From assembly GCA_965661285.1 (NCBI GenBank), contig CBFIDD010000001.1:340852-404851 (forward strand): 64,000 nt of DNA, in the 5' to 3' direction. The position numbers and the translations under genes are program-made. Within the stretch, counting starts at the first letter, position 1. The number at the start of each line of letters is the position of its first letter. Source of the stretch: Poseidonia sp. Its GTDB lineage: Archaea > Thermoplasmatota > Poseidoniia > Poseidoniales > Poseidoniaceae. Below, piece by piece: positions 1 through 64,000 of the stretch. The notes beneath the pieces are model-generated. The model saw only the letters and a program-made list of their open reading frames with translations. It was not told the origin of the DNA and searched no databases.

Positions 1-1018
1 ATTTCTCAAGCACTTCTGCACGATGGCGCTCGTGGACCAAACTGCCCATGCGCACACCCTCTTCCATGCCCGGGCCAACGGGCCACTTCGAAACTTCAGC
101 ACAGACGGCCTCTACGAGGTCGTCATGGACATCCTCATGCACGAGAAGCCGGGAACCGGCCCAACACATCTGACCTGCATTCATGAAGATACCAAAGCAG
201 ATGGCTTTCGCTGCATAACGGAGATTTGCATCGGGGAAGACGATGTTCGCACCTTTCCCACCGAGTTCGAGCGTGACGGGCGTCAACTGTTCACTGGCCT
301 TGGCCATGACGGTCTTTCCTGTCGGGACGCCGCCCGTCAACACCACGCCGTCGACGCCGGGATGGCCGGCCAAGGCGTCCCCAGCAAGCGCGCCTGAGCC
401 GGTGAAAACTTGCAAAACACCGGAGGGAAGCCCCGTGTCGGCTTCGTCAATGGCCTTTGCCCATGCGAGAAGTGAGAGCGGCGTCCACGAGGCGGGCTTG
501 GCGATCACCGTGCAGCCAGCGGCAAGCGCTGGTGCAATGGAGCGCAACGCCAGTTGAAGCGGGAAGTTCCACGGCACGATGTGTGCGGTGACCCCGAGCG
601 GCTGACGAAGGGTGTAGTTCAGTCGTGAGCCGGGGACGGGAATGGTGCTGCCTTCGATTTTATCGGTCAGGCCAGCGAAGTATTCCAGCGTCCATGCGCC
701 GTATCGAATTTCAGAGAGCGCCTCTCGGAAGGTCTTGCCGTTGTTGGAGGATTCGATCACAGCCAATTCCTTCGCCTTGGCGTAGGTAGCGGCCGCCATT
801 TTGTTGAGCACACGTCCACGCTGAGCGGGATCCATCGCTTTCCAATCGGCTTGATTCAGGGCAGCGCGAGACGCTTCCACGCATCGGTTAACGTCGCCGA
901 CCGTTGCTTTTGGCACCGTGGCCATCACTTCGCCCGTCGCTGGGTTGAGGGCATCGCTGGTTTCTCCGTTCTCTGCGGCGCACCACTTACCGGCGATCCA
1001 CATCTGTTCTTCGGCCAT
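1..1018 (-). CDS. NAD(P)-dependent aldehyde dehydrogenase (3' end runs off the window; not in ORF track)
   Basis: Manual translation from ATG at 1018: MAEEQMWIAGKW...NPATGEV...IVPWNFPLQL...AKPASWTP...VTLELGGKGANIVF...NAGQMCWAGSRLLV; canonical ALDH motifs incl. catalytic Glu and Cys. Confidence 0.93.
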   Translation of the reverse strand, partial: MAEEQMWIAGKWCAAENGETSDALNPATGEVMATVPKATVGDVNRCVEASRAALNQADWKAMDPAQRGRVLNKMAAATYAKAKELAVIESSNNGKTFREALSEIRYGAWTLEYFAGLTDKIEGSTIPVPGSRLNYTLRQPLGVTAHIVPWNFPLQLALRSIAPALAAGCTVIAKPASWTPLSLLAWAKAIDEADTGLPSGVLQVFTGSGALAGDALAGHPGVDGVVLTGGVPTGKTVMAKASEQLTPVTLELGGKGANIVFPDANLRYAAKAICFGIFMNAGQMCWAGSRLLVHEDVHDDLVEAVCAEVSKWPVGPGMEEGVRMGSLVHERHRAEVLEK

Positions 1019-1155
1019 GAATCTTCCAAACCAAGGCGCTTCAAAGGGGCATCGGTGGCGCCCTCCGCTCGCAAACCCCGAGCCACTGCGTCAACAACGA
1101 CAGAAGCCTCATGTGCCCGAGTCCTCCAGTGGACTTCATGACCAAGAGGATAGGG

Positions 1156-1800
1156 ATGGCGAAACGCACCGCCCAGACCCTGTCGACACGGCCTCCACGA
1201 CTGCTCATTATCGCCGGCGCAACCGGTGTAGGGAAATCCACCGCAGCCGTGGGTGTCGCCCAACGAGCAGGCTTTACCCGCGTGATGTCAACCGATGCCA
1301 TTCGCGAAATCATGCGAGCGACCGACGCAGAGCATGAGCATGAGGCATTGCACCGTTCCTCATTTTCACGCGGAACCAGCGGCGAGCCGGTGCTTGACTG
1401 GAACGAAACTTGCCTTGCGGTTGAAGCGGGCGTATCCGCTACGCTGGAGCGCGCACGCAGAGAAGGCATTGACCTCCTGCTGGAAGGCGTCCATATCGTA
1501 CCCAGTGCTCGCCTCCTCAAGGCGTGGGAGGATGCTGGGGGCGTCGCCCTTGGGGTGGTCATGGTCGTCGATGAAGAGCGGGCACACCAAGCGATGCTAA
1601 AATCGCGAGATGCACATTCCTACCGAAGGTCGGACCGATACCTGGCGAATTTTGGACGGATTCGCGCCATACAGGACGGATTGATCGAACGGGCAAAAAT
1701 TGCGATCTGGCCGGTGGTTGACCCGACGCGTGTTGACAGCGACGTTGAGCGTATCTTTACGTTGCTCAACAGAGCGATTGACCGGTATCACGAAGACTGA
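1156..1800 (+). CDS. P-loop kinase of the 2-phosphoglycerate kinase family (possible mevalonate-3-phosphate 5-kinase)
   Basis: IAGATGVGKST Walker A followed by VMSTDAIREIMR and LLEGVHIVP, typical of the archaeal 2PG-kinase family; start chosen after AGGATAGGG. Confidence 0.75.
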   Translation: MAKRTAQTLSTRPPRLLIIAGATGVGKSTAAVGVAQRAGFTRVMSTDAIREIMRATDAEHEHEALHRSSFSRGTSGEPVLDWNETCLAVEAGVSATLERARREGIDLLLEGVHIVPSARLLKAWEDAGGVALGVVMVVDEERAHQAMLKSRDAHSYRRSDRYLANFGRIRAIQDGLIERAKIAIWPVVDPTRVDSDVERIFTLLNRAIDRYHED

Positions 1801-2237
1801 ACGTCCAACGTGAATTCCACGTCGTAATTGAGCATCGCTTCGCCGTCAGAGACGCCGAGTTCGGCCGTGACGCTGATGGTGTTGCTGTCCGTTTGTGTCA
1901 GCTCCATGTTGGTCAATTTGATCTCCACACCCCGTAATTCACCGTGATGGAGGAAATCATCGTGCACGGTCTCGAATCCCAACTGCGCGGCCTCCATCGG
2001 CTCCAGACCGCCATCCATCCAGAGGTCCATGCGGGCTTGGGTCAACGGCTGAATGGTCTCGAGAACCTGGTTGGTGGTGTCGATGACATCGTCAGAAGCG
2101 GCTTCGTGGGGCAGGGTGAGCCCGGCGACTTTGACGCCAAAAATAGCCATCGATAGCAAGGACATGAGCAACACCACGCCGGTCGCCAAGAGCATTTGTC
2201 CTGCTTGTGATTCACGAAGGTCGGTGGATTGCATCAT
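1788..2237 (-). CDS. Putative type IV pilin-like protein
   Basis: Short leader then QAG|QMLLATGVVLLMSLLSMAIFG hydrophobic helix; ATGA overlap with stop of upstream pilin-like gene; last gene of pilus operon. Confidence 0.6.
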   Translation of the reverse strand: MMQSTDLRESQAGQMLLATGVVLLMSLLSMAIFGVKVAGLTLPHEAASDDVIDTTNQVLETIQPLTQARMDLWMDGGLEPMEAAQLGFETVHDDFLHHGELRGVEIKLTNMELTQTDSNTISVTAELGVSDGEAMLNYDVEFTLDVQSS

Positions 2238-2674
2238 GCACCACCTCCCCGAGCCCACACGTCCAAGGTCACCGTCCACACGTAAGGGCCGATGACGACG
2301 AGATGATGCACGGCCACGGTTCCGCTGGACGGCGAACCCACCGTACCGTGAGGCGTGGCGACGGAGCTGTCCTTGGCCAACCAGCAGTTGGCCTCTTTGC
2401 CCGGTGCGACTGCGGACTGCAGAAGTTCGCATGCGCCCTCTCGGTCGTCCTCGGCGAGGAGTTCAACGAGGCGATTGTCGCCTTCAATTTCAGCCTCAAG
2501 ACCCAGCCCGTACCGGATGGCATCGTCGCCGGCCATCTCCAGAGAAGAATCGAGGGCGACAGACGCAGAATCGGGGACGTGAACACGAATCAAAAATGTG
2601 GCTGACATGAAAAACAGCCAAAACAGCGTGAGCATCTCCAGAATATGGATTTGCGCCTCCTCGTCATGACGCAT
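2234..2674 (-). CDS. Putative type IV pilin-like protein
   Basis: MRHDEEA|QIHILEMLTLFWLFF resembles the class III signal peptide GQxHxLE of euryarchaeal pilin-like proteins; directly downstream of TadC-like genes. Confidence 0.65.
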   Translation of the reverse strand: MRHDEEAQIHILEMLTLFWLFFMSATFLIRVHVPDSASVALDSSLEMAGDDAIRYGLGLEAEIEGDNRLVELLAEDDREGACELLQSAVAPGKEANCWLAKDSSVATPHGTVGSPSSGTVAVHHLVVIGPYVWTVTLDVWARGGGA

Positions 2675-2678
2675 GGCT

Positions 2679-4253
2679 TCAACCTCCGAAATACAGCGGT
2701 GAAGGAACGAAGGTCCCCGAAGACGGATTCAAGCCGGGAACTTCGGTGATGCCAATGAGATCGGGTGAGAAGGCGACGAGGTTGAAGATCACCAGCGCCA
2801 CGAGAATCATCATGCCCGAATGCTTGAACCCGGTCGAGAAACGACCCGTCGCCATCAAGCCCGCCATGGAACCATTACCCAGCGCTTGCATCGTCACGCC
2901 GTAGTAGAAAATCGTCAAGAAAAACAGCGGGTCAATGTTGCGGATGGTCATGTTTCCAATGGTTTGACCACCGCTGTCCCCACCGCCCTCACCACCGGAG
3001 TTTGAACCTGCGATAGCGGGAATAAACACCTTGGCCAAAACGACAATCACGCCAAGGAAAACGAAGTACGAGGTCCAAATGACCGCAATGTAGGAACCGA
3101 TGGCGCGTTTTCGTTCGCCCTCGAGGAACTTCAATTCACGAGAGTCGTTGGCTGCCGTGACCAAAATGTCCGAAATTTTTCCACCCGCACGGTCAGCCTC
3201 TGCGATGAGGGTGATAGCACGGCGAACAAGCGGTGTTCCCACCCGCTCAGCAAACTGACGAATGACATCGGAGAACTTGACGCCCCAACTGAGTTGGTCG
3301 GACATCTTCTTGACTTCGTCGTTTAAGGCTCCATATTCGGACGTCGCCAGCGTTTGAACCGCCACCGTCATGGAAAGACCACCCTTCCAATATTCGGCCA
3401 AATCTCGGAGGAAATCCGGGAACTTTTCCTCAACTTCGTTCTTGGCGTCTTCGACCTTTTCCCAATAGTAGGAGGCCGGGTAGATGAAGAAGAAGAACGT
3501 CAATCCGAAGAAATTCAAGAAAATGGTGGGATGGACCTTGAGCGGGCCGGCTTCAACCGCAGGGCCCAGCCACAGCGATTTGTTGTTCATGTTTGTTGGA
3601 ATACCGTCTTGATAGTGCACGGTCATGTCGAAGGTGACCGTTTGGAGGAATTGGCCTTCTTGAGCCGTCATGAACACCAATTCGTAGCGCGTGTCGGGCG
3701 GAATCGAGGTCATGAACAGTTGCTGCTCGCCGGTGTTGGTCGTGTCGTTCTCATATTCGAGGATATCACCAGCAGACGAGCGAATCGCAACGGTGTAATC
3801 GTAGGAGCCGGAGGCTTCAACCGTATAATTCAGCCATAAGGGTTGGAGGACAGCCGTCCCGCCTGTTGAAGATTCAGGCACGCCGGGAACATCGAAATTC
3901 TTCCCTCGTTTGGTGACCATCGTCCACTCTTCATCCTCCCACGTGATGCGGTCGGGTTGGTCTTGGAGGATGGAACAGGTTTGGTTGGCCGTGTAGGTCG
4001 GCTTTTGGTTCGTTTGGAAGTATTCACCCGTGGGGTTGCCCAGTTCGTCTTGTGCGGTTGCGCCGCAGTACAGGTTGGTGAACATCGGCTCGCCGTTGGC
4101 CGTGGGAACGAAACCAGAGTTGGCGATCCAAAACAGGCCGCTGGAGAGGCCGAGGATGATGGAGAAGAAGAGAATGATGTACAAGCGAGTGAGCGTCGAA
4201 TCGTCTTTGGGAAGGTCCAAATTGACGACGATCTTCTCTTTCTTGCGTGCCAA
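2679..4253 (-). CDS. Type II secretion system F (TadC/PilC/ArlJ-like) platform protein with extra N-terminal extracytoplasmic domain
   Basis: EEKFPDFLRDLAEYWKGGLSM...EYGALNDEVKKMSDQLSWG...GGKISDILV; likely TTG start at 4253 after GGGGGGAG. Confidence 0.88.
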   Translation of the reverse strand: MARKKEKIVVNLDLPKDDSTLTRLYIILFFSIILGLSSGLFWIANSGFVPTANGEPMFTNLYCGATAQDELGNPTGEYFQTNQKPTYTANQTCSILQDQPDRITWEDEEWTMVTKRGKNFDVPGVPESSTGGTAVLQPLWLNYTVEASGSYDYTVAIRSSAGDILEYENDTTNTGEQQLFMTSIPPDTRYELVFMTAQEGQFLQTVTFDMTVHYQDGIPTNMNNKSLWLGPAVEAGPLKVHPTIFLNFFGLTFFFFIYPASYYWEKVEDAKNEVEEKFPDFLRDLAEYWKGGLSMTVAVQTLATSEYGALNDEVKKMSDQLSWGVKFSDVIRQFAERVGTPLVRRAITLIAEADRAGGKISDILVTAANDSRELKFLEGERKRAIGSYIAVIWTSYFVFLGVIVVLAKVFIPAIAGSNSGGEGGGDSGGQTIGNMTIRNIDPLFFLTIFYYGVTMQALGNGSMAGLMATGRFSTGFKHSGMMILVALVIFNLVAFSPDLIGITEVPGLNPSSGTFVPSPLYFGG

Positions 4254-4266
4254 ACTTTCTCCCCCC

Positions 4267-5286
4267 CTACATTTCTTGCTCCTTACTGCTGGTCCACACA
4301 AGGACGGCGTAGGCGATGTGAATCATCGGGATGAAGCCAAGAACGATACCGTAAAGCATGCCTTCGCTCATTTGAGCACCCGAGCCTGAAACCCAGAACA
4401 TGATGACGAGCATGACGATCAAAAACAACGGCATAGCAACGGCGACCACAATGTAGGATTCGGCAAGAAGGGCGATGGATTCGAGGAATTGCCCCAACCG
4501 GGTTCGGTTTTCACGCATGTAGTGTTCAGCACGATTCAAGAAGAAGAGTTTGAGTTGACCACCCGCCGTCAACGTACCGACCATGCCTTGGAAAAATTCC
4601 GTCAACCAAACCGATGCGGCACGGTCAACGCTCATTTTCATCGCCGTGATGAGATCGTAGCCCAGCAGGGTGATGTCGCGATAAATCATCGCAGCGTCAT
4701 CCGCCACGTCGCCGTAGATGTCCTTGTTCATGGCGAGGGAACGGAAAATCTTGGCCGGTGTGGCATTGGCTGCCGACATGGCAGCGGTGTAGGAAGCGGC
4801 GTAGGGAAGGTACTTCTCAATCATATCAGCTCGTCGGGTGGCTTCTCGTTGTGCGCCACCCTTGTTGTATTTGTAGGCTGCAAAAGGAACGATCAGACCG
4901 CCGAGCGCGACAATAACCACCTTCAGCACAGCAGGGAACACCTGCAGTGCATAATCCGGGCAACCGTTTCCTGGAAGGGTGGGGTCGATGAGGTCGGGGT
5001 TCCAGTATTCCCATTCAAAGCAAGGATTCTTGGTGGCGGGGTCTTGTATGCCCTCGTAAAAAGCAATGACCCCGATGTCGGGAACGAAAAAGATGGCAAC
5101 AAAGGCCCACGACATGAGCGTGATGGCGATGGAGGTAACGATGACGGTGGAGAGGTAGACCTCGGGCATCATGCCCATTGAGCCTTTGACGAGGTTAGCG
5201 GACAACTCCTTGTCGTTGCGGGCCCGCTTCTTGACAAACGGCCCGAGAAGCCGATTGCAGATGCGTTGCCATGCCGTCAAGTCCAT
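4267..5286 (-). CDS. Type II secretion system F (TadC/PilC-like) platform protein
   Basis: IEKYLPYAASYTAAMS...IYGDVADDAAMIYRDITLLGYDLITAM...LLAESYI; between ATPase and second T2SSF gene. Confidence 0.88.
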   Translation of the reverse strand: MDLTAWQRICNRLLGPFVKKRARNDKELSANLVKGSMGMMPEVYLSTVIVTSIAITLMSWAFVAIFFVPDIGVIAFYEGIQDPATKNPCFEWEYWNPDLIDPTLPGNGCPDYALQVFPAVLKVVIVALGGLIVPFAAYKYNKGGAQREATRRADMIEKYLPYAASYTAAMSAANATPAKIFRSLAMNKDIYGDVADDAAMIYRDITLLGYDLITAMKMSVDRAASVWLTEFFQGMVGTLTAGGQLKLFFLNRAEHYMRENRTRLGQFLESIALLAESYIVVAVAMPLFLIVMLVIMFWVSGSGAQMSEGMLYGIVLGFIPMIHIAYAVLVWTSSKEQEM

Positions 5287-5313
5287 TGTATCACCAAATC
5301 TGAATTCGCCGCC

Positions 5314-6861
5314 TCACTTCAACCCGTCCACACGAGCCAACATTTCGTTGGGACGCACGTAATACTCGGTGACGATTTGGGACACTTGGTCAGCCTTGCG
5401 GATATCGTTCAAGACCATCCACTCAAGAATGCGCTTTCGGGTGCGCAGTTCTCGTCGCATCTCTTCTTGACTGTAGTTGATCTTGACCATGATTTTCTCC
5501 AGAACATAGGACTTTCCGCTGAAAATAAAGTCGTCGTTGGTGACATCCCATCGGAACACTTCGTTGGTGATGACCTCCATCGAGTTGGGGTCAATACCAA
5601 CGATTTCCACCACTTGCTTTGTTCGTCGCACACGCCGTCCGTTGATACGGGTTTGAATTTGAATGCAACAGGCTTCCAAAGCGGGGAGCAGCACACGAGG
5701 AATGTCGATGGGTTTGTTTTCCAAACGGTGGACCAGCGAAGGGACGGAGTCGGCGTGGACTGTGGAGTATGCGCAGTGGCCGGTGGCCATGGCTTGGAAC
5801 AGAACGTAGGCCTCAGCACCACGAATCTCACCCACAATGATGTATTCAGGCCGTTCACGCAACGCAGCCTTGAGCAATTCGAACTCACCGATGACACCCT
5901 CGTCGCTTTCACCACCGAAACCCTGCCGGGTCAAACCCGGAACCCAGTTGGGTTGGGGAATATTGACTTCACGGGTGGACTCAATGGACACGATTTTCAT
6001 CTGCCAGGGGATGAAGATGCACATGGCGTTGAGAGTCGTCGTCTTTCCTGATGCCGTACCGCCGACGAAGAGCATCGGCACTTCGTTCTGGAAGGCGATC
6101 CAGAGATAGGCGACCATCAACGACGACATGGTTCGGAATGCCACGATGTCAGCAGGCGAAAACGGGTCGTCTTTGAAGCGTCGAATACAGAACGCAGAAC
6201 CTCGGGTTGAGATTTCATGACCCAATTTCATCACGATTCGAGAACCGTCCATCAGGGTTGCGTCAAGCAGGGGTTCAGCGACCGAAATGTGCTTACCGCA
6301 ACGCTGTGCGAGCTTGATGACGTACGATTCGAGTTCTTCGTCCGTCTCCCAAACACAGGTGGTCTCCACGGACTCAAACTTTCGGTGATAGGCAAAAATC
6401 GGGACCTTGGTGCCGTCGAGGGAGATGTCTTCCACGTTGACATCGTTCATCAGCACGTCCATCTTCCCGTAGCCGATGAGGTCTCGACGAAGATAGTAGA
6501 AGAGTTTTGACTTGGATTTCTTGTTGATCTTCATGCTGTACGATTTGATGACCTTGTCCATGGCCGTCCGCACATAGGCTTCTGGATTGGAGTCAATCTC
6601 CTCGATGTTTGCCGTCAGCGAGCGAATGAAAATGTCCATGATTTCGTCTCGCTGTTCCTGCTCCTTCTTGGTCAGCGGAGGTTCGATGATTTGGTAGATG
6701 ATGTTGAGCGTCTGCTTGTCCCGAACGATGCGGGCAAATGCGTGAGGGGGCATCACAGGGTACTTGTCGAGTTCATCGTATTGCGCTCGTTGTCGGGCCC
6801 TTTGCCTGCCCCTGCCACCGCCCTTTTTTCTTGCTATGGTCACCACCCCTTGCGATTGCAA
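5314..6861 (-). CDS. Type II/IV secretion system ATPase (PilB/TadA/ArlI family)
   Basis: Walker A GGTASGKTT, LLKAALRERPEYIIVGEIRGAEA, MATGH..STVHADS; start codon uncertain. Confidence 0.95.
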   Translation of the reverse strand: MQSQGVVTIARKKGGGRGRQRARQRAQYDELDKYPVMPPHAFARIVRDKQTLNIIYQIIEPPLTKKEQEQRDEIMDIFIRSLTANIEEIDSNPEAYVRTAMDKVIKSYSMKINKKSKSKLFYYLRRDLIGYGKMDVLMNDVNVEDISLDGTKVPIFAYHRKFESVETTCVWETDEELESYVIKLAQRCGKHISVAEPLLDATLMDGSRIVMKLGHEISTRGSAFCIRRFKDDPFSPADIVAFRTMSSLMVAYLWIAFQNEVPMLFVGGTASGKTTTLNAMCIFIPWQMKIVSIESTREVNIPQPNWVPGLTRQGFGGESDEGVIGEFELLKAALRERPEYIIVGEIRGAEAYVLFQAMATGHCAYSTVHADSVPSLVHRLENKPIDIPRVLLPALEACCIQIQTRINGRRVRRTKQVVEIVGIDPNSMEVITNEVFRWDVTNDDFIFSGKSYVLEKIMVKINYSQEEMRRELRTRKRILEWMVLNDIRKADQVSQIVTEYYVRPNEMLARVDGLK

Positions 6862-6955
6862 TTTGCTACAACATCTCCCCGACTATAACACTTGGGTGAA
6901 AATCGGCCGGAAAACGACCTGCTGGGAGGAATCGCAAACCCTCGACAGAGAAGGC

Positions 6956-7510
6956 CTAACCGTTCATGACCTGCTCAAGCCAAGCCGAACATCGAGCGTG
7001 GAATTCGTCCAACCCAACATCGTTCACCAGCACGTCGGTGGCGTTGCGCATCAAGGTCTCCAAGCCCCAACCTCGTTCTCGCTCATTTCGCGCCTCAAAG
7101 GCAGCACGGTCGCCGTCCTCGGAACGCCCACGTTGAAGGATACGCTGGTAACGGAGCTCGCTGTCAGCGTTGATAGCGACCGTGCGGTAATCACCATTCC
7201 ATCGTGCGGAAAATACGGCGTCCTCGGCCGTTCCCCTCAAGCCTTCGATGAGCACGAGTTGGTGGTCTTGCAAGAGTTCGTCCACGCGGTCGCACAATCG
7301 GACCGCAAGGACATCTTCCCCGTGTTCAGCGCGAAGGTCGGCAGCGACCTCTCCAAAGACATGCGGTGCCTCGACGAGGCCACGAGAACGCACCTCAGCA
7401 CGAATCATGTCGCCCATGGAGACGATGGGGACGTTTGCTTCGTTGAGGACGGCAGCGAACTCGCCCTTTCCTGACCCGGGCATGCCGCACACCGCCACCA
7501 CCCGAGCCAT
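6956..7510 (-). CDS. P-loop kinase, UPF0200 / dephospho-CoA kinase-like
   Basis: VVAVCGMPGSGKGE, IVSMGDMIRAE, LIEGLRG, RGRSED. Confidence 0.8.
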   Translation of the reverse strand: MARVVAVCGMPGSGKGEFAAVLNEANVPIVSMGDMIRAEVRSRGLVEAPHVFGEVAADLRAEHGEDVLAVRLCDRVDELLQDHQLVLIEGLRGTAEDAVFSARWNGDYRTVAINADSELRYQRILQRGRSEDGDRAAFEARNERERGWGLETLMRNATDVLVNDVGLDEFHARCSAWLEQVMNG

Positions 7511-7565
7511 GCTCACCGGTCTTGACCGACGCTCAAGAACATACCTGCCCGAGCATCCCTCGTCA

Positions 7566-9263
7566 TCAGTTTGAGAACTCTGAACGACCCCAACGCTTGT
7601 CCATCAACTTCCACAGAAGCGCCGAGGCGAAGATGAGGCCAATAGAGATGGCAATCATGCCGATGTACCCTTGTTGAACCATGGAGTCATCGTACATTTG
7701 GGCCGTGGCGGCCAGTCCGTCCTGGCTGGCACGCTCCCACCAGTTGCCGTAGAGGCTGACGTCACCTTGGGTGAATGAAAGCAGAAACAGACCGAGCAGC
7801 GGCAAGACGGTGCCGATCCAAAACCACACCATGATGGATGCATCGAAAATGGCTTTGTTGGGGCGCAGACCCATCAAAAAGGCGGTTAGGGCCACGATGT
7901 AGACCGAGTTGGCAAACATCACGATGATGCTGGTGGGCAACGAAGCCCATTCGTCCAGTCGCCACGCCATCAAGACGATGAAGATGAGCGAAATCCACGA
8001 GGTGGCCAGGAAATACACCACGACTTTTGCTCGAATCAGGTCGGGCACCTTCACCGGTAAACCGTTCATGAAATCCGGTGAATCAAGGATGGTGAGCCAA
8101 GAATAGAAATTGAAGCCAAAGAAGCCCAAAAACGGAGCATAGGAAAGGAGGTTAATGGGGATGGGCGCTTCGGCGAAATCCACGAGCCACGCCATGCCGA
8201 GCAGCACCAAGAGCGGAATGGCATAAGAGACCGTCATTTTCTTGATGGCTCCCGAGCGAAACAGGTCAACGAATTCCTTCGCCACGATCAATCGAATGTG
8301 ACCCCTTCCGAGGAATCCAAGGCGAGCGTACATCGGAGCGAGTAAATCGCCTCGCTCCACCACGCTGACATCGAAGTCATCGAGAATCAAGAGCGATGCG
8401 AACAGGCCCAAACCGAACGACAAGGCCAAACCCAGAAGAATCGCCACCCCACTTTGCGAAGACTGTGCCGCCAGACCCCAGAGAAGAACGTCCACGGGAA
8501 GGTGACCCAACCCTACGCCAATGCCGATGGCGACCACGATGACCGGACCGACCACGGTGTAAGGACGACCGCGCAGCCACAATGACGAGGCGAGGAAGGA
8601 CAAGGCGAGGCCCTGGCCTAACGTGGTGGCCATTGCCAACCACGTCCACGGGAGGGAACTCCACAACAGCGGGGTTCGGATACCAGCGAAACCGTCCAGC
8701 AGAATGCCCAGTGCCATGCCGGCGATGATAGGGGTCAAAATGAGAAGCATGTAGAACAGAACTTCCTTGGCAAAATAGGCGAAATGCGCCATGGAATTTG
8801 GAAGCGGCTGGAGGGCAGGGGCGGCGAGCAGGAAATTTTTCGTTCCGGTACGCCGGAGGATGGCGTCCCTGCCCATGAAGGCAAAGGTGCCCATGCCCAA
8901 GGAAAACATGAACATGGGAAGGTGGAGAGCGAACCGAAGTTCTTGCCAAGTGAAGGTTTTAGCCTCGATGTCTGAGGTTTGGGCGGTGGAATCGCCAACC
9001 AAAAACTGCAGGCCGATGGTGGAGATAGCAGTGACCAACGTGAGCAACAGTGGAAAGAGGACCATTTGTCGTTTTTTGGCGAACTCGACGCTTTTGCGAG
9101 CCTCTTCGATGAACATGACGCGAAAGGTCGCCGAAAACGCCGCCCAACCTCGCAACGGTTCGTTCAGCATGACACCATGAGGCGATGTCCCAAGCGACCC
9201 GCGTTCACTGAAATCGTCGTCCGTCCACGGACGCGTTTCAATGAAGGTGCCCGTCATGGTCAT
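7566..9263 (-). CDS. Polytopic membrane protein, probable ABC exporter permease
   Basis: About 12-14 hydrophobic segments in two halves; ATGA-coupled to upstream ABC ATPase. Confidence 0.75.
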   Translation of the reverse strand: MTMTGTFIETRPWTDDDFSERGSLGTSPHGVMLNEPLRGWAAFSATFRVMFIEEARKSVEFAKKRQMVLFPLLLTLVTAISTIGLQFLVGDSTAQTSDIEAKTFTWQELRFALHLPMFMFSLGMGTFAFMGRDAILRRTGTKNFLLAAPALQPLPNSMAHFAYFAKEVLFYMLLILTPIIAGMALGILLDGFAGIRTPLLWSSLPWTWLAMATTLGQGLALSFLASSLWLRGRPYTVVGPVIVVAIGIGVGLGHLPVDVLLWGLAAQSSQSGVAILLGLALSFGLGLFASLLILDDFDVSVVERGDLLAPMYARLGFLGRGHIRLIVAKEFVDLFRSGAIKKMTVSYAIPLLVLLGMAWLVDFAEAPIPINLLSYAPFLGFFGFNFYSWLTILDSPDFMNGLPVKVPDLIRAKVVVYFLATSWISLIFIVLMAWRLDEWASLPTSIIVMFANSVYIVALTAFLMGLRPNKAIFDASIMVWFWIGTVLPLLGLFLLSFTQGDVSLYGNWWERASQDGLAATAQMYDDSMVQQGYIGMIAISIGLIFASALLWKLMDKRWGRSEFSN

Positions 9264-10045
9264 TCCTCCGAATCGTCCGTGATGCTCTCATCGCTCAATC
9301 GTTCAACATCTTCAATGGAACGACCAACCAGGCGGATGAACACGTCTTCAAGCGTTTCGTCTTCGGATTTTTTGAGACCCTTCACCGTGCCGGCAGCCAG
9401 CACTTTCCCGTCGTTGATGATGGCCATACGGTTACACATTCGTTCAGCCATCTCAAGAACGTGAGAACAGAGGAAGATCGTTCCGCCCTCAGCGACATGC
9501 GCGAGCAACCACTCTCGACACTTCCGCTGATAGATGGGGTCGAGGTTTGCGAAGGGTTCGTCAAGGAACAGGAGTTTTGGTTTGTGAATGAACGCGCTCG
9601 CAAGCATGACCTTTTGCCGCTGGCCTTTCGACAAATCCTTGCACATGGTGTCCCTTTTGTCCTGAAGACCGAACCACTCGAGCCAATGCTCAACCTTCTT
9701 CTTCAAATCCTCAACGCCTCGCAGGCGAGCGACGAATTCCAAGAACTCTGCAGGGGTGAGGAACGACGGAGGCGACTCGGATTCAGGAACGATACCGATG
9801 TTGGCCTTCACCTTCTGTGGGTCATCGACAGCATCAACGCCGAGCACTTCAATCCGGCCTTTGCTGGGCCGGAGTTGCCCTGTCAAGAGCTTGATGAAGG
9901 TGGATTTCCCCGCACCGTTAGGTCCGAAAACCCCGAAAAATTCGCCGGCGTGAACTTGAACGTTCAAGGGATGAAGGGCAACAAAATCGCCGTATTTTTT
10001 GGCCATGTCTACGGCGCTGACCATCGGTTTCTTTCCCTCAGTCAT
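9260..10045 (-). CDS. ABC transporter ATP-binding protein
   Basis: GPNGAGKST, LSKGQRQK signature, LLFLDEP, SH switch; start at 10045 inferred (ORF track extends to 10186). Confidence 0.93.
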   Translation of the reverse strand: MTEGKKPMVSAVDMAKKYGDFVALHPLNVQVHAGEFFGVFGPNGAGKSTFIKLLTGQLRPSKGRIEVLGVDAVDDPQKVKANIGIVPESESPPSFLTPAEFLEFVARLRGVEDLKKKVEHWLEWFGLQDKRDTMCKDLSKGQRQKVMLASAFIHKPKLLFLDEPFANLDPIYQRKCREWLLAHVAEGGTIFLCSHVLEMAERMCNRMAIINDGKVLAAGTVKGLKKSEDETLEDVFIRLVGRSIEDVERLSDESITDDSEE

Positions 10046-10139
10046 GCGTCTGTGATGGCGCCGATGAATATCATACCTTGCTTGAGGTTCATTGGAGACC
10101 GGCGATGACATCAAGAAGAACCGACGGTTCAGTCCTCTC

Positions 10140-10982
10140 ATGAACACACCCGAAAGCGACGTCGTGAAGGTCGAACTGCACCCCATCAGCGAAGAGAGCG
10201 ACCTCGGCTATTTTGCCTGCATGACCATCGACCGACCTGACAAATTGAACGCACTGAACGCAGAGGTCATGGCCTCCCTCAAAGCGGTCTGCGCCTGGAT
10301 GGAAGAAAGCGAGAGTGTGCGCGTGTTGGTCGTGACCGGCGCACCACCCAACCCACCGCCAGAAGGGAAGCGAGCCAAACCTCACGCCTTCGTGGCCGGT
10401 GCGGACATCACCGAATTCGCTGGAGCGGGAAGCGAGGTCATCCGAAAGCGATTCACCAACAACGCCGTTGAAGCGTTGTGGAATCTTAGCAAACCGACCA
10501 TCGCCATGGTTGACGGGTTTGCTCTGGGTGGCGGTTGCGAAGTGGCGTGTTCATGCGATATTCGTATCGCCAGTGAGCGCTCGACCTTTGGCACGCCTGA
10601 AATCAATCTCGGTTTGATTCCCGGATATGGGGCTACCCAGCGGCTTGAGCGCTTGGTTGGCTACGGCAAAGCCCACGAGATGATCATGACCGGCGATATG
10701 GTACCGGCCGAAGAAGCCCATCGCATCGGTTTGGTCAACCATGTCGTTGCCGCTGAGGAACTGAAAGAGACGGTCTTTGCCATGGCGAAGCGGATTGGAA
10801 GCAAATCGTCCCACGCTCTTCGTGTCGGAAAACAAACCGTGCGTGCAGCACTCGACGAAGGATTGACCGATGGCGTGGAAATCGAAGCCATCGCCTTTGC
10901 GGGCTTGTTTGACAGCGAGGACAAAGAGATCGGTGTTCAAGCCTTCATGAACCGGGAAACTCCGGTATGGAAGCATCGCTGA
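10140..10982 (+). CDS. Enoyl-CoA hydratase/isomerase (crotonase family)
   Basis: IDRPDKLNALN, AFVAGADI, ALGGGCEVACSCDIRIAS, FGTPEINLGLIPGYG. Confidence 0.93.
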   Translation: MNTPESDVVKVELHPISEESDLGYFACMTIDRPDKLNALNAEVMASLKAVCAWMEESESVRVLVVTGAPPNPPPEGKRAKPHAFVAGADITEFAGAGSEVIRKRFTNNAVEALWNLSKPTIAMVDGFALGGGCEVACSCDIRIASERSTFGTPEINLGLIPGYGATQRLERLVGYGKAHEMIMTGDMVPAEEAHRIGLVNHVVAAEELKETVFAMAKRIGSKSSHALRVGKQTVRAALDEGLTDGVEIEAIAFAGLFDSEDKEIGVQAFMNRETPVWKHR

Positions 10983-11098
10983 TGATGCTTCGCAACCAGC
11001 CCCCGTTTCAGGTCGAGCCTGTCGGCCAGGGGTGAGGGGGCACGCAATCGCCCCCCTCTTGTCCGAGAGTGTGCTCGGCCACGTTCTTCTATGTCGAT

Positions 11099-11569
11099 TC
11101 AACCCGTCGTACGAATGTTCTGCTCACGCAGGTATTCGCGGAAGTGAGGCATGTGCCGGCGATATTTTCGCTCAAACCACGCCTGAATGACGATGATGTC
11201 CGGTCGCATGGTGACGCTGTCAAACGCCCGTTGCGGCTTGCGCATCAATTCGGTCAACAACTGCTCATTTTTGGCAGCAATAGCGACTTGATCCGGGCAG
11301 CACGGCCCTAATGGCCGGCGCTTTGGCGCCACGACGGTGGTCGTTTCTGACCACTCTTGCTCCTCATCTGCATCAGCTTCGTTAGCTTCGGTTTCGGCTT
11401 TCGCTTCTGCCTCACGCTTTGCTCGTTCTGCACGTTTCCTCGCACGAACGTCCGGCTTCATCTTCTGTACGTTGTTCAGTTTATCGTACCGATAGTTGCT
11501 AGGCTTTCGGCCAGTTCGCTTGCTTCTTCCTTTCCGCTTGGTCTCCTCTTCTTTTTTGGTATTCCCCAT
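11099..11569 (-). CDS. Hypothetical protein, Lys/Arg-rich N-terminus, acidic linker, PCCP motif
   Basis: 156-aa ORF with GGGGG SD-like site upstream and its own TATA box; no family recognised. Confidence 0.7.
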   Translation of the reverse strand: MGNTKKEEETKRKGRSKRTGRKPSNYRYDKLNNVQKMKPDVRARKRAERAKREAEAKAETEANEADADEEQEWSETTTVVAPKRRPLGPCCPDQVAIAAKNEQLLTELMRKPQRAFDSVTMRPDIIVIQAWFERKYRRHMPHFREYLREQNIRTTG

Positions 11570-11709
11570 GTGTATTCCCCCAAATTCCTGTGCAGAATCG
11601 TCGAGCGATTCCGCAGTAAGGGTCGGATAATATCCGGTCAGGGGGTACGGGTCAATTCATGAGTGGGCCTCTTTTGAGCAAGTCTGCACAATTAATGTGA
11701 CTGCGACCA

Positions 11710-11723
11710 TATATAATGAAATC
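11710..11723 (-). promoter_or_regulatory. Putative TATA box (TTATATA) for the 11099-11569 gene, implying a ~120-nt leader
   Basis: Minus strand reads ATTTCATTATATA; the same 13-mer lies upstream of cdc48. Confidence 0.55.
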
Positions 11724-11747
11724 GCAAGATACCCCCAAAAATGGGCC

Positions 11748-12680
11748 TCACTCGTTCATTTCTTGTCGCAAGGCATCAAGTGCACTGCTTGCGGCGGGAA
11801 GAGGGGGAAGGGAAAGCGGCGTCCCGTCAGGAGCCAACAAAGGCGGCAATTCTTTGCCATCCGGTCCGATAAGGGCCGGGAGTTCTGGTTGGGCGGCTTG
11901 AGAGGACACGACCGATTCAAATCCGACGTCCAGCGGGAGGCGCAATTTGAGGATCCGCCCCTCATCGATTCGAACGAACGTGGCGCCGTAAACATGGCCC
12001 GGTTCGGGTTGCTCGGGTTCTACCAAAACGGTGTGGCCGTGTCCGGGCGTTTGCAACAACGCCACGAGGTCTTCGCCCGAGGCGTGCTCCTCCCACATGC
12101 GGGCGGTTGACGCTCGGATGTCAGCCATTTGGCCCATTCTGCGGCGCTTGATGCGCTCACGAATGGCTTCATGACGTTCTCTTCGGTCTCGAACCGTCAC
12201 TTCAATGTCGGCGTCTTCCACCGATTCGGGACTGACGTCGATGACATATTCGTCGGCAACGTGAACATCTTCCAATTCAACCTCAACCACGACCTCGTCG
12301 GTCTCATCTTCCTCAGCGGCCTGCGCCGCAGCAACCTGTTCAGCCGCTTGTGTGGCGGCGATTTTGGCGAGTTTGCGTTCCCTCAGGGTCGCACCATCAA
12401 GGCTGTCAGCGGTGACGGGTTCGGGAAGGTCGTCGTCAACCTCTTGTTCAACCACAGGTGTTTCTGGTTCAACCTCAACAGCCACCGGTTGGGCGGCTCG
12501 AGGTCGTGGCCGAGAAGCGGCGGTCGGTTTGCCACCGAGGTTGATCCACAAGAACGCAAGGACACCCATGGCGCCAACAAAGCCCCATTTTGCCTCGTCG
12601 GTGAGTTGACCAACGGTGGCGAGATAGAACACCAGGACAGAAAGGAACAACACACCAACGGCGGTCCTTGCAAATCCCAT
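11748..12680 (-). CDS. Hypothetical membrane-anchored acidic protein
   Basis: Two N-terminal hydrophobic helices, long Glu/Asp-rich region, Pro-rich C-terminus with two GPDG/APDG units; start after GGGTGAG. Confidence 0.7.
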   Translation of the reverse strand: MGFARTAVGVLFLSVLVFYLATVGQLTDEAKWGFVGAMGVLAFLWINLGGKPTAASRPRPRAAQPVAVEVEPETPVVEQEVDDDLPEPVTADSLDGATLRERKLAKIAATQAAEQVAAAQAAEEDETDEVVVEVELEDVHVADEYVIDVSPESVEDADIEVTVRDRRERHEAIRERIKRRRMGQMADIRASTARMWEEHASGEDLVALLQTPGHGHTVLVEPEQPEPGHVYGATFVRIDEGRILKLRLPLDVGFESVVSSQAAQPELPALIGPDGKELPPLLAPDGTPLSLPPLPAASSALDALRQEMNE

Positions 12681-12733
12681 GTCACTCACCCCTCCCAACC
12701 GCTGATTCTTTATGACGATGATGGAGTGTTTGC

Positions 12734-13402
12734 TTAATCCTCTGGGTCGTGCAGTGGCAACTGTCTAAGCAGGTCTTCAAGGGCACGTCGACGATGACTG
12801 AACTGATGTTTTGTAAACGGGCCTACCACACCAAACGTCTGTCCGTGCGTGCTGACGACGCCCAACGTTCCATCACGGACTGGTTCGCCGGATTCATCCA
12901 AATCCACAGGAATGAAAATCGGGTCAAAGCCGAAGCCTGCCTCACCACGAGGCTCCGTAGCGATGGCGCCTTCGCACACACCTTTCCCCGTCAACACTTG
13001 CTTGCCATCCCACAGCGCAGCCACGGCCTCAAACGAGGCAGAGCGGAGGTTCTTCACGCGGACGAGGTCGTCATCCACGAGGTGCGAAAGCAGGCGGATA
13101 ATGCCGTGGTTTCCGATGGTGGAAAACGCATAGGAAGAATAGACGCCTGGGAATCCATCAAGTGCATCAATGAACAGACCGGCGTCCTCGACCATCACCA
13201 TGTCCTCGTTGTTCGGCAGGTGCTCAATCGCCTGATTGATTTTCGACATCGCAACGGTTTCAAGGTCGTCGGCCTGCGGTTCAACGACCGTACCCTCAGG
13301 CAAATCAAGACCTTTCACGACGATGCCAAGTTCCCCAAAATGGTGTTGCGCTTCTTCCAATTTTCCGGCATTGGAAGTGAGAAACCACATGGTTCTGCTC
13401 AT
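12734..13402 (-). CDS. rdgB: Non-canonical purine NTP pyrophosphatase (RdgB/HAM1/ITPase)
   Basis: FLTSNAGKLEE, VEDAGLFIDALDGFPGVYS, GFGFDPIFIP, SHRRRAL. Confidence 0.93.
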   Translation of the reverse strand: MSRTMWFLTSNAGKLEEAQHHFGELGIVVKGLDLPEGTVVEPQADDLETVAMSKINQAIEHLPNNEDMVMVEDAGLFIDALDGFPGVYSSYAFSTIGNHGIIRLLSHLVDDDLVRVKNLRSASFEAVAALWDGKQVLTGKGVCEGAIATEPRGEAGFGFDPIFIPVDLDESGEPVRDGTLGVVSTHGQTFGVVGPFTKHQFSHRRRALEDLLRQLPLHDPED

Positions 13403-13500
13403 GCCTCGCCCTCGAGGCGACAGCCTATGACCATGCCCGTCGTGCGTGAACTGAAGGCGGCAAAGGAGGTTCTTTAGGCGGCCCGTCGGCTGTCGGGGCC

Positions 13501-13872
13501 ATGGTCTCCCAGTGGCTCCTTGTGGCGTTGGGAGGTGGCGCTGGAGCCGTTTTGCGATTTTACATCTCGGAAACGGTGCCCTCACAGGCTTTCCCTTGGG
13601 CCACGCTGAGCGTGAACCTGGTGGGCTCTTTTCTGCTCGGCGTCGTGATGGCAGCATCACTGCTCAACATCCTCGGCGAAACGGAAGCCCTCCTCCTCGG
13701 CATGGGTCTGCTTGGAGGGTTCACCACCATGTCGACCTTTTCGGTTGAAACCATGATGATGGCCGACGAAGGACGCTGGATGGCAGCAGCCACCTACTGC
13801 TTGGTATCGACCAGCATCGGGCCACTCCTGGCTTGGGTGGGTTGGAAGGGCGGGCAGGCGTGGCTTGGCTGA
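13501..13872 (+). CDS. crcB: Fluoride efflux channel CrcB/FluC
   Basis: GGGAGAVLRF, FPWATLSVNLVGSFLLG, GLLGGFTTMSTFSVE. Confidence 0.93.
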   Translation: MVSQWLLVALGGGAGAVLRFYISETVPSQAFPWATLSVNLVGSFLLGVVMAASLLNILGETEALLLGMGLLGGFTTMSTFSVETMMMADEGRWMAAATYCLVSTSIGPLLAWVGWKGGQAWLG

Positions 13873-13873
13873 C

Positions 13874-14992
13874 TCACTTCAAAATCGCCAGCATGCGGTT
13901 CAGCGCCAGCAGCGATCCCGCTTGGACAGCCTCAGGCACCACGATTTGATTGGGCACCTCTCCATCGACCAACCGCTCCAACACGTCCATCAAGTACGCC
14001 GGGTGAATCATGTACATCGTTGAGCACGGGCAAATCTCTTCGTCAAGACATTCAATGTGCTTGTCGGGATGTTCGGCTGCCAAACGAGCAACCATGTTGA
14101 TCTCGGTGCCAATAGCGATGCTGGAGCCTGCTGGCTGGTCGTTGACGAAGTTGCGGATGTATTGCGTTGAACCGTAGGCATCGGCGAGTTCAACGGTTTC
14201 GCGGGGACACTCGGGGTGAACGACCACGATGCCGTCAGGGTGTTCTTCTCGGAACGCCTCAACTTGTTGGGGCGTAAATCGCTTGTGAACCGAACAGAAA
14301 CCGTGCCAGAGGACAATACGAGCGCCTTTCAGCTCACCCATGGCGCCGATACCCGGCGTCCATGTTGGCATGCGGTCGGCCGAGATGCCCATCGCCAAGC
14401 CGGTGTTGCGTCCAAGATGTTGGTCGGGGAAGAAGAGAACAGCGCCTTTTGGACCGGCCCGTTCAAACGCCCAATTGAGGACACCCTCGGCGTTTGAGGA
14501 CGTGCACACAACACCCCCGTGCCGTCCAACAAAATCCTTCAGGTCGGCACTCGAATTCATGTAGGTGACGGGAACCAAATACGCCTCATCTTCCCCGACG
14601 GGTTGGTCGGAATCGCTGCGCGTGATGGGGTCGCTCAGTCCAGATTCTTGGATGATCTTCTCCCATGCGACCTCCACTTCACTCAGCGTCGCCATGTCCG
14701 CCATGGAGCATCCGGCTCGAAGATTCGGCAGGATGACATTTTGCTCGTCAGAGGTCAAAATATCGGCGGATTCCGCCATAAAATGCACGCCACAAAACAC
14801 GATGTGCTTGGCTTTTGACTTGGCAGCTTTCTGGCTCAGCATGAACGAATCGCCGAGAAAATCGGCATGCATCACGATGCTGTCTCGCTGGTAGTGATGG
14901 CCCAAGATGAGCAAATCGTCGCCCAATTCCTCCTTGAGTTCCTGAATCCTATCGGCAATCGCTTGCTCTTCAACCGACAGCGTGGTGTCCAT
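13874..14992 (-). CDS. nadA: Quinolinate synthase
   Basis: ILGHHYQ, FCGVHFMAESA, AGCSMADM, YMNSSA, FCSVH, VHPEC, CPCSTM (Fe-S cysteines); start inferred. Confidence 0.95.
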   Translation of the reverse strand: MDTTLSVEEQAIADRIQELKEELGDDLLILGHHYQRDSIVMHADFLGDSFMLSQKAAKSKAKHIVFCGVHFMAESADILTSDEQNVILPNLRAGCSMADMATLSEVEVAWEKIIQESGLSDPITRSDSDQPVGEDEAYLVPVTYMNSSADLKDFVGRHGGVVCTSSNAEGVLNWAFERAGPKGAVLFFPDQHLGRNTGLAMGISADRMPTWTPGIGAMGELKGARIVLWHGFCSVHKRFTPQQVEAFREEHPDGIVVVHPECPRETVELADAYGSTQYIRNFVNDQPAGSSIAIGTEINMVARLAAEHPDKHIECLDEEICPCSTMYMIHPAYLMDVLERLVDGEVPNQIVVPEAVQAGSLLALNRMLAILK

Positions 14993-15114
14993 GAAGTTGA
15001 CCGAACACATGGGGAGGCTCACCGTCATGGGACTCAACAAGCCTAAGCAGCGACCCTTTTTCAAGGAACGGATGAGCATGAATGTTCAAAAAGACGGGCT
15101 CGTTGACCCAGAGC

Positions 15115-15795
15115 ATGGCGTTCACCCCAACGGAGCGTTTGCATCTCGGTGCAGAGGCGGAAGTTTGGAAGGGGGAATGGTTTGGAAAACCCGCCGTTCG
15201 AAAGCAGCGTCGGCCGCGCTCGTGGCGCCATCCAAACCTTGACCACCGCCTAGGCGTTCGGAGGATGATCAGCGAAGCACGCCTGCTGATTCGTACCCGA
15301 AAAGCGGGCCTCTCGGTCCCCTCGGTGTGGGATTTGGATTACGAAGGCGGCCAACTCATCATTGAACACTTGGCCGGCAGGCCGCTCATCGAGGTTCTCA
15401 ACCACGAACAAACGAGTCAAGAAGAGGCGAAAACCATACTCCACCGTGTTGGTCATGCGGTTCGTCGCCTGCACCGAGAAGCGACGACTCACGGCGATTT
15501 GTCCAGCAACAACATCCTCATCGACGGTCAAGAGGTCCACCTCATCGATTTCGGTTTGGCTTCCATCGAGTACGATGTTGAACGCTTTGGCATTGACCTG
15601 CACGTGCTGGATGAAATCCTCGGAGCCTCTCACCCGCAATGGGAAGGCGCCATCGATTGGGTCGTGGAAGGCTACCTCGCAGCGGAAGAGGAATTGGGCC
15701 CGGCGCCACCCCTGCAGGGTGGGAGCGTCCCCTCAGCCAGCGAGGTGCATGCACGCCTTGAGGACATTCGAACCCGTGTTCGGTATCACGGTTGA
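15115..15795 (+). CDS. bud32: KEOPS complex kinase/ATPase Bud32
   Basis: LGAEAEVW, RHPNLDHRL, HGDLSSNNIL, LIDFGLA, C-terminal RVRY. Confidence 0.9.
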   Translation: MAFTPTERLHLGAEAEVWKGEWFGKPAVRKQRRPRSWRHPNLDHRLGVRRMISEARLLIRTRKAGLSVPSVWDLDYEGGQLIIEHLAGRPLIEVLNHEQTSQEEAKTILHRVGHAVRRLHREATTHGDLSSNNILIDGQEVHLIDFGLASIEYDVERFGIDLHVLDEILGASHPQWEGAIDWVVEGYLAAEEELGPAPPLQGGSVPSASEVHARLEDIRTRVRYHG

Positions 15796-17849
15796 CGTTC
15801 TTGGCGTCGCTCACTCTGCCGCTGCCACATGTTCCATGCGACCACGACGAAGGCGGCCAGCACACCGGCTTGAAGAACGATACTGGAATACAATCGCAAT
15901 TCTGGCTCCCAAGAGTGAATCTCCACCGAGACCCCCTCGTCGTCCATTTGGAAATACACGAGGTGCTGCTCCAAGACTTGAGGGCCCCACTGGTCGTTGG
16001 AATCCGAGGTCAAAATGTGGGATGTGTTTGTATCAAGTTCGGTGAAGTAGATTTCACGGTCGAGGTATTTTTCCTGCGGTGTAAGCGGGTTGTAATGGTC
16101 TCGCACTGACCATGCAAGGATGCCGTAATCAAGGGAGAGGTCCGAGACGTGGTATTTTGGGTTGCTTGCCAACCATTGTTCAGCCGTCGTTCGGTTGTAG
16201 AGCACCAAACGGTCGGTTGCCGAGACGTTCACGGTCACGGCAAGGTATTCTCGATTAAAGGCCATGTTTTGGATGCTGGCGTTCTCCATGTCCACCGGAA
16301 TTCCCCACGATGCGAGAAGGGCGTCTTCTTCCACCGGTGCGGTAGCGTTGATGAGGTAGGCGACTTGACCTTGGACGCCGAGTTGAATGATGTTGACGGC
16401 CATGGGCCTTTCGGCTGTGACATAGGCAATTTCCGAGCCGGTGCACTCCATGTTCTCGATGCTGGTGGGCCGCTCTTCGCCAAGCAGTGATTCACCGTTG
16501 AGGTTCATCACGTCCAGTACCCCGTCGGACGTGTAGGCAATGACCGTCGACCCTGCTTGTTCGCACAACAGCAGGTGTTCGTGCTCACCGAAGGGAAGGG
16601 CGGACAACGGCGTTTGCGGTTGGTTGACATCGTACACCATGAGGGTTGTTCCGTTAGAAGCAACCAATCGGTCGCCCTGCAGGGCATAGGTCGATGCCAA
16701 CGAAAGGTCAGGAACCTCCACCACGACGGGTTCAGAGAAGTCAAGCGAGAGGTCGTGAAGCAGGAGCGAGGCACCATCGGTTTGGTTGTCGAGGGTCACA
16801 AGCCAACCGTCAGCGGCGGCGGCGGCCTCGGGAGCCTCAACACCGCCGGCGGGAAGCGCTCGATGCGTCAAATCCCACGTGATGACGGCGGCGACGATCA
16901 CCAAGATGACCACAGCGATATGTCCGGTTTCACGGCTGGTGGGTGTTTTGTACTGAGCAAAAAGGCGACCGCACCGGCCCTGAATCCACGACCACGCTTT
17001 GCTCGGTTGGGTCAGCACGGTGACAACCCGTGCGTTCATGGTTCGCTCGTCAAAGAATTTCCACCAGGAATTCGAAGTGCGGTCAGCCATGGAAACGGCC
17101 GCCCCTGCGATGAGCATTCCCCCGATGATGTCCACGAACCAGTGAATGCCGAGATAGATGATGGTGAAGGCCGTGAGCAGGGTGTAGGCAAACACCGTGT
17201 ACCTGTATCGGTTCCAGCGGCGGTCTTCATCAAATCGCGTCAAACAAAGCCATACTGCGAAGGGGATGCCGATGTGAAGCGAAGGCATGCCGTTGGTGAA
17301 GGGGTCAATGCGTCGAAACCAATCGGCAATCTCCGGCGTCAACGTGTAGGCAAGGGTTTCCATCTCAGGGATGGTGTCGCCCGTCACTCGGACGTTGAAA
17401 AACAGGTAGAACGGGACGGCAAGAAGGTAGACCCAAGCGATGGAGAGCGTGACGCGGTCAGCAAGCCATCGTTCGTCAAAATAGGCAAAATAAAACACGG
17501 AAACATAGCAAATAAACATGAATCCTGCAACGTAAAAATGGGTCAATGCCGTCGTCAGCCAATCCGCCTCAAAGGTTTGTTGAACCCAGAGCACCAAATT
17601 GCCCTCAATGGCCCAGATGTACGGTGTCATGTCGAGGCCTGTGCTCGCCATCAACAGCCGATCGATTTGGTCAAGCGTGTCTTTTGCATTGTAGATGGCG
17701 AACACGATCAGGATGTGCACCCAGTACCTTCGAAAAAAGTCAACAAAGGGGGGAAGTGACAACCTGGCCCACGGCGGTTTGAACACCGGCAGCAAGATGA
17801 CGCCCAGCGCCAAAGCGCTGATCATCCAAGTCAGGTAGACGCTCTGCAA
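15786..17849 (-). CDS. PAP2-superfamily (Aur1/IPC-synthase-like) membrane protein fused to a large beta-rich extracellular domain with C-terminal TM
   Basis: YLFFNV, NGMPSLHIG, IYLGIHWFVDIIGG motifs; after a further TM, ~330 aa of short beta-strand repeats and a terminal TM plus basic tail. Confidence 0.8.
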   Translation of the reverse strand: MQSVYLTWMISALALGVILLPVFKPPWARLSLPPFVDFFRRYWVHILIVFAIYNAKDTLDQIDRLLMASTGLDMTPYIWAIEGNLVLWVQQTFEADWLTTALTHFYVAGFMFICYVSVFYFAYFDERWLADRVTLSIAWVYLLAVPFYLFFNVRVTGDTIPEMETLAYTLTPEIADWFRRIDPFTNGMPSLHIGIPFAVWLCLTRFDEDRRWNRYRYTVFAYTLLTAFTIIYLGIHWFVDIIGGMLIAGAAVSMADRTSNSWWKFFDERTMNARVVTVLTQPSKAWSWIQGRCGRLFAQYKTPTSRETGHIAVVILVIVAAVITWDLTHRALPAGGVEAPEAAAAADGWLVTLDNQTDGASLLLHDLSLDFSEPVVVEVPDLSLASTYALQGDRLVASNGTTLMVYDVNQPQTPLSALPFGEHEHLLLCEQAGSTVIAYTSDGVLDVMNLNGESLLGEERPTSIENMECTGSEIAYVTAERPMAVNIIQLGVQGQVAYLINATAPVEEDALLASWGIPVDMENASIQNMAFNREYLAVTVNVSATDRLVLYNRTTAEQWLASNPKYHVSDLSLDYGILAWSVRDHYNPLTPQEKYLDREIYFTELDTNTSHILTSDSNDQWGPQVLEQHLVYFQMDDEGVSVEIHSWEPELRLYSSIVLQAGVLAAFVVVAWNMWQRQSERRQERQP

Positions 17850-17924
17850 AGGGGCTCACTCCGTTATGTGGTTGCGGCGTCCCTTCATCAAAGCGTCGTC
17901 ACTTGTGACCACGGTAAGCGGGTT

Positions 17925-18278
17925 CTACCATGCACCGTGGACATACGGTTTACCACGATCGGGGTCGCGACGGTTGGCAAGGTCGTAGACGCGCTCGAAT
18001 CGGTAAATGCCGCTTGAACAACCTTGTTGCCACTCAAATGCCAACGCATACTTTCCAACCGTGCGAACCGAGGGCTTTTCTGCAGGAAGCGCCTCAATTT
18101 GACGTCGAAGCGTTCGGCTCGTGTCATCTTCGTTTCGCATCGGCGAGCACTTTGCGCATGGACATGCGTGGCGTAGGTCATCGTAGGTGACCGTGTATTC
18201 CTTCCCGTCGTCGTAGGTGAGCACCATGTCCTGAGCGCGGCGTTCAAGCTTCTTGAGGTTCGGTAGAATATCACTCAT
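17925..18278 (-). CDS. DUF971 / GBBH-like N-terminal domain protein
   Basis: LRHACPCAKC, VGKYALAFEWQQGCSSGIYRF match the DUF971 pattern LR..CPCA.C...VG.YAl...w.dgh..GiY. Confidence 0.85.
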   Translation of the reverse strand: MSDILPNLKKLERRAQDMVLTYDDGKEYTVTYDDLRHACPCAKCSPMRNEDDTSRTLRRQIEALPAEKPSVRTVGKYALAFEWQQGCSSGIYRFERVYDLANRRDPDRGKPYVHGAW

Positions 18279-18287
18279 TGGGCCACC

Positions 18288-19298
18288 TCAGATGATTTCC
18301 AGCCCGCCGTCTGCACCGTCCGTCAATTGTTCTTGGATGGCGGACACGACCGCTGCGAACGCCAGTGCAGAAGGGCCATCCGGTTCGGACACAATGCGGT
18401 GCACACCGTCATCGCCTCCTCGAACAAACCCGGGATCGAAGGGAAGGGCACCGAGGAAAGGCACACCAAATTCTTCGGCCGTGTCTTTGCCTCCACCCTC
18501 TTTGAAAATATCGAGGGTGACCGAAAACTTCCCGTCATCGTCCGCCGTAGCAGCCAGCGTTTTGCCACCCGGAGCGGCGATGTTGACCTCCGTGCCTGGA
18601 GCCGTGGTTCCGTTGACGGTGAACCCGCTCATGTTCTCCACAATGCCCAACACAGGGACCTTCAGCGACTCTGAAAAGGTGATCGATTTCCGGCTGTCCA
18701 ACAACGCCACCTGTTGAGGCGTGGTGACGATGACCATGCCGTCAATGTCGGGAAGGGATTGCGCCACCGTCAGCGGTTCATCGGATGTTCCAGGTGGGAA
18801 ATCGATGATGAGATAGTCGAGCTCACCCCACTCAACATCGCCGATGAATTGCTGAATGGCGCCGAGTTTGATGGGTCCGCGCCAAACAACGGGCGTGTCT
18901 TCGTCTTCCAACAGAAACGCCATGCTGATGACTTTGACGCCGAGGTGGCCTTGTGCCGGATGAATGCGCTTGTTCTCAACATGAAGGCGGCGGCCGTCCA
19001 AGCCCATCATCTTGGGAACGTTTGGCCCGGTGATATCGATGTCGAGAATTCCAACGGTGTGGCCTTGCTGAGCGAGCGAAAGTGCAAGGCCCGTTGACAC
19101 GGTGGATTTGCCCACGCCGCCTTTGCCCGAGAGAACCATGATCTTGTGCTTGATTTTTCGGCCGATCTCCTCCATCGCCATCTTTCGCTTCATTTGAGCG
19201 TAGGCCTGCTCCATTTGCTTCTGCTCTTGCGGGGACGGCCCGGCAGGTGCCTCGTTTGCTGACCCCGGTGTGTTGATGGAGACTGGTGAATCCGCCAT
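18288..19298 (-). CDS. Mrp/NBP35 (ApbC) family P-loop ATPase, lacking CxxC
   Basis: SGKGGVGKST, DIDITGPNVP, VVWRGP, WGELDYLIIDFPPGTSD, VTTPQ, GIVENMS. Confidence 0.93.
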   Translation of the reverse strand: MADSPVSINTPGSANEAPAGPSPQEQKQMEQAYAQMKRKMAMEEIGRKIKHKIMVLSGKGGVGKSTVSTGLALSLAQQGHTVGILDIDITGPNVPKMMGLDGRRLHVENKRIHPAQGHLGVKVISMAFLLEDEDTPVVWRGPIKLGAIQQFIGDVEWGELDYLIIDFPPGTSDEPLTVAQSLPDIDGMVIVTTPQQVALLDSRKSITFSESLKVPVLGIVENMSGFTVNGTTAPGTEVNIAAPGGKTLAATADDDGKFSVTLDIFKEGGGKDTAEEFGVPFLGALPFDPGFVRGGDDGVHRIVSEPDGPSALAFAAVVSAIQEQLTDGADGGLEII

Positions 19299-19341
19299 GC
19301 TTCAACCACCGAACTGGCCTACTTCAACCCACCCACGAACC

Positions 19342-19701
19342 CTACTCGTTCATGAGGTGACTCACTGAGAGTCTTCGGTCCAAAACCACGTGAACACCAA
19401 GCGTGGCTCCAACGATACCTACCACCCAAGGCAGCGACCATGCCATGTCCCCGTACGCCCATGCCAGACCAAACGAGAGCGGAAAACCGAAGAGGAAGCC
19501 CAACCGGTTGGTCGCTCGGCGCGGCCCGCTGAGATTTGCGCCATCGAACAGAACGGTCACCGGGCCGAAGAACACGACCTGAACGCTGATGGAGAGGGCC
19601 ACCACAGCGAACGCGAGGTCCATGTTTTGTGAGGCAAAGACCACGTGCAGCCCAAAGAGAAGGGCGAGAATGGCGAGGTTCGCCCCCAAGGCCCGCCACA
19701 T
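19342..19701 (-). CDS. Small hypothetical membrane protein (4 TM)
   Basis: Four hydrophobic segments in 119 aa; fills gap co-oriented with mrp. Confidence 0.65.
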   Translation of the reverse strand: MWRALGANLAILALLFGLHVVFASQNMDLAFAVVALSISVQVVFFGPVTVLFDGANLSGPRRATNRLGFLFGFPLSFGLAWAYGDMAWSLPWVVGIVGATLGVHVVLDRRLSVSHLMNE

Positions 19702-19786
19702 GCCACGAGGACGGCGCCCCCCTATGTCAAGCCATCAACAGACTATGGAGAAAGACTTGAAAGACAGTGAAGGCCGTATCTTTGAC

Positions 19787-20158
19787 ATGAAGTTGCTTTT
19801 CGTCTGTGTGGGAAACTCCTGCCGTTCGCAGATGGCAGAAGGTTTGGCCAAATCCATGGGATTTGAGGCCTCATCGGCCGGCACCCATCCTGCAAGCGAG
19901 GTAGCAAAAAACGCCTTGGCCCTTCTCGAATCGAAAGGCATCTCGACGGAAGGCATGTCGCCAAAGGGACTGGACGGGTTTGACCCCAGCGCCTTCGACA
20001 TGGTCATTTCAATGGGATGCGGCGTCCACTGTCCCGCCATCAAAATCGACCAAGATTGGGAACTTGAAGACCCCGTAGGACAGAGTTACGAGGTGTACGA
20101 ACAAACCGCTATGGAAATCGAGCGGCGATTGAACCTGCTGTCAAGTCATTCCTCTTGA
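19787..20158 (+). CDS. Low-molecular-weight phosphatase / arsenate reductase ArsC family
   Basis: LFVCVGNSCRSQMAEG (CX5R), SSAGT, MGCGVHCP, WELEDP. Confidence 0.9.
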   Translation: MKLLFVCVGNSCRSQMAEGLAKSMGFEASSAGTHPASEVAKNALALLESKGISTEGMSPKGLDGFDPSAFDMVISMGCGVHCPAIKIDQDWELEDPVGQSYEVYEQTAMEIERRLNLLSSHSS

Positions 20159-20466
20159 TCGGTGGGGACCTCACCGACGCCCTCAAGGTCAATGCGAAGG
20201 ACACTGACCGTTCGCATTCCGTTTTCGCCTTCAACCTCCTCGGATTCACACGCGAGTTGTTGAATGTTCACCGATGCCGGCAGACCTTGGGCGATGTGGC
20301 CGTTTCTACGACGGCACACCTCGGCCACGTCAACAGCCCGTGAGATGGTGGCGCCACGCGCCACCAACTGCACTTCTCTGTCCCCGTCTTCCATCGCTTT
20401 CACGACGGCTCGGACATAGGCATGAAGGGGTTTTTTTCCAATGAAAATGATGCGACGGTCGCTCAT
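20146..20466 (-). CDS. albA: DNA/RNA-binding protein Alba
   Basis: IFIGKKP..YV, VARGATISRAVDVAE, RTVSVLRIDL. Confidence 0.88.
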   Translation of the reverse strand: MSDRRIIFIGKKPLHAYVRAVVKAMEDGDREVQLVARGATISRAVDVAEVCRRRNGHIAQGLPASVNIQQLACESEEVEGENGMRTVSVLRIDLEGVGEVPTDQEE

Positions 20467-20538
20467 GGTTATCACACGAGTTCGGTGATGGTCACCCCAT
20501 AAACCTTGACCGAAATGAATCCGCAAAATGGCTTGCAG

Positions 20539-20613
20539 TGGTGCGAGCGCCGGGACTCGAACCCGGGTTCAGGCGTTGGCAACGCCCGGTGATAACCACT
20601 ACACTACGCTCGC
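20539..20613 (-). tRNA. tRNA-Gly(GCC), intronless, CCA encoded
   Basis: Reverse complement GCGAGCGTAGTGTAGTGGTTATCACCGGGCGTTGCCAACGCCTGAACCCGGGTTCGAGTCCCGGCGCTCGCACCA folds as a cloverleaf with anticodon GCC and GTTCGA T-loop. Confidence 0.97.
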
Positions 20614-20638
20614 TGGTGCCCTTCCCATCTTGCAGGGG

Positions 20639-20644
20639 TTTAAA
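20639..20644 (-). promoter_or_regulatory. Putative TATA box of tRNA-Gly
   Basis: TTTAAA about 26 nt upstream of the mature tRNA 5' end. Confidence 0.6.
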
Positions 20645-20695
20645 CGGTTGTCGGCGGAGATACACGGCCACTCGCAAGCCGAAGCCATTCGGATT

Positions 20696-23600
20696 TTATT
20701 GCATACCAAATCGGTCGCCGCCGCCCTCGCCGCCACGACGAGCAAGCACCGTCAAAACGACGATAGCGCCCACCAAAACCACCAGCCCGAGTCCACCGAG
20801 AACAGCCGTACTCAGCCCTTCCGACCCTCCGGTGGGGCTCGCTGCCTCCTCAAGCGTGATGGCGGCGGAAGCGGTGTTCAGCTCCCCGTAGGTGTCGACG
20901 GCCCGCAGGGAGACCTCGTGGGTGCCCAGCGGCGTACCGTCCCGTATGGACAACGCCACGGAGTAGATGCCATCGCCGGCGACTTCATCCCCGCCGTTGG
21001 CGCCATCATCGTGCATGAAGGCCCACGTTTGCCCGCCGATCGGTGTGAACACACCGAGGTTGATCTGAACCCGTTCGATACCGTCGGGGTCGCTAACTTC
21101 CACCGTGTAATGCACCGTGTTGTCTGTGGTCTTCTCGATGTTGGTGGGTAAAGCGAGAATATCTGGGCGGTCGTTGAGGATGTGAACTTCAATCGGCTGG
21201 TCGGCCGCTTGGCTCACGTGATGCGGACCGAAGACGGCATCGCCCGGACCGTTGGGCGCAGGCGTGTAAACGCGCTGTTGCATGACTGCACCTCGTTCGT
21301 CTTCGGCAACCACCAACAGCGATTGGTATCCCGGCGTCATGCCTGAGGGCATTTCGATCATCGCTGCCCAAGGACTGCGTTCACCTTCTCGGGACAGGTT
21401 CACCAATTCGCCACCGTAGGCTCGCAGGTCAATTTGCACGGAGGCCACCCCGTGCCCGTCATAGGCGTCGATGTTCACGATCACCGATTGGCCACGTTCA
21501 AGTGATGACGGGACAATTTCAACGTCCAACAGTCGTGGTGGCAGGTTCGCAACCTCCAGCGCCTCATCTTCAATGGTCGTCGCCCCGAAACTATCGCTGG
21601 CCGTGATGTTGACCGTGAAGGAACCCGTCTCAAGCCCCGGAAGAATGACGGCGGCCGTATACACATCATCGCCCACCGAGAGATCGCCATTGAGGCCTCG
21701 ATCGTTGAGCTCAATCACACCCAAGCCCAACGCGCTGAGGTCGGCCATCACGCTGACAACGTTCCATTCTTGGTCCATAACCGTGGCCTGAAGATGAGCA
21801 ACACCGCCACCTTCGCCAACGGCAAGGCCTTGGCGCCAACCGATGAGCGACAGGACGGGAGGGTGGTTCTCATCTGCACTGACGATTTCAGGGGACAAGA
21901 CGCGCTCCAGAACTTGGGTTTCTTGGACCACAACGGTTTCGTTGTCCTCTCCAAACGGAACGGAGAGCGCCCGCTCCACCGTGGACAAGAGACCCTTGAG
22001 CGGCCCCTCCACCACAATTGAGCCGGAGGCACTTCCTGCCTCACCGCTGCCTTCGTAGACGCCCGTCCAATCGATGACGCTGAGGTTGTGGCCGTCTCGA
22101 ACATCGATGCGAATGTCGCCGACTTCGACGGTGAGCGTCAGCCCTTCCTGACCGTTCAATCGAAGGCGGTCGTCGCTGTTGAGCGGGATGGGCATCCAGC
22201 CGGTTTCACGACCGATGGTCAAATCACCAAGACTTTCCTCTGCTTCAGGGGCCGTAGCGTTTTGTTGGACGGGGCTGTTTTCTGGGAAATCTTCCCCCTC
22301 AGAGGCGTCCGGACCGGTTTCCCGCCAAACCAGACGCACCGTTCGGTTGTCCCAATCGGATTGAACCGCTTGGTAGTCCCAGGTTTGGTTGTGGGTCGCA
22401 CCGACACCCGCGCCGTCAAAGAAATTCCCACCGTTGACGCCGGTAATGTTGAACCACGACTCTTGGAAAATAACGTTGACAAGGAACTCCTCGCCCGAAA
22501 CATTGGCTTGCATGCCCGTGGTTTCAATCCCACGGACCACGCCAAAGGTGCCCTGTACATCGCCCGTCAATGTCCCATCGACATGCAGGTCGTCAATGAG
22601 CGTCTTACCGTTCTCGAGTTTGGTATGCAAATCCAAAATCGTACCGTTGACCTGGAGGCTTGCGTTTTCCTCTTGGTCTGCAAACCCAAAGGTCCCTTGG
22701 CCGTAGAGTTCCTCAAGATGTTGCGTACGAACGCCGTCCTCCCACCGCTCGAGGGAGGAAAATCCATCCAGGGAAACATCGAGTCGAGTGCCTTCATCGA
22801 TGAGGACGAAATCGGCCATGGCCTCAAATTGCGTGTGCTGAAGCACACGCACGCCGTCAACATCCACGTACTCGAAGAAGAAGACGGCCAGTTCACCGTC
22901 GATGTTGAGTGAATCGTTTTCTTCACCGTTCTCGGAGACGTTGAGCACACCGGTCGCCTCAAGGGACAACTGTTCGCCGACCACGCCGTCAATGATGGAA
23001 CGGTTGAGCATGGCGTGAGAGACATCAGCGTCGATGACGGTGGTCGTTTCGCCGTCGACCAACTCGGTGCGAAGGTCGCCAAAACCTCGCGCATCGAAGA
23101 CCTGACTGGTCAGCACACCTGCCACGACGGTCTCGTTTTTCCACAATTGCGTGAGCACAAGGTCAAGTTCCGTCACCCCGTCTACCGTGCTTTCAACGGT
23201 GGTAAAGGTCCCGTTGCCAAGTTCCCATGAGGAAAGGGTATCGCCCACGCGCTCCTGCCAGCCTTGACCGGTGAAACTCAAGGAGAAGTTCTGGTCGCCG
23301 GTTTCGGTTTGATAGGACTGGTCGAGACCCCACGTCGTGGACAACAGCACTTCGTGATCGTCCATCGGTTGATTCCAGAGCCCGACGACAAAACTGCGGA
23401 CGGCCTCAATGTCGAGGTTCGTCTGGTCGTTGTGATCGGTGATGGTGACCCTGAGGTCGATGCGATCGTCCCATGCCAACGTGGTGTTGAACGTCAACAA
23501 CGCCGTTCGAACCCCGTCATCGCTGCCCCAGTTGATGCTGTGGCTGGTGGAGAGTTGGGTCCCGTTTCGAAGGTGGTTCATGTCAACCTCGAACCCGTAC

Positions 23601-23779
23601 GTGCCGTTGTCAGAAAAGGTGAGCAAGTAGGCGTGGTCAACATCCGTCGCCCCTTGACCGACCCAATGCGTGGTGATACGAACCGATGGAGCACCCTCGG
23701 CGTGGGCGTGAAGCGGAAGCATCGTGGCGACCAACAGCAACATCATGCATGTGGATACCAGCCTGCGCCGGGTGGTCAT
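20696..23779 (-). CDS. Large secreted, C-terminally anchored acidic surface protein with choice-of-anchor-X-like Ig domains
   Basis: Signal peptide (…AHA|EG), beta-rich body, two DDG..GD...GDG.Y-type motifs (LNDRGLNGDLSVGDDVYTA; MHDDGANGGDEVAGDGIYS), C-terminal TM followed by RR. Confidence 0.8.
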   Translation of the reverse strand: MTTRRRLVSTCMMLLLVATMLPLHAHAEGAPSVRITTHWVGQGATDVDHAYLLTFSDNGTYGFEVDMNHLRNGTQLSTSHSINWGSDDGVRTALLTFNTTLAWDDRIDLRVTITDHNDQTNLDIEAVRSFVVGLWNQPMDDHEVLLSTTWGLDQSYQTETGDQNFSLSFTGQGWQERVGDTLSSWELGNGTFTTVESTVDGVTELDLVLTQLWKNETVVAGVLTSQVFDARGFGDLRTELVDGETTTVIDADVSHAMLNRSIIDGVVGEQLSLEATGVLNVSENGEENDSLNIDGELAVFFFEYVDVDGVRVLQHTQFEAMADFVLIDEGTRLDVSLDGFSSLERWEDGVRTQHLEELYGQGTFGFADQEENASLQVNGTILDLHTKLENGKTLIDDLHVDGTLTGDVQGTFGVVRGIETTGMQANVSGEEFLVNVIFQESWFNITGVNGGNFFDGAGVGATHNQTWDYQAVQSDWDNRTVRLVWRETGPDASEGEDFPENSPVQQNATAPEAEESLGDLTIGRETGWMPIPLNSDDRLRLNGQEGLTLTVEVGDIRIDVRDGHNLSVIDWTGVYEGSGEAGSASGSIVVEGPLKGLLSTVERALSVPFGEDNETVVVQETQVLERVLSPEIVSADENHPPVLSLIGWRQGLAVGEGGGVAHLQATVMDQEWNVVSVMADLSALGLGVIELNDRGLNGDLSVGDDVYTAAVILPGLETGSFTVNITASDSFGATTIEDEALEVANLPPRLLDVEIVPSSLERGQSVIVNIDAYDGHGVASVQIDLRAYGGELVNLSREGERSPWAAMIEMPSGMTPGYQSLLVVAEDERGAVMQQRVYTPAPNGPGDAVFGPHHVSQAADQPIEVHILNDRPDILALPTNIEKTTDNTVHYTVEVSDPDGIERVQINLGVFTPIGGQTWAFMHDDGANGGDEVAGDGIYSVALSIRDGTPLGTHEVSLRAVDTYGELNTASAAITLEEAASPTGGSEGLSTAVLGGLGLVVLVGAIVVLTVLARRGGEGGGDRFGMQ

Positions 23780-23830
23780 GGTTTGAATGTGGAACGGCTC
23801 CCCTTCAAGACTTTGGGTCCGTCGCCTCGC

Positions 23831-24790
23831 TCAAAGGTCCAGAACGTAGCCAAACAGCAGCGGGAGAACGATGCTCGCATCGCTCTGAATGTTGAATCGG
23901 GGCGTTTGTGCGCTGAGTTTGCCCCAGGATATTTTCTCGTTCGGAGGTGCCCCCGAATAGCCGCCGTAAGAGGCACTGGCATCGGTGATTTGGCAAAACC
24001 AAGCCCAAAGAGGAACGTCGTGCTCGCCAAGATCCTGGTGCAAGAGCGGCACGACGCAAATCGGGAAATCGCCGGCGATGCCACCGCCGGATTGCAAGAA
24101 GGCCAGCGGTTGCACCGATGCTCGGTAGAACGTCATGAGGTGAGTCATGTAGTGCGTCCCGCTGAGGACGATATCAGGCGAGAGCGCGCCCTGAGAGCAG
24201 CGAGCTGCGAAGATGTTGCCGAGCGTTGAATCCTCCCAGCCCGGAACATACAGCGGCACATCGCACTCCGCCGCCGCCAGAAGCCACGAGTGTTCGGGTT
24301 GTCCCTCGTAGGCCGAGGCCAGAACACCCGAGCGCAGGAGGCGGTACAGATACTCGTGAGGAAGGTGCGCTTCTCCGTCCTCATGTGCTTGGGTCCACAC
24401 CTCCATCAACGCTCGCTCAATGTTCCGAATGGCTTCTTCCTCAGGAATGCAAACATCGGTCACTCGGTTGAGGTGCTGCTCGAGAAGTGCCACCTCATCT
24501 TGAGCGGTGAGGTCGTCGGGTGAAGGGATGGCGACGTAGGCATGGCGAGCGACGAGATGAAAGAGGTCTTCCTCGAGATTGGCGCCGGTGCATGAAATGG
24601 CAGCAACATGTCCCGACCGAATCATCTGCGCCAAACTCCGACCGATTTCAGCCGTGCTCATGGCGCCCGCCAGCGTCACGAAAACCTTGCCGCCGTGTTC
24701 GATGTGGTGGACGAGGGACGAGGCCGCACGCTGAAGCGTTCCTGCGTTGAAGTGGCGATAATGTTCCTCAACAAAGGCTCGAATGGACAT
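23831..24790 (-). CDS. Deoxyhypusine synthase-like protein (bacterial SpeY/homospermidine-synthesis type)
   Basis: HYRHFNA, LAGAMSTAE, ISCTGANLEED, GWEDSTLGN, GGGIAGDF, YGGYSGAPPNEKISWGK. Confidence 0.88.
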   Translation of the reverse strand: MSIRAFVEEHYRHFNAGTLQRAASSLVHHIEHGGKVFVTLAGAMSTAEIGRSLAQMIRSGHVAAISCTGANLEEDLFHLVARHAYVAIPSPDDLTAQDEVALLEQHLNRVTDVCIPEEEAIRNIERALMEVWTQAHEDGEAHLPHEYLYRLLRSGVLASAYEGQPEHSWLLAAAECDVPLYVPGWEDSTLGNIFAARCSQGALSPDIVLSGTHYMTHLMTFYRASVQPLAFLQSGGGIAGDFPICVVPLLHQDLGEHDVPLWAWFCQITDASASYGGYSGAPPNEKISWGKLSAQTPRFNIQSDASIVLPLLFGYVLDL

Positions 24791-24793
24791 CGC

Positions 24794-25180
24794 TCAAACC
24801 TCCGTTGTGAATCGGTCCACACGTTCCTTTCGGGTTCGTACCAAGTCTGGAAATCGCTCCCTGAGCCGCTGGTCGAGGTAGGAGGCGATGGTCTCCGGGT
24901 CGGTATCACCGCACGTAAAGCAATCCACAGCAAGGAGGCCTCGGTCGGCGTAAGCGTGGGCCGTGATGTGGCTCTCATCGATGAGGACGACGGCCGCAAA
25001 ACCCGGGGGCGAGGTCCTTCCATCAAACGGAGCAAGGTGCGCATGGACCTCGGTGGCAGGACTTTGAGCGACCGCTTCTCGCATCGTCGAAAAGAGCCAC
25101 TGATAGTCTTCTTCACCCTCGAAAAAAGCGTTGAGATAGTCCACGAAAACGTGAGCTCCTTGGGGGGGTTTAGTCGTCAT
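24794..25180 (-). CDS. speD: Pyruvoyl-dependent decarboxylase proenzyme, AdoMetDC (SpeD) family
   Basis: GFAAVVLIDE|SHITAHAY self-cleavage motif and AVDCFTCG. Confidence 0.88.
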   Translation of the reverse strand: MTTKPPQGAHVFVDYLNAFFEGEEDYQWLFSTMREAVAQSPATEVHAHLAPFDGRTSPPGFAAVVLIDESHITAHAYADRGLLAVDCFTCGDTDPETIASYLDQRLRERFPDLVRTRKERVDRFTTEV

Positions 25181-25199
25181 GAAATCACCTGCGCCCGCC

Positions 25200-26228
25200 T
25201 CACCGTGCCGTATTTAAAGATGCCGAGCCGTCCAACTCAAATCGTTGAAAGTACGTGTCCTCAACCGTTTGAACGGAAGACGCACGACGGGCATGCCAGC
25301 GTCCTTCGCGGCGTGCAAGCACATGACTCGCGATGATTTTCGTGGCCAGTCCCGCAGCGGTGAACTGGGTGAGCGGCGTATCTTCTTGGGCCACGATTTC
25401 GTTCACGTCGGCGCTGATGACCTCAACCTTTGGATTTCCAAACAGCGTCTCGATGGTTTCAACGGCCTGCCAGAAGTTCAGACCGCCAGGCACGGGCGTG
25501 CCCGTGGCGGGCACCAAGGATCCGTCCAATCCGTCGATGTCAAGCGTGAAGTGCACCGGTCCCGAAAGCGAGGAGAGCAGGTCGAGCCATGCCCGCCAAG
25601 CGGCAGCACCGGTGTGGGGATGTTGCGTGTCCCTCGCAAAGAAGGTCGTGATGCGGTCGTCGCTGTGAATGCGCTCGGCTTCTTCCTGGCTGTAGGCTCG
25701 AATCCCGGCCTGCAACAGTCGGCCAACACCCACGTCAAGGCTGCGGGAAGCCGCACAGGCGTGGGAGAACACCTCGCCGTCAAGTGAGTGTCGAAGGTCA
25801 GCATGGGCGTCGAGCTGGACGACGGTCAAGGTCGAGAGGTCGCCGTTCACAGCAGGATGTCGACGAGCAGCGTGCATGATGGGTGGCAAGATGCCGTGCT
25901 CACCTCCCAAAAAGAGCGGAAAGAGGTCTCCTTCGAAATACGATGCAGCATGGGTTGCCAGTTCGTCCAACTGGGCTCGAAGGGTAGGCGCCGTGCCTTC
26001 CCACACGGGCTCGGTCGAGATGACAAGGCTAACGGGGAGTTCCTCTTTGAGTTGGTCGTCATACAACTCAACCTGAGCGCTTGCCTCGATGCACGCCTGC
26101 GGCCCATCGCATGCTCCTGTGCCGTACGAGGTCGTCAGTTCGTAAGCGAGAGGTACCACGGCGATATCGGCAGGCCCCTCGCCTTGAGGCAGGCCAAGAA
26201 AGGCCCCTTGCTCAACGTCTCCTGACAT
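25200..26228 (-). CDS. speB: Agmatinase / ureohydrolase
   Basis: TTSYGTG, LGGEHG, QLDAHADLR, TLDIDGLD, TGTPVPGGL. Confidence 0.92.
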   Translation of the reverse strand: MSGDVEQGAFLGLPQGEGPADIAVVPLAYELTTSYGTGACDGPQACIEASAQVELYDDQLKEELPVSLVISTEPVWEGTAPTLRAQLDELATHAASYFEGDLFPLFLGGEHGILPPIMHAARRHPAVNGDLSTLTVVQLDAHADLRHSLDGEVFSHACAASRSLDVGVGRLLQAGIRAYSQEEAERIHSDDRITTFFARDTQHPHTGAAAWRAWLDLLSSLSGPVHFTLDIDGLDGSLVPATGTPVPGGLNFWQAVETIETLFGNPKVEVISADVNEIVAQEDTPLTQFTAAGLATKIIASHVLARREGRWHARRASSVQTVEDTYFQRFELDGSASLNTAR

Positions 26229-26406
26229 GCATTTTGCGGGATGGCGCCCCCTTCATCATCCTACCGATGAACAACACGCCCCGATTTCGTGGCCCAAAAC
26301 GCTCGTTTCAAGAAAATGCAGGGAACACTTAATATGGGTCGGTGACCAATATAATACAGCAACAGGGGATAAAAATCGCCGGTTGGGCCACGACGGAGGG
26401 GAAAAG

Positions 26407-26826
26407 ATGGGAATGACACTCGCAGAATTGACCAAAGCGATTCAGCAACACATCGACTTGGACATGGACACCGAGGTTGCCCAGGGCATGGCCGAACACG
26501 CCTTGGGATTCTTTGGTTTCTACAATCGCATCATCGACAATGCCCTTGAACCCACCGACCGCAACCTGTTTTACATGTTCCAAGATTACGATTTGTTGAC
26601 CACCGAATCCGAAGAAACGACCCTCTGGGACGGCCGGGAGTGGCGCATTCACTACTGGAAGTTCAAGCCCGACCTTCGCGAGCGTGTTGAGGCCTACATG
26701 CAGCGCAACTTGCAAGAGGAGGAAATCGACCCCTTCGCCGACATTTACGCCACGGACGGGCCGAGCATCTGGACTCGAGAAGGCGAAAAAGTGGCCAATC
26801 CCAACGCCTTCACCTCGGACTGGTAA
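26407..26826 (+). CDS. Conserved Thermoplasmatota protein (DUF6015-like)
   Basis: FGFYNRIIDNALEPTDRNLFYM...LLTTESEETTLWDGREWRIHYW; GGAGGGG SD upstream; family recalled, not searched. Confidence 0.75.
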   Translation: MGMTLAELTKAIQQHIDLDMDTEVAQGMAEHALGFFGFYNRIIDNALEPTDRNLFYMFQDYDLLTTESEETTLWDGREWRIHYWKFKPDLRERVEAYMQRNLQEEEIDPFADIYATDGPSIWTREGEKVANPNAFTSDW

Positions 26827-26874
26827 AGCCCGCCGAATGCAAGTGTTTTTCATTTGCGTGTACGACGCACCATC

Positions 26875-28263
26875 ATGCGAGCAGCCGTTGGATTGGTTCT
26901 CTGCATGCTGTTGGCGTGCATTCCGACAGCAGCAGCGCAATTCGACCCTGAGCGACTCTATGCGTGGCCAGGAGACCCCGTGGACAGCCACGTTCACATG
27001 ACCTGGGCAGCGCTGACGATGGAGGTCAACGAGTGGGCCGATGACTACCCGGAAATTGTGGACTTGACCAGCGCCGGAGAATCCGAACTCGGCAAGACGC
27101 TGTGGGTGGTCCGGCTCTCCGACTGGTCGATGGAGACCAAACCCAACGGTTCGGCGAAGGAAATTGTCTACATCGACGGCGGACACCACGGCAACGAATA
27201 CCTCGGAACAGCCCTCGCTTGGCTCTCTGCGAAGTGGTACATCAACGGCTGGGCCGAAGGCAACGAAGAAGCCATCAATGTCCTGCAAAACACCGAACTT
27301 CACATCCTCATCATGCTCAACCCGGACGGCAACGACATCGACACCCGATGGAACATCAATCAGGTTGACCTCAATCGAAACTACAACCACTACTGGAACA
27401 CCTGCCCCACCACCCAACCCGGGAGCAGCGCTTTTAGTGAATCAGAAACAGCGGCGAACTCGGCTTACATGAACGCCTTCGTCACCGACGCCGACCTCTA
27501 CGTCACCATGCATACAGGCGTTTGGATCATGCTCTACCCTTGGGGGAAGTGGCCCGAACAACCACCCGACTGGGAGTTGTTTTGGCGCATTCGAGAAGAC
27601 GTGCATGCCAACGTTTCAGAAATCCCAATTCAGAACGCTAATCAGGGCCTCTACCCGAACTGTGGCACGAGCCGAGATTACGGGTACGGCATCATGGGCT
27701 TTCCTACATTCACCTTTGAGACCGATGATGAGCAGTTTGTCCCCGGCAGTTTTGAAAATCTCAACGACCGGCTCGGCGAGGAAATGGATGTCATGCGCTT
27801 CCTTATCGACAACGTGTGGTATTGGCGAGCCCGCCTCGATGTGCAATCCATCATCGTAGGCGACGACGACGTGGCCCTTGAGGTCCTCAATCACGGGTTG
27901 GCCTCCACGGCCAACGCCAGCCTGGAATACCATAGCACCACTGGTGAAGTGCTCTGGGCATCACCCTACTTTACTGCGAACGCCTCCAATCTGACGTCAA
28001 TCGCCTTTGATGTGGACGATGACGTGTTCAAGACCGACGGCATGTGGAACCTCAACTACCAAAAGCGCGTCATTAACGCCGCGACGTGGGTCAACGAATC
28101 CGTAGACAGCAACCTCACGGTGTTCCTTGACGAAGAGGACGACCGATTCCTCACCGGCGTCGGCCTCTTCAATCCTCTCGCCGTCATGCTCGGCATCATC
28201 GGTGTTGGCGTTCTTGTTCGAAACGAGGATGAAGACAGCGAAGAAATCAAGCCACGATCGTGA
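26875..28263 (+). CDS. Secreted membrane-anchored M14 zinc carboxypeptidase
   Basis: Signal peptide, DGGHHGNE (HxxE), VDLNRNY, TMHTG, FTFE, C-terminal TM. Confidence 0.9.
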   Translation: MRAAVGLVLCMLLACIPTAAAQFDPERLYAWPGDPVDSHVHMTWAALTMEVNEWADDYPEIVDLTSAGESELGKTLWVVRLSDWSMETKPNGSAKEIVYIDGGHHGNEYLGTALAWLSAKWYINGWAEGNEEAINVLQNTELHILIMLNPDGNDIDTRWNINQVDLNRNYNHYWNTCPTTQPGSSAFSESETAANSAYMNAFVTDADLYVTMHTGVWIMLYPWGKWPEQPPDWELFWRIREDVHANVSEIPIQNANQGLYPNCGTSRDYGYGIMGFPTFTFETDDEQFVPGSFENLNDRLGEEMDVMRFLIDNVWYWRARLDVQSIIVGDDDVALEVLNHGLASTANASLEYHSTTGEVLWASPYFTANASNLTSIAFDVDDDVFKTDGMWNLNYQKRVINAATWVNESVDSNLTVFLDEEDDRFLTGVGLFNPLAVMLGIIGVGVLVRNEDEDSEEIKPRS

Positions 28264-28387
28264 CCGTTTTCACGCCAAGCGCTTGTGCCCGGCGAGGATC
28301 AATGCATCCACAAACCTGCCAGAGTGAGGAAAGAATGGACTGGGAGGGTTGAAGTGTGAGAAATCATTGGGACAGAACGGTGAAAGC

Positions 28388-29881
28388 ATGCAAGTGACCA
28401 TTAGTTCAGGAAACAACATCAACGGAACCCTCATCCTCCCGCTCTTTGAAGGCGAAGAAGCCCTGCCAGAAATTGTTGAAGGCATTCCTTCGAGCCTGAA
28501 GAGCCAGATCAACCGCGTGCTGGGTGATGGTGATTTCAAAGCCAAAGCCAACGCCACGATGACCCTCGCAGGTACCGATGGCGGAAAAGCCATGCTCGTG
28601 GGTCTTGGCAAGGAAGCCAAGGCCGACGTCCACGCCTATCGCGAAGCCGGAGCGACCGTGGTCGCCTCGTGCAAGAAAATTCACGGTGATGAACTAACCA
28701 TCGTGTTTCACGGTGCAGATATGGACTGCATGACCTCGTTTGCAGAGGGCATGATGCTGCGCGATTATTCCTACGACCTCTACAAGAAGAAGGACGACGA
28801 CCACGAAGACACCAACCTCTCGGCTCGAATCAACTGCGATGAAGGCGACGCAACGGCCTTGTCCGCTGCCATCGACCGTGCGGCCTCCATCGTGGGCGGT
28901 GTTCACCTCTCGCGAGACCTCGGCAACTGCCCTCCAAACGACATGTACCCCATGGCGTTCGCTGAGAAAGCGGAGCAATGGGCCAAGCAATACGACAACG
29001 CAAAGGTCGAGATCATCGACTACGAGGCTGCTAAGCGCCACGGCATGGGCGGGCTCGTCGCTGTCGGGATGGGCTCCTCGCGGAAACCCTGCATGGTCAT
29101 CTTCACGCTGAACGGCGACCAGAAAGGACGACATCCCATGCTGGTTGGGAAAGGCATCACCTTTGACACGGGCGGCATTTCGCTCAAGCCCGGTGCAAAC
29201 ATGGATGAAATGAAGTACGACATGGGTGGTTCTGCCACGGTGTTCGGGACCATGGAAGCGCTCGCCTCCAGCGGCTACCCGGGCAAGGTTGTCGCCATCA
29301 CCTGCATGGCCGAGAACATGCCGGCCGCCAACGCTCAGCGACCCGGCGACGTCATCACCACCCTCTCGGGCAAGACCATCGAAGTGCTCAACACGGACGC
29401 TGAAGGCCGACTGGTGCTTTCCGATGGCCTGTGGAAGGCCGGGACTGACTACGACCCGGAATACATCGTGGACTTTGCCACCCTCACCGGCGCCTGCGTC
29501 GTTGCCCTTGGCCACGAAGCCACCGGACTCTGGTCCAACGACGACGACTTCCGCACCCGCATTCACGAAGCAGGCAACGATGTCGGCGAGCTCGCTTGGC
29601 CCATGCCGCTCTTGCCCGCCTTTGAGAAGGAAATGACCGACTCTAAAATCGCCGACACCCGCAACCTCGGTGCCGGTCGATGGGGCGGCGCCAACACCGC
29701 TGCTGCGTTCCTCAAGCAATTCGTTCCCAACCGTGACGAAGGCGACGACGCCGAACAAATCACCTGGGCTCACATGGACATCGCCGGAACCTACTGGGGT
29801 GCCAAGACCAACAAGATGGTCGGCCACGGCGCCACGGGCATTCACGTCCGAACCATGGTTCGACTGATCACCGGCGAGTGA
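28388..29881 (+). CDS. pepA: Leucyl aminopeptidase (M17)
   Basis: VGKGITFDTGGISLKP, MKYDMGG, NTDAEGRLVL, DFATLTGA, WAHMDIAG. Confidence 0.96.
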   Translation: MQVTISSGNNINGTLILPLFEGEEALPEIVEGIPSSLKSQINRVLGDGDFKAKANATMTLAGTDGGKAMLVGLGKEAKADVHAYREAGATVVASCKKIHGDELTIVFHGADMDCMTSFAEGMMLRDYSYDLYKKKDDDHEDTNLSARINCDEGDATALSAAIDRAASIVGGVHLSRDLGNCPPNDMYPMAFAEKAEQWAKQYDNAKVEIIDYEAAKRHGMGGLVAVGMGSSRKPCMVIFTLNGDQKGRHPMLVGKGITFDTGGISLKPGANMDEMKYDMGGSATVFGTMEALASSGYPGKVVAITCMAENMPAANAQRPGDVITTLSGKTIEVLNTDAEGRLVLSDGLWKAGTDYDPEYIVDFATLTGACVVALGHEATGLWSNDDDFRTRIHEAGNDVGELAWPMPLLPAFEKEMTDSKIADTRNLGAGRWGGANTAAAFLKQFVPNRDEGDDAEQITWAHMDIAGTYWGAKTNKMVGHGATGIHVRTMVRLITGE

Positions 29882-29995
29882 ACCAGGACGCTAGCAATAA
29901 ACGGTTTTGACCCGTTCACGACTTTTTGCCTTCAAATGCGTTGGCTCCGCAAGGTTGGTCCAGCCCATCCAACTCAGCACACCGGTTTCATTAGA

Positions 29996-30002
29996 TTTAT
30001 AT
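29996..30002 (+). promoter_or_regulatory. Putative TATA box of the sHSP-dnaK-thermosome cluster
   Basis: TTTATAT about 55 nt upstream of ATG 30056. Confidence 0.5.
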
Positions 30003-30055
30003 GGGGTTGCATCTTGGGAATTACACAACCGATGGTTTAGTAGTGGTGGACGGGG

Positions 30056-30742
30056 ATGGCAGACGACTGGGAAGACGACATGCTGGACAAACTCGAGGAG
30101 ATGCTCCGAAACATGGGCATGCCCATCACCCGCGACCAACTCAAGGGCTTCATGAACCAGTTCAAGGACCAGTTCGAGGCCCTCGGCATCAACCCTGAGA
30201 AAATCGCAAATGGTGAGGTGAACTTCAACTTCGACATCTCAGACATTTCAAAGATGTTCAACGCCGGGACCTCTGTCGAGGACCTGTTCAAGAACCTCGG
30301 CATGGACATCCGTGTGGACGCCGCACCTGTAGAAATCGACCCCTCTGCTCTCGAATCCAAAGATGATGAAACCGTCAAACTGCCAGCAGAAGACGTGTAC
30401 CTTGACGGTTGGAACATGTCGGTGACCCTCGACTTCGCCCTCAAAGGCGACATTGAATCGGACCACCTCGAAATTGAACTCATCAAGAACGGTTCTCAAA
30501 TCGAAATCATGCGCACCACCCAACCCAAGCCCCTGGCGCTGGTGGAACTCCCCCACCCCTGCGATGATGTGGTGGATTGGACCTTGAACAACGGCATTCT
30601 CGACATCACCCTGAAACTAACGCCTCAAGGAAAGGCGTTGGAAGGGGATGATGACGACACCCTCCCTGCCCCGGGGGAGGTGAGCATCGACCTCGGCGAC
30701 GATGACGATGACGAAGACGACGGTGGCATCCCCATCTTTTGA
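30056..30742 (+). CDS. Small heat-shock protein (Hsp20/alpha-crystallin-like)
   Basis: VELP...[12 protein letters not shown] alpha-crystallin end, C-terminal IPI (IxI) motif, immediately upstream of dnaK. Confidence 0.7.
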
Positions 30743-30756
30743 AGGACGTGAAAACA

Positions 30757-32640
<1,884 letters not shown>

Positions 32641-32698
32641 AAAGACCTTCAACAGCCTCAAGCGCTTGCCTTATGGGGAAGCGACCGGTGGATGAACC

Positions 32699-34291
32699 AT
32701 GAGCGAAGTCCCCATTCTCAAGGAGACCACGCGCTCAACAGGGCGTGAAGCGCTTCGAAACAACATCGCCGCCGCCATGGCACTGGCAGGCGCTGTTCGC
32801 AGCACGCTGGGTCCGCTCGGTCAAGACAAATTGCTCATCGACGATGAAGGCCGCACCATGGTCACCAACGACGGGGTCACCGTTCTCGAGTCGGCCAAGG
32901 TGGAACACCCCGTAGCCAACATGCTCATCAACGCTTCAACCACCCAAGACCGCATCGCCCGAGACGGAACGACCAGCGCCGTCTTGCTGTCGGCTGAACT
33001 TCTGCAAAACGCTTGGGAACTCGTCCTTCAGGGCATCCACCCTTCGGCCATCGCACGAGGGTACCGTCAAGCCGAAGAAGCCTGCAGGACGCACTTTGAA
33101 CACCTCGTTATCGAAGCCACCGACGACCACATGTTGGCTGCAGCCACCACATCACTTTCGGGGAAAATTCACCAAGCGATGCAGCACCACCTATCCGCTC
33201 TCGCCGTTACAGCCGCCCAAGCGGTGGTCGAACAACGGCCGTCTGGCCCCGTCGCCGACCCCACCCGAGTGAAAATTCTGACCCAAACGGGTGGGAGCAT
33301 GGCCGATTCCTCCCTTGTCACCGGACTCGTTCTGGCCAAGAAACGCATTTCAGATCGCATGCCAAAGCAACTTTCCTCCGGCAAAATCGCCCTGGTCGAT
33401 GGAGGCTTGGAGCGACGTGAACTGATGAGCAACGTCAAACTCAACGTGTCCAATACCGGCGTCCTCGAAGGTTTTCGCCAAAAAGAGAGGGCCGTCTTGT
33501 TAGAGCAGATCAATCACCTTGTGGACCTCGGCGTGACGCTCCTCGCTTGCAAAGAAGGGATTGATGACGACCTCCACGCTGCACTGACCGAAGCAGGCAT
33601 CCAAGCCTATCGTCGCGTCTCGCGAGCAGATCTTGACCTGCTGGCCCGTGGCACCAACGCCACACTCAACAAGGACATCAAAGGCCTCACATCGGACGAC
33701 ATCGGGGTCTTCATTCAAAGCCGAAACGAACGATGGAACGGCGTCATGCATTGGATTGTTGAAACCGAAGAGGGGGGAGCGACCTTCATCGCCAAAGGGT
33801 CCACCAACGAAACGGTGGGAGAAGTCGAGCGATGCTTTGCTGATGCCTTGGGCGTCGCCTGTCAATTGCTGGAAGAACCCGTTCTTTTACCGGGCGGTGG
33901 TGCAACACAAATCGCCCTTGCTCGACACCTGCGTCGCTTTGCAGAGGGCTTTGCGGGGCGGGAACAACTGGCGATTGAAGCCTTTGCTGATGCGCTTGAA
34001 ATCATCCCCCGAACACTGGCACAAAACGCCGGATTGGACCCGCTTGACACGTTGCTTCAAACCGTCGCTCAGCAGACGACCGATGGAGGAGAAAACGCTC
34101 ACTTCATCGGTCTAAATGTCGAGAAGAAACACCCTGCCAATATGGTCGAAGACGGCGTTGTCGAACCGCTCCGCATCACGCGCCAAGTCCTTGCCGGTGC
34201 AACGGAAGCGGCGTTGTCCGTTCTGAGAATCGACGATGTGTTGTGGGCCAAACAAGACCCTACGGTCCCAGAAATTGATAGTGAGGATTGA
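32699..34291 (+). CDS. Group II chaperonin (thermosome subunit), divergent paralogue
   Basis: [65 protein letters not shown]. Confidence 0.92.
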   Translation: MSEVPILKETTRSTGREALRNNIAAAMALAGAVRSTLGPLGQDKLLIDDEGRTMVTNDGVTVLESAKVEHPVANMLINASTTQDRIARDGTTSAVLLSAELLQNAWELVLQGIHPSAIARGYRQAEEACRTHFEHLVIEATDDHMLAAATTSLSGKIHQAMQHHLSALAVTAAQAVVEQRPSGPVADPTRVKILTQTGGSMADSSLVTGLVLAKKRISDRMPKQLSSGKIALVDGGLERRELMSNVKLNVSNTGVLEGFRQKERAVLLEQINHLVDLGVTLLACKEGIDDDLHAALTEAGIQAYRRVSRADLDLLARGTNATLNKDIKGLTSDDIGVFIQSRNERWNGVMHWIVETEEGGATFIAKGSTNETVGEVERCFADALGVACQLLEEPVLLPGGGATQIALARHLRRFAEGFAGREQLAIEAFADALEIIPRTLAQNAGLDPLDTLLQTVAQQTTDGGENAHFIGLNVEKKHPANMVEDGVVEPLRITRQVLAGATEAALSVLRIDDVLWAKQDPTVPEIDSED

Positions 34292-34348
34292 GAAAAAGTA
34301 CCTTGGCTGAAACCAGCCCTTGATATAGCGGATGACTGAGGGCTGACG

Positions 34349-35920
34349 GTGCCCCCTCAAGATGAAAACCCCGTTGGCATTGATGATATCGCCATCCATT
34401 TTCCTCGTCTCTACATGGACATGAGGGACTTTGCAGACCTTCGTGGAGCAGACTACGGCAAACTGAACAAAGGGCTCGGCCTCGAAGCCATGGCCATCCC
34501 TGACGTGCATGAAGACACGGCCACCATGGGCGCCATGGCCGTGATGCAACTCATCGACCGCAATGGATTGGACCCTCGCACCATCGGACGCATGTACTTG
34601 GGAACCGAGTCGGCTCTTGACGGGGCAAAACCAACGGCCACCTACATCGTCGACATGTTAACGCAACGCTATGCTAAACGCTTCGGAGAAGACTGTTTCC
34701 AGACGTGTGACGTGGTCGACATGACCTTTGCTTGCATCGGTGCCGTCGATGCGCTCCACACCACGCTTGACTGGGTGGCCCGTTCAAACGAAAACGACGA
34801 GCGAATCGGTATCGTCATCTTCTCTGACAACGCAAAATACGCGCTCGAATCCTCCGGTGAATACACCCAAGGAGCGGGCGGCGGCGCCCTCTTGATTCGC
34901 CGAAATCCCAGGCTTCTTGAAATCCCTGACTGCATCGGTGTTTCAACCACACCGGTTCATGATTTCTTCAAACCCCGCCGGGAAGTCTCGATACGCTCGG
35001 TCATTTCCAATGTCATGCAGCTTGCCCAAGAAGCGGGTCAAACGGTCAAAAAGGGCCTTATTGAACGCATGATCCGCCATCTTCCAAAATCCACGGTTCG
35101 GAAACTTGGTATTTTTGCCCACGGCGAGGAAAAGGTCAGTGTCCATCGAGACGACCCTGTCTTTGACGGCCAGTTCTCCAACCGTTGCTACCAGAACGCA
35201 GTCCGACAGGCTTTCTACGATTTCAGTCAGAAAGCCGAGCGAGGTGGGCGCATCAACCCAAAGACCGATGAGCCGTTCACCGAGCAGTGGTCTCGCATCA
35301 TCATGCACCTCCCCTACGCCTACCAAGCCAAGCGCATGTTCCCCGACGTGTTCCGCCATGACCGAGAACACACGGCGATGTGGGAGGACGTGGTTGCCGC
35401 CATTGGGCCCATGCCCGAACAGCCAGAATTGAAGAGCAGTGCGGCTTTGGAAACATGGGAAAAAGAGAAGGATGCCTACCGACGCATGATTTCCAAAACA
35501 CCGCAGTATGCCGAATTCCACGCTGCACGCATCGAAAAAGGGCAGCGGGCGAGCAGCCTGATTGGAAACCAATACACGGGTTCAATCTTCCTTGCCTTGA
35601 TGTCCACTTTCGAATCCGACCTCGAAGACAATTCCAACCTAGACAACATGCTGTTTGGTATGTGCGGGTACGGCTCGGGAGCCAAGGCGAAGGTGTTTGA
35701 AGGAAAGGTGAACCCCCGCTGGCGAGAAGTCGTGGCCACCTGGCGTCTGTTTGAACGCCTTGCTGGACGCATGGCCATCGACCACGTCACCTACGAAAAT
35801 CTCCACAAAGGCACCCAAGACAGCAGCGTCATCGAGCCCAAGGGCGAATTTGCGCTGGTCGATATCGGAGAAGAAGGTGTGGACGAGGGCGCTCGTCGCT
35901 ACCGATGGATCAAGGCCTGA
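34349..35920 (+). CDS. Hydroxymethylglutaryl-CoA synthase, long bacterial-like form
   Basis: LGTES (Glu), FACIG (Cys), GEYTQGAG, HDFFKP, MHLPY (His), IGNQYTGS, GYGSG. Confidence 0.9.
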   Translation: MPPQDENPVGIDDIAIHFPRLYMDMRDFADLRGADYGKLNKGLGLEAMAIPDVHEDTATMGAMAVMQLIDRNGLDPRTIGRMYLGTESALDGAKPTATYIVDMLTQRYAKRFGEDCFQTCDVVDMTFACIGAVDALHTTLDWVARSNENDERIGIVIFSDNAKYALESSGEYTQGAGGGALLIRRNPRLLEIPDCIGVSTTPVHDFFKPRREVSIRSVISNVMQLAQEAGQTVKKGLIERMIRHLPKSTVRKLGIFAHGEEKVSVHRDDPVFDGQFSNRCYQNAVRQAFYDFSQKAERGGRINPKTDEPFTEQWSRIIMHLPYAYQAKRMFPDVFRHDREHTAMWEDVVAAIGPMPEQPELKSSAALETWEKEKDAYRRMISKTPQYAEFHAARIEKGQRASSLIGNQYTGSIFLALMSTFESDLEDNSNLDNMLFGMCGYGSGAKAKVFEGKVNPRWREVVATWRLFERLAGRMAIDHVTYENLHKGTQDSSVIEPKGEFALVDIGEEGVDEGARRYRWIKA

Positions 35921-35923
35921 CCA

Positions 35924-36976
35924 TCAGAAATCCAGAACGACCTTGCCGCAGTTGCCTCTCATCGCCAACTGCACGGCGTCTTCAAACGCATCAATGCCCA
36001 TACGATGCGTGAGAACCTTGTCGACATCAATGGCACCTCGCCCGAGAAGATCGTGCATGGTTTCCCATGTTGACCACATTTTCCGGCCGTTGATACCTTT
36101 GAGGTGAAGATAGCGGAACACCACCTCGTTCATTGGGACCTCGGGCATGGATTGGCCATACACGGAAAGAATGTTCACGTAACCGCCCATTCGAGTGGAA
36201 TGGATGGCGTTTGAGAGCGCCGAAGCCGCCCCTGAAAATTCGCAGCTGTTGTCCACGCCCCGGCCCTCGGTCGCCTCGAGGATAGAAGCGACCACGTCGT
36301 CGTCCTTCCCGAGGACGAGGTCGGCGCCAAGTTCCTTGGCGAGGTTCATTCGGTAGGCGTTGTCCCAATCCACCGCAATGACAAGGCTGGCGCCCATGGC
36401 CTTTGCGGCGTTAACGGCGAACAAGCCGATCGGACCCAACCCGTGCACCGCCACCGTCGCCCCATCAACCGGCCCACCGGTCAACGTATGGATGGCGTTT
36501 CCAAGCGGGTCTTGGATAGAGGCATGGCCGGGGTCAAGACCTTCAGGAACATGTCGCGCGTTGACGGCTGGAATCACGAAAAAAGGAGCGAACGCCCCGT
36601 TTCCGTGAACGCCGAAAATAGAGCCGTTCTCACACACATGAGCGTTCCCTTCGTCGCAACGAGGGCAGTCCCAACAAGCCAAATGGCATTCAATGGCCAC
36701 ATGGTCGCCCAAGGCGTGGGTGGAGACACCGTCGCCCAAGGCCACAATCCGGCCGCTCGTCTCGTGCCCGGTCACGGTTCCCAACGGGACATTGGCTCGG
36801 CTCCATTCGTCCCACTTCCAGATGTGAAGGTCCGTCCCGCACACGGAGGTTGACTGTGTTTGAACAAGCACTTCTCCCGGACCAGGGCTCGGCACGGTGT
36901 GCTCTTCGAGCGTGAACCCTCCGACCTCTGGACATGTTTTTGTCCACGCCATCATGGTCGTCGGTACCTCGCTCAT
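35924..36976 (-). CDS. tdh: Zn-dependent dehydrogenase, probable L-threonine 3-dehydrogenase
   Basis: SVCGTDLHIWKWDEW, GHE, CWDCPRC....HVC, DPLGNAIHT, GLGPIG, GINGRKMWSTW. Confidence 0.88.
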   Translation of the reverse strand: MSEVPTTMMAWTKTCPEVGGFTLEEHTVPSPGPGEVLVQTQSTSVCGTDLHIWKWDEWSRANVPLGTVTGHETSGRIVALGDGVSTHALGDHVAIECHLACWDCPRCDEGNAHVCENGSIFGVHGNGAFAPFFVIPAVNARHVPEGLDPGHASIQDPLGNAIHTLTGGPVDGATVAVHGLGPIGLFAVNAAKAMGASLVIAVDWDNAYRMNLAKELGADLVLGKDDDVVASILEATEGRGVDNSCEFSGAASALSNAIHSTRMGGYVNILSVYGQSMPEVPMNEVVFRYLHLKGINGRKMWSTWETMHDLLGRGAIDVDKVLTHRMGIDAFEDAVQLAMRGNCGKVVLDF

Positions 36977-37090
36977 CCCTCGCCCTCGTGATGGTCTTCC
37001 TTGGGCACCTTTTCATCCTTCGGTCATCTCAGTTTGAGGCGCGATTGTGGAACTTGTTCGGTATGTTGATTAGGTAGGCGCGAGGCCTAA

Positions 37091-38734
<1,644 letters not shown>

Positions 38735-38739
38735 TGCGT

Positions 38740-39465
38740 TCAATCGGCTTTTTCCTTCACCCAGCCATCCACCAGTTGTGGAAGGAGTTCCCCTGCTTTA
38801 CCCAAATGAATCTCATCAAAGGCATCCACGTTCATCGGTGCCTCGGCATTCACCAATACGGTATGCGCCCCGTTGGCTCGAGCGATGTGGACGAGGTCGG
38901 CAGCAGGGTAGACATGGCCTGAACTGCCCACCACAATGAACACCTTGCAGGCATCAACCGCGGCATAAATCTCCGCCATGAACATCGGTTGTTCACCAAA
39001 CCATACGATATCGGGGCGAACGCGCTGAGGCTCCGCACAGCAGGTGCAGGTGAGAAAATCATCGCCGAGGTCGCTGTCCTCCATGCGAACCTCGCTGCGC
39101 CCGCTGACTTCACAGCGTAGGGTTTGCAATTGCCCGTGCATGTGAATGACATCCTCGCTGCCACCTCGTTCGTGCAAATCGTCGACGTTTTGCGTGATGA
39201 GAAGCACGTGGTCCAAGCCTTGTTCCAACGCTGCCAGTGCGACATGGGCCGGATTCGGTTCCACCTCGTTCAATTGACGGCGGCGGGCCTGGTAGAACCT
39301 CCAAACCAATTCGGGGTCGGCACGCCATGCTTGTGGGGTCGCGACGTCTTCGATGCGGTGCTCGTCCCACAAGCCGTCGTTATCCCTGAAGGTTCGAATC
39401 CCCGATTCCGCCGATACACCTGCGCCTGTCAGCACCACCACACGTTTTCCTTGCATGACCATCAC
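38740..39465 (-). CDS. cobB: NAD-dependent protein deacylase (sirtuin, CobB class III)
   Basis: LTGAGVSAESGIRTFR, FYQARR (Tyr/Arg desuccinylase pair), TQNVDDLHERGG, HMHG, RPDIVWFGE. Confidence 0.93.
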   Translation of the reverse strand: MMVMQGKRVVVLTGAGVSAESGIRTFRDNDGLWDEHRIEDVATPQAWRADPELVWRFYQARRRQLNEVEPNPAHVALAALEQGLDHVLLITQNVDDLHERGGSEDVIHMHGQLQTLRCEVSGRSEVRMEDSDLGDDFLTCTCCAEPQRVRPDIVWFGEQPMFMAEIYAAVDACKVFIVVGSSGHVYPAADLVHIARANGAHTVLVNAEAPMNVDAFDEIHLGKAGELLPQLVDGWVKEKAD

Positions 39466-39549
39466 ACCGTGTTGAGAATATCTGAACCAAACATGAGGGC
39501 TTCATGGTGCGAATTTTTCACAAAATCGGCCGAGATCACGAAACGAGGT

Positions 39550-40734
39550 TCACAGTTCTGCGACACGAATGAGACGCGTCGTCCGGAAACCCTGCAGGAT
39601 TTTGATGAACCGCTTGGCTTGGAACTCAGCGTCGAGGTGCTCGTCTCCGGTGTCAATACGGACGGCATCGAGGCCGATCAGCTTTGACGGCGTGGCCACC
39701 CCGAGGATGTTTCCGTGTCCAATGCGCCGAAGCACCTCGGGAGAAAGCTGCAGATTCCCACGTCCGATGAGGAAGCCCTGTCCGCCCATGGGGGAGAGAA
39801 GTAGGAGAAGAGGGCGCTGCCCGTCTTCGTTTTCATGTCCGCCGATCACCTCGAGAAGACCGTCTTCGTTGAGGTCCTGATGCAGCGTATCGCCGTGTTG
39901 AACGTCAATACCGAGGAGGGTCAAGTCCTGATCCAGATGCTCACCCATGCGTCGTAGCGTGCCGCCGCTGCCCCACACAACCATCAAATCAGGTTCATCC
40001 TCAAGGAGACTCGAAACGTGGTGTGCCAATCCTTCAATCGTGTCTTCTTCACTGACACGTTCGACCTGTTCCTTGGCACCTTGCATGAAGCGCGGAGAGG
40101 AAGGCGTCCAGGCCTCACCGTACATTCGCACTTTCCATTCCCCTTTGGCGTAGACCGTCTCGTCAAGGTCCATGACCTCGGTGATGGCCGTGCGCAAATC
40201 GCCCAGGGCAAAGGAAAGCACAACCTCTGCTGCCGCCTTTGGCGTCGTGGCAAAACAGCCCGAATGCATTTTCACGCCACCGGGTACACCGATGAGGGCG
40301 ATTTTTTGGGCCTCTGCGCCCATGGTTTCGAGGGTGTTGACGATGTCGCGAGTGGTTCCATCGCCACCGGCGTAGACCAAGGCCTCCACCCCACCCTCTA
40401 CCAAATCACGAACAAGGCTTGCCGTATCTTCGGGTGATGTGGTTGAAGGCGTTTGCCCGAGAACGTCGACCGAAAACGGGGCATCATCGCTGAATTCGGG
40501 CAACCATGTCCCGCCCATGCGACCCTCCCAAACCAGCAGGTCGAGTGTGACATCACTTCGATTCAAGGAGGACGATGCGAGGGCAACGAGATGTTCAAGG
40601 CATTGTTGCATGCGAGGGCCAGCACGATCTACGGCACCCGCCGCCCGCGCCTCCTCGGCACGACCGTCGCTGCCTTTGAAGCCCAATTTACCCCCTAAAC
40701 CTGCGTCGGGGTTGACTACGATGCCAAGGCGCAT
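39550..40734 (-). CDS. ATP-NAD kinase-like family protein (COG3199-type)
   Basis: GIVVNPDAGLGG..GFKGSDG, AGGDGTTRD, GVPGGVKMHSGCFA, GGQGFLIGRGNLQLS; start 40734 inferred. Confidence 0.85.
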   Translation of the reverse strand: MRLGIVVNPDAGLGGKLGFKGSDGRAEEARAAGAVDRAGPRMQQCLEHLVALASSSLNRSDVTLDLLVWEGRMGGTWLPEFSDDAPFSVDVLGQTPSTTSPEDTASLVRDLVEGGVEALVYAGGDGTTRDIVNTLETMGAEAQKIALIGVPGGVKMHSGCFATTPKAAAEVVLSFALGDLRTAITEVMDLDETVYAKGEWKVRMYGEAWTPSSPRFMQGAKEQVERVSEEDTIEGLAHHVSSLLEDEPDLMVVWGSGGTLRRMGEHLDQDLTLLGIDVQHGDTLHQDLNEDGLLEVIGGHENEDGQRPLLLLLSPMGGQGFLIGRGNLQLSPEVLRRIGHGNILGVATPSKLIGLDAVRIDTGDEHLDAEFQAKRFIKILQGFRTTRLIRVAEL

Positions 40735-40842
40735 GGCGATGCGTGGCGGCCCCCCCTCAAATAGACCTGCATGCTCACACTTCACACCCTTCATGGTCCA
40801 AACCACCCGAGCCTTCATGTGCATGAGGCGGGATGGAACATC

Positions 40843-41160
40843 ATGAAACGAGCCCCGGCGGACAGGCCCAACCTCGATGATGTGCTCGCACGAGATTTCG
40901 CAGAACTCAAGGTCGGAGAAGCCAACATCACGACCGAAGAAACGCCTGCCGTAGAGAAAAAAACAGCCCCCGAAGTCGCGCAGGCCCCCAGTACCCCGAA
41001 GGTCTACAACCAACGCATCGATGCCGTTGAGGACCGAGAAGCGTTCGTGGTGCGTGCTCCTGCATCAGAAGCACCCGCTGAGAAAACGGAACGCCCCGAG
41101 CGAACGGTGCTTAAAGCCCCCTCAACACAACCAGGCGATGACTTTGACGTGGACTGGTAG
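40843..41160 (+). CDS. Hypothetical, probably disordered protein
   Basis: P/E/A/T-rich ORF ending DDFDVDW; fills gap before thrS. Confidence 0.6.
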   Translation: MKRAPADRPNLDDVLARDFAELKVGEANITTEETPAVEKKTAPEVAQAPSTPKVYNQRIDAVEDREAFVVRAPASEAPAEKTERPERTVLKAPSTQPGDDFDVDW

Positions 41161-41241
41161 AACCCTCCGCAAGGGCGCGGAGAGAGCGCGGGATTCATAG
41201 CGAAGATTCAACCCCGTAGGGGCTGAGGAGACTTCGAAATC

Positions 41242-43266
41242 ATGAGCATGATTCACATCACGCTGCCGGATGGAACCGTGAATGAGTATGCAGCAGGCAT
41301 CTCCTGTGGCGAAGTCATCACCGACGCCATGGGCAAGAAACACGGATGCATTGCAGCGAAGGTTGACGGTTCCGAATGCGATTTGTCCAAGATTCTGGAC
41401 ATCAACTGCTCGGTTGAAGGCATTCCTGCCGACTCGGATGAAGGAATCCACATCCTGCGCCATTCTGCAGCCCACCTTCTTGCGCAGGCCGTGATGGAAC
41501 TCTATCCGGGCGCTTTGCCAACCATCGGGCCGGCCATCGACCGTGGATTCTACTACGATTTCGCCATGGAACCCATCACGCAGGGCGACCTCAAGGCCAT
41601 TGAGAAGAAAATGCACGAATTGGCTCGGCGCAACCTCAGCGTGGAACGTGTTGAACTGGACCAAACCACCCTGCGAGAGCACTTTGAAAGCAACCCGTAT
41701 AAGTTGGAAATCATCGATGATAAACTCGAGGCGGGCGACGGTTCAACCATCTACAAACAAGGCGAGTGGTACGACCTTTGCCTTGGACCGCACGTTCCGA
41801 GCACTGCGAAACTGATGTTCGTGCGTTTGACCTCGGTGTCGACCGCCTACTGGCGCGGCGACCAGGAACGAGAACAGTTGGTTCGAATTTACGGGCTTGT
41901 GGAGCCGTCCAAGCAAGCGCTGAAAGCTACCCTCACGCGCATTGAGGAAGCCAAAAAGCGAGACCATCGAAAACTTGGCAAGGACTTGCAGCTGTTTCAC
42001 ATCGACGAAGAAGTCGGCCAAGGGCTCATTCTCTGGACGCCTCGTGGAGCCGTGGTTCGTCAAGAACTGCAGGATTTCATCTCCCATCACCTTCGCCGCC
42101 AAGGGTATTCCCAGGTGTTCACACCCCACATCGGGAAGTTGGACTTATACAGGACATCCGGTCATTTCCCCTACTACCAAGATTCGCAATACCCGCCCAT
42201 CATCGAGCGGGACTTGATGAAGAGCTTGGCCGACGAAGGGTGCACCTGCGGCGACCTGTCGAACATGATGAAATCCGGTGAAATTGACGGCTACATGCTC
42301 AAACCGATGAACTGCCCTCATCACGTGAAAATCTACGCCAGTCAACCGCGTTCCTATCGGAACCTGCCCCTTCGGCTCGCTGAATTTGGAACCGTTTACC
42401 GGTGGGAGCAATCGGGGGAAATCTCGGGCATGACACGAGTTCGAGGCTTCACCCAAGACGATGCACACCTGTTTGTGACCGAAGAACAACTCGCTCAGGA
42501 AGTGCTCGGTTGCATTGAGTTGGTCCAGATCATCTTTGACAAACTCGGTATGGAAGAGTACCGGGTTCGCGTTGGTCTTCGAGACCCGGATTCAACAAAA
42601 TATGTGGGCGACCCAAAGCGCTGGGACAAGGCCGAGGAGGCCTGTCGGGCGGCAGCAGAATCGCTTGGCGTTCCTTGGTCTGAAGAGCATGGAGAAGCGG
42701 CCTTCTACGGACCGAAAATTGACTTCGTCGTGAAGGATGTCATCGGCCGAGAATGGCAACTTGGGACGGTACAAGTGGACTACAACCTTCCTGAGCGGTT
42801 CGATTTGACCTACAAGGGCAGCGATGGCGAACTCCACCGGCCGGTGATGATTCACCGCGCTCCGTTCGGATCGATGGAACGGTTCTGTGGCGTGCTCATC
42901 GAACACTTCGCCGGCCGGTTTCCAACCTGGCTCACCCCAACGCAGTGCCATGTCATCACGATTCGAGAGGAGCACAAGGCCTATGCCGCCAAGGTCGCCG
43001 ATGCGCTTCGAGCAGAGGACGTGCGCGTGGAGGTTGACGACTCCGGCAACAACATCATGAAGAAAATTCGTAACCATCGCAAATTGCAACCCGCCTACCT
43101 CATCATCCTCGGTGATGATGAAATGGGCAACAACACCGTGAGTCTGCGCGCCCGAAACGGCGACCAAATCGCTGGGATACCCCTGGAAAACTTCGTGGCT
43201 GACATCAAAAACGAAATCGACGAAAAGGTGAGTCAGCCATCGCTTGTCCCGCCGACAACAGAGTGA
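41242..43266 (+). CDS. thrS: Threonine--tRNA ligase, bacterial type
   Basis: N-terminal TGS, RHSAAHLLAQA, DLCLGPH editing motif, RDHRKLG, KPMNCPHH, RVRGFTQDDAH, AFYGPK, IHRAPFGSMERF. Confidence 0.97.
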   Translation: MSMIHITLPDGTVNEYAAGISCGEVITDAMGKKHGCIAAKVDGSECDLSKILDINCSVEGIPADSDEGIHILRHSAAHLLAQAVMELYPGALPTIGPAIDRGFYYDFAMEPITQGDLKAIEKKMHELARRNLSVERVELDQTTLREHFESNPYKLEIIDDKLEAGDGSTIYKQGEWYDLCLGPHVPSTAKLMFVRLTSVSTAYWRGDQEREQLVRIYGLVEPSKQALKATLTRIEEAKKRDHRKLGKDLQLFHIDEEVGQGLILWTPRGAVVRQELQDFISHHLRRQGYSQVFTPHIGKLDLYRTSGHFPYYQDSQYPPIIERDLMKSLADEGCTCGDLSNMMKSGEIDGYMLKPMNCPHHVKIYASQPRSYRNLPLRLAEFGTVYRWEQSGEISGMTRVRGFTQDDAHLFVTEEQLAQEVLGCIELVQIIFDKLGMEEYRVRVGLRDPDSTKYVGDPKRWDKAEEACRAAAESLGVPWSEEHGEAAFYGPKIDFVVKDVIGREWQLGTVQVDYNLPERFDLTYKGSDGELHRPVMIHRAPFGSMERFCGVLIEHFAGRFPTWLTPTQCHVITIREEHKAYAAKVADALRAEDVRVEVDDSGNNIMKKIRNHRKLQPAYLIILGDDEMGNNTVSLRARNGDQIAGIPLENFVADIKNEIDEKVSQPSLVPPTTE

Positions 43267-43272
43267 TCGACA

Positions 43273-45798
43273 ATGAGTTCACCGGCCATCATTCAAGGGT
43301 TCTCTTTGGACATGGTCGGTCCGCTTTTGCTGGCATTTTTGGCGTCTTGGTTCTTTTGGCACAACGTGGTTCCCCGCCAACTCAAAGGCTTGCAGGTCGC
43401 CTTTCCCACGGGAGAAAAAACCTACGAAGTTCACAAAGTAACCAACAGTGTCGAAGATGTACGCTTGCTCCTGGGACGAAAGGGGACACGCCTCGGCGTC
43501 GTTTCCTACCTCATGGCCCTCACGGGAAGCCTCGTGCTGTTGTTTGAATTTTTCAACTTCCGCGGTGGCGGCTCGGACGGTTATCATGCACCCTCGGTGG
43601 CCTTCGCTTTGATCCTCATCATCGCTCCCGCCATCGTCTCAAGCGGTACATCATTGGGTGCTCAGGTCATCAAGCCGCTGGGGGTAAGTCGAGCCACCTT
43701 GCAAAGCAATTCGAGTTCACGAAACGCATCCTATGTCGCACTCACCGTTGCGTGGTTGGCCCTCGCCATGGCTGTTGGCGAGGTGCTCAAAGCGTTTGGA
43801 GCGTCCACCACCACACAATACAGCATGGTGGCCATGGTGGCGTTTAGCCCCGCCGTTCTCGCTTACGGGCGAATCTTGGGGTCCGCCTGGCACGCCCTCA
43901 AGCAATCTTCAGCCCAAATCGCGCAGGGAGGGGCATCACCGTTTCACAACCACCGTCCCAACGCACGTCAACAATTCATCGCCCAAGTGGTCCACTTGAA
44001 CTTGGTCGCCATGCCCTATGTGGCCGTCAACACCTTGATTTCACTCGTCCTTCTTCTCTACAACCCCGATATGTTCGTGCATTCAGACCGGGTGTTGGAA
44101 CTCCCGGAATATCGAATCCAATCGACCTACATGGAGGAAGGTGGGTTGCTCGGGTTTGGACTGATCGAGGTGTTCTCCCACATCCCCCAAGCGGGCATTC
44201 GAGTGCCCATCGTGACCACACTTCTGCTGTTTTTGTTGCTGAACGTGGCCGCCATCGGCTTCCTCTTTGTCTATGAAGTGGCTCGTATCTTGTTCTTGGA
44301 CGTCCAAGACGTGTCCGGATGGGGCGGAATTCGTCTCGCTGACAGTCGCTTGCTGCGAGCTGAACCCATTCAACAAGCCAACGTCCTGAACTTCTGTTTC
44401 ACCGGTTTCGCAGGTCAATCCATGCTCTTGCTGGCCCTTGCGATGGTGACGTTCTGGGATTCGAGTTTCCTCCCGCAGGGCGAAGCCTGCGGTGCTTGGG
44501 AAAGCAGCGTGTGTTCCGTACTGGAAAAAGACATGCTGGAACAGCTGACGTGGATGCTCGCATCGGGAGGCCAGGTGGCATTTTTGCTGGTGTGGGCGGT
44601 CTCGAGGCGACGCTCCACCCAACTCAGCGAGATCACCTTCGACGCCTCGATGGACGAAGACCGTACCCGCCTGCGCGGCATGAGCGATATGATTTACCTC
44701 AAACAACGACCAACCAACGAACTGCTCGGCAAGGACGACTGGAACACCGCCATCGAACGGTTTGATGATGCCACCATAAACCGTGAGGCTACCCTGGTCG
44801 GTCTCGACATGATTCGCCACACACAGGCCAAGATGTTGCTCCATTGCGGCCTCGGTCGGTGGGATGAGGCCGAAGAATTAGCGGTTGACCTGTTGGCCCT
44901 GCAAGGAGGACGGGATTCTCAAATCGCGAGGCTCGTGCTGTGCGCCACGAGCCTTGCCCAGCGAGACTACAAAGAAGCAACACCCCGCCTGGCGCTGCTC
45001 GACAACGATGATGTTGAGGCGGTTCGCATTCGCTGGGCTGCGAGCCTCTTGAGCGGGCATAAGCACATGAATCAACAGGGCGTATCCATGCTCAGTGTTG
45101 ACCCCCTGCGCAAAGAAAACATCCGCATGCTCCAAGCGTTTGAACGCGGCGAGCCAACCCTTCGAACCACACCACCGCGCCAGCCCGCTCAGCGAGCGAT
45201 GTACCTGTCCCAGTTGGCCCGGATGCGGATGAGCGGGGAAAGCGAACGCGCCCTGAATCATCTTGAACGAACGCTTAGCCAGTTGGAGGGGGAGACGTGG
45301 GTCCACGGCCAACTCGTGGCCGCTTTGCTCAACCACGACAGCGGTCGCACGCTTTCTGCGGTCAACGCCCTGAACACCTTGTCCAACGACCATCCACGCC
45401 ATCCCCATGTTCGTGCCGTGATGCACCAGTTCGCTCGTTTGGGACAAACAAAGCGTCCGCCCTCCGAACCGACCGGCATTCAATGGGTCTTGGAGAACGA
45501 GGGGGATTGGAAGGCCTCGTGGAACCTCCACAATGTAGCCGTTCCCCCTGTGATGGACAACACGATGCTCAAGAAACACGCTGTCCAAGCGAACGCATGG
45601 TCGTTGATGCTCGGAAGTGAGGTGGCGTTGCACGGAAAGAAAAACATCCATTCCAAACTCCAGGACGAGGTCCCACTGGGACTCTTCACCCATCTCCAAG
45701 GCATCACGGTGACCATCGGTGGCATGCCCGTTGACCTCGGTCTTCCTGCGGGTATCGACCTCAAGAGCGCCGAGAAGAACGGTTTGCTCGACCTGTGA
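43273..45798 (+). CDS. Hypothetical polytopic membrane protein with C-terminal helical (TPR-like) domain
   Basis: About 9 TM segments in first ~445 aa, then helical repeats such as LGRWDEAEELA and RDYKEATPRL. Confidence 0.75.
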   Translation: MSSPAIIQGFSLDMVGPLLLAFLASWFFWHNVVPRQLKGLQVAFPTGEKTYEVHKVTNSVEDVRLLLGRKGTRLGVVSYLMALTGSLVLLFEFFNFRGGGSDGYHAPSVAFALILIIAPAIVSSGTSLGAQVIKPLGVSRATLQSNSSSRNASYVALTVAWLALAMAVGEVLKAFGASTTTQYSMVAMVAFSPAVLAYGRILGSAWHALKQSSAQIAQGGASPFHNHRPNARQQFIAQVVHLNLVAMPYVAVNTLISLVLLLYNPDMFVHSDRVLELPEYRIQSTYMEEGGLLGFGLIEVFSHIPQAGIRVPIVTTLLLFLLLNVAAIGFLFVYEVARILFLDVQDVSGWGGIRLADSRLLRAEPIQQANVLNFCFTGFAGQSMLLLALAMVTFWDSSFLPQGEACGAWESSVCSVLEKDMLEQLTWMLASGGQVAFLLVWAVSRRRSTQLSEITFDASMDEDRTRLRGMSDMIYLKQRPTNELLGKDDWNTAIERFDDATINREATLVGLDMIRHTQAKMLLHCGLGRWDEAEELAVDLLALQGGRDSQIARLVLCATSLAQRDYKEATPRLALLDNDDVEAVRIRWAASLLSGHKHMNQQGVSMLSVDPLRKENIRMLQAFERGEPTLRTTPPRQPAQRAMYLSQLARMRMSGESERALNHLERTLSQLEGETWVHGQLVAALLNHDSGRTLSAVNALNTLSNDHPRHPHVRAVMHQFARLGQTKRPPSEPTGIQWVLENEGDWKASWNLHNVAVPPVMDNTMLKKHAVQANAWSLMLGSEVALHGKKNIHSKLQDEVPLGLFTHLQGITVTIGGMPVDLGLPAGIDLKSAEKNGLLDL

Positions 45799-47556
45799 TC
45801 AAATTCGTCGACGCAATCGCTCCATGGCGGCATCGGCTTGACCCAACGCTTCGAGGGTGGCCTCCACGCGCCCCCCATCGAGGGCGCTCTGCGCCTCGGC
45901 AATCGCTTCCTCACAGGCCCGGCGGTCCTCATCCACGACCTTGATGCTGGCTGCTTCGCATTGATTGCGCAGGACCTTCCACTGGTCGATGACGAAATCG
46001 TAGAGTTCCCTTGCTTCCTCACCGGCACGACCTTCCTTGTCCAAGGCTGAAGTCATGCGTTCCAGCAGCATGCCCGCATGCGACCACAGGCGCTGGTCTG
46101 CGGCCTCAACGATTTCCTGAAGCATGGCGTTCCATGTCTCGCGGTCGTCTCGGCTCTTGTAGCGCTTGGTGAGTTGCTTCTTTTGTTTCAGCGCACGAAG
46201 CACATCGTCCATCGCTGCCCGTTCTCGCTCAACCGTGCGAACCACGCCGTCAGCCAGGCCGATGGCTTGGCTGGCGTTACCAGCCTCAAGCGCCTGTTCT
46301 GCTTGGTCCAGACGCTCTTCAAATTCATCAATGTCCAAACCGTCACTCTGCGAGACCGTTCGCCTTGCTTCCACCAGGGAGGTTTCTGCCCGCTCAAGCG
46401 CACCTGCATCGGCTTCCAACTGTGGTAGAATGGCCGTGGCAAATTCGTACGCCTCCTTCGGTAGTTCCTTGGCCAATTTGGACTTCGCATCCTTGAGCAA
46501 TTCACGAAGATGAGCAACGCCGGCGCCCGTTTTTCCGTCGAGCGCTCGGGTGGCTTCCTGAATGACCTGTTCGGCTTTTGCCCACCACGTGATGATATCG
46601 CCCGCTCGCTTTTTGGCTTGGCGAAAAAGAAGTTCACCCTCTCGCAAGGAACCGAGGTTCACCTCACGCTCCCCCATGTCGTAGGCCTTGCGCGGTCGCT
46701 GGGCCGTAGGGGCGATGGCTTCGGCTGCAACAACCGCATCCAGCGCGTCATTTCGAATGATTTCAACATCGTCAGCCAGAGAAAGGGCCCGTTCCATGTC
46801 CTCCTCACTTTCGTCCAAAAGGCGCATCCCGTACTCGGGGTCGAGATGACCTTCCTCTTTGGCCGTGGTGAGCAGACTTGCTGCCTGTGCGACCGCAGCG
46901 CCTTGGGCTTTGAGCTCCAAAAGACGTGTTTCAAGACCATCGAGGCGCTTCTTGAAGCGTTTTCGCTCAGCCTTTTGGTCGTCGCCCACCGTCCACGTGT
47001 AGATAGCGTCCACGACGGCGATGGCCGAAACAAGTGCAGCCACCCCACCAGCCAGTGACTGGAACGCCTCGGTTTGTGTCAGCGTCAAGGCCACCGCCGA
47101 GGCTGAACCAATGCCGGTCAGGATGGCTCGGTAGCGAAGCACGCCGAAATTCCCGCGCATGGTTCGCTGCGAGAGTTGACGGCAAGCGACACCGGAGGAC
47201 ATGATGAGAACGCTGCCGATGATTTCAGAGCGAGTTCCGTCCAGGCCCAAGGCGCCTAAACAGAGCAATACGGGCCATGCGATGCTGGTGGCGGAGGCGA
47301 CGCGTGACCGAGCCACGGCGTCGTCGAGGGTCAAATCTTGAACGAAAATCCCCCACACCAAGAGAACGAGCGGAGCACCAAAACTGGACAATACAACACC
47401 ATCGCCTTCCATGAGACCATTGATGGAGGGCCATGCGAGCCACACAGCACACACCAACAGCGATAGCGCCGTCAACAACGTGGCGTTCTCAACGCGTTTC
47501 GTTCGTCGAAGACGCTCGGCCTCCACGGCTGCATCTGCATCCGCCCAGGTGACCAT
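45799..47556 (-). CDS. Hypothetical membrane protein with long coiled-coil/helical-repeat C-terminus
   Basis: About 6 TM helices then ~390 aa A/E/R/L-rich heptads; start may be 47583. Confidence 0.75.
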   Translation of the reverse strand: MVTWADADAAVEAERLRRTKRVENATLLTALSLLVCAVWLAWPSINGLMEGDGVVLSSFGAPLVLLVWGIFVQDLTLDDAVARSRVASATSIAWPVLLCLGALGLDGTRSEIIGSVLIMSSGVACRQLSQRTMRGNFGVLRYRAILTGIGSASAVALTLTQTEAFQSLAGGVAALVSAIAVVDAIYTWTVGDDQKAERKRFKKRLDGLETRLLELKAQGAAVAQAASLLTTAKEEGHLDPEYGMRLLDESEEDMERALSLADDVEIIRNDALDAVVAAEAIAPTAQRPRKAYDMGEREVNLGSLREGELLFRQAKKRAGDIITWWAKAEQVIQEATRALDGKTGAGVAHLRELLKDAKSKLAKELPKEAYEFATAILPQLEADAGALERAETSLVEARRTVSQSDGLDIDEFEERLDQAEQALEAGNASQAIGLADGVVRTVERERAAMDDVLRALKQKKQLTKRYKSRDDRETWNAMLQEIVEAADQRLWSHAGMLLERMTSALDKEGRAGEEARELYDFVIDQWKVLRNQCEAASIKVVDEDRRACEEAIAEAQSALDGGRVEATLEALGQADAAMERLRRRI

Positions 47557-47685
47557 GGTGTGTGGCTTACCGGTGTTGCCCATAATCACTCCGATTGGTT
47601 GCACAAGTGCGCACAGATGAGCGAACCGTTTGAGCGGCAATGTTCAAGGGTGTTATCGGAGTGTGAAGAGTTACGAGGGAACACC

Positions 47686-48627
47686 ATGCCGGGACTCATT
47701 ACCATGGATGATTTATCCAACGAAGATATTCTGAGTATTTTGGACGATGCGCAGCGCCTGCTCCCCGTGGCTGAGGGCAAAACCTACCTTCCACTCCTGC
47801 AGGGGAAAATCCTCGGGAACCTGTTTTTTGAACCGAGCACCCGAACCCGAATGTCGTTTGAAACCGCCATGAAACGTCTTGGCGGCGATGTGGTGAACCT
47901 CGGCGATGTCAAGACGTCGTCGGTTGTGAAGGGCGAAACCTTGTTTGACACCATCCAAATGGTCGATGGCTACACCGACATCATCGCCATGCGCCACCCC
48001 CGACAGGGTGCAGCTCAGTACGCACAGGATGCGGCCAGGGTGCCCATCCTCAACGGCGGGGACGGCGCAGGCCACCACCCCACGCAAACGATGCTCGACC
48101 TGTTCACCATCCGCCAAGCCCACGGTCGACTGGATGGACTCAAGGTGATTCTTGCCGGAGACCTTCGCTACGGACGCACCGTCCATTCCTTGAGCCACGC
48201 CCTCACGCGATTTGGATGCGAACTGATTTTGGCCAGTCCAGCCCTGCTCAAAATGCCCGCAGAAATCGTAGCCGACCTGAATGCTCACGGAGCGAAGATC
48301 ACCGAGACAGAAGACCTGCTCGGTTCAATCCAATCCGCCGACGTGGTATACATGACCAGAATCCAAAAAGAACGCTTTGCGGACGAAGACGAGTACGCCA
48401 AGGTTGCTGGCGCCTACAAACTCAACGCTTCCAGCCTTGACGGCGCCAAAGAGGATATGATCATCATGCACCCGCTCCCGCGGGTCGACGAAATCCACCC
48501 GTCGGTGGACAGTACACGACATGCCCGCTACTTCGAGCAAGCTTTCAACGGCGTTGTCGCCAGAATGGCCCTGTTGTGCCGCCTGCTGAATGTTGAGGTC
48601 CCCGCCGATGTTGGAGGTGATGCTTGA
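47686..48627 (+). CDS. pyrB: Aspartate carbamoyltransferase catalytic subunit
   Basis: FFEPSTRTRMSF, KGETLFDT, HPTQTMLD, YMTRIQKERF, MHPLPR. Confidence 0.97.
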   Translation: MPGLITMDDLSNEDILSILDDAQRLLPVAEGKTYLPLLQGKILGNLFFEPSTRTRMSFETAMKRLGGDVVNLGDVKTSSVVKGETLFDTIQMVDGYTDIIAMRHPRQGAAQYAQDAARVPILNGGDGAGHHPTQTMLDLFTIRQAHGRLDGLKVILAGDLRYGRTVHSLSHALTRFGCELILASPALLKMPAEIVADLNAHGAKITETEDLLGSIQSADVVYMTRIQKERFADEDEYAKVAGAYKLNASSLDGAKEDMIIMHPLPRVDEIHPSVDSTRHARYFEQAFNGVVARMALLCRLLNVEVPADVGGDA

Positions 48628-49103
48628 TGTCAAATGAACACAACATGCGAAGAGTGACCGCCATCCGGAATGGAACCGTCATCGACCACATTCCCGCAGG
48701 TCATGCCATGCGAGTATTGGAAATGCTTGGCATCAACAAATCCTCATCGGTTCCCGTGTCCATGGTCATGAACGTGCCCTCGAAGAAAATGGGGACGAAG
48801 GACATCATCAAAGTCGAAGACCGTGAACTCGACCAAGACGAATTGAATCGTCTTGCACTGGTGGCCCCTGACGCCCGAGTGGCGATCATTCGGGCCTACA
48901 GCGTTGCCGAAAAGTTGACCATTGAACTGGGCGATGAAATTGTCAATGTGGTTCGGTGCACGTTTTCCAACTGCATCACGACCAATCCCCGAGAACCACT
49001 GGCTCACCGTCTCAAGGTCCTGACAACCGCGCCGCTTGAACTGCGATGCCATTACTGCGGCCGCCCGCAAGACCTTGACGAACTGGTCAACAACGTCATC
49101 TAA
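48627..49103 (+). CDS. pyrI: Aspartate carbamoyltransferase regulatory subunit
   Basis: AIRNGTVIDHIPAG, KDIIKVE, Zn ligands CTFSNCIT and CHYC; TGATG overlap with pyrB. Confidence 0.95.
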   Translation: MSNEHNMRRVTAIRNGTVIDHIPAGHAMRVLEMLGINKSSSVPVSMVMNVPSKKMGTKDIIKVEDRELDQDELNRLALVAPDARVAIIRAYSVAEKLTIELGDEIVNVVRCTFSNCITTNPREPLAHRLKVLTTAPLELRCHYCGRPQDLDELVNNVI

Positions 49104-50113
49104 TCGTGCTCTACACCGAGCAAGTCGCGCATATCGCAGGCTTTGCACTGTTTTCCAGAACTCGGGCTTCCGCATCGCGGGCAGGGTGTGGGAGGGGCGG
49201 GCCGTTGGCTTTGGCCACCCAATTCCACCACTTGGTCTCGAAGTCCCTTGATTTGGTCGGCCATGCGCACCAGTCCGTGACGTGTTCCGGGTACATCGGC
49301 TTCCATCTGTGCGACCATCTCTCGATGCCGCCAGCGCAGTGCGCCCCGAGCGTTTGGGCATTCCTCGTGATGTAACGGCAAGTTGCGATGAAGGGCGTAG
49401 AGGTGGATTTCCTGCTCTGGCACCCAGCGGAGCGGGACGATTCGCGGCGAGAGCCCATCGACGGGCGTGGCCGTGTGCGGGGCGAGGCGGAGGGTTCGCT
49501 CGATGTCGGCGTTGACCATGTTCATCAGCACGGTCTGTGCCATGTCGTCGAGGTTGTGCCCCAAGGCGATGACATCTGCACCCACGCGCTCGGCGAGGTG
49601 GTTGATGCCCTGGCGGCGAAAAACACCGCAGTAGGAGCAGGCCATGCGAGGGGCATCGTTGTCCTTCTCCATCACCATCGGCAACCGCTGCACCACCTCG
49701 TCCATTTCGATGAACGAAAGCTCAGGGTAGGTGACAACGTGGTGCTCAACACCCAATCGCTCACACAACGAGGCCGCGCATTCGATCGACGGCGGACGGT
49801 ACCCCTCTATGCCTTCGTCAACCGTGCCTGCGACGATGGTCACGTCCTTTCGTTTGCCGATGAGGTCAACCAGAGCATCCAGCAGTACGGCTGAGTCTTT
49901 GCCTCCAGAAACGGCCACCAGCACGGTGGTGTGCTCACCTTTTTTCAGCGGCAGTTGCATACGAAGTTCTCTGCTGATTTTCTTCCGTACGGATTTGGCC
50001 AGATGCTTTCCGCAGAGGATACGGCCGGAATAGGCTTGTTCGACCACAGCGGGTTTCTCACATGCATCGCATGTTGGAACGATGAAAAGCCCCGTTGAAC
50101 CCTCGTCCCCCAT
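49100..50113 (-). CDS. tRNA 2-thiolation protein, TtuA/NcsA/Ctu1 family (TIGR00269-like)
   Basis: N-terminal CxxC/CxxH, SGGKDS PP-loop, CSYCGVFRR, GHNLDD, EECP, C-terminal CPRC...CKAC. Confidence 0.92.
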   Translation of the reverse strand: MGDEGSTGLFIVPTCDACEKPAVVEQAYSGRILCGKHLAKSVRKKISRELRMQLPLKKGEHTTVLVAVSGGKDSAVLLDALVDLIGKRKDVTIVAGTVDEGIEGYRPPSIECAASLCERLGVEHHVVTYPELSFIEMDEVVQRLPMVMEKDNDAPRMACSYCGVFRRQGINHLAERVGADVIALGHNLDDMAQTVLMNMVNADIERTLRLAPHTATPVDGLSPRIVPLRWVPEQEIHLYALHRNLPLHHEECPNARGALRWRHREMVAQMEADVPGTRHGLVRMADQIKGLRDQVVELGGQSQRPAPPTPCPRCGSPSSGKQCKACDMRDLLGVEHD

Positions 50114-50183
50114 GGTGAGGTCTCAACGCCGCTATGGTTTCAATTCAGCGGACTCCCAGTGACACAAACGATGAAGATGTGTT

Positions 50184-50230
50184 GGAATTTTTCAATTGAA
50201 ATTTTGAATATTCAATTGAAATTTATTTTA
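50184..50230. repeat. AT-rich tandem palindromes: TTCAATTGAAATTT twice at 20-bp period with overlapping TTGAATATTCAA
   Basis: TTCAATTGAA at 50191-50200 and 50211-50220 read directly, in a divergent intergenic region. Confidence 0.85.
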
Positions 50231-50434
50231 GACTCGCCGGCGAGACCGAGGGCACGAGGAGGTGATTATCGGTGCTGTTCACAGGACGGCGAGGGTTTGC
50301 TTCGGGTGGTCATCGGAGTGAGAAAATGCATTTTCCAGTTGGAAAAAAGCAAAAGGTGCCCAAATCGCCTTATTTCTTCAGCCGAGCGCAAAACTTCTTG
50401 AAGGCTACAGCGCTGTCAATCAGGTTGAGCAGGC

Positions 50435-50776
50435 ATGTTGCAGCGTCTACTGAGGGAGTTTCTCAACGTTGATGGCGTGCAGCAGGCCATGATGATCGAC
50501 GACCGTGGAAAACTTCTGTCCAGTGTTTGTTTGGAAGGCCAACGTCCGCAGGTTGACCGTGCCGTATCCCTCACCGTCGCCGCTTTGGATGCGGTTCAAA
50601 AGCATGACCAAGGAGACATGCATGAACTTTGGATCGAAGGCGATGATCAAGTGCTCATCGACATCCTTACCCCGTACCGAATTGTCATGTTGAGCGGCAC
50701 AAACGCCAACATTGCACGATGGAGGCATTCCATAGACCACCTCCGTCCACAATTGGCAACAACCCAAGAAATCTAG
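50435..50776 (+). CDS. Roadblock/LC7 domain protein
   Basis: 113 aa; LQRLLREFLNVDGVQQAMMIDDRGKLL...ELWIEGDDQVLI...ANIARWR follows the Roadblock helix/strand pattern. Confidence 0.75.
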   Translation: MLQRLLREFLNVDGVQQAMMIDDRGKLLSSVCLEGQRPQVDRAVSLTVAALDAVQKHDQGDMHELWIEGDDQVLIDILTPYRIVMLSGTNANIARWRHSIDHLRPQLATTQEI

Positions 50777-50786
50777 GTGAACGCAC

Positions 50787-53700
50787 ATGTTTGAACTACC
50801 ATCAGGAACGCCCATCAACGAGACCATCACGTTGGAAGAAGGGGTGCTGCAGCCCTTCGCCCACGGCGCCATCTCCACCTACCTCGGGCGCCGAAAAACC
50901 CCCGCAGGCCATCGCCTTGTTCGTGGAGGCCGCATCGTGGGCTACCTCGCTGACGCCGAGGAAAAGAACACCCTTTTGGGTGGCGTGGAAGCGAAACTTC
51001 GACTGGAGCGGTTGGAAGGCGAGCAAAGATTCCGACATTATGCCTCATCTTACAGCATCGCTGAGCTGGGGAGTCTGGCAGAACTCGTACCCGAAGCCTT
51101 CGTTCACCAGGCTGACCGCCAGGGTCTGAAATCATCGACCAATGCCGTTGAACGCCTGCTTTCTCGCGACCTCTCAACGGTCATCCGCACGCTTGAGACC
51201 AACACCACGGTTCGAGGGGCGATGGCCATTGACAGCGGGATGCTCATCGACCATGTGGGCGACCTCCCCGGATTGGGTGAAGAGGAGCGCTTGGCCAGTG
51301 AACTTCACGAGATGATGACCGCCATGGGCGGACAGGACCTCCACAGCCAATGGGGCATGCAAGGGCAGAGCCACTGGACGCTCCACACCGAAAACGGCGC
51401 CCTGCTTCTCGCTCGCAGTGGCGAGATATCGCTCGCTGTTTGGACTGAAAAAGATGCGAACCACGCGCGCTTGCTCTCCTCCGCCTCCATCGCTTTGGAA
51501 GGCGACATCGTTGCAGCCGGCGCTCACGGCTCGAAGATGCCTGAAGGGTTCACACTGCGTGATGGCCGTGGCGGCCCTGACGCCGTCATTTCAATGTTGA
51601 AAGCCGGTCTTGAGGAGGCCGTGACCGGACATGTCCAGTCGGGCTCCTCCAGCAAAGCCGTATCGTTGGTGCTCTCACGAGGCGTCCCTGTGGCGCTCTG
51701 GTCTCCTGCTTTCAACACCGAAGAAGAAGCGATGATGGCACTGACCGAAGCCAAGCGTAAGGTCCAACTCATCCGATTCCCGGCAGGAACCATCGTATCC
51801 GCCGCCTCGGGCACCGTGGAATCGTTCACACTCGCTGGCTTCATCAAGTCGCTTGCCACCGTCCGAACACGTTCTGAAGCGCGTCAAGCCTCCCTCAAGA
51901 GCCTCCTCGATGACATGCTGGGTTTCCACGCAGGGCTCGAAACGTTGCAAAAGGAACGCGTGAAGATGGCGTTCAAGTCCGACGGAGCCGATGTCGCTGA
52001 GGCATTGCCCGTCATGCGGGACGAAGCGGTTGCAGCGGTCGACGCTGGCCTTCGACGGAAGTTGGAAAAAGCCGAGCACACCATCGACGAACTCAACAAG
52101 ACAAAAGCGGTGTTGGAAGGGCAACTCAAAGCGCTCGAGAAGAAGAAAGACGCTGCCCAAATCGTGGCTCGTGAAGCAGCCGAATCCCGGCAGGAAAACA
52201 CCACGGCACTGGAAGAGGCGCACGCTCAGTTGAACGCCATGCAGGTTGACCTTGCCCAAGCAAGAGGTCAATCGGAAGAAGCCGAAGCCCGTGCTGAACG
52301 GTTGGTTCGCCGTGTGAACGAGTTGGAGCATCAGGTCAGCGAACGTGCAGCTGAACTTGCCAGAGCGATCGGCGATGCCGAAAGCAGCGCCGAGTTGAAG
52401 CAAGCCATCGAAGCGTTGGCGCTGAAGGAAGCCGAATTGCAGGCCAATCTCGCTGAGGGAAGCGAACGTCTCGACACAATTCGAAAGCAAAGCGATGACG
52501 AAGAACGTCGATTGCGCGTGCTGAGCGAACAGGTGAACACCAGCCGAGAACGGCATGCTCGGGTTCAGGCCGACCTCATGACCGCGCAGGAACAGGTTCA
52601 CGTGAGCAATTTGGAACTCGAAGCCATCCGGACCGAAGAGAAACACGCTCGTCAACGCACCGAGGAAGACCGTGTGCGACGAGCGGAAGATGAGTCCCGT
52701 CGCGCAAATATTCAGGCTGAACTCCGAGAACTGATGGACGAACGCCGCCTAGTGCTTCGTGAGTTGGGTGATTTAGGTGCACGACGCGGTCATGCCGAAG
52801 CCGAACTTGCCTCGCTGGTCGACAAAGCCACGTCCCTGGCCGAAGCTCACGAAGAAGCGCTCGCCGACATTCAAGAAGCCGAGCGATTGCGAGCACGACT
52901 TGCTGAAGAGCCGCTTGCGCAAGCCTTGCTGGACGACAACAACACCTTCCAGGGTCTTGGGCCTGTGCTCGAACGGCTCGAACACGCTCGGGGCCTTGGC
53001 TATTCGGTCACCATGCTTGACCGGGCCGTTGAACGCGCGCTCCAGGTGATACAGAGCACGGTCGACCATGTGGCAGCGACACCCCGCCACCTCCTCTCCT
53101 CAGAAGTCATGACGCTGCTTGAGCGGCAGGTGCCCCAAACAGCGGGTGCCGTGCGGGGATTGGCCCGTTGGTCCGTGCAACAGCGTCTTGAGCAACAGCT
53201 TGGGGAAACCGTCAACCACGTGGTTGTTGATTTGGAGCATCTTCTCGAGGACTTTGACCGCTCCATCACCATGCTGCGACGCATTCGAAACGTGTTGGAA
53301 CAGGTTGAGCGCCTCGGTGCACCGTCCCACGAAGTGCACGCCCTGCTGGCCAATTGTCAGCGGCCTGAAGCCCTTCCGAGTTTGGCGCAGGGCACGAGAA
53401 AACTGATTCAAGTGGCCCTCGATGACATCTACCTTGAAGCCGACCAGCGTGATGCTGGCGAGGCCATCGGTTTGGAGGAAACGGCTCGGGTGCTCGAGGA
53501 ACTCATCACCCAATTGGACGCATCAGGCTTGACCGACGGTCGACCGAGCGGCATGATGTGGGACTTCCAACGTGATGGTTTGCTCCCCTTCGAGCGCGAA
53601 TCGATTCCTGCTGAGCAGCGGATACCCGTCAATGAAGCGATGCTCAACGACCTTGAACCGCACCTCGTCCACACCGAGGAAGTCTCGGTGGTCGACAACG

Positions 53701-53963
53701 TCAGCGAAACCGTGGACGACGAAGGGTGGGCTCCCCTGCCTCCGCCAGCGGACGATGATGAGCACCAGCACGAAGCAACGACCACCCCCTTCACACCCAG
53801 TTCAACCCCCGATGTGGACGATGAGCGAGCCGTGCTGGAAGCAGAACTGGCGCGTTTGGACGCCGAACGCAGCCATCGCATTGCCCACAACCCCGTTGAA
53901 GCACCCTCCAAAGACACGGCTCTCGCCGATTTGGAATCCAAACTTTCCGACCTTGACTTCTGA
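50787..53963 (+). CDS. Multidomain protein: DUF2226-like + Roadblock/LC7 + DUF2226-like + long coiled coil + acidic tail
   Basis: MFELPSG...GGRIVG...GVEA...PEAFV; internal VRGAMAIDSGMLI...TLHTENGALLLA...DANHARL; second MPEG...TGHV...SRGVPVA; heptads ~aa 360-720; no Walker A; AGGTGA SD. Confidence 0.7.
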   Translation: MFELPSGTPINETITLEEGVLQPFAHGAISTYLGRRKTPAGHRLVRGGRIVGYLADAEEKNTLLGGVEAKLRLERLEGEQRFRHYASSYSIAELGSLAELVPEAFVHQADRQGLKSSTNAVERLLSRDLSTVIRTLETNTTVRGAMAIDSGMLIDHVGDLPGLGEEERLASELHEMMTAMGGQDLHSQWGMQGQSHWTLHTENGALLLARSGEISLAVWTEKDANHARLLSSASIALEGDIVAAGAHGSKMPEGFTLRDGRGGPDAVISMLKAGLEEAVTGHVQSGSSSKAVSLVLSRGVPVALWSPAFNTEEEAMMALTEAKRKVQLIRFPAGTIVSAASGTVESFTLAGFIKSLATVRTRSEARQASLKSLLDDMLGFHAGLETLQKERVKMAFKSDGADVAEALPVMRDEAVAAVDAGLRRKLEKAEHTIDELNKTKAVLEGQLKALEKKKDAAQIVAREAAESRQENTTALEEAHAQLNAMQVDLAQARGQSEEAEARAERLVRRVNELEHQVSERAAELARAIGDAESSAELKQAIEALALKEAELQANLAEGSERLDTIRKQSDDEERRLRVLSEQVNTSRERHARVQADLMTAQEQVHVSNLELEAIRTEEKHARQRTEEDRVRRAEDESRRANIQAELRELMDERRLVLRELGDLGARRGHAEAELASLVDKATSLAEAHEEALADIQEAERLRARLAEEPLAQALLDDNNTFQGLGPVLERLEHARGLGYSVTMLDRAVERALQVIQSTVDHVAATPRHLLSSEVMTLLERQVPQTAGAVRGLARWSVQQRLEQQLGETVNHVVVDLEHLLEDFDRSITMLRRIRNVLEQVERLGAPSHEVHALLANCQRPEALPSLAQGTRKLIQVALDDIYLEADQRDAGEAIGLEETARVLEELITQLDASGLTDGRPSGMMWDFQRDGLLPFERESIPAEQRIPVNEAMLNDLEPHLVHTEEVSVVDNVSETVDDEGWAPLPPPADDDEHQHEATTTPFTPSSTPDVDDERAVLEAELARLDAERSHRIAHNPVEAPSKDTALADLESKLSDLDF

Positions 53964-54217
53964 TGATCGGTATGTCAGACGAGACGACCACACTCATGGG
54001 GCGTGAAGAAGTGCCCGGAAAACCGTATCCATTATGGATGGAACGCGTGTTTCTGCTGGCGGCTGTGGTGGCCTTTGTGTACACCCACTCGAGTGTAAAC
54101 GAAACGATGGCCCATGATGTGTTGGGCCCTCTTGTGGCCTACGTCCTCTATCCGCTGGCGTTGCTGGGTGCCGTTGAGATGGCTGGACGCTTGCTTCAAC
54201 GAAGCAGAACCTCATAG
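53963..54217 (+). CDS. Small 2-TM membrane protein
   Basis: TGATG overlap with the coiled-coil gene; two hydrophobic helices. Confidence 0.65.
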   Translation: MIGMSDETTTLMGREEVPGKPYPLWMERVFLLAAVVAFVYTHSSVNETMAHDVLGPLVAYVLYPLALLGAVEMAGRLLQRSRTS

Positions 54218-55429
54218 TTGGGTGAAGTCCTTTGTCTCCGGCTCGGGCGGGAGACGACTGGTGCGAGATTGAATGAACCCAATGACGCGCTGCCAGGGGA
54301 TGAAAAAGCGCAAAACCGCCATGATGCTCAAGAAGAGCAAGGCCGAAATCACGAGGCCGTAGGTGAGCGTCAGTTCGATCGATTCCGAGACCTGCCCCGC
54401 CCATTGGCTTCCGGTTGTATCCGATACGATGGTCAGTAACACCTTGTGGAAGCCCAAAGCAACCATGGTGGCGACGCCTGTCAACCCCAAGAACATGAAG
54501 GTGTGGCGAAGGTGCGTGTTGAGCACGTTGTCCATCTGGCGAACGTATTCCGGGTCTCGCTTGCACGATTCTGGCAGGCGGAAGGCATACTCGAGGTTGC
54601 GAATAACGCCGTAGCTCGCTTCTTGGAAGACCATGATGAGCACGGCGATGAGGATGAGATTGAACTGTTCCTGCGTCACGAGGTTAAGTCCAAACAAACC
54701 AATGGTCGGGTCCGAGGTTTGACTTTCCAACGTGGCAAGCGTCCCCCCGTAGGCACCCAGTTGAGACTTGATGAGCGGGAAGGTGAGAATGGCGTGGATA
54801 CCGAGGAACAACAGGGTGAAGCCGATGGCCCAGGCGATGGATCTGCGAGAAAGGCCCCAGATACCTCGTGTTCCCATGATAACAGGAAGGAGATAGATGA
54901 AGAGAATCATCAACGACATGATCATCAGAAGCGGCCACTGAAGCGTCTCCAATTCTGCGTCGGTAGGAAGGCGTAAGTCAAAGGAAAACAGCATGCCGGC
55001 GAACCACGAAAGGACGAGGCGCCCGACGAGCAACACGATGAGGCCCACGATGAAACCCAGTTTGATGCGCTGTTGCACCTTTGGGGATTGGAAGGCGATG
55101 AGCGCCATCGTGCCTCCGAGGCTCAATCCCAAAACGAGCGGGACGAAGAAGCGAGCCATGCCGCTGCGCCCTTCACCGGTCAACCAGTCGCCCAACGGGA
55201 GCTGGTCGGAGATCAACAACTCAATGGAATCGAACACAATGGTGTGGTCAATGGAGCCGACAACGTAGGTGGAGACCACCTCAAGGTACATCCCGATAAG
55301 GGCGACCGTGGCGATGACCTGAAGGGCGAGAATTTGCCACTGGCGTCGAAGGTTCTTCAGATGGAGCGTGCGTGGTTTCGCCGCCCCGTCGAGGTAGACG
55401 TCCGATTGGAGACCGACTTCGCCTGCCAT
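54212..55429 (-). CDS. Hypothetical polytopic membrane protein
   Basis: About 8 TM helices; starts 1 nt after DUF58 stop. Confidence 0.75.
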   Translation of the reverse strand: MAGEVGLQSDVYLDGAAKPRTLHLKNLRRQWQILALQVIATVALIGMYLEVVSTYVVGSIDHTIVFDSIELLISDQLPLGDWLTGEGRSGMARFFVPLVLGLSLGGTMALIAFQSPKVQQRIKLGFIVGLIVLLVGRLVLSWFAGMLFSFDLRLPTDAELETLQWPLLMIMSLMILFIYLLPVIMGTRGIWGLSRRSIAWAIGFTLLFLGIHAILTFPLIKSQLGAYGGTLATLESQTSDPTIGLFGLNLVTQEQFNLILIAVLIMVFQEASYGVIRNLEYAFRLPESCKRDPEYVRQMDNVLNTHLRHTFMFLGLTGVATMVALGFHKVLLTIVSDTTGSQWAGQVSESIELTLTYGLVISALLFLSIMAVLRFFIPWQRVIGFIQSRTSRLPPEPETKDFTQL

Positions 55430-55430
55430 C

Positions 55431-56684
55431 TCAATACCCCCTCACCTGCATCAACGCTTGCGACAAATCCATGTCCGGCATCCAATCAATCACCTGAGCA
55501 CCCGAGCCCGCCAAGGTCGTCAAACGGTTTTGTCGCTCAAGTTTCAACACCTCATAGGACATGCGTGGGATGCGGCTGACGAGGCGCTCGAAATCAACAC
55601 TTGAGGGCGAAAGGACGGTGACCTCATGCCCTCGGCCAACCAAGTCTCGAACGGCTGCGGGAACGGTACCGTCGCCCTCACACGAGGAGATGATGAACAC
55701 GGGGCTGCCCCGACTAAAACGCCCGCTTAGCGAATTGGTCACGGCCTGCAGCGGCATGGCGCCTTGGGGGCGAACGCCAGCAAGCGCACTGAGGATCTTG
55801 AAGTACTGCTTGTCCCCGGTGTCGGGAGGCAAATACGAGAGTTTCTCATCGTAAATGGCCAGCGCTACCGAATCTCGTCGCTTCAAGAAAAAGGCAGCAA
55901 GGCTGGCGGCAGAAACCGTACCCATCTCGAGGGGATTCTTCAGCACGGTTCCGATTCGGGCCAAGTCTCGACTGTCAAGAATGAGGTAGAGGTCGGTGAC
56001 AGCATCGCGACATTTCTCGTTGACCATGAGGTCGCCGGTCCTTGCGAAGGCTTTCCAATTGATGTTCTTGAAGGGGTCACCGGGAACATATTCTCGCAGA
56101 GAATAGAATTCAGACCCCTGGCCGGGCGTGCGCAAGGTGGTTGCGCCCGTGTACATCTTGGGCGTTCGACTTCGCAGGAAGGCTTCCTCAATGTCCTTGA
56201 TTTGGGGGAAGATGACGATGTCGCTGTGGTGGTCGACGTACATCTCCTCAACGCCGAGATTGAAGGTGTTGCGAGCACGCAGGGAGACCGGGCCGATGGA
56301 ATAGTGGCCTCGTAGCGGGCAGCGCAACACGTAGCGGATACGTGCACTTTCCCCTGGCTTGAGATTCAATTGCATTTGGTTCAGTCCGCTGCGCAATTTC
56401 ATCTCGTGAGGAATGTTATCATAGATGTCGAGCATCTGTGTTTTACGATTGCTTCGGTTGGTCACCAGCAATTCGACGTACAGGTCGTCGCCCTTGTACA
56501 GGTTGTCAGCAGACAGCGTGCGCTGCACCTCGACATCGCCGTGGCCAGAAATCCACGAATTCACCACGATGAAGGCGATGAGCGTGAGACCGAGGATCAT
56601 CATTTGTTGATTGGAAATCATCATTCCAATCAGCACCAACGCAATGCCGCCGGTGAACGTGAACGCTGCCTTACGTGTCCACAT
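55431..56684 (-). CDS. DUF58 domain (vWA-like, MoxR-associated) protein
   Basis: RGHYSIGP, GQGSEFYSLREYVPGDPFKNINWKAFARTGDLMVNE. Confidence 0.92.
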   Translation of the reverse strand: MWTRKAAFTFTGGIALVLIGMMISNQQMMILGLTLIAFIVVNSWISGHGDVEVQRTLSADNLYKGDDLYVELLVTNRSNRKTQMLDIYDNIPHEMKLRSGLNQMQLNLKPGESARIRYVLRCPLRGHYSIGPVSLRARNTFNLGVEEMYVDHHSDIVIFPQIKDIEEAFLRSRTPKMYTGATTLRTPGQGSEFYSLREYVPGDPFKNINWKAFARTGDLMVNEKCRDAVTDLYLILDSRDLARIGTVLKNPLEMGTVSAASLAAFFLKRRDSVALAIYDEKLSYLPPDTGDKQYFKILSALAGVRPQGAMPLQAVTNSLSGRFSRGSPVFIISSCEGDGTVPAAVRDLVGRGHEVTVLSPSSVDFERLVSRIPRMSYEVLKLERQNRLTTLAGSGAQVIDWMPDMDLSQALMQVRGY

Positions 56685-56693
56685 CTTCTCACC

Positions 56694-58316
56694 TCACTGG
56701 CGTCCCCACGCCTTGATGCGTTTTACCAGCGCCACGGTTTGTTCAAGCGTGTATTTATTGCTGGATTCAACGGCAAACTTTGCAAGCACGGGGTCGTTGA
56801 TCATCGACACCAACTCATTGGCCTTCATCGCTTGGAATTCTTCCCTGTTCAATCCGTTTTGATTGCGAACCTTTGACAGGAAGACTTGACGAATCTTTTC
56901 CACTTTGGAGTAGTACGCATAGCGATTTGCGTCCCCGAATCCGTAGTAAATGATGCTGAAGACATGGCGCCACGGTTCCGGGTCTCGTTTCTTGATGAGC
57001 ACCGCTTCAAACGTGATGAAGAGAATGAGGAACAGCACGAGCATGGCCAAGCCTTCGCCGGTGAAATAGACCAGGAGGAAATACACCATGTTGTACGAAT
57101 CGGCGGCAAGAGCGCTTTGTGGATGGCGAGATTCGTCAAAAATGACCATGGCGTTCTCGGCCGGTTCACCCACTTCATCCACACGTTCACTCATCAGCGC
57201 CTCTGCGACGAAATCAAGCGCCCACTTTCGGTTATCATTGGCCGGCATGAGGGTGTCGGTCGGCCCGTAATTGCCCTCGTTGAACCCTTCGTAGTCGTAC
57301 ATGGCGTTGATGAGCGCCGACCCGTCGGCCACGAAGACGATGCGTCCACCGTCAGCGGGTGAACAGCTCGCTCGAGCGCAGGCTTCGATACTGAGATTGA
57401 ATTGCCCCCATCGGTCGGGTGTTTCCGGGGTAATCTCGTTGCCAACCCAGATTTCACCGTCGCCGTTGACGTCAACCGTCGCCTCGTTGCTGGTCAAGGC
57501 ACGAACGGCGATTTCAGAGAGCGGGCCACGGACGCCGGGAATGACCTCCAGTCCGGTGATGTTGTTGAGCAGGAGTTGGTAGGTGCCGTTGTAGTCAACG
57601 CGTCCGTTGATCATGTGTTGCTCACAAAGCGGTGCTTCTCCGGGAACAAAGTTTTGCTCGTCGAGTTTTGAACAGGGATGTTCTCCGGGGCCACCAACCT
57701 GAGCCCAACGTTCGTGCGTTGAGAGCGTGGACGGGTCAAGTTGGGTCCCGTTCATCCCGCACGGATTGTTCTGGATACACATCCAGACGTAATTGAAATC
57801 CAACTCGGTCGCATAGGTGGTGTCGTACACTTGCTCGCCGGTGTATCGGATGCCAAAGGCTTCGGCGATGGTGTTGGCGTAACCGTAATCTTCGAAGACC
57901 ATGGCCGTCCCCCCAGCCTCCACAAACTCAACGATGGCGTTGATTTCCGAAGGTGAATAGCCTGCTCCTGAGGCGACGGTGATGAAGCCATCATCGTCAA
58001 ACTGGGGCAAAGAAAGGGTGTCCCGCTCAACGCCTGCCAGCACGTACGTCGTGTTGCGTGGGTCCTCAATATCAGCGAGGAGAAGCGGACTGCTGACCAG
58101 CGAACGGGTTTCGATGCCCATGGCCTTGATGTCGTCCCGGAAGGCCGACATGTCGTTCCAATCATCGTCGTAGGCCGAAAGTTGGTTGGTGGCGCTGAGG
58201 TTGATAAAGTTCAGGAGAATCGTCATCAGCAAAATGAGCATGACCGCCCAGAACGACGCTTGAAGGGCCAGCCTTCGAGCATTGAAATTGGCGGGGAGGC
58301 CCAACATAGGAATCAC
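56694..58316 (-). CDS. DUF4350-like membrane-anchored extracellular protein
   Basis: N-terminal TM, SAYDDDWNDMSAF, YSPSEINAIVEFVEAGG, GRIVFVADGSALINAM, IFDESRH, second TM. Confidence 0.75.
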   Translation of the reverse strand: MIPMLGLPANFNARRLALQASFWAVMLILLMTILLNFINLSATNQLSAYDDDWNDMSAFRDDIKAMGIETRSLVSSPLLLADIEDPRNTTYVLAGVERDTLSLPQFDDDGFITVASGAGYSPSEINAIVEFVEAGGTAMVFEDYGYANTIAEAFGIRYTGEQVYDTTYATELDFNYVWMCIQNNPCGMNGTQLDPSTLSTHERWAQVGGPGEHPCSKLDEQNFVPGEAPLCEQHMINGRVDYNGTYQLLLNNITGLEVIPGVRGPLSEIAVRALTSNEATVDVNGDGEIWVGNEITPETPDRWGQFNLSIEACARASCSPADGGRIVFVADGSALINAMYDYEGFNEGNYGPTDTLMPANDNRKWALDFVAEALMSERVDEVGEPAENAMVIFDESRHPQSALAADSYNMVYFLLVYFTGEGLAMLVLFLILFITFEAVLIKKRDPEPWRHVFSIIYYGFGDANRYAYYSKVEKIRQVFLSKVRNQNGLNREEFQAMKANELVSMINDPVLAKFAVESSNKYTLEQTVALVKRIKAWGRQ

Positions 58317-58409
58317 TGGGAAAGGTTTCCCAGCCTTCCACGGCCCATGATGACTTTAGAAGGTTGTCCACTCCAGTTGGGAAAATGCTCATGCCAGCAT
58401 CGCGTGAAC

Positions 58410-58658
58410 TCACGTATTGAGATGTATTTTTTCAGCGATACGGGCGACGGCTGTGCTGGGAATGTTCACGAGTCTGCCAACGTGGTCAAACGGAAGGATG
58501 CTGGGGTCGATATCGGCTTCAACTTGAACCACCAATTCGCTGAGAAGACCGGTGTTCAGGTCAACGTGCATGTCGGTGAGCACGCCCATGGGGACACCGG
58601 CTTTGTCAACGACCGTGTTTCCGAGGATTTCTCGACCAAAAATCGCCACGGCACCCAA
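58410..58658 (-). CDS. PRC-barrel domain protein (CdpB-like)
   Basis: EILGNTVVDKAGVPMGVLTDMHVDLNTGLLSELVV...VNIPSTAVARI; ~80 aa single PRC barrel. Confidence 0.85.
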   Translation of the reverse strand: MGAVAIFGREILGNTVVDKAGVPMGVLTDMHVDLNTGLLSELVVQVEADIDPSILPFDHVGRLVNIPSTAVARIAEKIHLNT

Positions 58659-58716
58659 CTCCTTGTTGCCCTTGGAGGGCTGGAATCACATCAATGCGTC
58701 GGTGGCTTGGAGGGCC

Positions 58717-60945
58717 TCACATCGTTTCGATGCCGCGGCTGAAGTCTCGGTTTCGCTTGATGTTGGTCAAGCCCGAAGTCAGGCGAGTTTCCATCTTTTG
58801 GTAGTACTCCAGCATGTCAGGCGTGACGGTGGGTCGTACCCTCGAGATGGCCTCTTCAAAGTGGGACTTGTTGACCTTCTTCTTGCCAGCACGCATGCAG
58901 ATAAGCGCCGCTTCTCGGCAGACGGCTTCGATATCGGCACCGGTGAACCCGTCCATACCTGTCAGGATATCCTTGAAGGAGAATTTACCCAACGGCATAC
59001 CTTCACTGTGGATTTTGAAAATCGATTCCCGTGCACCAGCATCGGGCGGTGGGACGTGAAGAACACGCTCAAAGCGACCGCTTCGCAGCAGTGCAGGGTC
59101 GATCATCTCGGGTCGGTTCGTCGCCGCAACGATGATGACGCCATCGAGCGATTCAACGCCGTCCATGCTCGCCAGCAACTGGTTCACGACACGGTTGCCG
59201 ACGTCGCTGCCCTCGGAAGCGCTTCCGCCACTGCGCATCGACGCAATGGACTCGAATTCATCCAGGAAAATAATCGAAGGGGCGGATTGCTTGGCCTTCT
59301 TGAAAATCTCTCGAATGGCCCGCTCGGATTCTCCGACCCATTTGGAGATGAGTTCAGGTCCTTTGATGCTGATGAAATTGGCTTGAGCCTCATTTGCGAT
59401 GGCTTTGGCGAGGAGGGTCTTCCCCGTACCGGGCGCACCGAACAGGACGATGCCTCGGGGGGGCTTGATGCCGAAGTGCTCGAAGAGTTCAGGTTTGGTC
59501 AACGGCCACTCAACCGACTCCTTGAGCCTGTCTTTCACCTCTTGGAGGCCGCCAACTTCGGACCAGCCAACTTCGGGAACCTCGACGTAAATTTCGCGCA
59601 GGGCTGAGGGCTCGATGTCTCGAATAGCCTCCTTGAAATCATCCATGCAGACTTCCATCTTTTCCAGCACTTCGGGAGGAAGGGTTTCCTCGTCGAGGTC
59701 AATTTCGGGCAGATAGCGCCGTAGAGCACGCATGGCCGCTTCTCGAACGAGCGCTGCAAGGTCGGCACCGACAAACCCGTAGGTGTTGTCAAGCACCCAA
59801 GCGATGTCGAAATCGTCCGCAATGGGCATCTGGCGAGTGTGAACGTCCATGATTTCGCTGCGACCTTCACGGTCAGGAACGCCGATCTCAATTTCACGGT
59901 CAAAGCGGCCAGGTCGTCGAAGCGCAGGGTCAAGGGCGTCTCGTCGGTTGGTGGCGCCGATGACGACGACATTGTCGCGCCCCTGCATCCCGTCCATCAG
60001 CGTCAGCATCTGAGCGACAACACGACGTTCAACTTCTCCTGTCACATCTTCACGTTTGGGACATATCGAATCGATTTCGTCGATGAACACGATGGCTGGG
60101 GCATTATCAGCGGCTTCGTCAAAAATTTCGCGGAGCTGCTTTTCGGATTCTCCGTAGTACTTCGAGATGATTTCCGGCCCGTTGATGCTCTTGAAGTGAG
60201 CGTTGACTTCGGTGGCGACCGCTTTGGCGATCATCGTCTTTCCCGTTCCCGGAGGCCCGTGGAGCAGAACACCTTTGGGCGGGTCAATGCCCAGTCTTCG
60301 GAACAACTCTGGGTGCTTGAGCGGCAGCTCAATCATCTCACGAACCTTCAGCAATTGCTGACCGATACCGCCCACGTCTTCGTAGGTGATGCCTTCCGAC
60401 TGACCCACGTCCTCTTCGGCGACCGCCTCGTCTTTGATGACAATCTCCGTATCGGTGGTTACGACAACGATGCCTTTGGGCACCGTTTGGACGACGGCAA
60501 AGGGCAACGCTTCAGCAAAGAGGGTCATGCCGGGAATGAAAATTCGGTCGCCTGCGACCACAGGTCGCTTGGCGAGGCCTCGCTTCGCGAAGCCCTCGAT
60601 GCCCGGCCCAAACTTGACTTTCTGCTTGTTGGCCATCACCGGGGAGATGGTCAATTTCTTGCACTCCTGGGCCTTGACTTTTCGCACCGTGACTCGGTCG
60701 CCAAGACTGACGCCAGCGTTTTTTCTGATGATGCCGTCCATTCTAATGATGTCCATTTTTGCATCTTCAGGGCGACTGCGCCAGTAAATGGCGGCGGTTG
60801 AACGCTCCTCTCCGCTGATTTCAACGAAGTCGCCTGGCTTCAGGTCAAGGCCCATTTCCGAGGAAATTCGAGCCCTGCCAAACCCCACGTCTGAGGGGAT
60901 GGCCTTGGATACGCGTAGTTCAATGGTGTCGTCTTTGTCTGCCAT
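58717..60945 (-). CDS. cdc48: CDC48/VAT family AAA+ ATPase
   Basis: N-domain plus two AAA modules: [25 protein letters not shown] and [24 protein letters not shown]. Confidence 0.96.
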
Positions 60946-60964
60946 GGTGCTCCCTCTCGTTATC

Positions 60965-60998
60965 AATGAACATTCAACGGTATATAATGAAATTCAAC
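60965..60998 (-). promoter_or_regulatory. cdc48 promoter: TATA box flanked by direct repeats AATGAA(C)ATTCAAC
   Basis: Plus strand AATGAACATTCAACGGTATATAATGAAATTCAAC; TTATATA on minus strand ~36 nt upstream of ATG. Confidence 0.6.
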
Positions 60999-61133
60999 CC
61001 GTCCCTTGACTTGCTTGCAAGGTCCAATAGGGCAGGGCCATTTTAAACCCGTTCCACCACCTTCTTGAACCTCGAAAACACATCCAATCTTCGAGTCCAT
61101 CACATTCAAGAGACGCCTTTTGTTGGCCAAACC

Positions 61134-62762
61134 ATGACTCATGTCCTCGAAACCGGCTTGGAATACATGGAAATCAAGAACCCCACGGGTAAACCCGCTG
61201 TGCGCGGCTACAACATCATCAACGGTCAACTCACAGTGGCCAGCGACAACGCAACCTTCCGCTCGAACAACCCCGCCCACCTCGCAGATTGCCTCGGGGA
61301 ATTCCCGCTCTCGACACGAGACGATGTTCGCGAAGCCCTCCACGCTGCTCGCACCGCCTTCCCCGAATGGGCTGCAACCCCCGCACCAACCCGAGGTCAA
61401 ATCATTGGCAACATGGGTCGTCTGTTGATGGAACACAAGGAGGCCCTCGTCGCGCTCGAAACTCGTGAAATCGGAAAGACCCTCAAGGAGTCCGGCGGCG
61501 AAATCCAAGAGGCCATTGATACCTGCCTCTTCTTCCAATCCGAGGGTCGTCGGCTCTACGGCCAAACGGTCAACTCTGAACTCCCCGACAAGGAATTGTT
61601 CACCTACCGACGGCCGCTTGGCGTTTGCGGCATCATCAACGCCTGCAACTTCCCGTCAGCTGTCCCCTTCTGGAAGATGATCCCCGCCATTATGTGCGGG
61701 AACACCTGCGTGTGGAAGAGTCCACAGGACGCCCCTTTGCTCTCGTTTGCCTTGGCCCGCATCATGCACGAGGCCGGCCTTCCTAACGGCGTCATCAACC
61801 TCGTTCACGGCAAGGGCAGCGGTGCAGGCCAATACCTCGTCGACGCCGTTGATGAGGGACTGGTGAACAAAATCTCCTTCACCGGTTCGACCGGCGTTGG
61901 CAAGATGATCGGCGAGGTTTGCGGACGCAACCTCGTCTCGTGTTCATTGGAGTTGGGCGGTAAGAACCCCTTGGTGGTCATGCCTTCGGCGGACCTCGAA
62001 AACGCCGTGGAGGGCGCGTATTGGGGCGGCTTCGGCACCGCCGGTCAACGCTGCACCAGCCTGGGCAACCTCATCGTCCACGAGAGCATCTACGACGCGT
62101 TCATGGAGAAATTCATGGCCAAGGTAAAATCAACCCGCATCGGAAATTCCCTGGTCCACAAAGATGTCCTGTACGGCCCGATGCTGTCCGAGAAGTACGG
62201 CAAAGACTTCCTCGCTGGCATCGAGATGGCCAAAGCCAGCGGCGCCACCCACATCTGGGGCGAGGGACCCATCACCGCTGAAAGCGCTCCTGAGAACTTC
62301 CTCGGCGACGCCAGTGAAGGCGTGTTCATGTGGCCGCATGTCTTTGTTGATGTCACCGAAGACATGGAGTGCTTCCACGAGGAAATCTTCGGCCCGGTGG
62401 TCACCGTGGTCAAGGCGAAGGATTTCGACCACGCACTTCACCTGGCGAACGCCAGCCCCTACGGACTATCATCAGCCATCTACACCAACGACCGCCTCGA
62501 AGCCTACCGCTTCAAGACGGGCATCAAGGCCGGCATGACGGGCATCAACAACTCCACGAGCGGGGCTGAGGCTCACCTGCCGTTTGGCGGCGTCAAAGGC
62601 TCCGGAAACGGTACACGAGAATCCGGAATCTGGGTTCTCGAGGCCTACTCCTACTGGCACGCCGTGAACGATGAGCTCTCGGGCAAACTCCAACTCGCTC
62701 AGATGGACGTTGACGAAATTGAAATGGTCGAGGCCGAAGTCAATTGGTCGGAATTGGCCTGA
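61134..62762 (+). CDS. Aldehyde dehydrogenase family protein
   Basis: NFPSAVP, ISFTGSTGVG, LELGGKNP, TAGQRCTS, EEIFGPV, LPFGGVKGSG. Confidence 0.93.
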   Translation: MTHVLETGLEYMEIKNPTGKPAVRGYNIINGQLTVASDNATFRSNNPAHLADCLGEFPLSTRDDVREALHAARTAFPEWAATPAPTRGQIIGNMGRLLMEHKEALVALETREIGKTLKESGGEIQEAIDTCLFFQSEGRRLYGQTVNSELPDKELFTYRRPLGVCGIINACNFPSAVPFWKMIPAIMCGNTCVWKSPQDAPLLSFALARIMHEAGLPNGVINLVHGKGSGAGQYLVDAVDEGLVNKISFTGSTGVGKMIGEVCGRNLVSCSLELGGKNPLVVMPSADLENAVEGAYWGGFGTAGQRCTSLGNLIVHESIYDAFMEKFMAKVKSTRIGNSLVHKDVLYGPMLSEKYGKDFLAGIEMAKASGATHIWGEGPITAESAPENFLGDASEGVFMWPHVFVDVTEDMECFHEEIFGPVVTVVKAKDFDHALHLANASPYGLSSAIYTNDRLEAYRFKTGIKAGMTGINNSTSGAEAHLPFGGVKGSGNGTRESGIWVLEAYSYWHAVNDELSGKLQLAQMDVDEIEMVEAEVNWSELA

Positions 62763-62857
62763 ATTTCTTTCAAAAACGGCATACGCCTCAATGGTGAACC
62801 TCAAAGACCCTGCCCTTCTCGGATAGAACGTTCCCAGTGGGAACAGGGGGATTTTGA

Positions 62858-63676
62858 ATGGGTGAAGGCATCAAACTCCCGGTCCTAAACGGGCTGGGGC
62901 GCACAAACCGAATTGACAACTGGTGGAGTCAGCCACTGGCCATGGCCATCGGGTTGACCGCCGCGCTCCTCTACACCTTCTGGCGCCTCTTCCTCTACGA
63001 CGCCGACATCTCCTACGCCCTGCACGGCAGCACGGTCATGTCGCCCATTTTTTCACCCAACGTCCTTGAATGGAGTCTGTTCGGCCTGAACGAGTGGAAT
63101 CACCCCGAATGGGTCAACGCCGCTATTCTCGTGCTGTGGATTCCCTTTGGCTTCCGTGGCACCTGCTACTACATGCGCCGCGTCTACTACCGCACCTTCT
63201 TCGCCAGCCCAACCGCATGCTGGGTTGACGAGCCCGACATCAACAAGGCCATTGGCTACAAAGGCGAGAAGCGCTTGTTCATCTTCAACAACTTGCACCG
63301 CTACTTCCTCTATGCGGCCATGATCATCCTGGTCATCAAGTGGTGGGATGTCACCCACACCATGCACTTTCACTCCGCCACCTACGATGGGTATGGCGTC
63401 TCCCTTGGGACCTTCGTGATGGGCATTGAGGCCTTCCTGCTCACGATGTACGTCACCTCCTGCCACGCCCTGCGCCACCTGGCCGGCGGCATGCTCGACC
63501 GCTGGACCACCGGCATCAGCCGTGTTCGTGGCGTGTTGTTCGGAAAAATCAGCGTGCTGAACCGCTCGCACGGATTTTGGTTCTGGACATCATTGATTTT
63601 CGTCTTCCTCGGGGACCTCTGGGTTCTCGCCGTGGCTGAGGGTCGGTTGAGCGACATGGTGCTCTTTGTTGTTTGA
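62858..63676 (+). CDS. Succinate dehydrogenase membrane anchor, mycobacterial Sdh1 (Rv0249c)-like
   Basis: SPIFSP, PFGFRGTCYYMRRVYYRTFF..P.AC, NLHRYF, SCHALRHL; directly upstream of flavoprotein. Confidence 0.8.
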   Translation: MGEGIKLPVLNGLGRTNRIDNWWSQPLAMAIGLTAALLYTFWRLFLYDADISYALHGSTVMSPIFSPNVLEWSLFGLNEWNHPEWVNAAILVLWIPFGFRGTCYYMRRVYYRTFFASPTACWVDEPDINKAIGYKGEKRLFIFNNLHRYFLYAAMIILVIKWWDVTHTMHFHSATYDGYGVSLGTFVMGIEAFLLTMYVTSCHALRHLAGGMLDRWTTGISRVRGVLFGKISVLNRSHGFWFWTSLIFVFLGDLWVLAVAEGRLSDMVLFVV

Positions 63677-63682
63677 GGTGAG

Positions 63683-64000
63683 ATGATGAGCGAGAAGATT
63701 ACCGAACACGAATACGACGTCATTGTCATCGGTGCCGGCGGAGCCGGTCTCCGTGCCGCCATCGAAGCCGCTCGTAGCGGTGCCAAGACGGCCATCATCA
63801 CCAAATCCCTGCTGGGCAAAGCCCACACCGTCATGGCCGAAGGTGGTTGCGCAGCAGCCCTCCAAAACGCCGACCCCCGCGACGGCTGGAAGGTCCATTT
63901 CCACGACACGATGAAAGGAAGCAAGTGGCTTGCCAACTGGCGCATGGCCGAATTCCACGCCAAGGAAGCCCCCGACCGTGTTCGTGAACTCGAGCAGTGG
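63683..64000 (+). CDS. sdhA: Succinate dehydrogenase/fumarate reductase flavoprotein subunit (5' part; not in ORF track)
   Basis: Manual translation MMSEKITEHEYDVIVIGAGGAGLRAAIEA...KSLLGKAHTVMAEGG (FAD-linked His); GAGGTGA SD. Confidence 0.92.
   Translation, partial: MMSEKITEHEYDVIVIGAGGAGLRAAIEAARSGAKTAIITKSLLGKAHTVMAEGGCAAALQNADPRDGWKVHFHDTMKGSKWLANWRMAEFHAKEAPDRVRELEQW

Follow-up and report, generated by a model that had tools for sequence, protein, structure and literature searches.

The Poseidoniales (MGII), an abundant marine archaeal order, rely on an Mrp/NBP35-family ATPase without any cysteine. A short beta insert replaces the CxxC motif of the family, and a separate protein of family DUF971 carries four conserved cysteines. 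We infer, with a probability of roughly three in four, that Mrp and DUF971 cooperate in Fe-S delivery or repair. As to the mechanism, we tentatively prefer, on sequence comparisons, an Fe-S carrier made of two proteins, in which DUF971 would hold the cluster and Mrp would be the ATP motor. DUF971 would receive a transferable cluster (2Fe or 4Fe) from the SUF system; the ATP-switched Mrp dimer would dock DUF971 and drive either loading or release to apo-targets. A structural role is proposed for the insert, which would either brace the tip of the dimer, once bridged by the cluster, or form a docking surface. As the Mrp has no cysteine, the ATPase and the candidate metal site belong to different, small proteins that can be assayed one by one, which opens both the role of ATP hydrolysis and the function of DUF971 to direct tests. 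Should the cluster be on DUF971, this would be a new Fe-S-binding fold, and HCF101 and the bacterial Mrp-DUF971 fusions would read differently.

The window, i.e. the whole stretch of DNA that was analyzed, covers 64,000 nt of Poseidonia sp. (assembly GCA_965661285.1, contig CBFIDD010000001.1, positions 340,852-404,851 of the forward strand). Statements on single copies in this genome refer to an assembly that is 93% complete. The following elements of the ATPase gene were considered, in window positions:

18288..19298, minus strand: mrp, P-loop ATPase of the Mrp/NBP35 family, 336 aa, 0 Cys; PF10609 E 2e-89; sole Mrp found in the genome.
19155-19232, minus strand: N-terminal helix of Mrp, residues 23-48, QMEQAYAQMKRKM; extra compared to canonical Mrp; 87% identical within the family, 46% across families.
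19104..19127, minus strand: deviant Walker A GKGGVGKS, residues 58-65, intact, as are DxDxTGP, WRGP, DxPPG and ENM.
18513..18623, minus strand: four-stranded beta insert of 37 aa, F226-L262, which replaces the CxxC hairpin; Big_6 match, strands in the AlphaFold2 model.

The protein has the PF10609 domain, the fold, the deviant Walker A (GKGGhGK[ST], as defined in PMC6345978) and the Walker B of the Mrp family. Its AlphaFold2 model, built from an 82-row alignment, has 8zkc (E 9e-24), 2ph1 and 6g2g as top Foldseek matches. Motifs were counted in 113 distinct Mrp orthologues from loci of all three Poseidoniales families: Poseidoniaceae (f1), a Thalassarchaeaceae-type family (f3) and a third family (f2). 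GKGGVGKS is kept in 110 of them, and WRGP, DxDxTGP, DxPPG and ENM are each present in all 113. A profile search of 121 Poseidoniales genomes gave one strong Mrp match in 117 and two in none, no match extending past profile position 197 of 246. The sole strong Mrp of L049, filed as a Verrucomicrobiales bacterium, is also of MGII type (94% identical); this is probably a mislabelled MGII genome.

The original prediction, made on the window by itself, stated that the 336-aa Mrp is devoid of cysteine, and the translation of the reading frame at 18288-19298 (minus strand) agrees. The CxxC that holds the bridging [4Fe-4S] cluster of canonical Mrp/ApbC carriers is missing here and in all the Poseidoniales orthologues (0/113), although its retention in close orthologues had been named as what would overturn the prediction. 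From the P-loop onward, 85 of the 113 orthologues have no Cys, 26 have one and 2 have more, and no Cys position is common to all. Among the best homologues the same insert is found in 119/120 (one unparsed), and none has CxxC at the site. The loss of cysteine is thus neither an assembly artefact nor a strain oddity, and both the loss and the insert, whose conservation in MGII was in question, extend over the whole order. Thermoplasmatota Mrp outside the class carry CxxC in 46 of 47 cases and CxC in one, for a sample of 30 top profile scorers, biased towards intact proteins, and 17 hand-picked ones. Lacking cysteine, the MGII Mrp cannot hold the usual bridging cluster. The ATPase core is 78% identical across families (overall range 78-95%) without any broken frame. 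This conservation, in proteins that all lack CxxC, argues for a carrier in which DUF971 holds the cluster, and it stands against gene decay. We consider it very improbable that the gene is decaying, or that the Cys-free Mrp holds a cluster of its own with ligands other than Cys. Plant HCF101 shows that ligands can relocate within a chain (PMC2805927); against such self-binding, most MGII proteins have no Cys from the P-loop, share no Cys position and have no invariant His in the insert. The N-terminal helix may serve in docking or in the dimer.

The insert occupies exactly the segment (nt ~18513-18623) that had been placed between ENMSG and DIF instead of CxxC. The residues run E221-N-M-S-G225, then F226...L262, then D263-I-F; canonical Thermoplasmatota Mrp read F-x-CPxC-x4-D-[IL]-F at this site, and the insert is net ~27 residues longer than their short F-x-CPxC hairpin. 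A resemblance to bacterial Ig-like strands had also been proposed, and it is borne out: taken alone, the insert matches Pfam Big_6 with 30.4 bits (cut-off 27.6, E 4.8e-7), and the AlphaFold2 model has strands at 226-231, 237-242, 246-251 and 257-262 (pLDDT 88-96). A match to NCBIfam NF033510 (E 2.2e-6) falls under the cut-off of that model. Of 148 loci, 144 have an insert of 37 aa; the remaining 4, from the two f2 genomes and from two of f3, have one of 44 aa. Two of the seven short inserts scanned are above the Big_6 cut-off, the rest scoring 19-27 bits; the long inserts (4/4) match CarboxypepD_reg, below cut-off. No complete beta-sandwich was found, with profile coverage restricted to positions 12-53 of 83 (Big_6) or 1-43 of 82 (CarboxypepD_reg) and four strands in the model. 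Since the short form matches part of one family and the long form part of the other, the insert looks like about half of an Ig-like or transthyretin-like domain, obtained by capture or convergence. Turn glycines, one proline and core hydrophobics are kept, no Cys or His is invariant, and identity across families is 35% compared to 78% for the core; taken together, this points to a structural role. A profile of 112 distinct inserts revealed no donor in the same genome (next best E 0.89), which leaves a weak tblastn match on contig C2 (E 0.10) unsupported. The best score of an ESM Atlas search with the insert was 0.87, which gives leads only.

The elements of the partner gene and of the junction are the following:

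18279..18290, minus strand: mrp stop overlapped by a Shine-Dalgarno-like GAGGTG; 9 nt to the DUF971 ATG.
17925..18278, minus strand: DUF971 protein (PF06155, GBBH-like N-terminal fold), 117 aa; E 1.7e-16; sole copy found in the genome.
18147..18164, minus strand: C39-x-C41-x-x-C44 motif (C39-P-C41-A-K-C44), invariant in 26/26 rows of 32-90% identity.
18018..18020, minus strand: C87, putative fourth ligand, at the alignment position of the DGH His in 3luu and 2l6n; invariant in 26/26.
17925-17963, minus strand: C-terminal tail DPDxGxPYVHGAW, conserved in f1 and f2, missing in f3.

A DUF971 gene 9 nt downstream of mrp, with CPCAKC plus another Cys, had been predicted; the cysteines are C39, C41, C44 and C87. 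The protein has the PF06155 domain and the corresponding fold (model against 3luu: Z 11.1, rmsd 2.0, 86 aligned; against the BBOX1 N-terminal domain: Z 8.7), with Cys87 in place of the His of a Cys3His metal site. This fourth ligand is Cys in 13/13 DUF971 of f2 and f3 and in 87/92 of f1, the other five being unparsed or masked. Among distant DUF971, taken as the lower 124 of 150 profile matches, this ligand is His in 91, and 12 combine CxCxxC with the fourth Cys (Cys4). Three of these 12 are Mrp fusions, and CxxC is absent in 3/3. On a DUF971 tree with the ligand columns masked the Cys4 state requires 4-5 changes, and hence arose more than once, a point in favour of DUF971 as cluster holder. 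A single origin had been suggested by a clade gathering 44 of 45 rows (SH-aLRT 83) with the ligand column included; the clade dissolved once it was masked. At ~100 columns the tree has too few positions to place the MGII DUF971. DUF971 is single-copy in 120/121 Poseidoniales genomes, including those of 1.2-1.5 Mb, and was found in 1/151 Thermoplasmatota genomes outside the class, which also supports the preferred carrier.

The same site admits a close rival reading, which we hold possible by analogy with the HypAB pair. The four cysteines of DUF971 would bind structural Zn and make it an adaptor, and a metal-free Mrp dimer would be an ATP switch acting on an apo-target or on the cluster of an A-type, Nfu, SufT or HCPCC-DUF59 protein. 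The BBOX1 N-terminal domain, which has the same fold, contains a CxCxxC...H (Cys3His) site that binds structural Zn. A change from Cys3His to Cys4 is a common variation of Zn sites. Both points weigh against a cluster on DUF971, and the first of them for the adaptor. PDB 2l6n has SPSAE in place of the Cys triad, so the domain exists without ligands, which also fits the adaptor. HypB of T. kodakarensis, an Mrp-family ATPase without CxxC, is among the folds closest to the MGII Mrp model (TM 0.63-0.64); PMC7055735 describes it as having no metal site of its own and as forming an ATP-dependent 2:2 complex that enhances HypA, a Zn-site protein. What a Zn adaptor leaves unexplained is the change from His to Cys in both lineages that lost CxxC next to DUF971, whereas fusions bearing CxxC keep His. 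The biochemical function of DUF971 is described as unknown, despite its fusion to HCF101 and its genetic link to Mrp (PMC7980591, bioRxiv 10.1101/072470), and as undefined in PMC11838916. Cofitness of DUF971 and Mrp has been reported in Shewanella/Pseudomonas, with DUF971 termed an 'FeS cluster maintenance protein' (bioRxiv 10.1101/072470; PMC12041740).

Gene order was then compared between families, with two neighbouring elements given for context:

15786..17849, minus strand: PAP2-family membrane protein, downstream; directly after mrp in most f3 loci.
19342..19701, minus strand: hydrophobic ORF of 119 aa, co-directional, 43 nt upstream of mrp; no Pfam family.

The gap between mrp and DUF971 is 9 nt in 52/78 loci and 8-10 nt in 68/78, and GAGGTG would play a Shine-Dalgarno-like role; judging from these sequences the two genes are probably translationally coupled. 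The adjacency, whose conservation in MGII was also in question, holds for Poseidoniaceae, where DUF971 directly follows mrp in 106/109 loci (the 3 misses are at contig ends, and some genomes are possibly counted twice), and fails for the other two families (0/20 loci), in which DUF971 adjoins pus10, away from mrp. With f1 and f3 as sisters to the exclusion of f2 (95/85) and the pus10 site common to f2 and f3, the arrangement in f1 seems to be the derived one, most simply explained by a relocation of DUF971 to the side of mrp in the ancestor of Poseidoniaceae. The PAP2 gene, which in f3 mostly follows mrp directly, marks the position that DUF971 has in Poseidoniaceae. The hydrophobic ORF is present in the five Poseidoniaceae loci compared and absent from the loci of the other families. 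A derived adjacency with a conserved 9-nt gap speaks for the two-protein carrier, against which it must be said that half of the order keeps the genes apart. The constant neighbours of mrp are LMWPc, PAP2, Alba and nadA, not an Fe-S assembly operon, and no hypA or hydrogenase gene was seen among the scanned neighbours of the mrp-DUF971 locus. A promoter and terminator scan gave nothing above shuffles, with sigma-70 patterns that are ill-suited to archaea.

This genomic context could also suit an Mrp repurposed away from Fe-S or metals, e.g. a positioning or assembly ATPase of MinD/ParA type, for which the beta module would be an interaction surface and DUF971 an incidental neighbour. Two of the three families have the genes unlinked, no Cys or His of the insert is invariant, and other carriers of the genome cover Fe-S delivery. 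We nevertheless hold this improbable: WRGP and ENM are invariant, DUF971 is co-retained in 120/121 genomes, apparently moved beside mrp and is tightly coupled to it, and both the published cofitness and a parallel in Chlamydiae point to a conserved partnership.

This parallel comes from a metagenome scan with distant Cys4 DUF971 as queries, which returned 31 loci. Twenty-three of them (L255-L277) form one bacterial lineage, in which a CxxC-less Mrp lies directly upstream of a Cys4 DUF971 in 21/23, as separate genes in 19 and fused in 2; the remaining 2 have too little flank. P0349 was placed with Chlamydiota by Atlas. The chlamydial loci are flanked by an NTP/NDP translocase region on one side and, directly downstream of the pair, by a Mn/Fe ABC transporter operon, presumably ytg-like. 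The other 8 loci comprise one CxxC-less Cys4 fusion, one Cys4 locus lacking mrp within 3 kb, four MGII-like loci and two of His type. The chlamydial pair resembles that of MGII in that CxxC is lost, the fourth ligand is Cys and the genes are adjacent or fused; it differs by an ApbC-type ATPase (VxRAP for WRGP) with a short Cys-less loop and no insert. No description of this pair was found in the literature searched. That an unrelated ATPase without CxxC accompanies a Cys4 DUF971 favours a cluster on DUF971, as does the opposite state: Mrp-DUF971 fusions bearing CxxC keep His in 10 loci of the sister order (called MGIII here, a name inferred from its placement in the same class), in G170, in P0246 and in 4/4 proteobacterial plasmid fusions, 3/4 of which lie beside NifU-family or SUF genes.

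Several observations run counter to a cluster on DUF971. The query was biased towards Cys4, so that the chlamydial set counts as one event, and the correlation between CxxC loss and Cys4 rests on about two independent events. At least one Cys4 DUF971, that of L278, has no mrp within 3 kb. The fusions of MGIII genus g24 (L233-L254, e.g. L233:1123-2502, minus strand) lost CxxC independently, in 20/20 loci, with a short Cys-less loop and no insert; their DUF971 keeps CPCAHC, with a fourth position that is not His and not Cys (6/6 sequences read), while sister genera keep CPEC and His. CxxC was thus lost there without any fourth ligand, and the g24 fusion is a prokaryotic parallel to plant HCF101. 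Arabidopsis HCF101, without CxxC, binds and transfers [4Fe-4S] through C128, C347 and C419 (PMC2805927), and DUF971 of Viridiplantae/land plants is without CxCxxC (PMC7980591); the DUF971 cysteines are hence not the sole substitute for CxxC. A wider proposal, which we regard as rather unlikely, is that Cys4 DUF971 is an unrecognised Fe-S carrier fold, that the cluster site moved from Mrp to DUF971 in MGII and independently in environmental Chlamydiae, and that a pair of captured half-Ig modules clamps the tip of the MGII dimer in place of the bridging cluster.

The original prediction had cited the Mrp-DUF971 fusion of plant HCF101 and proposed either a split scaffold, with ligands supplied in trans by DUF971, or an Mrp repurposed away from Fe-S binding. 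HCF101 has DUF59, ParA and DUF971 on one chain; in MGII they are separate genes and the Mrp has no DUF59. In a 48-row ATPase tree, from which the insert was removed and which left out plant and PVC HCF101, the MGII ATPase clusters with native Thermoplasmatota Mrp that bear CxxC (100/100); the fusions (99/97) and the chlamydial proteins (100/100) form other groups. Forcing it together with the MGIII/G170 fusions was rejected (AU p=0.0044), the hypothesis having been framed after a first quick tree with a weak (72) sisterhood. The tree and the AU result rule out an origin of mrp and DUF971 by splitting of HCF101; the MGII ATPase descends from the native Thermoplasmatota Mrp, and DUF971 would be a separate acquisition. 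The MGIII order has HCF101-like (DUF59)-Mrp-DUF971 fusions. In G170 (L168, L169), a Thermoplasmatota genome outside the class, an HCF101-like fusion coexists with a plain archaeal Mrp; it may illustrate the situation from which MGII and MGIII each retained one of the two.

The genome of the window holds other Fe-S proteins. A complete sufC-sufB-sufD-sufS-sufE-sufT operon with a divergent Nfu-like gene lies on contig C1:2500-8300 (L214, L217, L220); an A-type carrier, two Nfu-like proteins, SufT and an HCPCC-DUF59 protein are also present, and IscU was not found in this 93% complete genome. The HCPCC-DUF59 gene, a second stand-alone DUF59 at C5:118530-118823 (L215:1444-1737, minus strand), has its HCPCC invariant in 18/18 genomes read and was found in 24/27 other Poseidoniales genomes searched. 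It is a further candidate for a Cys-bearing partner, and with it each of the three domain types of HCF101 has its own gene in MGII. Pairwise comparison with the fused DUF59 of MGIII gave no similarity. Its position 5-10 kb from the f3 DUF971 site, considered as a linkage, is explained by a conserved block with pus10; the block presumably also includes rpl21e, rpoF and ksgA. With the SUF set, the A-type carrier, the Nfu-like pair and HCPCC-DUF59, the cluster could sit on other proteins, which tells against a cluster on DUF971 and for the Zn adaptor. A prediction of the complex (Mrp dimer, ATP, Zn and one DUF971), run without folded controls, gave 0.20, 0.49 and 0.19 against a mark of 0.32 and has no bearing on binding in either direction.

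The MGII system belongs to the Mrp ATPase family without being a canonical carrier or an HCF101. No description of its Cys-free Mrp or Cys4 DUF971 was found in the open-access literature, supplements aside. Fe-S carriers of the Mrp/NBP35 type are nearly universal; in canonical members the bridging cluster is bound by an essential CxxC, and the role of ATP hydrolysis is described as unclear (PMC6345978). With Mrp/ApbC/Nbp35/Cfd1/Ind1/MrpORP (PF10609; 8zkc, 2ph1, 3kb1, 6g2g) the MGII ATPase shares the fold, the deviant Walker A and the other motifs; it differs by the lack of CxxC and of any Cys, by the beta insert of 37 or 44 aa and by the extra N-terminal helix. HCF101 and the prokaryotic fusions likewise associate Mrp with DUF971, and plant HCF101 is also without CxxC. 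Unlike these, MGII has separate genes, another ATPase lineage, no Cys on the ATPase chain and an Ig-like insert, and its DUF971 is Cys4 instead of Cys3His or Cys-less. HypB/HypA (3vx3, 5aun) similarly combine an Mrp-family ATPase without CxxC with a separate Cys4-Zn metallochaperone on which it acts, whereas HypB serves nickel delivery to hydrogenase with HypA as partner, has no insert and is about 30% identical. Finally, the stand-alone DUF971 of Shewanella/Pseudomonas and the BBOX1 domain share the fold of the MGII DUF971, the former also having a genetic link to Mrp in trans; the MGII protein differs by its Cys4 site, by the tail DPDxGxPYVHGAW (f1 and f2) and by a partner Mrp without CxxC.
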